42,042 bases of DNA, from sequence record NC_048112.1, one strand, 5' to 3'. Made by a program: the position numbers and the translations under genes. Shown one piece after another: positions 1-42,042 of this stretch (its first letter is position 1; every line of letters begins with the position of its first letter). Origin of the DNA: Escherichia phage Skarpretter. The notes under the pieces are model-generated. The model made no database searches. It saw only the letters and a list, made by a program, of their open reading frames with translations, and was not told the origin of the DNA.

Positions 1-16
1 TAGCAAAAAGTGCTAT
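1..16 (-). promoter_or_regulatory. upstream half of the conserved promoter element (palindrome ATAGCAC-N4-TGCTA), truncated by window edge
   Basis: rc reads atagcactttttgcta, identical to the copy at 36884..36899; TATAGT half would lie beyond window start. Confidence 0.4.
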
Positions 17-42
17 CCAAAAAAAACGCCCCGGAGGGCGTT
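17..42 (-). terminator. rho-independent terminator after the 41..769 gene
   Basis: On minus strand: hairpin ACGCCC-tccgg-GGGCGT followed by T8; overlaps the stop codon of the 41..769 ORF. Confidence 0.7.
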
Positions 43-769
43 ATTTGTAGTTGGCGTCAAAGACGGCTTGCGCAAAGCCCCGTGGGGTGCAACTGCGTAT
101 GTTCTTTGTGCGTAGCGACTTGCCGCCGCAATGCTTCCAGCCGGGGTTGTGTTTCACACCGTCCACTGGCTTACGCTCCGGCATGGCAAAGCCACCGCCG
201 CACCAAATCCCGGTGAGTTTGTTGTAGCCGTCGCGGGGCGGGTAGACTTCGGGGTAAAGCGGGTGCGCGTCGTCCTCCGGCAAATAGCCGCCGTACTCGT
301 TCGGGTGGAATTTATGATCCGGGCGTCTCCACATCGTATTGAGTTTGGAGATCGCTGGGTTCTCAAGCATCCACGCGGGCATGGCGTTTGCTTTGAAACC
401 ATCCAGCCACCAGCAACGCCGGGCGACGCGGTAAACCAGTTTTGCGAGGTCTACGGCTTTCTCCTGGAATAGCGGATCAACCTTCGCTTTTGCAGGCCAC
501 CAGCGCGCCCCGGTGCAAGTAAGATCGGTACACTCGGCAAAGCTGGCGATAAACACAACGCCCTGGCCCACTGTCTTTGCGATCTCCGTCGCCTGGTACG
601 GATTGAACGGAGTAAACCAGGTGCCAACGCGCACCAGTAACGGGTTATGCTCGTCGCGGTGTACGCCTGGCGCGTGCTGCCCGTCGAATAACCAGCATTC
701 AACCCCGGCATTAAGCCAGGGTTGTGCCATTATTCCCGTGCGATCGAATAGGAATACGGCCTTTTTCAT
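41..769 (-). CDS. hypothetical protein; weak C5-cytosine-MTase-like resemblance, unconfirmed
   Basis: 242-aa ORF. N-terminus LFDRTGI...AGVECWLFD resembles C5-MTase motif I/II region and WMLENP resembles the ENV motif, but no PCQ motif (FNPYQ at the equivalent place). TAATG coupling with upstream ORF. Confidence 0.45.
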   Translation of the reverse strand: MKKAVFLFDRTGIMAQPWLNAGVECWLFDGQHAPGVHRDEHNPLLVRVGTWFTPFNPYQATEIAKTVGQGVVFIASFAECTDLTCTGARWWPAKAKVDPLFQEKAVDLAKLVYRVARRCWWLDGFKANAMPAWMLENPAISKLNTMWRRPDHKFHPNEYGGYLPEDDAHPLYPEVYPPRDGYNKLTGIWCGGGFAMPERKPVDGVKHNPGWKHCGGKSLRTKNIRSCTPRGFAQAVFDANYK

Positions 770-1005
770 TACGCCTTATCCTCTGCCTGATTGGTCGCTA
801 ATTCCTGCTCGCGCTCGGTGCCGGAGATAGTTACCCAGCCCATGATCCCCAGGTCTGCAAACTTGCGGATCTGGTTATCCCAAATCATATTGACGAGGAT
901 TTGATCCTCCCAGGTGGTGACGCTTTCGGCGGTTGCGTTTCCGCCTGCCTTTAGCTGGTTAAATTGGTCTACGGTAATGTCGCGGGTATTAATGGCGATT
1001 TTCAT
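769..1005 (-). CDS. hypothetical protein
   Basis: ORF with ATG at 1005 preceded by GTGAGG Shine-Dalgarno; stop overlaps the next start. Confidence 0.5.
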   Translation of the reverse strand: MKIAINTRDITVDQFNQLKAGGNATAESVTTWEDQILVNMIWDNQIRKFADLGIMGWVTISGTEREQELATNQAEDKA

Positions 1006-1237
1006 TTTTAGCCTCACTTAACTTTAATTCTACGTAGTCTTTTTCCAGCATCGCCGCCCATTCTGATTGCGGGCGCGGTTTATAATCCTGCTCGTAACTC
1101 ATATCTAATGAGTCGGCAAAATCTGCGGCATCTTCTACGCGTTTAAATTCACCTTTTGCCAGCATGAAGCCAACAACCATATATTTAAAGGTGAGCCATT
1201 GGACGTGCGCCCCGGTACTACGTTTAGCCGTTGCCAT
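989..1237 (-). CDS. hypothetical protein
   Basis: 82-aa ORF, ATG at 1237, same-strand operon context. Confidence 0.5.
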   Translation of the reverse strand: MATAKRSTGAHVQWLTFKYMVVGFMLAKGEFKRVEDAADFADSLDMSYEQDYKPRPQSEWAAMLEKDYVELKLSEAKNENRH

Positions 1238-1246
1238 TATTCCGCC

Positions 1247-1831
1247 TTATACACGAGCGGGCATTACGGCATATTCCGCAACGCCGTTTGTTGAATTGAT
1301 GGTAATAAACGCCGCGTCGGTTGCGTTTTGCAGCGTTATTTTAACGATACTGCTTTTCATTTTAAGCGCCTTGCAGATACGCGTTACCGTGGCGAAATAT
1401 TCCACGTTAAAGCCGATCTCCGTTACGCCTGCGCGGCCCTCTTTCGGCGTGATGAATACGCGGTTAAAGTCAGGGTAGCGCCCGTCTACAACGTCAACGG
1501 TGCCAACTGCAACGCGTGCGGCTTTCAGGTCTAACCCTTCCAGATCTTCGGCCTTGTCGTAAGGCATTGCCAGCCAGTACACGATCCCGGCGTCAGTGTC
1601 GATCGCCGCCGTCTCGATCCCGCGCATTGTTGGCACGGCGGAAAGTTTCAAAATGATCCCCTCGTCCGGCGCGTTGATCAGATCTTCGGTGATACGTAAA
1701 GCGCGGTGCCCGTCCGTTGCCTGCACCTGGTTTTTAATGAAGTGTAAGCCGTTCAGGTAGTAGCGCACGTCAAACTTAGCTTGCGCCAGCATAGCGGCTT
1801 TAATGGTTGCGGCCTTCGCATAAATCATCAT
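1247..1831 (-). CDS. DNA polymerase III beta sliding-clamp (DnaN) homolog, truncated: domains II-III only
   Basis: 194 aa; by-eye alignment to E. coli DnaN from ~residue 130 to the C-terminus: DVRYYLNG, ATDGHR, VDGRYPDF (DnaN VDGRFPDY), EIGFNV, AEYAVMPARV (DnaN AAYVVMPMRL). AGGAG SD 9 nt upstream of ATG. Confidence 0.7.
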   Translation of the reverse strand: MMIYAKAATIKAAMLAQAKFDVRYYLNGLHFIKNQVQATDGHRALRITEDLINAPDEGIILKLSAVPTMRGIETAAIDTDAGIVYWLAMPYDKAEDLEGLDLKAARVAVGTVDVVDGRYPDFNRVFITPKEGRAGVTEIGFNVEYFATVTRICKALKMKSSIVKITLQNATDAAFITINSTNGVAEYAVMPARV

Positions 1832-1877
1832 GGTTTTTACTCCTGCGTTTATTGCCCCGTTTCCGGGGCTTGTTGGT

Positions 1878-2549
1878 TTAAAACACGCTCGCTACTGCGT
1901 CGCGCATTTGCTGCTGGGTAATGTACTCGGTTTTAACGGCACCAGCCTTGCGGGGCCGGATTACAAACAAGGCGCTTGCCTTGCTGTTTTTGCTCGCTTC
2001 TGAGCCGTTGGCGGCGTTGACAAAAGCAACGCGCCCATTGAAAAACTTTGCTTCGCCTTTCTTGTCCGTGCCGTGGTAGCCCATAATGTTAACCACTTCA
2101 CTTGCGACGTTGATCAGCTCGTAAAACCATTCTGGCGAATGGTCATGATTCAGGAGCATAACCGTAGTGACGCCGTTTTGTTTTGCATTTCGTGCGGCGG
2201 CTTTTACCCACGGGAGCGGATCGGCGTAAGGAGGATTGCACCAGACAACATCCCCTTTCTTACCCCAAACCGTGTTGGGGTTTAACGCGTCTTGCTGTTC
2301 GTCGATAAACTCAACACAAAGGGCGTTGGCTTTCTCTGCCGCTACGTCACGCGCAAACGGCCCCCACTTCTGATCAGACCAATTAAAGAGCCATAACGGC
2401 GTGCGCCACTTCTGGCGGACTTTATCTGGCGTCTTACTGCCTGCAAAGCGACGGCCCGTTACGGCTGTATCTGCGGCGGCTGCTGCGTCCTCTGCGCCAG
2501 TGGTGCCGGACTCGTGATCAATGGTGGAGGTGTCGTTAGTGTCTTTCAT
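1878..2549 (-). CDS. DNA N6-adenine methyltransferase (phage Dam family)
   Basis: 223 aa with VVWCNPPYADP (NPPY motif IV of N6-adenine MTases). Confidence 0.8.
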   Translation of the reverse strand: MKDTNDTSTIDHESGTTGAEDAAAAADTAVTGRRFAGSKTPDKVRQKWRTPLWLFNWSDQKWGPFARDVAAEKANALCVEFIDEQQDALNPNTVWGKKGDVVWCNPPYADPLPWVKAAARNAKQNGVTTVMLLNHDHSPEWFYELINVASEVVNIMGYHGTDKKGEAKFFNGRVAFVNAANGSEASKNSKASALFVIRPRKAGAVKTEYITQQQMRDAVASVF

Positions 2550-2552
2550 GGT

Positions 2553-2996
2553 TTACGCCTTTTTGTTATCGGTTGAGCCAAAGCCGTTTGCGCCGCGTGC
2601 CGTTTTCTTTACGGTGTCAACTTCTGTTAACACTACGCGGGGCACTGGCACCAACATTGCCTGGGCTTGCGCTTTGGTGAGGTCGATCGGCGGATATTCG
2701 CCAGTAGGGCGATCGCATACCAGTTTGATCGCAACTTCTCCGGTGTAGTCTGAGTCAATGATCCCCACACAATTACTTAACCGGGTGTCGTTTTTGAAGC
2801 CCTGCCCGCTGCGGCTGTAAATCATCAGGGCGTAACCCTCCGGGATCTCGAAAACAAGCCCCGTTTCCAGGTAAATCGCGTTGTTGCGCTCGTCTGGCCT
2901 GGCGGCGATCGCGTAAATGTCGAAACATGCTGATCCCTCTGTTGCGTAGGTTGGCATTACTGCGTGGGGTGAGTTGCGCTTAACGTTTAACTGCAT
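2553..2996 (-). CDS. dut: dUTP diphosphatase (dUTPase)
   Basis: 147 aa; trimeric dUTPase motif GIIDSDYTGE, N-terminal PTYATEGSA; AGGAG SD. Confidence 0.85.
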   Translation of the reverse strand: MQLNVKRNSPHAVMPTYATEGSACFDIYAIAARPDERNNAIYLETGLVFEIPEGYALMIYSRSGQGFKNDTRLSNCVGIIDSDYTGEVAIKLVCDRPTGEYPPIDLTKAQAQAMLVPVPRVVLTEVDTVKKTARGANGFGSTDNKKA

Positions 2997-3011
2997 GGTT
3001 ATTTACTCCTG

Positions 3012-3036
3012 TTAAAAAGGGGGCCAAAGCCCCCAG
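3012..3036 (-). terminator. rho-independent terminator after SPFH gene
   Basis: Minus strand: GGGGGC-tttg-GCCCCC followed by TTTTT, between SPFH stop (3042) and dut start (2996). Confidence 0.7.
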
Positions 3037-3041
3037 GTTGT

Positions 3042-3893
3042 TTACTTAACGCTGATCATCGGGGTCGCTGCGCCGGGGATCATGGTTGCAGGTAATTTAC
3101 CATCCCACTTATCGGCTTTGGTGTATTCCACCAACTGCGGGTTAGCCTGCAACGCTTCGGATTTGGCTTTAATCGCTGCCGCTTCTGCGTCGCCTTTCAT
3201 CTTGATAGCGTCCGCCTCTGCCTGGGCGTTTGCACGTTTAGCATCGGCTGCGCCTTTTGCTTTGGTGCGGGCAATGTCTGCGCTGATCTGCTCTTTCTGC
3301 AAGTTCTGCTGTTGCGTGCGGATCTCGATCTCGGCTTTCATGTTCTCCTCGATCTTGTCGTTGTACTCTTTGGAGAATTGAACGTTTTCAATCTGCACGG
3401 AGTCGATCGTAAAGGCTTTGCTTACGCTGGCCTGCAAACCCTTCTGGAAGTCTGCCGCCAGGGCGTCACGCTTGATCACGCTGTCCGCTGCGGTGTACTT
3501 ACCAAAGGCCGATTGAAAACGGGCCGGAGCCTGGCGATCAATAATGCGCTCTACTGCGTTCTCCGCCGTGCGGTACTCGCTGTAAATGTAACCAACGCTC
3601 GCGGCTGGGATCGAGTAGGTCACGGAGTAACGCACCGTCGCGTGCTGCTGGTCGCGGCTGTTACCGTTGCCCTTTTCGAAAACGCGCGTATTCTGTTGCA
3701 CGCTGATTTTTTCCACGCTGTCCAGGAAAGGCGTTTTGAAGTGTAAGCCCGGCTCCGCCGTGCCAATCACCTTGCCGTTACGGAGGATTACGCCGCGCTC
3801 GCCCTGGTCGATAATGTACCAGCTACCCAGCGCCGCCATGAGGCCAATAATGATCAGGAGAATTAAACCGCCGCCAACAATCTTTAATTTCAT
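3042..3893 (-). CDS. SPFH/band-7 (HflC/HflK, prohibitin-like) membrane protein
   Basis: 283 aa; N-terminal TM helix (GGGLILLIIIGLMAALGSWYII), SPFH-like core, C-terminal Ala/Glu/Lys-rich coiled coil; own promoter element and own terminator. Confidence 0.75.
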   Translation of the reverse strand: MKLKIVGGGLILLIIIGLMAALGSWYIIDQGERGVILRNGKVIGTAEPGLHFKTPFLDSVEKISVQQNTRVFEKGNGNSRDQQHATVRYSVTYSIPAASVGYIYSEYRTAENAVERIIDRQAPARFQSAFGKYTAADSVIKRDALAADFQKGLQASVSKAFTIDSVQIENVQFSKEYNDKIEENMKAEIEIRTQQQNLQKEQISADIARTKAKGAADAKRANAQAEADAIKMKGDAEAAAIKAKSEALQANPQLVEYTKADKWDGKLPATMIPGAATPMISVK

Positions 3894-3937
3894 GGTGTTA
3901 CCCTTTTGTTTAATCCGGCACCGTTGCCGTGAGTTGA

Positions 3938-3982
3938 ACTATACACTTAAACGTGAATATCTGTTTTAGCAATTTGTGCTAT
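3938..3982 (-). promoter_or_regulatory. conserved promoter element driving SPFH gene
   Basis: Minus strand reads ATAGCACaaatTGCTAAA, 23 nt, TATAGT, tcaACTCAC, ~50 nt before ATG at 3893. Confidence 0.6.
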
Positions 3983-4035
3983 TTTATTAACTCCTGCATT
4001 TTTCTTTTGCGTTTACCTTAGCCAGCCAGCTAACA

Positions 4036-4066
4036 GCCGCCCCGTTTTGGACGCGGCTTTTTTTTA
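4036..4066 (+). terminator. possible rho-independent terminator (plus orientation)
   Basis: GCCGC-12 nt loop-GCGGC followed by T8; long loop, overlaps 3' end of the minus-strand primase gene. Confidence 0.35.
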
Positions 4067-4894
4067 CCCAAACGCCCCCACCAGATCCGCGCCAGCCATT
4101 ACCCGCCCGCAATCCCGGTATAAATAAACCTCGTCCGGGTCAAGCGCCACCATGCGGATCTCACGATCGCCAGTGTACCGCGCCGCAACCTCCCGGCAAT
4201 TCAGCGGAGTAAAGCCGATCCAGATCTCGCACCCCAGCGCCGGGCCTTTGTGCTCTGCCACTCGCACCGCCATTACCGGATCGCTGATAAGGTAGATTGG
4301 CCCATCTTCCAGCCCTTCGGCTGGGTGGATCATCGCAACCGCGCCCCAGGTGCGGAAACCTGCCGCAAACTTTACGGAGAAGTCAGGATCAACCCGCGCC
4401 AGATTGCAGAAGAAAGGCGACGCGCCAGCCTCGCCAACTTTCCGGCATGGTAGATAGGCTGATCCGGGCCTCCTCCCAGCGGTAGCCAGGTTTATTACGC
4501 GCTCGTGTGGGATCTCGGCACTGGCGGCACCCTGCTTTGATTTGGCAAGCGCTTTGGAGGCTTTGGCGATCTGATCCATCTTCGCCGGGGTCAGCCCGCC
4601 GATCCAATCCCCCAAATCATTTACCGCTTCGTTAAACTTCTGAGCGCGGGCACGCATAAACCAAAACATGCCGTCATGCGAGCCGCCGCAATCGCCGGAG
4701 CAATAGGCGAAACCCTCCTCACGCTGGCGCGGTTTCTTGTGCCCCCATCGGAAACGGTCAACGCCACCACATACCGGGCAAGCCTGGTGGTTGCCGTCAA
4801 ACGTCTTACGATCCCAGCCGCAAAGCTCCAATAAGGCTTGCTCCCAGCGGTTACGCATGGCGTTTAAAACTGTTTTCTTGTCGTGTATTGCCAT
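4064..4894 (-). CDS. DNA primase (zinc-ribbon plus TOPRIM-like)
   Basis: CPVCGG...CSGDCGG zinc-ribbon like primase Zn-binding domains; C-terminal acidic DPD motif (MVALDPDE) consistent with TOPRIM; likely ATG at 4894. Confidence 0.55.
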   Translation of the reverse strand: MAIHDKKTVLNAMRNRWEQALLELCGWDRKTFDGNHQACPVCGGVDRFRWGHKKPRQREEGFAYCSGDCGGSHDGMFWFMRARAQKFNEAVNDLGDWIGGLTPAKMDQIAKASKALAKSKQGAASAEIPHERVINLATAGRRPGSAYLPCRKVGEAGASPFFCNLARVDPDFSVKFAAGFRTWGAVAMIHPAEGLEDGPIYLISDPVMAVRVAEHKGPALGCEIWIGFTPLNCREVAARYTGDREIRMVALDPDEVYLYRDCGRVMAGADLVGAFG

Positions 4895-4916
4895 AATCAA
4901 CAAAGCCCGTTACTAT
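4888..4916 (+). promoter_or_regulatory. putative sigma70-type promoter for helicase operon
   Basis: TTGCCA-17 nt-TACTAT followed by a CTCAAAC element, ~40 nt upstream of helicase ATG. Confidence 0.35.
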
Positions 4917-4957
4917 TCACTCAAACGTGATTATGAATAAGCAGGAGACAAAACGCA

Positions 4958-6958
4958 ATGGTAATAACCCCCGTCAAGGAAACAAACTTTGCCTGGCAAC
5001 TCATGGAAACGATCGAGGAGCGCATAGCCCGCACGCCGATCGCGGAGTTAATGGCGAAATTTGGCCCAATGCCGCTTGATCCTTACCCGTACCAGTGGGC
5101 CGCTTATGAGGCGGTAGCGGAATGCCTGCGCAAGTACCCCGGCCCGATCATTGTCGAGGCCGCTGTAAGTGCTGGTAAAACGATCATGATCTCCATGCTG
5201 GCGCGGCGCATTGTCGAAATGAAACAACGGGCGCTGGTGATAAGCCGCCAGGCGGAGATCGTGGATCAGGACGCCACGGAGTTATGGAATTTTGACGTTA
5301 AAAACTCCGTGTTTTGCGCCGGGCTGAATAAGAAAAGCACGCATTACCCGGTGGTCTGCGGCTCGGAGAAAACCGTAGCCAACGCGATCGAGGGGAAGTT
5401 AAAAGACTTTGCCCCGCTCTTTCTGGTGATCGATGAATGCCACCAGGTAAACATTGACGATCTGATAGCCTCCGAAACTGCGGAGATCCTGGAGGTGATC
5501 GAGGAAAACGGCGAGCCTTACGAGCGCGTGCGCGTCGGGGAAACGCTGGAGGAAATGATCGCCAATAAGCGCAACTCCTACACGATAATCATTCGTGAAT
5601 TGCAAAGACGTTGCCAGGAGGTACACGGCACCCGCTTACGCGTGATCGGCTACACTGGCACGCCGTACCGGGGCACCGATTCGATCGTAAATGAGGACTA
5701 CGAAACGCCGGGTTTTTGGCGTAAGACGGTGATCCGCATTACAACGCCTTACCTGGTTAAAGTCGGCTCCGTTGTGCCAACGTTCTTTGGCTCCTCCGCG
5801 CTGGGTTACGATCTCTCTGAGTTTGACCAATTCAAGGAGGAGGGCTTAACGGACTTTAGCGACGAGCAATTAAAGGCCATGCAACGCAAGATAGCGCGTG
5901 AGAAGGATTTAACGCACGCAATCATGGCTGAGGTGTACGAGCTAACAAAACGCCGTAACGGCGTTCTGGTGACGTGCTCCGGCGTCGATCACTGCCACGA
6001 GGCCGCAAGCGCGTTACCGGAGGGCGTGACCTATGCGATCATCACGGAGAAAACCACAACCCGCGATCGAATGGACATTATCGCCGGGGCGAAATCCGGC
6101 GCGATAAAGTTTGTCTTTCAGGTCATGGCGCTTACAACTGGCGTTAACGTGCCACCCTGGGACACGTCCGTAATTCTGCGCCGTATCGGCTCGCTAACGC
6201 TGCTCGTGCAACTGCTGGGGCGCGGTATGCGCATTCTGAAAAAAGAGCATATAGCGGCGGGCATGGTGAAAAAAGATCACCTCGTTTTGGACTACTCCGG
6301 CACTATGGCGGCTATGGGTTCCCTGTTTGAAGATCCGATCCTGGAGGATTACACATACCAATCTGAGCAAGTGGGCGAGAAAACCAAAGAGTGCCCGGAC
6401 TGCTTAACGATGAATACAGAAAAGGCCCGCCGTTGCTCCGGGATCGTGAACGGTGAAAGGTGCTGGCATTTCTTCCAATCAAAGACCTGTGACGACGATG
6501 TAGACGGATCGACGGGTCGCATTCTCCGCCCAGGATGCGGGGCCGAAAATGACATAGTAGCCAAAAATTGCCGTTGCTGCGGTAAGCGGCTGATCGACTT
6601 TAACAAAAACCTGTCAGGCCAACATTACACGGAGGGGGATTATTGCAACGTGGTAGATTGGGAGCCGCAAGTAGGCCGGGGCGGCTCGTTTGCGATCCAG
6701 TACACGTTGGAGAAAGACGGGATCACGTTTAAGGCGTGGGAAATCCACTGGTTAACGTCCAACAATCCGGGCGCGTATCAGGTCTGGAAAACGTTTGTTA
6801 ATACCCACGTTTTCGACGAAACCGGACGTAAGACGCTGCGCAACTGCCGCACCCCGGAGGCGGTGTTAAAGAACGTGCATTACCTCATGAAGCCAAAGCG
6901 CGTTACGCACCGTAAGACGGGCGGCGGCAAAGATACCATTAACAAAAAGGTGTTTTGA
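4958..6958 (+). CDS. superfamily 2 DNA helicase (DEAH-type) with C-terminal Cys-rich zinc-binding region
   Basis: 666 aa; Walker A AVSAGKT, Walker B VIDECHQ, motif VI-like LLGRGMR; C-terminal CPDC...CRCCGK cluster. Confidence 0.8.
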   Translation: MVITPVKETNFAWQLMETIEERIARTPIAELMAKFGPMPLDPYPYQWAAYEAVAECLRKYPGPIIVEAAVSAGKTIMISMLARRIVEMKQRALVISRQAEIVDQDATELWNFDVKNSVFCAGLNKKSTHYPVVCGSEKTVANAIEGKLKDFAPLFLVIDECHQVNIDDLIASETAEILEVIEENGEPYERVRVGETLEEMIANKRNSYTIIIRELQRRCQEVHGTRLRVIGYTGTPYRGTDSIVNEDYETPGFWRKTVIRITTPYLVKVGSVVPTFFGSSALGYDLSEFDQFKEEGLTDFSDEQLKAMQRKIAREKDLTHAIMAEVYELTKRRNGVLVTCSGVDHCHEAASALPEGVTYAIITEKTTTRDRMDIIAGAKSGAIKFVFQVMALTTGVNVPPWDTSVILRRIGSLTLLVQLLGRGMRILKKEHIAAGMVKKDHLVLDYSGTMAAMGSLFEDPILEDYTYQSEQVGEKTKECPDCLTMNTEKARRCSGIVNGERCWHFFQSKTCDDDVDGSTGRILRPGCGAENDIVAKNCRCCGKRLIDFNKNLSGQHYTEGDYCNVVDWEPQVGRGGSFAIQYTLEKDGITFKAWEIHWLTSNNPGAYQVWKTFVNTHVFDETGRKTLRNCRTPEAVLKNVHYLMKPKRVTHRKTGGGKDTINKKVF

Positions 6959-7377
6959 TGAAAGTCACGGATAAGGGTTTATATCTGGAGTGGTACGCCG
7001 GGCCAACTGGCAAAAAGTCGCCGGAGGAAAAGGCGGATCAGAAAAGCACGGCGGGCTGGCTCCGCAAGTGGCACCCTGAAAAGCTCTTTTTTCATCCGGT
7101 CAATGAGTCGGGGAGCGGCGGGAGTAAACAGCGCGGCGCGGAGTTAAACGAAATGGGGCGCTTAACCGGGATCAGCGATTGGGTGATCCTGGAATCGTTC
7201 GGCGGGCACCCTTACGCGCTGATCGAGTTGAAGCGGGAGAACAAGGCGGACGCCTCGCCAGTGAGCGCGGAGCAAAAGGCCGTGTTTGAGAAAGCGCGGG
7301 CGCGTGGTGCATTTTGTGCGGTTTGCTACGGGCGGGAGGCTTTCAAGGCTTGCGCGTCGTATTACTTCACGTTATAG
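6958..7377 (+). CDS. VRR-NUC domain nuclease
   Basis: ~139 aa; PD-(D/E)xK-like GISDWVILE...ALIELKRE pattern typical of VRR-NUC; start overlaps helicase stop (TGATG). Confidence 0.6.
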   Translation: MKVTDKGLYLEWYAGPTGKKSPEEKADQKSTAGWLRKWHPEKLFFHPVNESGSGGSKQRGAELNEMGRLTGISDWVILESFGGHPYALIELKRENKADASPVSAEQKAVFEKARARGAFCAVCYGREAFKACASYYFTL

Positions 7378-7378
7378 T
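7350..7378 (+). promoter_or_regulatory. putative promoter for exonuclease-erf-ssb operon
   Basis: TTGCGC-17 nt-TATAGT-gaa-CATCAC, resembling the core of the conserved element. Confidence 0.3.
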
Positions 7379-7409
7379 GAACATCACGCAACAATGAGGA
7401 GTAAACGCA

Positions 7410-8414
7410 ATGAGTGATATTTACTGCCAGGTGTACCAGGCGGACGAGTTAACAAACGACGCCTATCACGAGGAAACGGATCACGTTTCCGGCTCCAGCC
7501 TGCATATGATGTTAAAAAACAGCATGGCGGGCTGGCGCTTCCAGAAGAAAAAAGACGAGGCCGAAAAAGCCAAAGAGAAGGAAAGCAACGGCGCGGCACA
7601 AAAGCCGCTGGCGTTCGGCACCACGGGCCATACGTGTATGCTTGAGCCGTCACGCTTTGAGGCTGAATTTTACCGGATGCCTGATCCTGCCGATTATCCA
7701 AAGGCTTTAACGTCCGTTGCTGCGGTCTGCTCATGGCTGAAAGAGAAAGGCGTAGGCGGTTACTCCGGTAAGAAAATGCCCGATCTTTATCCGCTCGTGG
7801 ATATGACCGGGGAAGATGTGATTATCTGGCAACGCCTTTGGGAGCAACACCAAAAGCTGGCGGGTGATCGTGAGCAAGTGCCAGCCAAAGACTACGATCG
7901 CGTCCTCATGATGCGTGAGGTGCTTTTAAACAACCACGATTACAGCCAGATCATTTATGACGGCGTGCCGGAGTTATCGATCTTCACTGAGATCGACGGC
8001 GTAAAAATCAAAGTGCGACTCGATCGCGTGACCAAAGACGCGGCATTAGTGGACTACAAAACCACGCAAAGCGCGGAGCCGGAGAAGTTCGGGCGGCTGG
8101 CGTTTGACAACGGCTACTGGTTAAAAATGGCGTTGCAACATGACGCTTTCGAAATCGCATACGGTCAAAAACCATCTTCCACCAACTTACTTGCCCAGGA
8201 AAAGGAGGAGCCTTATTTAGCGATGATGTACGCGCTAACCCCTGAGCAATTAATGGTGGGCCGGATGCAATATAAAACGGCGCTGCAAATGTATAAAGCG
8301 TGTCGTGATCTGGACGTTTGGCCCGGCTATGCTGGCGGCGTGGCGTCAATGAGTTTACCAACGCCCGGTTATATTCAGGCGCGTTACAAAGAATATTTTA
8401 AAGTTGAGGTTTGA
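7410..8414 (+). CDS. PD-(D/E)xK (RecB/YqaJ-like) recombination exonuclease
   Basis: 334 aa; LDRVTKD...VDYKTT nuclease motif; immediately upstream of erf and ssb. Confidence 0.65.
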   Translation: MSDIYCQVYQADELTNDAYHEETDHVSGSSLHMMLKNSMAGWRFQKKKDEAEKAKEKESNGAAQKPLAFGTTGHTCMLEPSRFEAEFYRMPDPADYPKALTSVAAVCSWLKEKGVGGYSGKKMPDLYPLVDMTGEDVIIWQRLWEQHQKLAGDREQVPAKDYDRVLMMREVLLNNHDYSQIIYDGVPELSIFTEIDGVKIKVRLDRVTKDAALVDYKTTQSAEPEKFGRLAFDNGYWLKMALQHDAFEIAYGQKPSSTNLLAQEKEEPYLAMMYALTPEQLMVGRMQYKTALQMYKACRDLDVWPGYAGGVASMSLPTPGYIQARYKEYFKVEV

Positions 8415-8416
8415 TC

Positions 8417-9097
8417 ATGGAAAACATTATTCATTTTTCGGAAACACGCGGCGCGTTTATGGCTGCATTCTTTGAAGCAAAAAAGAATATCGGCGTCATT
8501 GCAAAAAAGCGTGAAAATAAACACCTGAGTAGCAAATATGCAAACCTTACGGACTACCTGGACGCGATCGACTCCGCGATCGAGGATGCCGGGTTAATGG
8601 TTATCCAATCGCCGGGGAAATTCACGGCGGCGGGTGATCTGCCGATGGAAACGCGGATCGAGCATGTGGCAAGCGGTGAATTTATGGTTGCCCAAATGGA
8701 GATCCACGTAGACCGCAAAAACGCCCAGGGCGACGGCTCCGCGATCTCCTACGCTCGCCGCTACCATATCGGCGCATTGTTCGGCCTGTCTGCTGAGGAC
8801 GACGACGGCAACGGGGCCAAACGCAAGGCCAAAGACTACATGAAAGAGTTTGATCTGATCACCGATATCAAAGAGTTGAAAGACGAGGCACGCCGCGCCT
8901 TTATGGCTCTGCGGGGTAACGAGACGGAGCAAAACCTGATCCACACCTACGTGTCAAAACGTGAAGCTGATTTGACAATGAAGGGCGCAACCGGGTTTAA
9001 TCCGGCTCAACCGCGCAACGCTCGCCAGGCCCAAAAAGCGGAGCCAGCGCCAGCGCCAGCGGCGGAAGATAAACCAACACCCCCGGAGAAATTTTAA
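8417..9097 (+). CDS. erf: Erf-family single-strand annealing protein
   Basis: ISYARRY signature of the ERF family; likely ATG at 8417 with GAGGT SD; synteny exo-erf-ssb. Confidence 0.75.
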   Translation: MENIIHFSETRGAFMAAFFEAKKNIGVIAKKRENKHLSSKYANLTDYLDAIDSAIEDAGLMVIQSPGKFTAAGDLPMETRIEHVASGEFMVAQMEIHVDRKNAQGDGSAISYARRYHIGALFGLSAEDDDGNGAKRKAKDYMKEFDLITDIKELKDEARRAFMALRGNETEQNLIHTYVSKREADLTMKGATGFNPAQPRNARQAQKAEPAPAPAAEDKPTPPEKF

Positions 9098-9100
9098 TAT

Positions 9101-9637
9101 ATGGCTACTCGCGGAGTTAACAAAGTGATCCTCGTCGGTAACGTAGGGCAAGATCCAGAAATGCGTTACATGCCCAGCGGCGGGGCTGTCTGCAACCTTA
9201 CGATCGCCACCTCGGAAAGCTGGAACGATAAGCAAACCGGGGAGAAGAAAGAGCAAACCGAATGGCACCGGGTGGTGCTGTTTGGGAAAGTGGCGGAGGT
9301 TGCCGGGGAGTACGTCAAGAAAGGCACCCAGCTTTACATTGAGGGCCAATTACGCACGCGTAAGTGGACGGATCAAAGCGGCGTGGATCGTTACAGCACT
9401 GAGGTTGTTGTAAACGTTGGCGGCACAATGCAAATGCTCGGCGGCAATAAGCAAAGCGCGGCGGGTACTTCCTGGGGGGAGCCTCAACAACCTAGCGGCC
9501 CGGCTCAAAGTGGCGGTAATCGTCAGCGTGCGCCCCGTGGCGGCTCTAACGGCGGTCAGGGCGGTAATCGTCCATCTAATCAGGCTCAAGGCAATAACGA
9601 GCCTCCTATGGACTTTGACGATGACATCCCGTTTTAA
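9101..9637 (+). CDS. ssb: single-stranded DNA-binding protein
   Basis: 178 aa; OB-fold region, Gly/Gln-rich linker, canonical C-terminal tip MDFDDDIPF. Confidence 0.95.
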
Positions 9638-9692
9638 CTTTTAACCAGGTGCGGCCCTTCGGGGCCAATCCTCCCAGCCACGAGGCTTGCTA

Positions 9693-10079
9693 ATGAAAAC
9701 GTGCAAAAAATGTGGGGAATCAAAGCCGCTCGATCAATTCCATAACGACAAATCAAAGAAAGACGGCAAGCGGGCGAATTGTAAAGCCTGCCAGAATAAG
9801 CAAACGAAAGAGTATCAACACGGGGCGGGTAAGGATGTTGCCAACGCTTGCAAGGCGCGATACATGAAGAAACACGCCAAAAAGCGCCGGGCGCACATCA
9901 TGGTGAATAATGCGATCCGTGACGGCAAATTACAGCGCGGCCCCTGCGAGGTCTGCGGGGAGATCAAGGCGGTTGCCCATCACGACGATTACGATCACCC
10001 GCTGGTGATCCGCTGGCTCTGTGAGCCACATCATAAAGAATGGCATTGCGCCAACGGTGAAGCCCTCAACCCTGATTGA
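9693..10079 (+). CDS. HNH endonuclease-like protein
   Basis: CKKCG...CKAC and CEVCGE...HHDDY...WLCEPHHKEWH consistent with an HNH zinc-binding nuclease. Confidence 0.55.
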   Translation: MKTCKKCGESKPLDQFHNDKSKKDGKRANCKACQNKQTKEYQHGAGKDVANACKARYMKKHAKKRRAHIMVNNAIRDGKLQRGPCEVCGEIKAVAHHDDYDHPLVIRWLCEPHHKEWHCANGEALNPD

Positions 10080-10132
10080 CGGCGCAACCACTTTTAAGCC
10101 ATTATTAAGTGAATTGATTCGAGGGTGAAGTA

Positions 10133-10342
10133 ATGCAAATTATCATTTTGATCGCCAACGTGCGAAAAGACAAAGGCAAGAGCCAAAGCGACGTGGCAAC
10201 CGCAACTGGAATTGCGGAGCGCCAGTTAAGCCGATATGAAAACCAACACGAGATCCCGAAACTGCCAACACTGGCAAAAATCGCGGATTACCTGGGATGT
10301 ACGATCGAGGATCTTTACGAGGTCAAACAAGCCGGGGAATAA
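10133..10342 (+). CDS. XRE/Cro-like helix-turn-helix transcriptional regulator
   Basis: 69 aa; SQSDVATATGIAERQLSRYENQ HTH signature; followed by strong terminator. Confidence 0.7.
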   Translation: MQIIILIANVRKDKGKSQSDVATATGIAERQLSRYENQHEIPKLPTLAKIADYLGCTIEDLYEVKQAGE

Positions 10343-10346
10343 ATAA

Positions 10347-10372
10347 GGGGCCATAGCGGCCCCTTTTTTTTT
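10347..10372 (+). terminator. rho-independent terminator, likely bidirectional
   Basis: GGGGCC-atagc-GGCCCC followed by T9; lies between convergent HTH gene and tailspike gene. Confidence 0.8.
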
Positions 10373-12620
10373 ATGCCGGAGTAATGAAGGTGATCGGCTT
10401 GGTCGCGGCTAACTGAGTGCCCGCCGCCGTCGCCGTAGCGATAGGGTGAGCAATGTTAATGCGTACCGGGGAGGACGGCACGCCCTGCGAGGTGTTGTAA
10501 GGCCCACGCGTGATCCACGTCTGCAACGCTGCACCGCCAGCGCCAGCGCCCGGAATGGTGATACGGGTTCCCGGCGTTAACGGCTTGCCATACATCCACG
10601 GCGCGGAGGACTTGTTACCATCCCAATCTACGTTGCAATCAACGTAAGTGTTTCCCACGGTGGTTGCCTTGATCTGGAAATCAGCCGTTGCCGGAATGTA
10701 CGCCCCGGACACGGTGACACGGAAAAATTTTCCGTCCGCACGCTGCACCAGATCCCCGCGCTGAAACTCGCGCCCGGTAGGGAATGCGTTGCTGTCAAAG
10801 TTCGGGTAGTTCATTTCGTCCGGCGTCGGCATGGTGTAAATCTGGTTTACGTTCCCCACCTTCACACCGATCGAGCCGTCGATCCCGTTATACTGGCGCA
10901 TATCCGCGTACACGTTGGAGCCGATCGACGTGATGTTTGTATAGCTGCACTGGCTCCAGCCCTGATCCGCAAAGCCGTTTTCGTCGTAGAAATTCACGTT
11001 AATCATACGCAATACGGACTTACCACGGATAAAGCGCCCGTTTGACGTGGTGCCGCCTGCGGAGTCGTTGCCGATACAATCAAAAACGGTGCCCGTAATG
11101 TTGGACATGTTCAGCATTGACGCCACGCCAAAGAGCGTTAACTTGTAACAGCGGATATTTTCAAGGGTGTACGTGTTCGGCGTCACCATGATCCCGTTAC
11201 TGTCGGCGTTTGCTGCCACACCACAATAAACGCGGCCCTGTTTGGTGCTTACGTTGCGTACAACCATATCAAAGCACGGGTTAGACGGTGCGCCAGCGGT
11301 TACGCCCCACTCCAGCATAACAATACGCACATCATGAGGATCGGCGGTGGTTACTACTGGCTCGCCGTATACGCCGTCAATGGTGATCCGTTTGCAGCCG
11401 TAGGCGATCACGGTGGACATGGTAAGCCCGGTGCCGTTCGAAACGTTCTGGTTTGGGTCGCCGTGGATGTTCTCGATCGTACTGTCGCGGGTCACTTCCA
11501 GGTGTAGGATCTGGCGCACGCGGTTTGCAAAGACGTTGCGGATCGCAAAGTTTTTGGCGTATTGGCTGTCTGGAATATCCCAGCCGTAAGGCCCGGCCCC
11601 GGCGATACCGATCCCGATACCCCAGTTTGAGTTGGCGATCGGGGTTTGCCCGTTCACGTTCTCCATGTAGATCCCGTCAATGACGCAACCGTAATCAAAG
11701 TTGGCGTTAACTACGTTAAACTCCAGGCAATCGCCGCCCACATTGTAGAATGAAAGGTTACGGAATACGCCGCGCTGTACGTCGCCGCTACCCTGCATTA
11801 AGAAGCCGAACAAAGTATTTCGAAACTCGGTGTCGGTCAGTTCGAAAGAGTCGTTTGTAGTCGGTGAAGCCTGCGCCACGATCGAGCCTGCTTTAGACGC
11901 GGTTACTTCGCCGTCGATCAGGCAATCCCTGATCCGGTTGTTGCCACCCCAAAGCATGATGCGCAATTTATTGATGATCGCACCTTCTAACAGGATGTTG
12001 GTGATCCGCCAGTCTGCGGTGCCCTGCCAGGTGCCACCCTGGATCGTGATGCCGTCCGCCGTTACGGTGCTTTCAAGTGTGCCCGTCCAGCCATACGCAT
12101 AAACGATCTTTTTGTTGGCTTTGGCGTAATCAAACATGGCTTGAATTGCCGCGCTCGTGGTCGTGTACTCGTCGCGGCTGGTGAAATCCCACGGCGTAAC
12201 GAAACCTTGCAGGCGGGTTTTTAACGTGCCCTCGGTGGTGCCAACGTATTCCCAGCCCGTAGGGGATTGGATCACCTGCCACATTTGCGCCGCGTCGTAC
12301 TCTAACAGGTTGTCAAAGTAGTATTGCAACACGTTCTGGCGGTTATATACCGCCATGCTGCACCCGGTTTGAGTGACAAAGCGGCCTACGCTGCCCTGAT
12401 AAACAGGATAACCGGAGGCATTGATCTTGATCGGCTGCGGGATCGGGGTGAGGGTTAGATCCTCATTCTCCCAATACACTTGCACCTGGTTTGCTGGATC
12501 AACCGGGTTAGTGTCGGGCTTGCCGATATAAATATCACCGTCCGCAATAGCCGCGAATTTATCCACCTGGATAAACGGCGAGGACGGCATACGCACGGCG
12601 GCGTAAACGGTATCAACCAT
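10371..12620 (-). CDS. tailspike protein with P22-type head-binding N-terminal domain and beta-helix receptor-binding domain
   Basis: 749 aa; N-terminal ~110 aa aligns by eye with P22 gp9 head-binding domain (IYIGKPDTNPVDPANQVQVYWENED...SMAVYN vs P22 [25 protein letters not shown]...SMAIYD); remainder Gly/Asn/Thr-rich. Confidence 0.85.
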   Translation of the reverse strand: MVDTVYAAVRMPSSPFIQVDKFAAIADGDIYIGKPDTNPVDPANQVQVYWENEDLTLTPIPQPIKINASGYPVYQGSVGRFVTQTGCSMAVYNRQNVLQYYFDNLLEYDAAQMWQVIQSPTGWEYVGTTEGTLKTRLQGFVTPWDFTSRDEYTTTSAAIQAMFDYAKANKKIVYAYGWTGTLESTVTADGITIQGGTWQGTADWRITNILLEGAIINKLRIMLWGGNNRIRDCLIDGEVTASKAGSIVAQASPTTNDSFELTDTEFRNTLFGFLMQGSGDVQRGVFRNLSFYNVGGDCLEFNVVNANFDYGCVIDGIYMENVNGQTPIANSNWGIGIGIAGAGPYGWDIPDSQYAKNFAIRNVFANRVRQILHLEVTRDSTIENIHGDPNQNVSNGTGLTMSTVIAYGCKRITIDGVYGEPVVTTADPHDVRIVMLEWGVTAGAPSNPCFDMVVRNVSTKQGRVYCGVAANADSNGIMVTPNTYTLENIRCYKLTLFGVASMLNMSNITGTVFDCIGNDSAGGTTSNGRFIRGKSVLRMINVNFYDENGFADQGWSQCSYTNITSIGSNVYADMRQYNGIDGSIGVKVGNVNQIYTMPTPDEMNYPNFDSNAFPTGREFQRGDLVQRADGKFFRVTVSGAYIPATADFQIKATTVGNTYVDCNVDWDGNKSSAPWMYGKPLTPGTRITIPGAGAGGAALQTWITRGPYNTSQGVPSSPVRINIAHPIATATAAGTQLAATKPITFITPA

Positions 12621-12678
12621 TTTTAGTGCCTCATTAATGGGTTAGTGTCACGGGGTAGTGTATAGGCATTTGAGCCAC

Positions 12679-12699
12679 TAAAAAAGGGGCCGTAGCCCC
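12679..12699 (-). terminator. rho-independent terminator after ejection-protein gene
   Basis: Minus strand GGGGC-tacg-GCCCC followed by TTTTTT. Confidence 0.7.
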
Positions 12700-12704
12700 T
12701 TCGT

Positions 12705-15638
12705 TTACTGCTGCCCCTGCGGTTGGCTCTCCTGCGCCTCCTGCGCGTCCTCCTGAGCCGCCGCGCTTAATGGGGTGGCTAACCATCCCATAAGCCCAAC
12801 GCGTGCCACGTTGGCCCGCTGGCGCGGTGTGAGCGATTCGATAAACTCACGGGCCGTTGGTGATTGGCTTAACACTCGCTCGGCGTCTGCCGGGGTGCCA
12901 CCTCTCGCCACGATGCGCACCGCCTGATTTAGTGCGCCGCTGCTCATGAATCGATCCGCCACTTCTATTGCCGCTGGGCGTGCTGCGTAGGCCTGGCGGG
13001 CAACCTCTGCCATGATGTTACCAGCGCCACCCGGTAACATGGTTGCGGCACCCTGTAGCGCCAGCGTACCCAGGCGAGTATTAAACAGGCGATCAAGCGC
13101 CTTATTGCTGCCGCCGCCTAAACGCTTGTCAATATCCGCGATCTTGCCCGTGGCTTTGAAGCCCTCCGCCTCACGGCGTGCCGCTGCGGTGATCTTGGCA
13201 AAGTTGGTTAAACGCTTGTTCACGTCCTCCGGTAAATACCGGGTTAACTCGCCCAACTTGCCACTATTGCGGGCCTCATTGTACCAGCGGGCAAAGCCTG
13301 CAACGTCCAGATCTGCCCCGGTACGTTGACCGCCTTTAAACGCCGCGCCTAATGCCTGGCGGGCAACGTCGCCGCGTAGGCTTTTCGGCGTCTTGTCCAT
13401 CAGTTCGCGGAAGCCTTTAGGATCGCCGCCCGGTGTGCCCAGCTTGCGCACCTCGCCGTAAATGCGATTGGTAACAGATTTTGGACTATCAAGATCTTTG
13501 CCCAGCACTGCACGCATACGGGTTTGAGCCGCTACCCAAAGTTGATTAAGGCGCTTGGCCTGCTGCCAGCGATCCGCCACGCCAAATTGCGCCGCAACCT
13601 GCCCTTGATCGTCGGTGAGGCGGCTGTAAAGCTGGCCCAACAAACGGCGCTCGTTGCTGCCCGTCTGGTAGTTGCTCATGGCGTCACCAACTTTACGGCG
13701 GAGATCGTCGAGTCGGTTAAACGTCGCCCCGCCTACCTTGTCGGATGTAGGCTGCAAACGCTCTAACGCCTCTTTCTCAAGCGGTAGCATCCATTGCTGG
13801 CCTACCTCGTCCGCACGCTGCCAAAGGTGGTTAAGCGAGTTATCAACGCTAACGGGCGTTGCTGGGGGGATCTGTTTCAGCGATTCGCTATACGCTTTCT
13901 CTTTCGCCGCACCCAATCGATCGATCACGTTCTTCGACGTACTGTTAAACGTACTGTCAAAGGTCATATCGTCAACTTTGCCGCCCATATCATCGATCAC
14001 TTTCGCGGCCTGATCCTGCAAAGCGCGGTACTGTTTGCCGAAAGCCTCTTGTGACAAAGTGCCGTCTTTGCTTCGGATGTTCGCCAGCACGTCACGCACC
14101 GATTTATTTTGCATAAACAGGCCCGGCGTGAGGTCGTCCGTGATCCCTAACTCGTCGGCGGCGCGTACCAGATCGGGATCAACGTCCGCACGGCGTGCCA
14201 GGTCAACGGCTGCGGTTGGCGCGGTAATATCGTCAACGGTGGTTGTTGCTGCGCCGGGGCGCTGCGCTGCTCGTGCTGCGTCGCCTACGTCCTGCGCTGC
14301 GCTGTTAACGGCGGTTGCTGCGTCGTCGGCTGCTCCGCCTGCCGCTGGTGCCGGGCGGATTGAATCAACGATGTTACGCACTGCCGGGGCTGCTGCGCGG
14401 GCACCTGCTGCGGCGAGGTTTACGGCACCCTCTGCCACTGGCCCCAGCGCTACACCGATCGCGGCTTTGTCCTCGTCGCCCCCGGAGGCTGCGATCGCGC
14501 CAGGAGTCGCACGGGCTGCTGGTGCGGCGATCCGGTTCTCAACAAATCCACCCAGGCGGGAAAGAATGCTGGCAACTTCGGGGCTTGCAGTTCCGGCAAG
14601 CTCTGCAAGCTCGCGGGCAATGGCTGGGGCACGCGCTGCGGCACCCGATCCGCCTGCTGGCAACGTGGCAAAGCCTGAGATCAGATCAGCGCCCAGGCGT
14701 GCGCCCTCGCTCATATCCTGATCGCCAGTGATGCCCGGAATGCCGCCACGCGGGATCGGGGTGTAGGTGCCGTCACCGATCCCCAATTCGTTTGCGAGCC
14801 ATGCCACGCCGCTTTGGGTCATGTTGGCGAGGTCGATCGGGATGTTTAAAACGTTGGTGCCAGCGCGGGCAAATCCCTTGCCCATATCTGCGAGATCTTC
14901 CCCTAACGTTGTTGGGGGCTGATAGTCAGCATATGGCGACGATTCCGCCCCGGCTGGTTGTGCGGCTGTAGCTGGCTGATCTCCCGTAGCAGTTTGCGCG
15001 GGATCGGCTTGCTGCGGCTCTGCTGGGGCTGCGTTTTCCTCTGCTCGCGCTGGGCTGTAGTCGCCAAACTGATCAAATACGTTACCGCCTGTTTTTGCAG
15101 CGGTGGCGTACTGAGTAGGGTTAGCTGAGTCAGCGCCGTTAGCGCCGCCATTAGTCCACTGGTCGAAACGAGAATCAACATAGTTTGCCCCCTCCGGGCC
15201 GGGTGTATAGCGTCCTTGTAGCATAGCATCAGTGTTGCCTGGGCCATCGTGATATGCTTGTAAAGCGAGACGCCAATCACCATAACGGTTGTACATTTGG
15301 GATAAGTATTGCGCGGAGGCGTCCGCCTGCATAGCAGGATTATTCCGTAACTCGTCTACGTTGTAGCCCATACCCTGCGCCGTGGCGGGCATAACTTGCC
15401 CCAGCCCGATCGCCCCTTTGCTGGAAACTGCACCAGGCTTGCCGCCTGATTCTTTGGACATAAGCGCGGACATTAAGCCCTGGGGAATGCCCCAACGCTG
15501 CCCGGCCTCCTCCATGATTGAGCCGTGATCGCTGCCGTCCGTGGTTGCTGGCGCTGGCTGGTTTGGTAGGGCGCTTACGCGCCCGCCCGGTGCTGCCGCT
15601 GCCACGTCCTGATCAAACTGATCAAATACGTTAGCCAT
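12705..15638 (-). CDS. internal virion/ejection protein with N-terminal lytic transglycosylase (SLT) domain (P22 gp16 position)
   Basis: 977 aa; SLT motifs SKESGGKPGAVS, GLGQVMP, AYHDGPG in first ~180 aa; long Ala/Gly-rich region; last of the ejection-protein series before tailspike. Confidence 0.75.
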   Translation of the reverse strand: MANVFDQFDQDVAAAAPGGRVSALPNQPAPATTDGSDHGSIMEEAGQRWGIPQGLMSALMSKESGGKPGAVSSKGAIGLGQVMPATAQGMGYNVDELRNNPAMQADASAQYLSQMYNRYGDWRLALQAYHDGPGNTDAMLQGRYTPGPEGANYVDSRFDQWTNGGANGADSANPTQYATAAKTGGNVFDQFGDYSPARAEENAAPAEPQQADPAQTATGDQPATAAQPAGAESSPYADYQPPTTLGEDLADMGKGFARAGTNVLNIPIDLANMTQSGVAWLANELGIGDGTYTPIPRGGIPGITGDQDMSEGARLGADLISGFATLPAGGSGAAARAPAIARELAELAGTASPEVASILSRLGGFVENRIAAPAARATPGAIAASGGDEDKAAIGVALGPVAEGAVNLAAAGARAAAPAVRNIVDSIRPAPAAGGAADDAATAVNSAAQDVGDAARAAQRPGAATTTVDDITAPTAAVDLARRADVDPDLVRAADELGITDDLTPGLFMQNKSVRDVLANIRSKDGTLSQEAFGKQYRALQDQAAKVIDDMGGKVDDMTFDSTFNSTSKNVIDRLGAAKEKAYSESLKQIPPATPVSVDNSLNHLWQRADEVGQQWMLPLEKEALERLQPTSDKVGGATFNRLDDLRRKVGDAMSNYQTGSNERRLLGQLYSRLTDDQGQVAAQFGVADRWQQAKRLNQLWVAAQTRMRAVLGKDLDSPKSVTNRIYGEVRKLGTPGGDPKGFRELMDKTPKSLRGDVARQALGAAFKGGQRTGADLDVAGFARWYNEARNSGKLGELTRYLPEDVNKRLTNFAKITAAARREAEGFKATGKIADIDKRLGGGSNKALDRLFNTRLGTLALQGAATMLPGGAGNIMAEVARQAYAARPAAIEVADRFMSSGALNQAVRIVARGGTPADAERVLSQSPTAREFIESLTPRQRANVARVGLMGWLATPLSAAAQEDAQEAQESQPQGQQ
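15066..15085 (-). repeat. 20-bp direct repeat (copy 2), encodes NVFDQF downstream of SLT domain
   Basis: caaactgatcaaatacgtta identical to 15614..15633; coordinates +/-1. Confidence 0.7.
15614..15633 (-). repeat. 20-bp direct repeat (copy 1), encodes NVFDQF at protein N-terminus
   Basis: Identical 20-mer ~549 bp upstream (in gene orientation) of copy 2; the two repeats are in the same reading frame. Confidence 0.7.
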
Positions 15639-16882
15639 TAAATCCCCTCCGGTAAGTAACCGTATTTAGCGCGGAATTGCTCTTTCGTCGCATTGTCCGG
15701 GTTTTTGCGGAGGTAGTCCAGCGCCTGTTGTGGCACGCCACGATCCGCCGCTTCTACTTCGGCCTGATACTGTGCGGCGCGTCCGCCCTGCGAGGAGGTT
15801 AAACCCTGCTGGCGGTCTGCCAGGAATCGTTGCCAGTTCGTAACGGCTTTGCGGATCTGCGCCGGGCTGCTGTTTTCATCCAGCGCCAAAAACGCTTTTT
15901 GATACGCTTCGCCCTCTGCGTTGGAGATCGCGCCGCTGCCTTTGGTCTGCTGGACTGCCAGCAAACGCGCCTGGCCCTGCATCTGCTGCACATCGCGCCA
16001 AAAGTCTTTTTCCGGGTTATTGCCGGGTAGGTTGCGGGCAATCGTGCCGCTAACACCCGTTGCACCTTCTAAAAGCTCCTGGGGCACCTGTAACAGCTTT
16101 TGCGCGTCCTGCATGTACTGGTTAAGGTTCCCGGCCTGCTGGTTGTAGTTCTGGAGAAAGTCGCGCTTTGTGTTCAGGCTGTCGCTCTGCGCTTTCTGCT
16201 GCTGCTGGATCAACTGCTGGCGCTTAATATCGTTGGTTTCCTGCGCGATCTGCGTATTCAGACGATCGTTAACGATGCCCAAATAACGGAGGTTGCGATC
16301 GGCACCTTTCGCGGCGGCGTCGAGATCCTGGCCCCGGATCGTGGTGTTGTTTTTCATCACCTCTTGCGCGTAGCCTAACTGATCCTTTGACGTGTTCGCG
16401 GCAAGGCTCACGGCGTCTACGGTCTGCTTGAACGCGTCCGGGTTCTGCTGGTACTGCTGCCACGCGTCGTTGGGGTCGATCCCCAACTGCTGCAACGCCG
16501 GGGCGCTCTGTTGCAGGAATTGGCCTACCGCCTGCGGCCCCTGCGAAAGCGCGATGTTTGCAGCGTTGGCAACCTGCGCCATTTGACCGGATTTAATATC
16601 ATCCATCAGGCCCAAACGCTCTTTTAACTCCCCGATCATCTGCGGGTGTTTGTACGCCAGATCGGACAACTTCGCCGGGTCGCCTGCTGCCGCCTGCCAA
16701 TCCTGGTTAAACTGCTGGCGCTGCATCTGCGCGGCCTGCGCCGCTTCCAACTGGCGCTGGTTGTTCTGCGTGGTCTGCTCGGCCTGCACGTTTGATAAGG
16801 CGTTGTTATACATCTGCTGGCCCGCTAACACCTGAGCGTTAACGGGGGCCATTACTGAGCCAAAATCAAAGATCTGTGCCAT
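15638..16882 (-). CDS. ejection/internal virion protein (P22 gp20 position)
   Basis: 414 aa, Gln/Asn/Ala-rich; position in P22-like gene order. Confidence 0.55.
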   Translation of the reverse strand: MAQIFDFGSVMAPVNAQVLAGQQMYNNALSNVQAEQTTQNNQRQLEAAQAAQMQRQQFNQDWQAAAGDPAKLSDLAYKHPQMIGELKERLGLMDDIKSGQMAQVANAANIALSQGPQAVGQFLQQSAPALQQLGIDPNDAWQQYQQNPDAFKQTVDAVSLAANTSKDQLGYAQEVMKNNTTIRGQDLDAAAKGADRNLRYLGIVNDRLNTQIAQETNDIKRQQLIQQQQKAQSDSLNTKRDFLQNYNQQAGNLNQYMQDAQKLLQVPQELLEGATGVSGTIARNLPGNNPEKDFWRDVQQMQGQARLLAVQQTKGSGAISNAEGEAYQKAFLALDENSSPAQIRKAVTNWQRFLADRQQGLTSSQGGRAAQYQAEVEAADRGVPQQALDYLRKNPDNATKEQFRAKYGYLPEGI

Positions 16883-17514
16883 TAGACTTGCCCCCCGCCA
16901 AACATGCCCGCAACGCCGTTACCAACACTCATGATCGAGTTAGCGCCCGTCTGCCACGGCAACGCCGCTTTAGCCGCTTTAACCTGGCCCTGGTTGCCGT
17001 ATAGCGTCGCTAACTGCTGGCCCTGCCCGGTGGCATAGCCCGCTAACTGGTTGGACGCCTGCAAGCCCATATTTGCCAGCCCGTACTGGTTGTTAAATTG
17101 CTGCTGCTGCTGGTTGTACATATCCGCCAGATAGTTTTGGCCCAACTGCGCGGTAATCGATCCCAGGCGGTTTTGCATGGTGCTTGATCCCAGGGTGCCC
17201 GTTGCCTCGGCGGACGCTAACGCCTGGCGGTTGGCCTGGTTGCTCATGGTTTGATATTCCGCGCCGCCGTAGTAATCCTGCAAAAGCTGGTTACGATCAA
17301 GCGGGTTGTTTGCAATATCCTGAGCGGACGCAAGCGCGGCGGTGCCGCCCTGAGTGTAAGGCGTTAACAGCGTGGAGGCGGTGTTATAACCTTCTCGCAC
17401 CGCGTCCTTTTGCTGGTTGATCGCCTTTTCTTGCTGGTTCATCGCCTTGTTAGCGCCGATCGATCCGACGATCCCGCCAACTGCGTTTGTAACGCCGCTA
17501 ATTACGCTCCCCAT
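16882..17514 (-). CDS. ejection/internal virion protein (P22 gp7 position)
   Basis: 210 aa, Gly/Gln/Asn-rich low-complexity protein; synteny. Confidence 0.5.
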   Translation of the reverse strand: MGSVISGVTNAVGGIVGSIGANKAMNQQEKAINQQKDAVREGYNTASTLLTPYTQGGTAALASAQDIANNPLDRNQLLQDYYGGAEYQTMSNQANRQALASAEATGTLGSSTMQNRLGSITAQLGQNYLADMYNQQQQQFNNQYGLANMGLQASNQLAGYATGQGQQLATLYGNQGQVKAAKAALPWQTGANSIMSVGNGVAGMFGGGQV

Positions 17515-17893
17515 AAGGTAGCCTCCTCAAAAAAAACACGGTTGCGGTTGTGCCGTCGATTAAGGGCACCTCCTGCGGCTCCGATTCTACAAAGCCGCCC
17601 ATTTTAAGTACAACGTTTTTAACGTGGCGGCGGCTGATCTCAATCGGCACGCGGATCGGCAAGTGCCCCCACTTTTCGATAAATTCCCGGCACATCCTGC
17701 GGCTGTGATGCCGGAAGCCGGGAGCCATAGACATATGCCCATCGATCCCGCCCTCCTCGTTAGGATGCACGCAAAACACGCCCCGGCCCTCAAAGTGCCA
17801 GTATTCAGCGTCCGGCACATCTTCGGGCCATTCAGGAATGCCCCATTCCCGCATAAGTTGCGCCCCTAGCTGGGGGGAGATCCTAACCAACAT
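17498..17893 (-). CDS. hypothetical protein (P22 gp14 position)
   Basis: 131-aa ORF between needle and ejection genes; no recognisable motif. Confidence 0.45.
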   Translation of the reverse strand: MLVRISPQLGAQLMREWGIPEWPEDVPDAEYWHFEGRGVFCVHPNEEGGIDGHMSMAPGFRHHSRRMCREFIEKWGHLPIRVPIEISRRHVKNVVLKMGGFVESEPQEVPLIDGTTATVFFLRRLPYGERN

Positions 17894-17897
17894 TGCG

Positions 17898-18467
17898 TTA
17901 ACTCCCGATCAGGCCGTGGCTAAACAGCGCGTTAATCACGGCGGTTAACAACTGGCGGTTTTCTACTACCGCGTCCGCGATCGCCTGCATTTCTGCCTGG
18001 CTGTATGCCGCACCAACTGGCAAAGCCAGATCCCCGGAGCCGCCCTTTTTGGCTACTCCGGTGTTGTTCGTCCATCCGGGTTGCCGTGGCCCTACTACCT
18101 GCACGCCGTCGATCTGGAGTGGCCCGCCTAACCCCAGCGCACCCAGCAACGTTTGCAGCCCTGCATTACTGGTGCTTACGCTGTCGCTCTCCAGCGTCGT
18201 TACGCGCCCGCTGAGGTCGTTTACGCCCTCCTGTGCTGCGTTGGCGGTATCGTTGGCGGTGTTCGCGGTGTCCTGCGCTCCCGTCGCTGTCTCCTGCGCG
18301 GTGTTGGCGGTTCCCTCCGCCGTGTACGCCGTGCCCTGCGTGCCGTTGAGGGTGTCCAGCACGCGAAAGATAACGTCTTTAAATTCCTGCGGGGTGCCCG
18401 GTGGAAATGACCGGGCGTTTAATAAAAAGCGCGTAGGCTTTTTGGTGGTTGCTACTGGATCAGCCAT
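17898..18467 (-). CDS. tail needle protein (P22 gp26-like)
   Basis: 189 aa; MADP start, GRVTTLE, VVGPRQPGWTNNTGVAKKG (P22 VVGARQTGWTAATGTANKG), C-terminal SQAEMQAIADAV...HGLI (P22 TQTEIQAIANAL...HGLI). Confidence 0.8.
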   Translation of the reverse strand: MADPVATTKKPTRFLLNARSFPPGTPQEFKDVIFRVLDTLNGTQGTAYTAEGTANTAQETATGAQDTANTANDTANAAQEGVNDLSGRVTTLESDSVSTSNAGLQTLLGALGLGGPLQIDGVQVVGPRQPGWTNNTGVAKKGGSGDLALPVGAAYSQAEMQAIADAVVENRQLLTAVINALFSHGLIGS

Positions 18468-18476
18468 AGATCCCCC

Positions 18477-19940
18477 TTAACTTACGCGGGCACGCGCCAG
18501 CGCGATATTACACGGAGCCGCACCAACGGCACGAATACGGAAACCGATCCCGTAACGCACGCGGCCTACCTTCTGGATCAGTGAGCGTTTAAGCCACTGT
18601 TGCGGGCGGTTGTACTCGATCACCTTCTCGCCGTAATACGTCGCGCCGTCCTCGGTGGCGGCAATCCAAATGGTTTGCGCCTGGTTCAGCCCTGGCATGG
18701 TGCCGGGGTCGATCTCAAAGTCGTTTAGCATGGCGTCGCTGAGGTCTGCGATCTTCGTCCAGCACACGATCTCTTGCGGCTCGTCGTACTGGTTGGAGGT
18801 GGTCGGGTCGAGTACGCCCGCGATCGGGCTTTTACGATCGCCGCATGTGATTACGTTCCCCTCGTTGCAGAAGTCGATCGCCGTATATAGGCCATTCTGC
18901 AAACCGGATTTAAGCACGCTCCAAACGCGTTTGCCGTTCGCCGTGCTGGCGGTGTGATCGTAAACCAAAACACGATCAGGCAGGTGTACCAAAAGGAGTT
19001 GGTGATCTTCATAGCGTAGCTGCTCCAGTACAGCCGTTTTTAATTCGTCCTGCGTATAGCCGGAAAGGATGCGCCGGATCGTGTTACTGGCGAGATCCTC
19101 CCAGGATGCCCCGCCCGGATTCAGGTAGCCGATCGTGACAATTCCGCACGCCGGGGTGGTGATCATGGCGAAACTGTCCGCGTACTGGCAAACGGTGTGC
19201 GGGCCAAAGGTGCCAGCCTGCGTTGTGTAGGACTGCTGCACCTGGTAGATCTGGTCAGCGTCGCCAGTGAGCGCCCAATATTCAACCGTAGCGGTGCCAA
19301 AGGCGATCACGTAGTCGCGCCACGCCCTGATCGCTACAATGCCGTCCGGCATGGATTCAGCGCGGTATGCGGGGGCTACGGCGTCCGGCCTGCACTCGTT
19401 GAAAAGGTCGCTAACCCAAAACAGATCGCTATCTTTGGAGCAAAAAATATAACGTTGGCGGAGGTGGCAAACGTCCACAATATCGCCCCAATCAAAGCTG
19501 GTCGGATCTGCTGCCCCGCCGTTGTAGTCGTCGCTACTTTTCCAGTTCTGGAAAGCCTCGCGCCCGCCTGCGTATTTGTACATAACAAGCTGGTTTTCAT
19601 ACACAACCGCCTGGCTTGTGGTGCTGTGCGCCATAGGAGTACGATCCAGCCCGGCTACGCTGTCCACCACGTCGCGCCCCAGGTAAAGACTATTCCCCAT
19701 CACGCGATAAGGCTCATTCTTAACCGTATTCCAATGCACGCCACGCGATAAGCCGTCTACGTCCTGCTTTTGCGTCAGGCCGGGGAAGGTTCGCAGATAA
19801 CCGGACGATCCCCGAAAGCCAAACATGACCGCCAGGAGGTTTACGGGTAGGCGCTCAATATAAACGCCGTCTTTCGTGTCTACGCCGTCACCAAAGAGCA
19901 ACGGGAACTGGACATACTGCCCACGTTTGCCAACTGCCAT
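18477..19940 (-). CDS. tail hub protein (P22 gp10-like)
   Basis: 487 aa (P22 gp10 472 aa); position between gp4-like and needle genes. Confidence 0.55.
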   Translation of the reverse strand: MAVGKRGQYVQFPLLFGDGVDTKDGVYIERLPVNLLAVMFGFRGSSGYLRTFPGLTQKQDVDGLSRGVHWNTVKNEPYRVMGNSLYLGRDVVDSVAGLDRTPMAHSTTSQAVVYENQLVMYKYAGGREAFQNWKSSDDYNGGAADPTSFDWGDIVDVCHLRQRYIFCSKDSDLFWVSDLFNECRPDAVAPAYRAESMPDGIVAIRAWRDYVIAFGTATVEYWALTGDADQIYQVQQSYTTQAGTFGPHTVCQYADSFAMITTPACGIVTIGYLNPGGASWEDLASNTIRRILSGYTQDELKTAVLEQLRYEDHQLLLVHLPDRVLVYDHTASTANGKRVWSVLKSGLQNGLYTAIDFCNEGNVITCGDRKSPIAGVLDPTTSNQYDEPQEIVCWTKIADLSDAMLNDFEIDPGTMPGLNQAQTIWIAATEDGATYYGEKVIEYNRPQQWLKRSLIQKVGRVRYGIGFRIRAVGAAPCNIALARARVS

Positions 19941-20392
19941 TATTTATCGCTCCCGTCATAGTAAAAGCGGCCTGCCGGGTTCCAGGTCTTGTTGCCCTCG
20001 CCCGTGGGCATATCATTACGGCGTTTGAGGTCGGTTGGTTCCCAAAGCGCGGTTTTAAGCGCACGCATTGCCCGGCCTGCTCGCGCTGCAATGCCGTTGG
20101 GCACGTCGCGCTGGGCGTCGTCAATGATGCGGATCGCCAACTGATAACCGATCGCCGTTAAGTATTTTTCATCTAACCCGGAGTCGTCCGATCCGTCGAT
20201 CGCGTCGAGGTCAGCCGCAAAAATGTACGGGGTTTCCTTCACATCGTTGTGAAACTCCCGCATGTACAGATCCAGATCTTCCAACGCGTCCTGGATCTGC
20301 TGCGGCGTCGGCGGGCTTAACATGGTGTCGTCGCTAAACCCGGCCTTACGCAACCCGAAATTTACAAAAACGATCTTCTGTAAAGTCGCCAT
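19940..20392 (-). CDS. head-to-tail adaptor (P22 gp4-like)
   Basis: 150 aa; LRKAGFSDD and DMPTGEGN resemble P22 gp4 LRKLGVASD and RMPTGSGN. Confidence 0.6.
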   Translation of the reverse strand: MATLQKIVFVNFGLRKAGFSDDTMLSPPTPQQIQDALEDLDLYMREFHNDVKETPYIFAADLDAIDGSDDSGLDEKYLTAIGYQLAIRIIDDAQRDVPNGIAARAGRAMRALKTALWEPTDLKRRNDMPTGEGNKTWNPAGRFYYDGSDK

Positions 20393-20394
20393 GA

Positions 20395-20703
20395 TTATTT
20401 GCCTTTCTTGGCTGCTGGTTTCTTGGTTTTGGCTGGGGCTTTCTCTGTGGCGTCAGACGGCGCTTTAACAGCCTGGTAATGGGATTGCACCAGCGGGGCC
20501 GCTTCGTGCGATTCTGGCGCGGCTGGCTTAACATCCTGCGGCCTTACGTCGCCCGGTTGGGGTACTTCGGACGGGTGGCGATACCACTCGCCGGATTTGA
20601 GGGCTTTTTCTACGTCCTCGTCGGCAAAAACAGCACTTTTTGCAAAGTATTTATGCCAGTAATGTTTATTCTTACCTTCACGGTAAAGCACGGTATTAGA
20701 CAT
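20395..20703 (-). CDS. hypothetical protein with Pro/Lys-rich C-terminal tail
   Basis: Likely ATG at 20703 with GAGGT SD; C-terminus KAPAKTKKPAAKKGK; sits between coat terminator and gp4-like gene. Confidence 0.45.
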   Translation of the reverse strand: MSNTVLYREGKNKHYWHKYFAKSAVFADEDVEKALKSGEWYRHPSEVPQPGDVRPQDVKPAAPESHEAAPLVQSHYQAVKAPSDATEKAPAKTKKPAAKKGK

Positions 20704-20718
20704 GGTAATAACCTCATA

Positions 20719-20741
20719 TAAAAAAAGGGGCCGTAGCCCCT
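20719..20741 (-). terminator. rho-independent terminator after coat gene
   Basis: Minus strand GGGGC-tacg-GCCCC followed by T7. Confidence 0.75.
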
Positions 20742-20776
20742 TTATACACGAAACAATCAGGTTAATCACCTATGCC

Positions 20777-22051
20777 TTACGGCGTCGGCGCAACCTGGTT
20801 TGCGATCTCGATGCCTACATATTCCGGCACCAGGACGGACACGCCATACAGTGTAGTAAAGCGGGCCGTGGTTTTCCCGGTGATGTGGTTGAACGCGTAG
20901 GACATGATCAGGGTTGCGCCCTGCTTAGTCGTCGCGGTCATAACCTGCGGGCCTTGTCCGGTTGGGAATGCGAGTTTCCCGTACATCACCTCTACGGAGC
21001 CGTCAGCCCACAAAATGTTGGTGTTAGCTGCCACGGTGTTGATAACGGTCAGCGCTGCGCCGGAGGCCGGGTTAGCGGTTACGTTAGCATACGGGCGGCT
21101 CGGCTCGTCGGCGTTGTCCAGCGGGAGGATCTTCGGCGCAATGGTAATGGTGTTGCCACTAACTGCCAGCACGCGGAAAACCTGCTCTTTGTCGGTCGTC
21201 GCTTTGCCGATCAGGTGTACCATATCCACACCCTCGATCGTGAATGCGTCGCCCTGCTGCAAGCCGTGGGAGGCGGAAACCGTGATCGTGCCGTAGCGGT
21301 TATCTACTGGCATGTTGCTTACCGCGTCCATTGCTTCGACTTTGTGAGCCGGAGCCGCCGCCAGGGTGATCGCCGCTGCGGAGCCAGTAGGCACGCGCCC
21401 GGTTTGATCCACTTTGTAGGAGTCGAACGACGCCACGTTAGGGATCTGCGCACGTTCCCACGCGGCCTGGTTGATGCCGGAGGAGTAAGAGCGGCCCGCC
21501 AGTTCACCCGCCAGATCTTTATAATCGTAGGCGTTGAAGAAAGCGCGTTTAGTGATGCCCATCGGCACGCCGATCATGGTGAAATCGGCGTCAAGCTCTG
21601 CCGCACCATCCCAAAGATCTTTGCCTTTGGTGCCAGTGGAGTTATCGCCAACGGCTTTAACGTTGGTTGCCCAGCGGGAAGCCTCTACAACGGTGTCATA
21701 GTCGATCTTCGCTGCGAGGCGCTGGCCTGCTGCGCGGCCTGCGTCGGTTTTGTGCTCCGGGTCGCGCATTTCGCGGGCGTCCAGGGTGTACAGGATGTTT
21801 TGCGGCTCTTTAAAAGTCGCTGGCACCTGGCGCTGGACAAGCTCGGTTTGCGCTGCGGAGGTCAGATCCAGACCTTCCACAATATCCATGTGGTAGTGCT
21901 GCGGACGCCATACGGTATCGCCTGCACGCTGCATGGCGGTGTCGTCAGGTCGGAATTTCTTTGCCTGGCGTGATACTACGCAAGCGGCCTCAAAGCCTTC
22001 TACGTAGTTCTCGAACATAATTTCGAGGTCTTTCGTTAACTGGTTAGCCAT
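20777..22051 (-). CDS. major capsid (coat) protein, P22 gp5-like
   Basis: 424 aa; ITVSASHGLQQGDAFTIEGV (P22 [20 protein letters not shown]), PYANV, NILWADGSVEVM (P22 NVFWADDAIRIV). Confidence 0.85.
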   Translation of the reverse strand: MANQLTKDLEIMFENYVEGFEAACVVSRQAKKFRPDDTAMQRAGDTVWRPQHYHMDIVEGLDLTSAAQTELVQRQVPATFKEPQNILYTLDAREMRDPEHKTDAGRAAGQRLAAKIDYDTVVEASRWATNVKAVGDNSTGTKGKDLWDGAAELDADFTMIGVPMGITKRAFFNAYDYKDLAGELAGRSYSSGINQAAWERAQIPNVASFDSYKVDQTGRVPTGSAAAITLAAAPAHKVEAMDAVSNMPVDNRYGTITVSASHGLQQGDAFTIEGVDMVHLIGKATTDKEQVFRVLAVSGNTITIAPKILPLDNADEPSRPYANVTANPASGAALTVINTVAANTNILWADGSVEVMYGKLAFPTGQGPQVMTATTKQGATLIMSYAFNHITGKTTARFTTLYGVSVLVPEYVGIEIANQVAPTP

Positions 22052-22092
22052 TCTTTTAGCTCCCTAAAGCCGATGGACGAAACGCGGGTATG

Positions 22093-23046
22093 TTACCCGG
22101 CTTTCTTCGCCGCTTTCAACTTTTCTTTAAGTTGCATAACGGTTGTATAGTCGCCGGATTCGCGGGCTTTCTCTAATGCCGCCTCTAAACCGTGGATCGT
22201 GGTCTGCGTCGCGCCTGTTTTAACAGCCGGGGCACCCTTCGCCGTCGATTTAGCTTGCGGCCTAAAGCCTGCGCCTTTGTCAATTTCCGCTAACAGATAG
22301 CCCAGGGCTACCGGATCGCCGGAAACGTCTTGCAGTTGTTTACGCAAAGCGGCATTGCGGCCCAGGGCCAACACTGCACCAGCCGGGTTTTTGCTGTTCA
22401 TCAGCAAAGTAAGCTGGAGGTTTTGCGGGATCTCGGCGGCTACTACCTGCTCCGCACGTTCAAAGCCCGGCACCTTTAACACTTTGGCGCGTTCAGCGTT
22501 GTAATTCTGCGTGCGCTCGTTTAGCTTCGCCTGGAGTTTCTCGGCCTGCTGTGCTTTCGAGTGGTTGCGCTCCGTGATCGCGTCACGGGTCTTTAACCAT
22601 TCGGCGTGGGCGGCGTCGTACTTCTCTTGATCCCAATCGATCCCGGCGTCGCTCATTTTCGGAGCGGGTGGGATTTCTTCGGGCAAGTTCTGCGGCGCGG
22701 CCTGCTGCTGCTGGGCGGATTTTTCCTTAAACGCTGCTCGTTGCTCACGCAATTTACTACGCAAGTGTTTTACCAGGTCGGTGTCACCTTCCTGATCTTC
22801 GTCGTCGGCGGCTTGCGAGGCCAAAACTTCACCGTTAAAAGTAAACTCTAACGCTTCGTCGTCCGCTTCGGCGTTCTGCTGTCCGGGATCATCTTCCCCG
22901 TTGTCGTCGTCACCGTCGCCGCCGTCCTGGCCGTCGTCGTTGTCGTCGCGCTGGGTTTCCTGCTCCTGGTTCTGCATCTGCTCGTAAGCGCTCGCGCCTG
23001 CGTCGTCGTTTAAATCGGTGTTGTTCTCTGCATCATTTCCGAACAT
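22093..23046 (-). CDS. scaffolding protein
   Basis: 317 aa, very acidic Asp/Glu-rich N-terminus, coiled-coil, basic C-terminal helix KLKAAKKAG; immediately upstream of coat. Confidence 0.75.
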   Translation of the reverse strand: MFGNDAENNTDLNDDAGASAYEQMQNQEQETQRDDNDDGQDGGDGDDDNGEDDPGQQNAEADDEALEFTFNGEVLASQAADDEDQEGDTDLVKHLRSKLREQRAAFKEKSAQQQQAAPQNLPEEIPPAPKMSDAGIDWDQEKYDAAHAEWLKTRDAITERNHSKAQQAEKLQAKLNERTQNYNAERAKVLKVPGFERAEQVVAAEIPQNLQLTLLMNSKNPAGAVLALGRNAALRKQLQDVSGDPVALGYLLAEIDKGAGFRPQAKSTAKGAPAVKTGATQTTIHGLEAALEKARESGDYTTVMQLKEKLKAAKKAG

Positions 23047-23144
23047 GTTTTACTCTCCGTACAATACGCGATGTTTAGCCCCATCGGTGGGAACAAAACG
23101 GAGTGTAAAGCAAAGTTTGCGACATTGGCAAGGGGTGAATACAC

Positions 23145-23175
23145 GAAAAAATCCCCCCAGCACGGAGCCAGGGGG
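23145..23175 (-). terminator. rho-independent terminator ending the two-gene unit inserted between portal and scaffold
   Basis: Minus strand CCCCC-13 nt loop-GGGGG followed by ATTTTTTCG. Confidence 0.55.
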
Positions 23176-23188
23176 CAAGGGAGGTGGT

Positions 23189-23635
23189 TTATCTGTGGAA
23201 TATCCCAACGAATTTACCCAGGCGGACGATCTCCGGGGTTATCATTCCGGCGTTGGTTACAGCATCATGCGCGGCGTTGTTCATGCGGGTAAAGTAGCGG
23301 ATCATTTCGCGGGCTACTCTCTCCGGGTCGGTGCCCCAATCCTCCGGCACGCACGTTTTAACCTCGATCAAGCTGTCGGGATCATTCACGTCGCCCGGCC
23401 CCTCGATCACGTCCACGATCAGCGCCGTGTAAACGGTATCGGCTGGAGGGGTTGGCGCGTGCGCTGGTGATGCCCAGCCGCCCGTGCTGCTGGCGTCGTA
23501 TTTCCGGCGTGCTTCCATCCACTCGCTTACGGCTTTGTCGCTCGGCGGTAAACGAAACTCTTTTCCCATATCGCGGGGTAGTTGGTAGGTGCGCCCGTTA
23601 AGAGCGCCCCCGATCATTACGTAACGATATAACAT
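23189..23635 (-). CDS. hypothetical protein
   Basis: 148 aa, ATG at 23635 with GAGGA SD; second gene of promoter/terminator-bounded unit. Confidence 0.55.
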   Translation of the reverse strand: MLYRYVMIGGALNGRTYQLPRDMGKEFRLPPSDKAVSEWMEARRKYDASSTGGWASPAHAPTPPADTVYTALIVDVIEGPGDVNDPDSLIEVKTCVPEDWGTDPERVAREMIRYFTRMNNAAHDAVTNAGMITPEIVRLGKFVGIFHR

Positions 23636-23644
23636 GGCGTTTCC

Positions 23645-24100
23645 TCAAAATGGAATATCAAGATCAGGATCTTTCTTTGGTGCTGGCTCCACGATCTCCG
23701 CGTCCTCGGCGTCGATCTCCTGCTGTGGCTTGTCGTCTGCCGGGATGATCTCACTCTCAACCGGGCCTTTGTAGGCGATAGCCTTAAACCGGGCGATCTT
23801 GCCCTGCAACTGCGTTTCTGTCCGGTACGCGGCGGCACGGTGGCGGCTTAACTCGGTTTCGTACTTCTCGATCATATCCTTCGCTACGCTGTCGATCGGC
23901 GCTGGCTCGTATTCGATCTCAACGTCTTTAACGGCGAGTAGTGCCCAGGTGCCAAACATGCGGAGGCTGTCGGCGTTGCCGTTTGGGCCGTAGCTCTCGT
24001 GCTGCGGGTTGGTGAAAACTTCTACTTTGCCCTCGGTGCCCTGGTAGGTTCCGGCGTCAACGCACTGGCAAATGTAAAGGCGGGTCGTGATAGTCTGCAT
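23645..24100 (-). CDS. hypothetical protein with SSB-like C-terminal tip (..KKDPDLDIPF)
   Basis: ~151 aa from ATG at 24100 (GAGGAG SD); acidic disordered C-terminus ending DLDIPF, as in SSB. Confidence 0.6.
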   Translation of the reverse strand: MQTITTRLYICQCVDAGTYQGTEGKVEVFTNPQHESYGPNGNADSLRMFGTWALLAVKDVEIEYEPAPIDSVAKDMIEKYETELSRHRAAAYRTETQLQGKIARFKAIAYKGPVESEIIPADDKPQQEIDAEDAEIVEPAPKKDPDLDIPF

Positions 24101-24146
24101 GTTCTGATCTCCTCGGTTGGGTTCACGTTGTCGTGAATGTGAGGAG

Positions 24147-24191
24147 ACTATAGCCCCATCCGTGGGGCTTGTCTTTAGCAAAAAGTGCTAT
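24147..24191 (-). promoter_or_regulatory. conserved promoter element driving the 24100 unit
   Basis: Minus strand ATAGCACttttTGCTAAA, 23 nt, TATAGT, ctcCTCACAttcac. Confidence 0.6.
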
Positions 24192-26428
24192 TCCTGGTTT
24201 GCGCTCTGCGCCGCTGCATTCAGGAGGCGATCCGCGTTGCGCTCGTCGGCCTGCTGCTGGTCGCGGGTAAACTGCTGCATAAGCTGGATCACTTCCACCA
24301 GCTGATCGTGCTTAATGCCTGCGGTTTTGGCGATGGTTTCCAGCGTCTGCGCGTCGGTCAAGCGTCCATCTTTCGCGGCTTTCTCTGCGGTCACTTGCAG
24401 GTTAAGCGCTTTGATGTTCAGATCCTTATCTTTCAACGCCAGATCGGTTTGCTTGTTCTGCGCGTTCATCAGATCAGCCGTGGCTTTCTTGTCCTCTGCC
24501 ATTGCTGCAACCATCATTGGATCAGGCTGGTTCTGTTTCGCTTCCTGCGCCTGCTGCAACATCGCTTTTTCTTCGTCCGTTTCCGGCTGAATAATGCCGT
24601 TCATAATCATCTGATTACGGCTATATTCGCGGAAGTCCTGCAACCCTTCGCCGTCCATGTTCATCAGGATCAGGCTCATGACGATCGCCGCGTTAGGATC
24701 TTGCGGGTTCATGGATTGTAACAGGTTGGTGAGGTTGCGCACCGTCGCCTGGCGGCGGGTTTGGCTGCTCTCGCCTACGCTGCTCTCAACTTCGTATTTG
24801 CCTTTGGTCAGGTCGTTTAGCGCGATCTGCTGTTTGGTCTTACGGTCGATTACTGCGCCCTGTAACAACACCATATCGTCGCTGCCGTCCTCATTCACGA
24901 CGCGGACATAATCGACGGAGCCGTAAACCTCGCGGGCCATTTCGAGCCATACTTTGCCAGCGTGGCGCAAGGATTTTGCGAGGTTGTCCATATACAGCGC
25001 CCCTTGTCCGTCCATGCGGGCAAAGATTGCCTCCACGGTTTCGGTTGCAAGGTTCGACGGCATAGATTCAACCTGGCTTGCGCCTACGATCTGTTGAATG
25101 GTTCCGCCCGTGTACTGGAGGATCGCGGCAAGGTTCGCGTTTAGCGGCGCTGAGGGGGTATAACCCAGCACGCCACCCGGCGCAATGATATTGCCTTGAT
25201 CGTCGCGCAAGCTCTCAACCGGAAGGTAAGCCGGGCGCTCCTTGTTACGGTTGCCCCACGCGTTAGCCAGCGGGCCGGGCACCATGTTTACATCAAGGAT
25301 CGGGATATTGTCGCCGCCTGCCTGGGTGGCGTTGTCCGCCAGCATGGAAACGATCAGGTTTTCCAGGCGCTGCGCGTCGGTTGCCAGCGTGGCGTGCCCT
25401 GCGATCCTTTCCTGGTTGTCAACGAATGAGCGGCGAGCGTATACCGGGATCAGCGGAATGTAACACCCTGGGATGCGCTCCATTGGCTCCAGCCATTCGC
25501 CACCACTGAGGACGCCGCAATAGATACGAGGTTTTTTTACTTTGCGCTCTTTGCCCTTTTTAAACCCGGCGTCGCGTAACTCGTCCTCGATCTTGGCGAT
25601 CTGATCTTCCTCATAAACCGCCGTTTCTTGCGTCATGGGGTTTTGATAGCTGATCACGGTGACTTCCTCGATCCGCTTCTCATAGTAGCGGGCAAGGTAT
25701 ACCGCGTCCGGCGTACACCAATCAAATTGCTTGCCAGTGTCCAGCATTTCGAGGCTTTCCGGGGCCATAGCCGTTGGGTATTGCTCCTCGTATGCGTCCG
25801 GGTCAATGCTGAAAAGCTCCGTTGCCCACATAGCATCGCTGCGATCGTACTGCTTTGAGTTCTGATCAAAGAATACGCACGACGCCGGATCGTATACCGG
25901 GTGGAAAGTAATATGCCGCGCTTCGCTGTCCGGGTTGTACTCGTCCTCTAAACAGGTGTCCATGCGGAAGCAACCAAACCCGCCCGTTACCGCGTCGTCA
26001 AAGGCGTTATCGATCGCCTCGCACCCGCTGGACTCGTTGAAGTCGGCGCGAAATTTGCCGTTCAGCTTGTCGGCTAACTCCTCGGACGCTTCGCCGTCTT
26101 TCGGGCGATAGGTGACGTTTACGCGGTTTAGGCGGTAATCGGTGATAATGCGATCGACTTCACGCGCCAGCTTGTTAAGCTCAAAGCGCGGGTATTTTTT
26201 AAACCGATCGTCGTCCATGTTCCAGCCGGAGTTGGTCGATCCTTCCCATTGTGCGCCGGGCACGCGGACGAATCGCAACACCTCGATCATTTTCTTACGG
26301 CTGGTTTCCTCGTTCGCAAACTGCGTTGAGATACGTTTACGGGCGCGGGCGTGTTCCTTGTCCTCGCTCTTGCTCATTTTACGCGGGGTTTTCCCCTCGT
26401 TGGTTTCCAGGTCGTTACGGTCTGCCAT
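24188..26428 (-). CDS. portal protein (P22 gp1-like)
   Basis: ~746 aa; YRPKDGEASEELADKLNGKFRAD (P22 [22 protein letters not shown]), FFDQNSKQYDRSDAMW (P22 IWDSNSKLMDKSDARH); likely ATG at 26428 with AGGGGAG SD. Confidence 0.85.
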   Translation of the reverse strand: MADRNDLETNEGKTPRKMSKSEDKEHARARKRISTQFANEETSRKKMIEVLRFVRVPGAQWEGSTNSGWNMDDDRFKKYPRFELNKLAREVDRIITDYRLNRVNVTYRPKDGEASEELADKLNGKFRADFNESSGCEAIDNAFDDAVTGGFGCFRMDTCLEDEYNPDSEARHITFHPVYDPASCVFFDQNSKQYDRSDAMWATELFSIDPDAYEEQYPTAMAPESLEMLDTGKQFDWCTPDAVYLARYYEKRIEEVTVISYQNPMTQETAVYEEDQIAKIEDELRDAGFKKGKERKVKKPRIYCGVLSGGEWLEPMERIPGCYIPLIPVYARRSFVDNQERIAGHATLATDAQRLENLIVSMLADNATQAGGDNIPILDVNMVPGPLANAWGNRNKERPAYLPVESLRDDQGNIIAPGGVLGYTPSAPLNANLAAILQYTGGTIQQIVGASQVESMPSNLATETVEAIFARMDGQGALYMDNLAKSLRHAGKVWLEMAREVYGSVDYVRVVNEDGSDDMVLLQGAVIDRKTKQQIALNDLTKGKYEVESSVGESSQTRRQATVRNLTNLLQSMNPQDPNAAIVMSLILMNMDGEGLQDFREYSRNQMIMNGIIQPETDEEKAMLQQAQEAKQNQPDPMMVAAMAEDKKATADLMNAQNKQTDLALKDKDLNIKALNLQVTAEKAAKDGRLTDAQTLETIAKTAGIKHDQLVEVIQLMQQFTRDQQQADERNADRLLNAAAQSANQE

Positions 26429-26478
26429 TCTCGGCGCTCCCCTTGTTGATTCTGGCAAAGTCTAACATGATGCGAAAA

Positions 26479-26522
26479 ATAGCACGAATTGCTAAAGCAT
26501 TTCACGTTAAAGTGATTATAGT
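26479..26522 (+). promoter_or_regulatory. conserved promoter element driving the 3-gene cassette
   Basis: ATAGCACgaatTGCTAAA, 22 nt, TATAGT, aatCTCACAttcac, ~35 nt before ATG at 26557. Confidence 0.6.
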
Positions 26523-26556
26523 AATCTCACATTCACGAACAAATGAGGGCTTTAAA

Positions 26557-26763
26557 ATGTTAACTTTCGTAATCGTTGTTGCGGCGCTGTCCTGGATCGT
26601 CTGCTCATGGCTCGTTGGCGCGGCTGCTGGGCGGTACTTCGCCAGCCCGGTTTGCGCGTGGGTCTACCTGGGCGTTTCGCTGGTGCTGTCGCCGCTGGTG
26701 GGCCTGCTGGTGCTGTTTGGCTCTCACCTGCTGGACTACATCGAATCGCGGGGCCGCGCATGA
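26557..26763 (+). CDS. small membrane protein (two predicted TM helices)
   Basis: 68 aa, two hydrophobic helices; GAGGG SD; ATGA overlap with next ORF. Confidence 0.55.
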   Translation: MLTFVIVVAALSWIVCSWLVGAAAGRYFASPVCAWVYLGVSLVLSPLVGLLVLFGSHLLDYIESRGRA

Positions 26764-26933
26764 AACGTAAAGAGCGGTTAAGCCTGCTGGCAGTGCGCAA
26801 CCTCGCGGCGGGCTGTCCGCCGTCAAAGATCCCCGGCCCTGCGTCGCGCATGGACTGCGAGGAAATTATAACGGAGTTGGCCCAGCGTTACGTGCGGCTC
26901 CTGGATAAAGTCAACGCTATGAAATACAGGTGA
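26760..26933 (+). CDS. small hypothetical protein
   Basis: 57 aa, translationally coupled (ATGA); shares ELAQR motif with following ORF. Confidence 0.45.
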   Translation: MKRKERLSLLAVRNLAAGCPPSKIPGPASRMDCEEIITELAQRYVRLLDKVNAMKYR

Positions 26934-26937
26934 TAAG

Positions 26938-27123
26938 ATGGACGAAATAACGATAAGCATTATCGATCAGCTTGCGGACGGCGTGCCGTTTTACGATCTC
27001 CTCTCCGGGTACGATAGCGAATCGCTGATCCAGGAGTTGGCCCAACGCTTACGCGATGCCAACGACGAGATCGAAAGCCTGGGTTATGAGGTGATGGAAT
27101 TACAAGATCCGGGGAGTTCATGA
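26938..27123 (+). CDS. small acidic hypothetical protein
   Basis: 61 aa, AGGTGATAAG SD, followed by terminator. Confidence 0.5.
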   Translation: MDEITISIIDQLADGVPFYDLLSGYDSESLIQELAQRLRDANDEIESLGYEVMELQDPGSS

Positions 27124-27124
27124 A

Positions 27125-27152
27125 AACAGGGGCCATTGCGGCCCCTTTTGCG
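27125..27152 (+). terminator. rho-independent terminator (bidirectional position)
   Basis: GGGGCC-attgc-GGCCCC followed by TTTTG; between convergent cassette and terL 3' end. Confidence 0.7.
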
Positions 27153-28793
27153 TTAGTAGTTGCTCGGTACGTTGTACCCGGAGTAATCCGGCTTGATCAC
27201 CTTCTGCGGCGGCTGCATCGTCATGATCAGGCTATCCGCCATGCCCGGCGATTTGATTTTCAGCTTTGTACGCATCTGAGGCTTAGGCATGCGGGAAAAC
27301 TTGCCGTTTGCGTTGTAGATCCTCGGAATGCGGCAAAGCTCCGCACGTAGCTTGCTCATGTACTCCCCGATCCCGTCGCTGTCCAGGCTGATCAACTCGT
27401 CCGGGTTGATGTAAAGCGTTTCGCCTTTGTCCAGTGCTGCTATCACCTGGGCGGTTTTCTCAAAGCGTCGGCGTAACAGGTAAATATCTTGCGATCCACG
27501 GTTGGCGAATACGTCGCTATTGCTGCTCGCGTTCTTCCCTTCGGTTGGGTTGTTCAGCCACTTATCAAGCTCTACGGGGGCGTCCGGGAATTTCACGCCG
27601 TCGCCTGCGTTGTAGCCCTCAACCATTACCGGAGTGTTGGCGTAAGCGTCAGTAAGCTGGCGGCGCAAGCCTGCGCCCAAACCTGCCCTATCCCACATCA
27701 GCGCGTCAACGTGCGCGGCTTTGGACTCTGCGATCGCCACGTCTGCGGCGTCGTTCGCGTCACCCTCCAGCCAGGACAAACCACGAGTAACCACGGAGCC
27801 GTGCCGGACGATAAACGCTTTGTTATCCTCGCCAACGTCTGCCGGGTCGAGTGCGCCAATCTTCATGCCGGACGGCTTAAACCCGATCCGCTTGTGGGCG
27901 TCGATCGCTGCATCAAACCATTCAGCCGGGATAATCGCATCCGGCACGGAGTCATTGAAAGCGCCTTTCCAGATATGATCGAACAACGCACGGGAAAGCG
28001 TTTTAAAGTCGTATTCCATTTCAGCCCGGAGCGACGCCGGAAACCACGGGTTTTTGTCGTAGTTCACTTTGATCACGAGGTGTAGATCGTCCTCGTAGAT
28101 CCCGTCTTTGTCCAGGGCGTCCGTAAACGGCACGATGAAACGTTTACTAAATGGATCTTCACTGCTGCCGGGGTTGGCGGTGAAGATCATATAGCCCCCT
28201 TCCTCACGCATGGTTGGGGTCAGCTTGCGTAATGACTCCTCGGAAAAGGTCTGCGCCTCCTCACCCCAAAAGCGTTTAAACCCATAGGACGATTTCACGC
28301 CGTCCGGGTCGCGGGCCATACCTTTAAAGACGTGCAAGCCGCCGTTGACGTGGCGGATCTCGTCTTTCATCACTTCGAAACCGTCATACCCGGCACGCTC
28401 GATCATCTGCGAAAGTAGCGGGTGTACGGAGTATTTAATAGCGGTCTGAAACTCGCGGAGGTTCATCACCTTTACGGCGTCGTCGTTCACGTCACCGTTA
28501 AGGATCATCCCGGTTGAGTCGGATTTACCGGAGCCACGGCCCCCGATCACGATGTTAAAGCGTTTGGGGCGCGTTAAGAGCGGCTCCAGCACTTCGGGGA
28601 TCGTGACGTGGTGAGGCTTATCGGTTTCCACCCAGCGGTGGCCCTTTTTGGTGATGTTCTTTACGTGTTCCGGCAAGCCGTTTGCGCCGGGTCGGTAAAT
28701 GCCATAAACCGTGCGGGTGTAGGTGCTAATGTGTCGCGCTTTGGCCTCTGCTGTCGCCATGCGCTGCATGATCTGCTTTAGGTTACGCCCCAT
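27153..28793 (-). CDS. terL: terminase large subunit
   Basis: 546 aa; Walker A IVIGGRGSGKSDS, acidic nuclease-domain residues; directly upstream of portal. Confidence 0.85.
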   Translation of the reverse strand: MGRNLKQIMQRMATAEAKARHISTYTRTVYGIYRPGANGLPEHVKNITKKGHRWVETDKPHHVTIPEVLEPLLTRPKRFNIVIGGRGSGKSDSTGMILNGDVNDDAVKVMNLREFQTAIKYSVHPLLSQMIERAGYDGFEVMKDEIRHVNGGLHVFKGMARDPDGVKSSYGFKRFWGEEAQTFSEESLRKLTPTMREEGGYMIFTANPGSSEDPFSKRFIVPFTDALDKDGIYEDDLHLVIKVNYDKNPWFPASLRAEMEYDFKTLSRALFDHIWKGAFNDSVPDAIIPAEWFDAAIDAHKRIGFKPSGMKIGALDPADVGEDNKAFIVRHGSVVTRGLSWLEGDANDAADVAIAESKAAHVDALMWDRAGLGAGLRRQLTDAYANTPVMVEGYNAGDGVKFPDAPVELDKWLNNPTEGKNASSNSDVFANRGSQDIYLLRRRFEKTAQVIAALDKGETLYINPDELISLDSDGIGEYMSKLRAELCRIPRIYNANGKFSRMPKPQMRTKLKIKSPGMADSLIMTMQPPQKVIKPDYSGYNVPSNY

Positions 28794-29235
28794 CGAATAG
28801 CGCCCCCATTGCCTTAAAACCTTCTGTTGCTACCAGTTCAGTAAAATATGCCTGGTGCTCGTCGTTGTTGGTGTCCAGCCGCACGCCGTGGTGCTCAAAG
28901 GTCATGTTGACAATATGCACGGCCTCGTGAACAACGCGCCCGCAAAGCACGTTGGGATCGGGGTGGTGGTGGAAGCCCGCCAGGATCAGATAAAGATCAT
29001 CATCCGTGAAATATTCCGTAACCTTTGCGCCGCACGGCCCGCCCTCGGCTGGATCGTAGTCAATCCCGGCAACCTTTAACGGCTCCGGGTTGTCAATGTC
29101 ATACCACACAACGATCGTGCGGTAGGGCTGGCACGGCGTCCACTGTAACCGGGCCTTTTTCAGCCCGGCGAAAGTGTTAGCTTTGCGCTTCGTCGTCTGC
29201 ATTTGCTGCGGCTTTGTGCGCTTCGGCTTGTTCAT
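28783..29235 (-). CDS. hypothetical protein with HExxH motif (possible zinc metallopeptidase-like)
   Basis: ~150 aa from ATG at 29235; basic N-terminus, GFHHHPDPN...VVHEAVHIV...EHH; located between putative terS and terL. Confidence 0.5.
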   Translation of the reverse strand: MNKPKRTKPQQMQTTKRKANTFAGLKKARLQWTPCQPYRTIVVWYDIDNPEPLKVAGIDYDPAEGGPCGAKVTEYFTDDDLYLILAGFHHHPDPNVLCGRVVHEAVHIVNMTFEHHGVRLDTNNDEHQAYFTELVATEGFKAMGALFDGA

Positions 29236-29734
29236 CGATCCGGTTCTCCAGTTCTGCCAGGCGTTCAAGGATGCCGCTGATCTCCTGCACCTCTGCGCCT
29301 TTCTTGAAAATGTCGATCAGGGAGTGCGCCACGTCTACGGCGATCTCACCTGCTGCAACGGCTTTCATGATCGCGTCGATCCGCTCGTTCGGCGTCCAGT
29401 TCGGATCAAAGTCAAATTGCACTTGCGGCATGGTGGGGCGGGAGTACGGGATCAGGCGTGCCAAAATATCCCGGTACATGCTCGGATCGCGCATCGCCAT
29501 TTCGATCCCGCGTTGGATAAATGCGGCCTCGGTTAAGGTCTGCTCTTTGCGCTCGCCTGTCTCCGGGTCGGTGGTCTGGTATTTGACCGTTTTCAACGCC
29601 TCAAGTAACAGGGTGCGGAATTGTGGCCCGCGTGGTGCGCGTCCGGTTGGCTTGTTGTCAGGGCCAAAGGGCTTGCCTTTGCCGCGTCCTGCTTTGCCGC
29701 CCTCGATCAGCGGGTCTTTATCGTGCTGGCTCAT
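29177..29734 (-). CDS. putative terminase small subunit
   Basis: 185 aa; Gly/Lys/Pro-rich basic N-terminus, coiled-coil C-terminus; position upstream of terL; no diagnostic motif. Confidence 0.45.
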   Translation of the reverse strand: MSQHDKDPLIEGGKAGRGKGKPFGPDNKPTGRAPRGPQFRTLLLEALKTVKYQTTDPETGERKEQTLTEAAFIQRGIEMAMRDPSMYRDILARLIPYSRPTMPQVQFDFDPNWTPNERIDAIMKAVAAGEIAVDVAHSLIDIFKKGAEVQEISGILERLAELENRIDEQAEAHKAAANADDEAQS

Positions 29735-29797
29735 GGTTGATTCACTCTCTCATGATTACATGGTTAACGCGGATTATCAGCCATGAGCCGTGCAAAA

Positions 29798-30109
29798 TCA
29801 ATGGCGAGCGCCTACCGGGCCAACGGTGCCCGTGCTGAGGTCGCGGGCCAACTCCTCCGGCGTGAAGTCGCGCAACGGTGCGCCACGGTGGTTAAACGCC
29901 AGGGGATCGGCGCTCTTGGCCTTGTAGCCGTTTTTGGCCTTGCCTTTGCCGATAGCGTTACGGCTGCACACCACGCAACGCCCGCTGGCAGTATAGCGCC
30001 CCTCGTTGTGCCCCATCTCGCACCCGCGCCCGTCATTGTATCGGGGCAATCCTCTTAACCTCGCCTCGGCTTTCGTCCTGGGCATGATTGCGATCGGGTT
30101 GTCCGCCAT
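29798..30109 (-). CDS. hypothetical small protein, possible zinc ribbon
   Basis: 103 aa with GCEMGH...CVVC. Confidence 0.4.
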   Translation of the reverse strand: MADNPIAIMPRTKAEARLRGLPRYNDGRGCEMGHNEGRYTASGRCVVCSRNAIGKGKAKNGYKAKSADPLAFNHRGAPLRDFTPEELARDLSTGTVGPVGARH

Positions 30110-30211
30110 TGTCGTTTGTCTCCTCGTTGATTACTGTAAACTCGCCGTCGATCGTGATCCCGTCCTGAATGCGGGAATGCCGGGGCGTGCCCGGCTTAAT
30201 GATTGCGCCCA

Positions 30212-30751
30212 TTACTTGCGCTGCTTGCGCCGCTGGTCGTGGCGGTGCTTGTTCGGTGTAACCTGCTTGCCGTTCTCGCCTATCACCTGCCCGATCACCG
30301 TGTCGCCGTTGTAGATCTGCGCGTCTTTGTTTGGTTCGAACAACCAACGGCCTGATCCACCTTTGGAGATCGGGTCATAAACGATCTGACCAATCACGGC
30401 TGGGCTTTCGGTAATGCGTGGCCCCTTGTACGCTTTGGCGTTCTGGATCTCCTGCTCGATCGCCTGGACGTTGCAGGCCGGGAGAATGTACGGCGTTTGA
30501 TAGCCCGTTTGGTTGGCGATCCGCTGGTACGCGTCCAGCAAGTCGATCCGGCGCTCTGCGTCGCGTAAGTCGCGCTCGCTATTGGCAAGGCTGTTTGACT
30601 TGGCGAGGATCTCCGCTACGTAGATCTCATTGAGTGCGCGGGCCTCTGCTGCCTGGCGCTGCCAGTAGGCGAGGATCTCCGCCGTCAGCTTTGCCGGGTC
30701 GCTGTGCTCTGCCACGAGGCGATCGTAGCGCTCTTTGTCCGGGTTTCTCAT
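30212..30751 (-). CDS. hypothetical protein
   Basis: 179-aa ORF; ends basic HRHDQRRKQRK. Confidence 0.5.
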   Translation of the reverse strand: MRNPDKERYDRLVAEHSDPAKLTAEILAYWQRQAAEARALNEIYVAEILAKSNSLANSERDLRDAERRIDLLDAYQRIANQTGYQTPYILPACNVQAIEQEIQNAKAYKGPRITESPAVIGQIVYDPISKGGSGRWLFEPNKDAQIYNGDTVIGQVIGENGKQVTPNKHRHDQRRKQRK

Positions 30752-31053
30752 GCTTTAGCGTCCTGTTTTGCGAGGTGGTAGGAGCGGCGGGCGACTTTCT
30801 CCGCCTGCTTGCGGGTGAGGCCCATCGACATTAAGCGGACTGTGCCGCGTGCAATTAGTCGGGCTTTGCGCTCGCGCTCTGTCTCCTCGGCCTGGGCGTA
30901 CCCGGTCAGGCTGCGTTGCATGGCTGCGCGGTTGCCAGTGATCCCGGCGTCGCGTGCCATGATCTTACGGACTTCACCAGCCACGGCTGGATCGTATGGC
31001 TCGGCGGGTAAGCTGCTGCGGATCGCCGCTGCAAGTGGTGTGGTGCTGGTCAT
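30748..31053 (-). CDS. hypothetical protein
   Basis: 101-aa ORF, coupled to downstream ORF. Confidence 0.45.
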   Translation of the reverse strand: MTSTTPLAAAIRSSLPAEPYDPAVAGEVRKIMARDAGITGNRAAMQRSLTGYAQAEETERERKARLIARGTVRLMSMGLTRKQAEKVARRSYHLAKQDAKA

Positions 31054-31090
31054 GTTGTAGCCTCATGCTCAAGTGATTTCATGGTGTAGT

Positions 31091-31120
31091 GTATAACAAG
31101 GGGCCGCATTTGCAAGCCCC
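31091..31120 (-). terminator. possible terminator or stem-loop
   Basis: GGGGC-11 nt loop-GCCCC; weak U-tract. Confidence 0.3.
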
Positions 31121-31142
31121 ATCCTCCCAGCGTGCCGGGCTT

Positions 31143-32117
31143 TTATTCGCTCGGCTGGCTGTGCTCAATGTATCGGCGCTCGCTGGCGATCAGGTCGTCA
31201 GTAACCCAAATCATGCCGCGATGGTATGCGGCTGTAAACGCCTCGGATAGCTCGTAACCGTTCTCAACGGCTTTCGTGATTACGTCCAGGTCTGCGCGTC
31301 GCTGGGCTTGATTCTCGCGCACCTTTGCCATGAGTTGATAAGCGATATGGATCGGGTTTGGCCCGGTTGGTGCTGGCGGTAGCGTCACGGTGCGCACTGG
31401 CCCGCCGTCATACTCGATCGCGCTCTCGATCTCCGCCTCAACTGTGGTTGTGCCCTCGATCGGGATCTGGCGCTCGTCTGCCTGCACGCCACCAGCGCCC
31501 GCCAGCTTGCGGAGGTCTTGCGCCAGTTCAGCGCCCCATGCCTCCCACTCGTCCGGCAATCCGTTTGCGCTGCCCTCGATATGCACCGCCAGCTTATACG
31601 CTGCCTCGCGCATGTTGCTTACCTGCTCGCGCCAGGTGTCGTTGTCGGTCTGGATCTGCGTGCGGATCTCCTCAACCTCGGCGCGTAGCTCTTTGATCAC
31701 GGTGTCACGCTGCCCGCAACGAATGCGCATAGCTTCGCGGTCGTCGTTGGCCTGGTTAAGCGATTTCAGGTAGCGTTGCGCCTCGGCGTGCTCCTGGGTG
31801 ATCTGCTTGTTGGCTGATCGCAATTGGGCTTTGGTGTACTCGTGCGCTTTCTCCTCGGCCTTAATGCACGCTTGCGCGTCCTGCATACGGTCGTACACGT
31901 CGCGGCGGTCTGCTAACCAATCTTGCTTGTTGTGGAGGTTGATCAGGTTAAACACCGTGAAGCCCACAACGGAGGAAAACACCAGCGCAAAGAATACCAG
32001 CCAGCCAGCCGCGCCAGTGAGCCAGGTTAAGCCGCCCGCCAGCATACAGACCAGGCACAACACAAACGCCGCGCCACCAGCGATCGCAGACCATTTCAAG
32101 CCGTTATTATTAAACAT
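31143..32117 (-). CDS. membrane protein with N-terminal TM helices and long coiled-coil domain
   Basis: 324 aa; two hydrophobic segments then Gln/Glu/Arg-rich heptad-like region; AGGAG SD; preceded by hairpin terminator and TATAAT box. Confidence 0.6.
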   Translation of the reverse strand: MFNNNGLKWSAIAGGAAFVLCLVCMLAGGLTWLTGAAGWLVFFALVFSSVVGFTVFNLINLHNKQDWLADRRDVYDRMQDAQACIKAEEKAHEYTKAQLRSANKQITQEHAEAQRYLKSLNQANDDREAMRIRCGQRDTVIKELRAEVEEIRTQIQTDNDTWREQVSNMREAAYKLAVHIEGSANGLPDEWEAWGAELAQDLRKLAGAGGVQADERQIPIEGTTTVEAEIESAIEYDGGPVRTVTLPPAPTGPNPIHIAYQLMAKVRENQAQRRADLDVITKAVENGYELSEAFTAAYHRGMIWVTDDLIASERRYIEHSQPSE

Positions 32118-32204
32118 GTTAATTATTCTCCTGCTTATTATATCGAAAGCTGGCAGACGTAAAGCCAGCTATACACTTTAGCGTCATGCTGTACATGATC
32201 GCCG

Positions 32205-32238
32205 TACATAACAATAAACCGGGCATCAAAACCCGGTT
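32205..32238 (-). terminator. rho-independent terminator
   Basis: Minus strand AACCGGG-8 nt loop-CCCGGTT followed by TTATTGTTATG. Confidence 0.5.
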
Positions 32239-32314
32239 AGGCAAAAAGTGCTATATGTTCATCAGCAACGCGATCCACAAAAACCAAAGAAGCATTAACG
32301 TTGATCCGTCCATC

Positions 32315-32482
32315 TTAAAAGCTCCTCGTGACCAGCCACGATCCCAGCCACGACAACAAAAACGACGCCAGCGCCAGGAATGGGATCACCGTCCATTCAT
32401 TCAGCCCATACGCCGCAACCAATCCGCCAGCCACCAGGGCAACGGCAATCACTCCGGCAATAACGCAAGATTCAACACCCAT
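32315..32482 (-). CDS. small membrane protein
   Basis: ~55 aa from ATG at 32482 (AGGAGG SD); hydrophobic. Confidence 0.45.
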   Translation of the reverse strand: MGVESCVIAGVIAVALVAGGLVAAYGLNEWTVIPFLALASFLLSWLGSWLVTRSF

Positions 32483-32588
32483 CGTAAAACCTCCTGTAAC
32501 GCGCTCTAAGCGCCTCAAACGAAAAAGGCAGGCAATCACCTTACCCGCCCCCAAATTCCCGCGCATACGTGAGGACACGCGGCGACGT

Positions 32589-32774
32589 TTACGCCTCGCT
32601 CCTGTCCGTTTGCTTTTGCGCTGCTTTTCGGAAGATGTGCGACGAAATGACGCCGCCTATCACATCCACGCTTATTGCCAGCGCTGCGGCGCTCCACCAG
32701 TCGAACGAGTAGCGGATCAGTGCTGCCAGTACGACAAAGCGGATAAGCCAGTAAGGCCAAAACCGTTTGATCAT
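32589..32774 (-). CDS. small membrane protein
   Basis: ~61 aa from ATG at 32774; one TM helix, basic C-terminus. Confidence 0.45.
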   Translation of the reverse strand: MIKRFWPYWLIRFVVLAALIRYSFDWWSAAALAISVDVIGGVISSHIFRKAAQKQTDRSEA

Positions 32775-32877
32775 CGTTTCCCCCTTTTGCGTTCTGAGTC
32801 GATCAGGGCTTTGGCAAATAGCGTTAAACCAATGCCAGCCACCAGCCCCAACACGAACATAACAAACAAGCCTGCGA

Positions 32878-33093
32878 TCATAAGATACCCTCCAGATTAA
32901 GCGCCACCAGTGCGCCCCATATACCCAGCGTTGCGCCACCTCCGACAACGCACCAGACGATCATTAAGCAATTCCACAACCCGTACTTTTCGATCCAGTA
33001 GTCGCGCCACTCGGTGAAACGGTTTGTTTTCTTCTCCGGCGTTGGTGGTGTGCCACGATGATCCGGGAAATTGCCTGCGATAACGTTACTCAT
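32878..33093 (-). CDS. small membrane protein
   Basis: 71 aa, GAGGAG SD, C-terminal hydrophobic helix. Confidence 0.5.
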   Translation of the reverse strand: MSNVIAGNFPDHRGTPPTPEKKTNRFTEWRDYWIEKYGLWNCLMIVWCVVGGGATLGIWGALVALNLEGIL

Positions 33094-33401
33094 ACTTTAT
33101 TCACTCCTCAATGAATGTACAACATCGCACAAAAGTTGTTTTGTCTTTTCGTGCTGTCGGCCTTTACCGCTTCCGGCAATCGCTAACATCGCCAACGCAC
33201 AATAAGCCCGCAAGGGCGTTTGGGTGCGGTGGTGTGCGTAGCGAGTGGCGAGCGTAGCGAGTTAACACGATAGTGTTTTATATATATAAGGGCGCACTCT
33301 TGTTGTTGTGCATATTAAACCCTTGATTTATATAGCCTTTTCACCACTCCCGCACAATAATAAGTTTTGTGCGGGTTATGTTATTGAAATACAAAGAAAA
33401 A

Positions 33402-34973
33402 TCAGCGTTCAGCCAGCGGCGGCGGCGATGCGTCGTTAGCCGTCAAAATCTCCTCGCCGTCATTGTTGATAAACGAGCGGATCAGCTGCTTTTTGATCGC
33501 GTTCTCGATCGAGCGCTTGATCTGGTATGGCGTTTTCGCGGTGCGCTCCGCCATTTGGTTTGTGGTGTCCATGCGTTCATGCTGCCCGCCGCGTGCCATG
33601 AGGAAATCGATCACGTCCTGCTCGCTGTTGCTCGGCCTGGTGAGTCTCGGATCTGGCTTGTTCTTCGACTCGCCGCGCTGCGCTTTCTTCTGCTCCTCCT
33701 GCTGCGCTACCAGTTCAGCGGCTAACGTCGCCTCGTCCACCAGTTCGCACGCGTTCAGGTAGCCACCACAAAACAGCGGGTCAATCGGGTTAAGTCCTTT
33801 CAGCGGCTGCGCTGGGCGGATCGAATCCTCAAACTCTGCGAGATATTCCGCCCGGTGCGCTTCTGCTTCGTCGTCCGGGAAGATCTGCATTGTCCGTTTA
33901 GTCAGGCGCAAGAGTTGGGCGATCCCCCCACCACGGCGCTTGCCTGCTGCCATGATGATTTTATCCGGCTGGGTTTTGTCCTGCGTGAGCGAAAACGTTT
34001 TCCAAACCGCACCCTTTGCCGCGCCACCTCCGCGTGACTCCAGCACGAGATAAGGCGATCGCTCGGCCTCCTTGCTTACGTGGGGAATGAAGATCCCGCA
34101 CGCTCCCAGCGCCAGGGCAAAGCGATAACCGCAAAACGTAATGTACTGCTGATCGTCGTTGCTGTTTTCGTCCAGGGGTTTACCGTTGCGCTCGGCGCTG
34201 GATAGGTGAAAACTCTTTGAGTCATAAACAACCATGCACACCTGGCGATCCCCGGCAAAGTCTTTGATCTGGCGGATCTGGCGTAATGCGTTCTCACCCC
34301 ATACCGGGCGATCGAGTTGTACGACGCGCTCAACCTCGCGCCCGTCCGGGCCGATCTCTTTCACGGTCTTAACTTTGGTTGTGTCGGTCAGCGCTGCGGG
34401 GTGCTCGCAGATCAGGACGTGATCCAGGATGTTTTCGCCCCACTCCAGTTGCCAGGCGGAAAGGCAGTTAGTGACGGTTTCGGCGTCCTCGGTAAAAAAC
34501 ACGCTGATCCCTTTCTTCACCATGAAAGCATCCAGGAAAGGTCTACCCGTTGCCACGCACGCCGCCAGCATGGACAAGAGCGTAGTTTTGCCCACGCCTG
34601 GCCCGGCGTTGATCTCGTTGATCGTGTTCATGTTAAACAGGTATTGCACAAACGGCTTTGGGATCTTCGGTTTCGGGTTCTCAATGAATACGGAGGCGGG
34701 CTTACGCTCCGGCTTTGGCTGCTGCGGGCCTGCGTCCTCGTTGTCCGGCTCGTCCACCTGCTCGGAGTGATCGGCAAGGCGTGCTAACTCCGCGTCGCTA
34801 TAGTCGGGAGCCTGCGCCGCTAACCACTCCTCCGGCATGTCCGGCACGGTGTCGCCCAACTCTCCCCAGGTCTGCATGTCCTCGTAATCCGGCTCGAATT
34901 GCTCCGGCTCCGGGGTTGGCTCCTGCTGCTGTAAAGAGCCGTTGCCACGGTGTTTTGTGGGGTCGAATTTCAT
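33402..34973 (-). CDS. P-loop NTPase (RecA/DnaB-like Walker A), possible replicative ATPase/helicase
   Basis: 523 aa; acidic disordered N-terminus, Walker A NAGPGVGKTTL, Walker B-like VCMVVYDS; first gene of leftward operon. Confidence 0.65.
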   Translation of the reverse strand: MKFDPTKHRGNGSLQQQEPTPEPEQFEPDYEDMQTWGELGDTVPDMPEEWLAAQAPDYSDAELARLADHSEQVDEPDNEDAGPQQPKPERKPASVFIENPKPKIPKPFVQYLFNMNTINEINAGPGVGKTTLLSMLAACVATGRPFLDAFMVKKGISVFFTEDAETVTNCLSAWQLEWGENILDHVLICEHPAALTDTTKVKTVKEIGPDGREVERVVQLDRPVWGENALRQIRQIKDFAGDRQVCMVVYDSKSFHLSSAERNGKPLDENSNDDQQYITFCGYRFALALGACGIFIPHVSKEAERSPYLVLESRGGGAAKGAVWKTFSLTQDKTQPDKIIMAAGKRRGGGIAQLLRLTKRTMQIFPDDEAEAHRAEYLAEFEDSIRPAQPLKGLNPIDPLFCGGYLNACELVDEATLAAELVAQQEEQKKAQRGESKNKPDPRLTRPSNSEQDVIDFLMARGGQHERMDTTNQMAERTAKTPYQIKRSIENAIKKQLIRSFINNDGEEILTANDASPPPLAER

Positions 34974-35007
34974 CGTTTTTACTCCTGCGGGTTATCATTG
35001 CCAAATG

Positions 35008-35036
35008 AATATACGCTAACGGGATGTATTACACAA
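35008..35036 (-). promoter_or_regulatory. putative sigma70-type leftward promoter (TTGTGT-17-TATATT) for ATPase operon
   Basis: Minus strand TTGTGT, 17 nt spacer, TATATT, ~30 nt upstream of ATG at 34973; -35 overlaps a 9-bp inverted repeat. Confidence 0.45.
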
Positions 35037-35061
35037 CAAAACTTTAAAACTATTGTTGTGT
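35031..35061. repeat. perfect 9-bp inverted repeat ACACAACAA-N13-TTGTTGTGT (candidate operator)
   Basis: In divergent control region between ATPase operon and plus-strand early island; overlaps -35 of leftward promoter. Confidence 0.6.
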
Positions 35062-35074
35062 AAGTTTTGTGTGA

Positions 35075-35118
35075 ATAGCACGAATTGCTAAAACAGCTTT
35101 ATGAATACTATGTATAGT
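35075..35118 (+). promoter_or_regulatory. conserved promoter element driving plus-strand island
   Basis: ATAGCACgaatTGCTAAA, 22 nt, TATAGT, tatCTCACAccaac, 32 nt before ATG at 35151. Confidence 0.6.
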
Positions 35119-35150
35119 TATCTCACACCAACGAATTGAGGCAAAACAAA

Positions 35151-35696
35151 ATGACTACAGCAATCACAATGAAAGTAACCCTCGGCGCACTGGCTGGCCT
35201 GATCTCCTACTGCGAAAACAAAAAAATGAAAATGGCAAAGATTCAGGCGCACGTTTCTAACATCGCCTTTATCGAACTGAATCACCCGGCCTTTGCTTAC
35301 GCTAAAGACCTGCTCAACGAGGCCGCTGATAAGCGCCGCACCTTCTCCGGCGTTGCTAACTGCATCCAGGCGGCGATTACTGAGATCAACCGCGTGATCG
35401 ACGCTGCGCACGCTGAGGCCCTGGAAATGGACGCGGTAGTAAATGATTGCGTAACCCGTTTCAAATACTGCATCGATCACTATCAGGCTGAATGCAACGT
35501 TAAAAACGAGATCCACGGCCTCGTGATTGCGAAAGGCTACGCGCTCGGCTGGACGGCTCGCATGATGGTTAAAATGGTGGCTAACGTGTGGCGTTTGGGT
35601 GAGGCGGCGGCAAAGGCACACCGCGCACATACTGCGGCAATGCTGGCGGCGGCTCCGGCTAATGGCTCAATCCCTGATTATGATCTCCCGTTTTAA
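35151..35696 (+). CDS. hypothetical protein with SSB-like C-terminal tip (..SIPDYDLPF)
   Basis: ~181 aa from ATG at 35151 (GAGG SD); C-terminus IPDYDLPF. Confidence 0.6.
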   Translation: MTTAITMKVTLGALAGLISYCENKKMKMAKIQAHVSNIAFIELNHPAFAYAKDLLNEAADKRRTFSGVANCIQAAITEINRVIDAAHAEALEMDAVVNDCVTRFKYCIDHYQAECNVKNEIHGLVIAKGYALGWTARMMVKMVANVWRLGEAAAKAHRAHTAAMLAAAPANGSIPDYDLPF

Positions 35697-35710
35697 CTCC
35701 GGGGCGGCGA

Positions 35711-35754
35711 ATAGCACGAATTGCTAAACGCCGCGTCTAAATACTATGTATAGT
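35711..35754 (+). promoter_or_regulatory. conserved promoter element
   Basis: ATAGCACgaatTGCTAAA, 22 nt, TATAGT, tatCTCACAccaac, before ATG 35788. Confidence 0.6.
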
Positions 35755-35787
35755 TATCTCACACCAACAAACAACGGAGTAAACGAA

Positions 35788-36102
35788 ATGAAAACTTTAA
35801 CAATCGCTCAACATGCTTCACTGGCTCGTGTATGCACCGCGTTACGCCTGGCAATCAGTAAAGGTAACATCACCGTAAGCAACGCGATCCGCCTGCTGTC
35901 CGGTGACGCAACAACCGCCGCTGGCGAGTTGGGCTTAACCCTCACCCGCCGCCAGGGGTCAACAACTCATGACCTGGACACGGTGGAGGTTGTGGAGTAC
36001 GCCTTAATGGCGCTGGCGTCCGGCTTTAAGCGTGACGTGCTGGAAGCGCTGAAAGAGTTACGCGCCGATAGTCACGCCGCTATTGACCGCGCCAAAATCT
36101 AA
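35788..36102 (+). CDS. hypothetical protein
   Basis: ~105 aa from ATG at 35788 (GGAG SD). Confidence 0.55.
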   Translation: MKTLTIAQHASLARVCTALRLAISKGNITVSNAIRLLSGDATTAAGELGLTLTRRQGSTTHDLDTVEVVEYALMALASGFKRDVLEALKELRADSHAAIDRAKI

Positions 36103-36144
36103 CCAGCCCGGCCCCTGCGGGGGCCATAACCCGGAGTAATTACC

Positions 36145-36426
36145 ATGCGTTACAATGAAGAAAAAGCCCTCTACTTTGCGGATCAGGATAAAGGTTTACA
36201 CGTCGCGCCGGACGAGGCAACGCGCAAAACTGATCTGCACATCCTGGTAACTCGCGCCCTGGACAAAGGGCACATTAAACAGGTTGCGTCCGATGATTCC
36301 GGGGTGTACTACCGGACAACGCCCGCTGGCGTCCGCCGCCTGCTGAATCTGCAAATCTCATGGCGTGAGAAAAACGGCAAAGACTGCGACGCGCACCGCG
36401 CCCGCCTGGCTCAATTGACGGAGTAA
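36145..36426 (+). CDS. hypothetical protein
   Basis: 93 aa, GGAG SD. Confidence 0.55.
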   Translation: MRYNEEKALYFADQDKGLHVAPDEATRKTDLHILVTRALDKGHIKQVASDDSGVYYRTTPAGVRRLLNLQISWREKNGKDCDAHRARLAQLTE

Positions 36427-36431
36427 GACCG

Positions 36432-36887
36432 ATGAAACCACAAGAGATCAAAAAGGCGGGCATCTTCTCAAAGGATGATATTCACTGCTTCACTGACTGC
36501 GGCTACAACTGCAAGGCAAAGGTAAGGGCTGATCTTGAGGCGCATTACGCGCCAATCGCTGCGGCGCTGGGTAACGGCTGGCGCGTTAACATCTGGCACA
36601 ACGGCGGCTGGCACGCTAACCTGGCGCATGATGAATCACAATTTTACCTGAGCGATCGAGCGGTGCGCGGCGGTATCAGTGCAATGAAGGTGGACGCCGA
36701 TCGGTTTGAGGACAACGTAAACCGCTTTGAGGTGTTCAATTACGAATACCCGGAGGGCACCAGCCAGGTTTGGGTGTACGGTAACGATCCGAAAGACGCG
36801 ATCCGCAACGCCTTTAACGCCGTGTCGGAGCGGGTAGTAGCCTACATGGTGCAACAACAAAAGATCCTGGACGCTTTCCCCGGATAG
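36432..36887 (+). CDS. hypothetical protein
   Basis: 151 aa, Trp/Asn/Gly-rich; stop codon lies inside next promoter palindrome. Confidence 0.55.
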   Translation: MKPQEIKKAGIFSKDDIHCFTDCGYNCKAKVRADLEAHYAPIAAALGNGWRVNIWHNGGWHANLAHDESQFYLSDRAVRGGISAMKVDADRFEDNVNRFEVFNYEYPEGTSQVWVYGNDPKDAIRNAFNAVSERVVAYMVQQQKILDAFPG

Positions 36888-36927
36888 CACTTTTTGCTAA
36901 ACGCTCCTCGTAAATACTTGGTATAGT
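36884..36927 (+). promoter_or_regulatory. conserved promoter element
   Basis: ATAGCACttttTGCTAAA, 22 nt, TATAGT, tctTTCACAccaac, before ATG 36959. Confidence 0.6.
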
Positions 36928-36958
36928 TCTTTCACACCAACACGAGGAGCGAAACAAA

Positions 36959-37180
36959 ATGGCTAAATCAACAATCCGCGTTACCAACGATAAAGGCTTT
37001 GGCGGTTACTACGGCAACCTCCGCAAGTGGGAAGGTCTGAAACGTAAAGACCTGGCCTGGAAAGACGAGGATTTAACCGGAGAAAGCGCGGCGCACGATC
37101 CCGACTTCTGGATCGACGAGTACACCACGCAAGCGGAAATTGACTACCGCAACCGCGCACACCGCGCAAAGTTTGACTAA
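36959..37180 (+). CDS. hypothetical protein
   Basis: 73 aa, GAGGAG SD. Confidence 0.55.
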   Translation: MAKSTIRVTNDKGFGGYYGNLRKWEGLKRKDLAWKDEDLTGESAAHDPDFWIDEYTTQAEIDYRNRAHRAKFD

Positions 37181-37222
37181 CGGCCCCACGGGGCCAAATC
37201 CACCCAGCACGAGGGGCATTTT

Positions 37223-37579
37223 ATGACCGACAAGAAAGTAACCGTTATCACCCGCTGGCCTACGGCGGAGGATGCACACCAGGACGCGGAGCGCGTGGCG
37301 CTCATGCTGAAATTTCCGGGCACCGTGAAGATCGAAACGTTCACCCGTGAGGAAAAATACGGCGGCGGCTTTGGCTACACCATCGCGGACGGCGGGAGGA
37401 TCTCCGTTTCATGCTTGGGGATCACCCGTTACAAGGCGCGTTATCATGGCATTGACGGGCACGATCGGGAGGTTGACGGCCTCACGGCTGAGGATGCGAT
37501 CACCACGCTTAAAAACGAGTTGGCGGAGCATTGCAACGCCATGATCGAGGGTTTCAGGACTTTACAGGGCGGTGAATAA
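37223..37579 (+). CDS. hypothetical protein
   Basis: 118 aa, GAGGGG SD. Confidence 0.55.
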   Translation: MTDKKVTVITRWPTAEDAHQDAERVALMLKFPGTVKIETFTREEKYGGGFGYTIADGGRISVSCLGITRYKARYHGIDGHDREVDGLTAEDAITTLKNELAEHCNAMIEGFRTLQGGE

Positions 37580-37839
37580 TGCACCAGGTTAAGCAAGTTG
37601 GTTGGGCTGGCCCGAAAAAAAATAAAGCCGTTTACTCTGTCGTCCTCGGCGGACGCCTGCCGGAGTATTTTTATTGCGCCGGGCAAATGCACTACATCAA
37701 AGAGCGCCGGAATAATCGCGGGGCGATCGTTCGCCGTCCACTCCCGGTTGTGTCCAGCGTCACCCGAAAGCTGATCGAGGACGCCGTAAGGGCGTACCAG
37801 GTCGAGGAGATCAAGGCCAATGAGAAAGCCGGGGATTGA
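37579..37839 (+). CDS. hypothetical protein
   Basis: 86 aa, start overlaps previous stop (TAATG). Confidence 0.5.
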   Translation: MHQVKQVGWAGPKKNKAVYSVVLGGRLPEYFYCAGQMHYIKERRNNRGAIVRRPLPVVSSVTRKLIEDAVRAYQVEEIKANEKAGD

Positions 37840-38071
37840 TTACAGTAAACGCGTGCCCCGTATGTGGTTAAACGATATGGGGCCTGGTGGGCGCGTATTC
37901 TGCCGCGTGCGGAGCGCGTCAAAGGAGGCGTTGATCAAGTGGAGCAAAGAGCGCCGTTTGTTCTCGCTGTCCGGGTTGTACCTGCTGAATATTAACCGCC
38001 TGCCGCTGAAACGCTACCGGGCGGAGATCGCGGCGGGATCTTTGTTTGTTCACACTGGCTATAAAAGGTAA
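37820..38071 (+). CDS. hypothetical protein
   Basis: 83 aa, basic; GAGGAG SD; 20-nt overlap with previous ORF. Confidence 0.4.
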   Translation: MRKPGIDYSKRVPRMWLNDMGPGGRVFCRVRSASKEALIKWSKERRLFSLSGLYLLNINRLPLKRYRAEIAAGSLFVHTGYKR

Positions 38072-38076
38072 ATATC

Positions 38077-38379
38077 ATGGAAAATCAAAAGGCTGTAACC
38101 GTTGAAAAATTCGCCCGTTTGTATGAGGTACACGGGCGGCAATTCCTGGTTAAGAAGGGTAAAGACTCGGACGACAACCCGAAATTATCCATCATTACCC
38201 AAATTGACGGCGCGGAAGTTGATTTTGGTTTCTGCTTCCCGGACAACGATCAGGGCTGGGAAGGTCTGGATCATGCTTTCGCCAAAGAGCCGGAGATCCT
38301 GGAGGTTGTCAACGGATTTGGTGAGAAGATTAAAGACTGCAAAACCGCAATAGAAGTGATGTTTGCTTTAAGGTCGTAA
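38077..38379 (+). CDS. hypothetical protein
   Basis: 100 aa, acidic; last gene before terminator. Confidence 0.5.
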   Translation: MENQKAVTVEKFARLYEVHGRQFLVKKGKDSDDNPKLSIITQIDGAEVDFGFCFPDNDQGWEGLDHAFAKEPEILEVVNGFGEKIKDCKTAIEVMFALRS

Positions 38380-38400
38380 GTTAAAATTATGTTTCAACAT

Positions 38401-38430
38401 TAACCGCCCTTTGTGGCGGTTTTCTTTTTG
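38401..38430 (+). terminator. rho-independent terminator ending the early island
   Basis: AACCGCC-ctttgt-GGCGGTT followed by TTCTTTTTG. Confidence 0.7.
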
Positions 38431-38462
38431 GTGTTATATTCCCCTCGTTCACTAATCTTGCA

Positions 38463-38822
38463 ATGAGGGATCTCCGAATGTCAGACACGCCGCTAACCCT
38501 GCATCAGTTATTCATGATGTATCGAACTGAGTTAGGGTATTCATTCATCGCCGCCGTTGTGGCGGTCTTTCGTCACTGGCAATTGCGGCACCCTTTCCGG
38601 GATATGGTAACGAGCGCCGTTATCTGCGCCGCTTTTGCTTTCGGTATGAAATCAATTTTAGAATTTTTCAAAATCGACGGCGGGTTATGGGGTTATCTGG
38701 CCTCGGTCATGCTGGGCTATATGGGTGTCGAAACCCTGTTAGACTACGCCAGCGAAAAGATCCCATTCCTGCGCCGTTCCCCCCGTAAAACTGAGGAGTT
38801 AAACGACAATGGCAAAGCGTGA
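38463..38822 (+). CDS. S: holin, lambda S-like, with dual-start motif
   Basis: 119 aa; begins MRDLRM (two Met separated by charged residues, like lambda S107/S105); TM segments; LGYMGVETLLDYASEKI resembles lambda S IGYIGTDSIGSLIKRF. Confidence 0.7.
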   Translation: MRDLRMSDTPLTLHQLFMMYRTELGYSFIAAVVAVFRHWQLRHPFRDMVTSAVICAAFAFGMKSILEFFKIDGGLWGYLASVMLGYMGVETLLDYASEKIPFLRRSPRKTEELNDNGKA

Positions 38823-39282
38823 AGTCACACCACAACGCAAGGCGTTTTTGGACGCGATCGCCGTGGGCGAGGGCACCGATAATGGACGCCAGCAAACCGC
38901 CAATCATGGCTATGACGTGATTGTAGGCGGTAGCCTGTTTACTGACTACAGCGATCACCCGCGTAAGCTGGTGGTGCTCAATCCCAAACTGAAAAGCACG
39001 GCGGCGGGCCGCTATCAGCTTTTGAGCCGCTATTACGATTCGTATAAAAAATCCCTGGGCCTGCCGGACTTCTCGCCGGAAAGCCAGGATCAGATCGCCC
39101 TCCAGCAAATCGCGGAGCGCGGGGCGCTGGCGGACGTGGACGCGGGCCGGATCAAAGACGCCGTGAAGAAATGCCGCACTATTTGGGCCTCCATGCCGGG
39201 ATCGCCATACGGGCAACGCACGGAGACTATGGCGGACTTTCTGGAATACTTCACCGCTGCGGGCGGTAAGGTAGCCGCGTAA
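38809..39282 (+). CDS. R: endolysin, lambda R-like lytic transglycosylase
   Basis: 157 aa, near-colinear with lambda R: QRKAFLD, EGTDNGRQ, NHGYDVIVGG, LFTDYSDHPRKLV, LNPKLKST, AGRYQLLSR. Confidence 0.9.
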   Translation: MAKREVTPQRKAFLDAIAVGEGTDNGRQQTANHGYDVIVGGSLFTDYSDHPRKLVVLNPKLKSTAAGRYQLLSRYYDSYKKSLGLPDFSPESQDQIALQQIAERGALADVDAGRIKDAVKKCRTIWASMPGSPYGQRTETMADFLEYFTAAGGKVAA

Positions 39283-39833
39283 TGTGGGGCGCGATCCTGG
39301 CCCTCCTGCGCCGATACTGGAAGCCGATCGCCGTAATCCTCCTCGTGCTGCTGGCGCTGGGGGGATCTTACCTTAAAGGCTCGGCTGATAAGGATCAGGA
39401 ATGGCAAGCGCGATGGACACAACGCGATCTGGACGATTCCACCCAGAAAGGGATCGATAATGTAGCCGCCCGGATAATTGAACAAGGCCGGGCCATTGAA
39501 CGCCAGGAGGCGATCGAGGATGCACAAAAACGGGAAGCCGCCGCGCTGGCTGCTGCTGATCGGTTGCGTGGTACTGTTGACGGCCTGCAACAACTCGCCA
39601 ACAAATACGCGGCCCAACTGGACGCCCAGCGGGCAACCACTGATCTTGCCGCTGCCGTCGCAAGCAAAACAAAAGCCCAGGGGGCCGGAGTGCTCGCCGT
39701 CATGCTCGGAAGCGTTGCAAAGGAAGCTGAATATTATGCTAAACGATCTGACGAAAGCTACGACGCCGGGCTAACCTGCGAGCGGCTTTACGAGTCGGTG
39801 AGGGTGACGCAAGAAAAAGTCAAGGGGCCATAA
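39282..39833 (+). CDS. Rz: i-spanin (Rz-like)
   Basis: 183 aa; N-terminal TM helix, periplasmic coiled-coil; TAATG coupling with R. Confidence 0.7.
   Translation: MWGAILALLRRYWKPIAVILLVLLALGGSYLKGSADKDQEWQARWTQRDLDDSTQKGIDNVAARIIEQGRAIERQEAIEDAQKREAAALAAADRLRGTVDGLQQLANKYAAQLDAQRATTDLAAAVASKTKAQGAGVLAVMLGSVAKEAEYYAKRSDESYDAGLTCERLYESVRVTQEKVKGP
39520..39774 (+). CDS. Rz1: o-spanin (Rz1-like) lipoprotein embedded in +1 frame of Rz
   Basis: ~84 aa from internal ATG; signal peptide with lipobox (LIGC / LTAC), Pro-rich mature region. Confidence 0.55.
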   Translation: MHKNGKPPRWLLLIGCVVLLTACNNSPTNTRPNWTPSGQPLILPLPSQAKQKPRGPECSPSCSEALQRKLNIMLNDLTKATTPG

Positions 39834-39848
39834 CGGCCCCTTTTTTTA
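39822..39848 (+). terminator. rho-independent terminator (bidirectional position)
   Basis: GGGGCC-ataac-GGCCCC followed by T7; between Rz and convergent Ig-like gene. Confidence 0.8.
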
Positions 39849-40583
39849 TGCTGCTGGGTTGACGGTTAACACGCAATTGGTGCTTTGCGCCGTCTTGTTG
39901 TTGGCGTCTTTGACGATAACATAATACGTGCCAGCATCACCCGCAACGGCTGCGGCCTTGCTGTACGTTGCGGAGGTTGCGCCGGAGATCGCGGCCCCGT
40001 CTTTGTACCACTGATAAGTGCGGGCGGGTTTGCTGGTGGTTGCTGCCGCTGCCACGATCGAGATCGCCGCCCCGGTGTCAACTGCCAGCGTTGCGGGCGG
40101 CTGCGTGCTAAAGCTCGGCAAGCGGTAGGAGGTGACGGGCATCACGTTAGACGTGATCGCGGTTCCTTCTGCGTCCGTTACCACGCATGACCAGTTATAG
40201 GTGCCGTTGCTTGGGAAAACATCATCAACGTTGCTTGGGCCAAATGTCGGTGAGTTCGATCCCACGTTGGACGCGCTGCGCTTCCACTGGTAAGTGTAAG
40301 GGGCAACGCCGCCAGTAACGGCAACCGTGAGCGGGCCGAATGTTTCCCCGTTGCTTAGGTACACGTCGGCGTGACTTGTGGCAATGTTGGTGGTAAACGC
40401 CAGCGGCTTAACCAGGCGCGGATCAAGCTCAATATAAAACATCCCGGTAGGGTCGAGATCTGCCGGGTCGGTATCAAGCCAGATAATATCTTTTTGCGGG
40501 GTGTGCCCGCTCGCTGGATCTTCGATGCGGGTTACTTTCCACCCTAACAGATCCTTGCGGTAGTATCGGTGCCAAAAGCCCAT
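39846..40583 (-). CDS. protein with two predicted Ig-like domains
   Basis: 245 aa; two repeats with Ig-like signature (YTYQWKRS...GTYNWSCVVTD and YQWYKDGAAISGATSATY...GTYYVIVKD...CVLTV); AAGAGG SD. Confidence 0.6.
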   Translation of the reverse strand: MGFWHRYYRKDLLGWKVTRIEDPASGHTPQKDIIWLDTDPADLDPTGMFYIELDPRLVKPLAFTTNIATSHADVYLSNGETFGPLTVAVTGGVAPYTYQWKRSASNVGSNSPTFGPSNVDDVFPSNGTYNWSCVVTDAEGTAITSNVMPVTSYRLPSFSTQPPATLAVDTGAAISIVAAAATTSKPARTYQWYKDGAAISGATSATYSKAAAVAGDAGTYYVIVKDANNKTAQSTNCVLTVNPAA

Positions 40584-40635
40584 GATTTTTGCCTCTTTGT
40601 TGATTGCAATCGGGAGGATGATAAACCAACACCCC

Positions 40636-40664
40636 GTTAAACGAAAGGAGCCGCGTTTTGCGGC
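40636..40664 (-). terminator. rho-independent terminator
   Basis: Minus strand GCCGC-aaaac-GCGGC followed by TCCTTTCGTTT. Confidence 0.5.
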
Positions 40665-40674
40665 CCCTTCTCGG

Positions 40675-41007
40675 TTACTGCGTTATCTTGCCAGCCTTAA
40701 CCCATTTAACGCGCCTGTTAGCCACTGAGGCAAGCGGACGCTCTAAACGTGCGGCAATCTCTTTGGTTGTTACGCCCTCGTTTGCCAACTCGATCAACGC
40801 CTGATCCTCCGTGCTTTTCCAGTATTCGAAAGATCGGGCCGCTTTCATGTCGAGGCCCAAATAGCGCCCCCGATTCTGGATCGAGTTGAGCGGACGGCCC
40901 AACTTGTGCGCAAGCTGTTTGGCGGTTAAGCGCTCCTCTTTCGGCAATGCCGCGTTACTGATCAGCGCCTGATCCTCTGCTGCGGTGTACTGTTTCCCGT
41001 TTGGCAT
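40675..41007 (-). CDS. DNA-binding protein with two tandem Myb/SANT-like HTH repeats
   Basis: 110 aa; repeats AEDQALIS...TAKQLAHKLGRPLNSIQNR and TEDQALIEL...TTKEIAARLERPLASVANRR resemble the Myb repeat W-x-EDQ-x-IEL...IA..L...R. Confidence 0.5.
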   Translation of the reverse strand: MPNGKQYTAAEDQALISNAALPKEERLTAKQLAHKLGRPLNSIQNRGRYLGLDMKAARSFEYWKSTEDQALIELANEGVTTKEIAARLERPLASVANRRVKWVKAGKITQ

Positions 41008-41009
41008 TA

Positions 41010-41162
41010 TTCATCCTCCGCAAAGCGCAAAGCCTTTTGGCGGGTGATCTCTTTCGCCAGCGTTTTGATCAGGTCTGCCCAATCGAACGTGCCACGGATC
41101 ACGCTCTCCGGGTTCGCGCCTTTGGCGAGCGCCTGGATCTGCTTGTGGGTTAATTTCTTCAT
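41010..41162 (-). CDS. small hypothetical ORF (50 aa), translationally coupled
   Basis: Not in supplied ORF track; ATG overlaps upstream stop (ATGA), stop overlaps downstream ATG; supported only by coupling. Confidence 0.3.
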
Positions 41163-41419
41163 AAGCCTTTAAGCCTCTTTGGGTTGTGGTTGGTTTTAAT
41201 GGCGGCTTTAAACTCCGCCTTTGTCTGCTGCGTGCCGGGAACGATCCGCACGTAACGCTGGGGTTTATTGTGTAAGAAGGTGCAAACCCCGTCTTTGATT
41301 ACTGCAATGTCGGCTATGTCGCCGTCAAACGCGGCGGAGATCCGCTTTATGTCCTCCGCCATGCCTGCGGCTTTCACCGCCTCCCATACCTCCGCCTTAC
41401 TGCCGTTTTTGTAATGCAC
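41159..41419 (-). CDS. hypothetical protein
   Basis: 86-aa ORF in coupled operon. Confidence 0.5.
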   Translation of the reverse strand: MHYKNGSKAEVWEAVKAAGMAEDIKRISAAFDGDIADIAVIKDGVCTFLHNKPQRYVRIVPGTQQTKAEFKAAIKTNHNPKRLKGL

Positions 41420-41795
41420 GGGTTAACGCCTCCGCGTGCCGGACAACCCGATCGCACGTCTCCACATCAAACAACCCTATGTGGCATTGCGATTTGGGGA
41501 TCTCCAGGAGTTTAGCGAGCCACGCGTAAGCCTGACTCCGTTTCTTCCATCCGTTGCGCCAGATAGGATCAAAGGCCGCATGAGCCTTGTTACGGGCGCG
41601 TTTTGTCGCTTTGTCCGCCGTATTCCCCAGCGGGCGATCGGTGTCTTTGTGGCAACCCACGCTGGCACCGCACGGGCAAATGTAGCATTTCAGGTGATGC
41701 AAATCCGGGCGTTTTGGGTAAAGCGCTGCGGCACTGCTCAAAACTGCGGAGGCAACGCCCCCGCAAATTGCACAATCAATGGCTTTATTTTCCAT
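41397..41795 (-). CDS. zinc-finger (Cys-rich) hypothetical protein
   Basis: ~133 aa from ATG at 41795; CAICGG...CYICPCG...CH Cys clusters. Confidence 0.5.
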   Translation of the reverse strand: MENKAIDCAICGGVASAVLSSAAALYPKRPDLHHLKCYICPCGASVGCHKDTDRPLGNTADKATKRARNKAHAAFDPIWRNGWKKRSQAYAWLAKLLEIPKSQCHIGLFDVETCDRVVRHAEALTRALQKRQ

Positions 41796-42000
41796 ATGCA
41801 CCCCGCAAAGCGTCGCGGGCGTTTTCTTCGGCCTGGGCCGCTTCACGTTTCAGGGCGGCAACTGCTGCCGGGCCTGCATGGTACATTTTCAGGCGGTTAC
41901 GGAGACGGCAAGCCAGATCCGCCAGCACATGAGCCTGAGCCAGTAACAGCGGGGAAACGATCTGCGCTTTGTTGCTTTTGGTGATTAGTAAAGTTTGCAT
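41785..42000 (-). CDS. hypothetical protein
   Basis: ~71 aa from ATG at 42000 with GAGGAG SD, directly downstream of promoter element at window edge. Confidence 0.45.
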   Translation of the reverse strand: MQTLLITKSNKAQIVSPLLLAQAHVLADLACRLRNRLKMYHAGPAAVAALKREAAQAEENARDALRGAYGK

Positions 42001-42013
42001 CGTTGTTGCTCCT

Positions 42014-42042
42014 CTTGTTGGTGTGAGGTCACTATACAAAGT
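42014..42042 (-). promoter_or_regulatory. downstream half of conserved promoter element (TATAGT-N3-CTCACACCAAC), truncated by window edge
   Basis: Minus strand reads tatagtgacCTCACAccaac then GAGGAG SD and ATG at 42000. Confidence 0.5.

Follow-up and report, generated by a model that had tools for sequence, protein, structure and literature searches.

An immunoglobulin-domain protein with a clade-specific N-terminal domain next to the lysis genes of Escherichia phage Skarpretter: a candidate virion decoration

Introduction

Proteins carrying immunoglobulin (Ig)-like domains are an ordinary kind of phage protein, and Ig-like decoration proteins of phages are well known. In Escherichia phage Skarpretter, a gene of this kind lies beside the lysis cassette, and the question raised by the locus is whether its product belongs to the virion or acts elsewhere. 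Skarpretter (MK105855) is a podovirus of the genus Skarprettervirus; its clade has been described as one of lytic podoviruses, and its nucleotide similarity to phage C130_2 is only ~38% (PMC7552041). The window analyzed here is the whole genome (42,042 bp, GC content of 55.8%). A preliminary description of this window, made from the letters alone, had placed at the locus a protein with two Ig-like repeats, had likened its position to that of the bor moron of phage lambda, and had proposed that it is either a Hoc-like virion decoration or adhesin, or a host-interaction factor.

The gene and its surroundings

The 245-aa open reading frame (ORF) of the preliminary description is a real gene, as judged from its sequence. 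It starts with ATG according to the ORF table, and this codon is preceded by a Shine-Dalgarno sequence (Table 1), with an equivalent GAGG aligned 5' of the same ATG in all four genera of the locus alignment (Skarpretter-, Sortsne-, Murray-, and Hungariovirus). In addition, 93 homologues have been found in the protein database at E<=1e-10, the best of them 90% identical (E 9e-143) and encoded on a 41.8-kb contig. As had been described, the gene converges on an Rz-like i-spanin gene, which is located downstream of those for holin and endolysin, and both genes share a bidirectional terminator whose hairpin is scored on either strand. Embedded out of frame within the Rz gene, an ORF at 39478-39774 (+) carries a lipoprotein signal and the lipobox LLTAC (…LLLIGCVVLLTAC/NNSP…), and is likely to encode an o-spanin of the Rz1 type within the gene of the i-spanin.

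Table 1. Features at the Ig-gene locus and parts of the encoded protein, with positions in the window.
Feature	Position	Strand	Basis
Ig-domain decoration-type protein, complete CDS, 245 aa + stop	39846..40583	-	ORF table, homologues, phrog_2973
Shine-Dalgarno AAAGAGG, 8 nt 5' of Ig-gene ATG	40592-40598	-	read from sequence
Rz-like i-spanin gene, converging with Ig gene	39282..39833	+	phrog_312, 3e-48
Bidirectional terminator common to Ig gene and Rz gene	39822-39842	both	terminator scan
Intrinsic-terminator-like hairpin between D5-like regulator gene and Ig gene	40639..40667	-	RNA fold z = -2.84
N-terminal domain, residues 1-57, predicted four-stranded beta, clade-specific, putative virion (capsid) anchor	40413..40583	-	
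Linker, residues 58-67 (VKPLAFTTNI), overlapping first strand of Ig domain 1	40383..40412	-	alignment
Ig-like domain 1, about residues 60-155, PYTYQWKR motif	40119..40412	-	Pfam, AF2, Foldseek
Ig-like domain 2, residues 156-245, I-set/Ig_3 type, RTYQWYKDG motif	39849..40118	-	Pfam Ig_3, pb10 identity

A second hairpin, resembling an intrinsic terminator, stands on the other side, leaving the Ig gene with terminator-like hairpins at both ends. It is composed of GGGGCCGC-AAAAC-GCGGCTCC followed by a TTTCGTTT tail, and in the alignment of the four genera it does not vary, although their genomes are otherwise very divergent. In fact, its 3' arm and tail, GCGGCTCCTTTCGTTT, have been found exactly in 10 related loci, 56-79 nt 5' of the conserved start codon, and with one mismatch in an eleventh, L007 (loci compared: L001-L003, L007, and L009-L015). 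A sigma-70 scan of positions 40584-40674, which take in the space between this hairpin and the start of the Ig gene, found no sigma-70-like promoter. When k-mers of the leader were compared with the rest of the genome in the search for a promoter, a single 16-nt repeat was recovered and nothing else: GGGGTGTTGGTTTATC occurs exactly at 40616-40631 (-) in the leader and at 9068-9083 (-), at the end of the gene 8411..9097, where ~0.002 such matches would be expected by chance.

A homologue occupies the same place in phages KMB41 (Murrayvirus), Sortsne (Sortsnevirus), and C130_2 (Hungariovirus), and in the four genera the Ig gene closes a leftward operon that otherwise contains replication, methylase, and small-regulator genes and converges on the holin-endolysin-spanin cassette. 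In a divergent lineage (P0070; L006), the order is the tailspike gene, the Ig gene immediately after it and in the same orientation, a 73-aa paralogue of the N-terminal domain, and the converging lysis cassette. A search of 5,426 complete E. coli genomes gave no match to the Ig gene.

The virion module of Skarpretter is P22-like, comprising portal, scaffold, phrog_283 coat, Ad3 adaptor, Hc3, tail needle, three ejection proteins, and a colanic-acid-degrading tailspike, and holds no tape measure or tail tube gene. The coat gene is located at 20777..22051 (-). Three ORFs of the head module (20395-20769, 23189-23635, and 23645-24181, all -) have no PHROG match; further minor head proteins or decorations might be encoded there. 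No lambdoid character is seen in the replication and lysis modules, and the ORFs scanned yielded neither an integrase nor a repressor. Two stretches lack a gene-strand ORF >100 aa. The first (26459-27152; 694 bp) separates terL from the portal gene and has a bidirectional terminator at 27128-27146, and the second (32118-33401; 1.28 kb) lies upstream of a 523-aa primase/helicase-like gene.

Architecture of the protein

The protein is made up of three parts, namely a 57-aa N-terminal beta domain, the 'PLAFTTNI' linker, and two Ig-like sandwiches. In Pfam, residues 156-224 match Ig_3 (E 1.3e-8) and residues 83-147 give SprB/PKD-type matches, while residues 1-80 have no match. An AF2 model built with 38 full-length homologues (mean pLDDT of 93.6, pTM of 0.77) predicts one beta-sandwich at about residues 60-155 and another at about 156-243. 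Using Foldseek against the PDB, ~200 columns have been aligned to tandem I-set Ig pairs such as those of Robo, titin, Sidekick, and Dscam (E ~1e-8 to 1e-9), and the capsid decoration protein of phage N4 was also matched. The two Ig-like domains proposed from the letters are therefore confirmed by domain, model, and fold comparison. With regard to their type, for which Big_2 and I-set had been named, the Ig fold and an I-set/Ig_3 assignment hold; Big_2 is ruled out, since Pfam gives Ig_3, I-set, and PKD-type matches instead. On the other hand, the similarity between both domains is weak (35% identity over 34 aa), so that they are two Ig domains rather than close repeats. The C-terminus ends directly after the second domain (NPAA and stop). 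At the other end, the N-terminus (MGFWHRYYRKDLLGWKVTRIEDPASG) is hydrophilic and aromatic, without a signal peptide, as had been remarked before; within MGFWHRYYRKDLLGWKV there is no hydrophobic segment, Cys, or lipobox.

Relationship to known decoration proteins

The first match among PHROG families is that to PHROG 2973, 'Hoc-like head decoration' (E 4e-46), in which residues 13-245 are aligned with profile positions 59-286 of 310; phrog_3995, 'tail protein', comes next (6e-34). In RefSeq, relatives of the gene already carry the label 'Hoc-like head decoration'. Among solved structures, the closest by sequence are Hex-Dec of phage Bas63 (9ncf_S, 8e-33), gp20 of Sf14 (9c2d_S, 9e-29), and pb10 of T5 (5lxk_A, 4e-13), all three of them matched through the Ig domains only and placed on capsids by cryo-EM (PMC12609058; PMC11821841). 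The second Ig domain is 44% identical to that of pb10 over 80 aa (E 8e-17). The first one matches the C-terminal Ig domain of Sf11 gp24 (9occ_A), an entry named 'neck whiskers protein gp24' that corresponds to the tail-tube protein of Sf11, the match being to its C-terminal part.

The likeness to these capsid proteins extends to their domain order, because pb10, Sf14 gp20, and Hex-Dec all present an N-terminal anchor followed by a linker and C-terminal Ig domains. With T5 pb10 (5LXK, 8ZVI), the Skarpretter protein shares an anchor of ~60-75 aa and a Pro-rich linker 'PPL-x-(F/L)-(T/S)-x-(D/N)-L', represented in pb10 by APPLTLSKDL at the place of the Skarpretter linker; neither protein has a signal peptide. 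Nevertheless, the N-terminal domains are unrelated, that of pb10 being largely helical as read by eye from its sequence and that of Skarpretter predicted as all-beta; pb10 also has one Ig domain where the Skarpretter protein has two, and its gene belongs to the head gene cluster instead of adjoining the lysis cassette. Hex-Dec (9NCF chain S) and Sf14 gp20 (9C2D chain S), the best matches among solved structures, differ in having a capsid-binding domain larger than 57 aa, since their first Ig match begins at about chain residue 115-124, and they decorate T=9 capsids of myophages (Felixounavirus/Mooglevirus), whereas Skarpretter is a P22-like podophage. The capsid-binding domain of Bas63 Hex-Dec has in addition a two-lobed pseudo-C2 fold, and among the Hex-Dec proteins of Felixounavirus the anchor is conserved while the number of Ig domains varies (PMC12609058). 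Another relative to be considered is T4 Hoc, which lends its name to the PHROG family and shares with the Skarpretter protein the tandem Ig-like domains on a phage and a presumed adherence to glycans or surfaces. However, the capsid-binding domain of Hoc is C-terminal (PMC11821841), as opposed to the N-terminal non-Ig domain found here, and the Hoc crystal structure 3SHS is absent among the 39 PDB matches obtained at E<=10.

The N-terminal domain

What sets the protein apart most is its N-terminal domain, overlooked in the preliminary description. Across the full-length homologues, residues 1-57 show good conservation, with W4, R19, I20, P23, L36, L43, D44, and Y50 nearly invariant, and they are predicted to form an all-beta domain of four strands (residues 2-9, 14-20, 33-36, and 49-53 in the AF2 model). 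A profile of the domain retrieved nine proteins from 1.84 billion cluster representatives, and in 9/9 the domain is N-terminal; seven of these proteins run on into Ig domains, and the other two have 72-73 aa and match only its first ~40 residues. In IMG/VR the domain is present at seven loci, all of them on contigs of 41.5-42.7 kb. A scan of 185,579 bacterial species-representative genomes, which was pattern-seeded with a single-protein query and detects close relatives only, matched the Ig part alone, and no N-terminal domain appeared among the best 80 loci listed. Furthermore, the domain matches no known fold or family. Residues 1-57 have no sequence match in 9ncf_S and 9c2d_S, where all phmmer alignments start at query residue 131 at least, and a profile-profile comparison with T5 pb10 aligned the linker alone (VKPLAFTTNI vs APPLTLSKDL; hhalign probability of 0.7%). 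The profile searches and the comparison with pb10 therefore indicate a clade-specific module that is not the capsid-binding domain of pb10, Hex-Dec, or Hoc, and the anchor type of Skarpretter appears to be confined to podophages of ~41 kb only.

In a sister lineage, a 73-aa protein (1202-1423 in L005, equivalent to 5876-6097 in L006) matches the first ~40 residues of the anchor (hmmsearch E 3e-10), and it is encoded right after a protein with three Ig domains. This standalone paralogue may be a competitor or a filler for the same binding sites.

Exchange of Ig cassettes at the linker

Identity to the Skarpretter protein is uncoupled among its domains. For example, P0044 is 87% identical in the N-terminal domain and only 34 and 43% in Ig domains 1 and 2, while P0006 shows the reverse pattern (32, 76, and 73%, respectively). 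Among the homologues, the Ig domains are two or three in number and vary in sequence while the anchor is kept. Outside the clade, the nearest Ig cassettes (74-81% identical) have been found in proteins of 243 to 322 aa encoded by N4-like podophages of ~75 kb. These Cbunavirus proteins, e.g., gp47/gp48 of Kosakonia phage Kc283, carry the Ig1-Ig2 cassette at the same LAFTT(N/D)L junction, their 'Hoc-like head decoration' label likewise placing them on the capsid by annotation. In Kc283 the Hoc-like genes come right after those of lysozyme R and Rz, and the phage has a colanidase-type tailspike that is 41% identical to that of Skarpretter in the catalytic part; in contrast, the N-terminal domain is entirely different (MSKSLIGNGVV...), as are the phage family and capsid type. 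Two adjacent Hoc-like paralogues with one anchor type lie side by side in this phage (L096 3062-4546), one of 150 aa with a single Ig domain and the other of 321 aa with three; the cassette of the latter is 74% identical to the Skarpretter protein. A third N-terminal type is that of Cronosvirus GAP227, where the gene follows terL; no solved structure was found for this domain when it was sought as a link to HRP29. The GC content did not decide the direction of transfer of the cassette between Skarpretter-like and Kc283-like phages.

On sequence grounds, the linker is the junction at which N-terminal domains and Ig cassettes are swapped between phage lineages. The anchor type tracks the lineage and the cassettes move, which is what would be expected if the N-terminal domain fits one virion lattice and the Ig domains point outward. 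With respect to the tailspike of Skarpretter (10371-12620, -), it is of the colanic-acid-degrading type (phrog_6117, 4e-207) and gives a weak match to that of GAP227. Colanidase-type tailspikes are present in all three podophage lineages that have this Ig family, a correlation of only three cases which hints that the Ig cassette may be matched to capsule-bearing hosts.

Possible roles of the protein

The best supported explanation is that the protein is a non-essential, pb10/Hoc-like decoration or adhesin of the virion surface, probably on the capsid, and we give it a probability of about 0.6. The PHROG match, the capsid-located relatives, the pb10-like order of domains, an anchor that is kept while the Ig domains vary, the distribution of anchor types by lineage, the P22-like virion, and the lack of a signal peptide all point to this function, as does the position of the gene right after that of the tailspike in the divergent lineage. 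Hence, of the two roles first suggested, that of decoration or Hoc-like adhesin is the one favored, with a location on the virion that we infer from these relationships. Synthesis would take place in the cytoplasm, because there is no signal peptide, and the 57-residue domain would then dock on the P22-like particle after its assembly, with the coat-protein capsomers as the most probable site, since a short tail without a tube leaves little other surface. From there, the linker and both Ig domains would project outward and might establish weak multivalent contacts with surface glycans (exopolysaccharide/colanic acid of the host, LPS, or mucus) that keep virions close to susceptible cells. The general role attributed here to phage Ig domains follows Fraser et al. 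(2006) and the Peru-2 preprint. For Skarpretter-, Sortsne-, Murray-, and Hungariovirus phages, the literature found consists of genome descriptions, with no proteomics or cryo-EM. What counts against a decoration is that the gene lies outside the structural operon, ending that of replication, methylase, and regulator genes behind a conserved terminator; with this position and no sigma-70 promoter detected, late expression is not evident. Moreover, we know of no Ig-type hexamer decoration described on a P22-type coat lattice.

An alternative location would be the tail or neck, where the protein could work as an accessory fibre ('whisker'), its N-terminal domain sitting on the portal-vertex complex or the tailspike and its Ig domains aiding adsorption there. 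Some homologues are in fact labelled 'neck whiskers protein' or 'tail protein', and such a fibre would agree with the phrog_3995 match, with the likeness between Ig domain 1 and the Ig domain at the C-terminus of the Sf11 tail-tube protein, and with the gene order after the tailspike in L006. Against it, similarity in the Ig domains is the only source of the labels, the solved relatives with the best scores belong to capsids, and a P22-type tail (Ad3, Hc3, needle, and tailspike) has no tube and, to our knowledge, no docking site for a protein of this kind, so that we regard this location as unlikely. As for the name 'major tail subunit' given in GenBank to the homologues of IME_EC2, ST231, and EspYZU05, annotation labels are all that speaks for it. 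It was apparently inherited via Ig-domain similarity, as a note in the GAP227 record indicates, and is ruled out by the gene content of a genome with a P22-like short tail and neither tape measure nor tail tube; a 57-residue N-terminal domain is, in addition, too small for a tail-tube fold. The chance that the name is right is practically negligible.

A further alternative would be a non-structural, moron-like accessory factor, expressed from its own small transcription unit, whose target would be either the host or cell material that has been released. The Ig gene does stand between two terminator-like hairpins, outside the structural operon, and adjoins the lysis cassette as bor does. Bor, however, is a lipoprotein expressed from the prophage. 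The Skarpretter protein has neither signal peptide nor lipobox and therefore cannot reach the envelope as Bor does, no promoter was detected, and the homologues are structural proteins. In contrast to a sporadic gene, it is found at the same locus in phages of four genera; this conservation, together with the absence of matches in complete E. coli genomes and of the N-terminal domain among the best 80 loci listed from the bacterial species genomes, therefore makes it a core gene of the clade and not a moron. This clade has been described as lytic (PMC7552041), in keeping with the lack of integrase and repressor among the ORFs scanned. What the gene has in common with lambda bor is thus its place on the map, adjoining the lysis cassette on the Rz side, and the terminators that flank it. 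The part of the analogy that concerned a moron is not supported, and neither is, on the same evidence, the suggestion of a host-interaction factor; we consider a role of this type quite improbable.

Returning to a decoration of the capsid, a more elaborate model can be put forward only tentatively, and we doubt it more than we believe it. According to this model, the N-terminal domain would be a new module for anchoring to the capsid, specific for coat lattices of the P22 type, and a 'socket' for Ig cassettes that are swapped at PLAFTT(N/D)L between P22-like, N4-like, and T7-like podophages with colanidase-type tailspikes; the cassette would be an adhesion module matched to host glycans and co-selected with the depolymerase, and the 73-aa paralogue would be the competitor or filler of that socket. 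If true, an Ig decoration of the Hoc/pb10 style would be described here for the first time on a P22-like T=7 capsid.

Significance

Many phages carry Ig-like decoration proteins, which are already in use as display platforms. What distinguishes the protein of Skarpretter is its uncharacterised anchor domain, the non-structural map position of its gene behind a conserved terminator, and the exchange of cassettes with N4-like phages. The analysis corrects the labels inherited by its homologues ('major tail subunit', 'neck whiskers', and 'tail protein'), and shows the analogy with bor to be positional only. It also identifies a small, clade-restricted anchor domain without known fold relatives, and provides a clear case of exchange of Ig cassettes at a fixed linker between unrelated podophage families. 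Finally, if the anchor proves to bind P22-type capsids, capsid display on P22-like particles would gain a new and compact tag.
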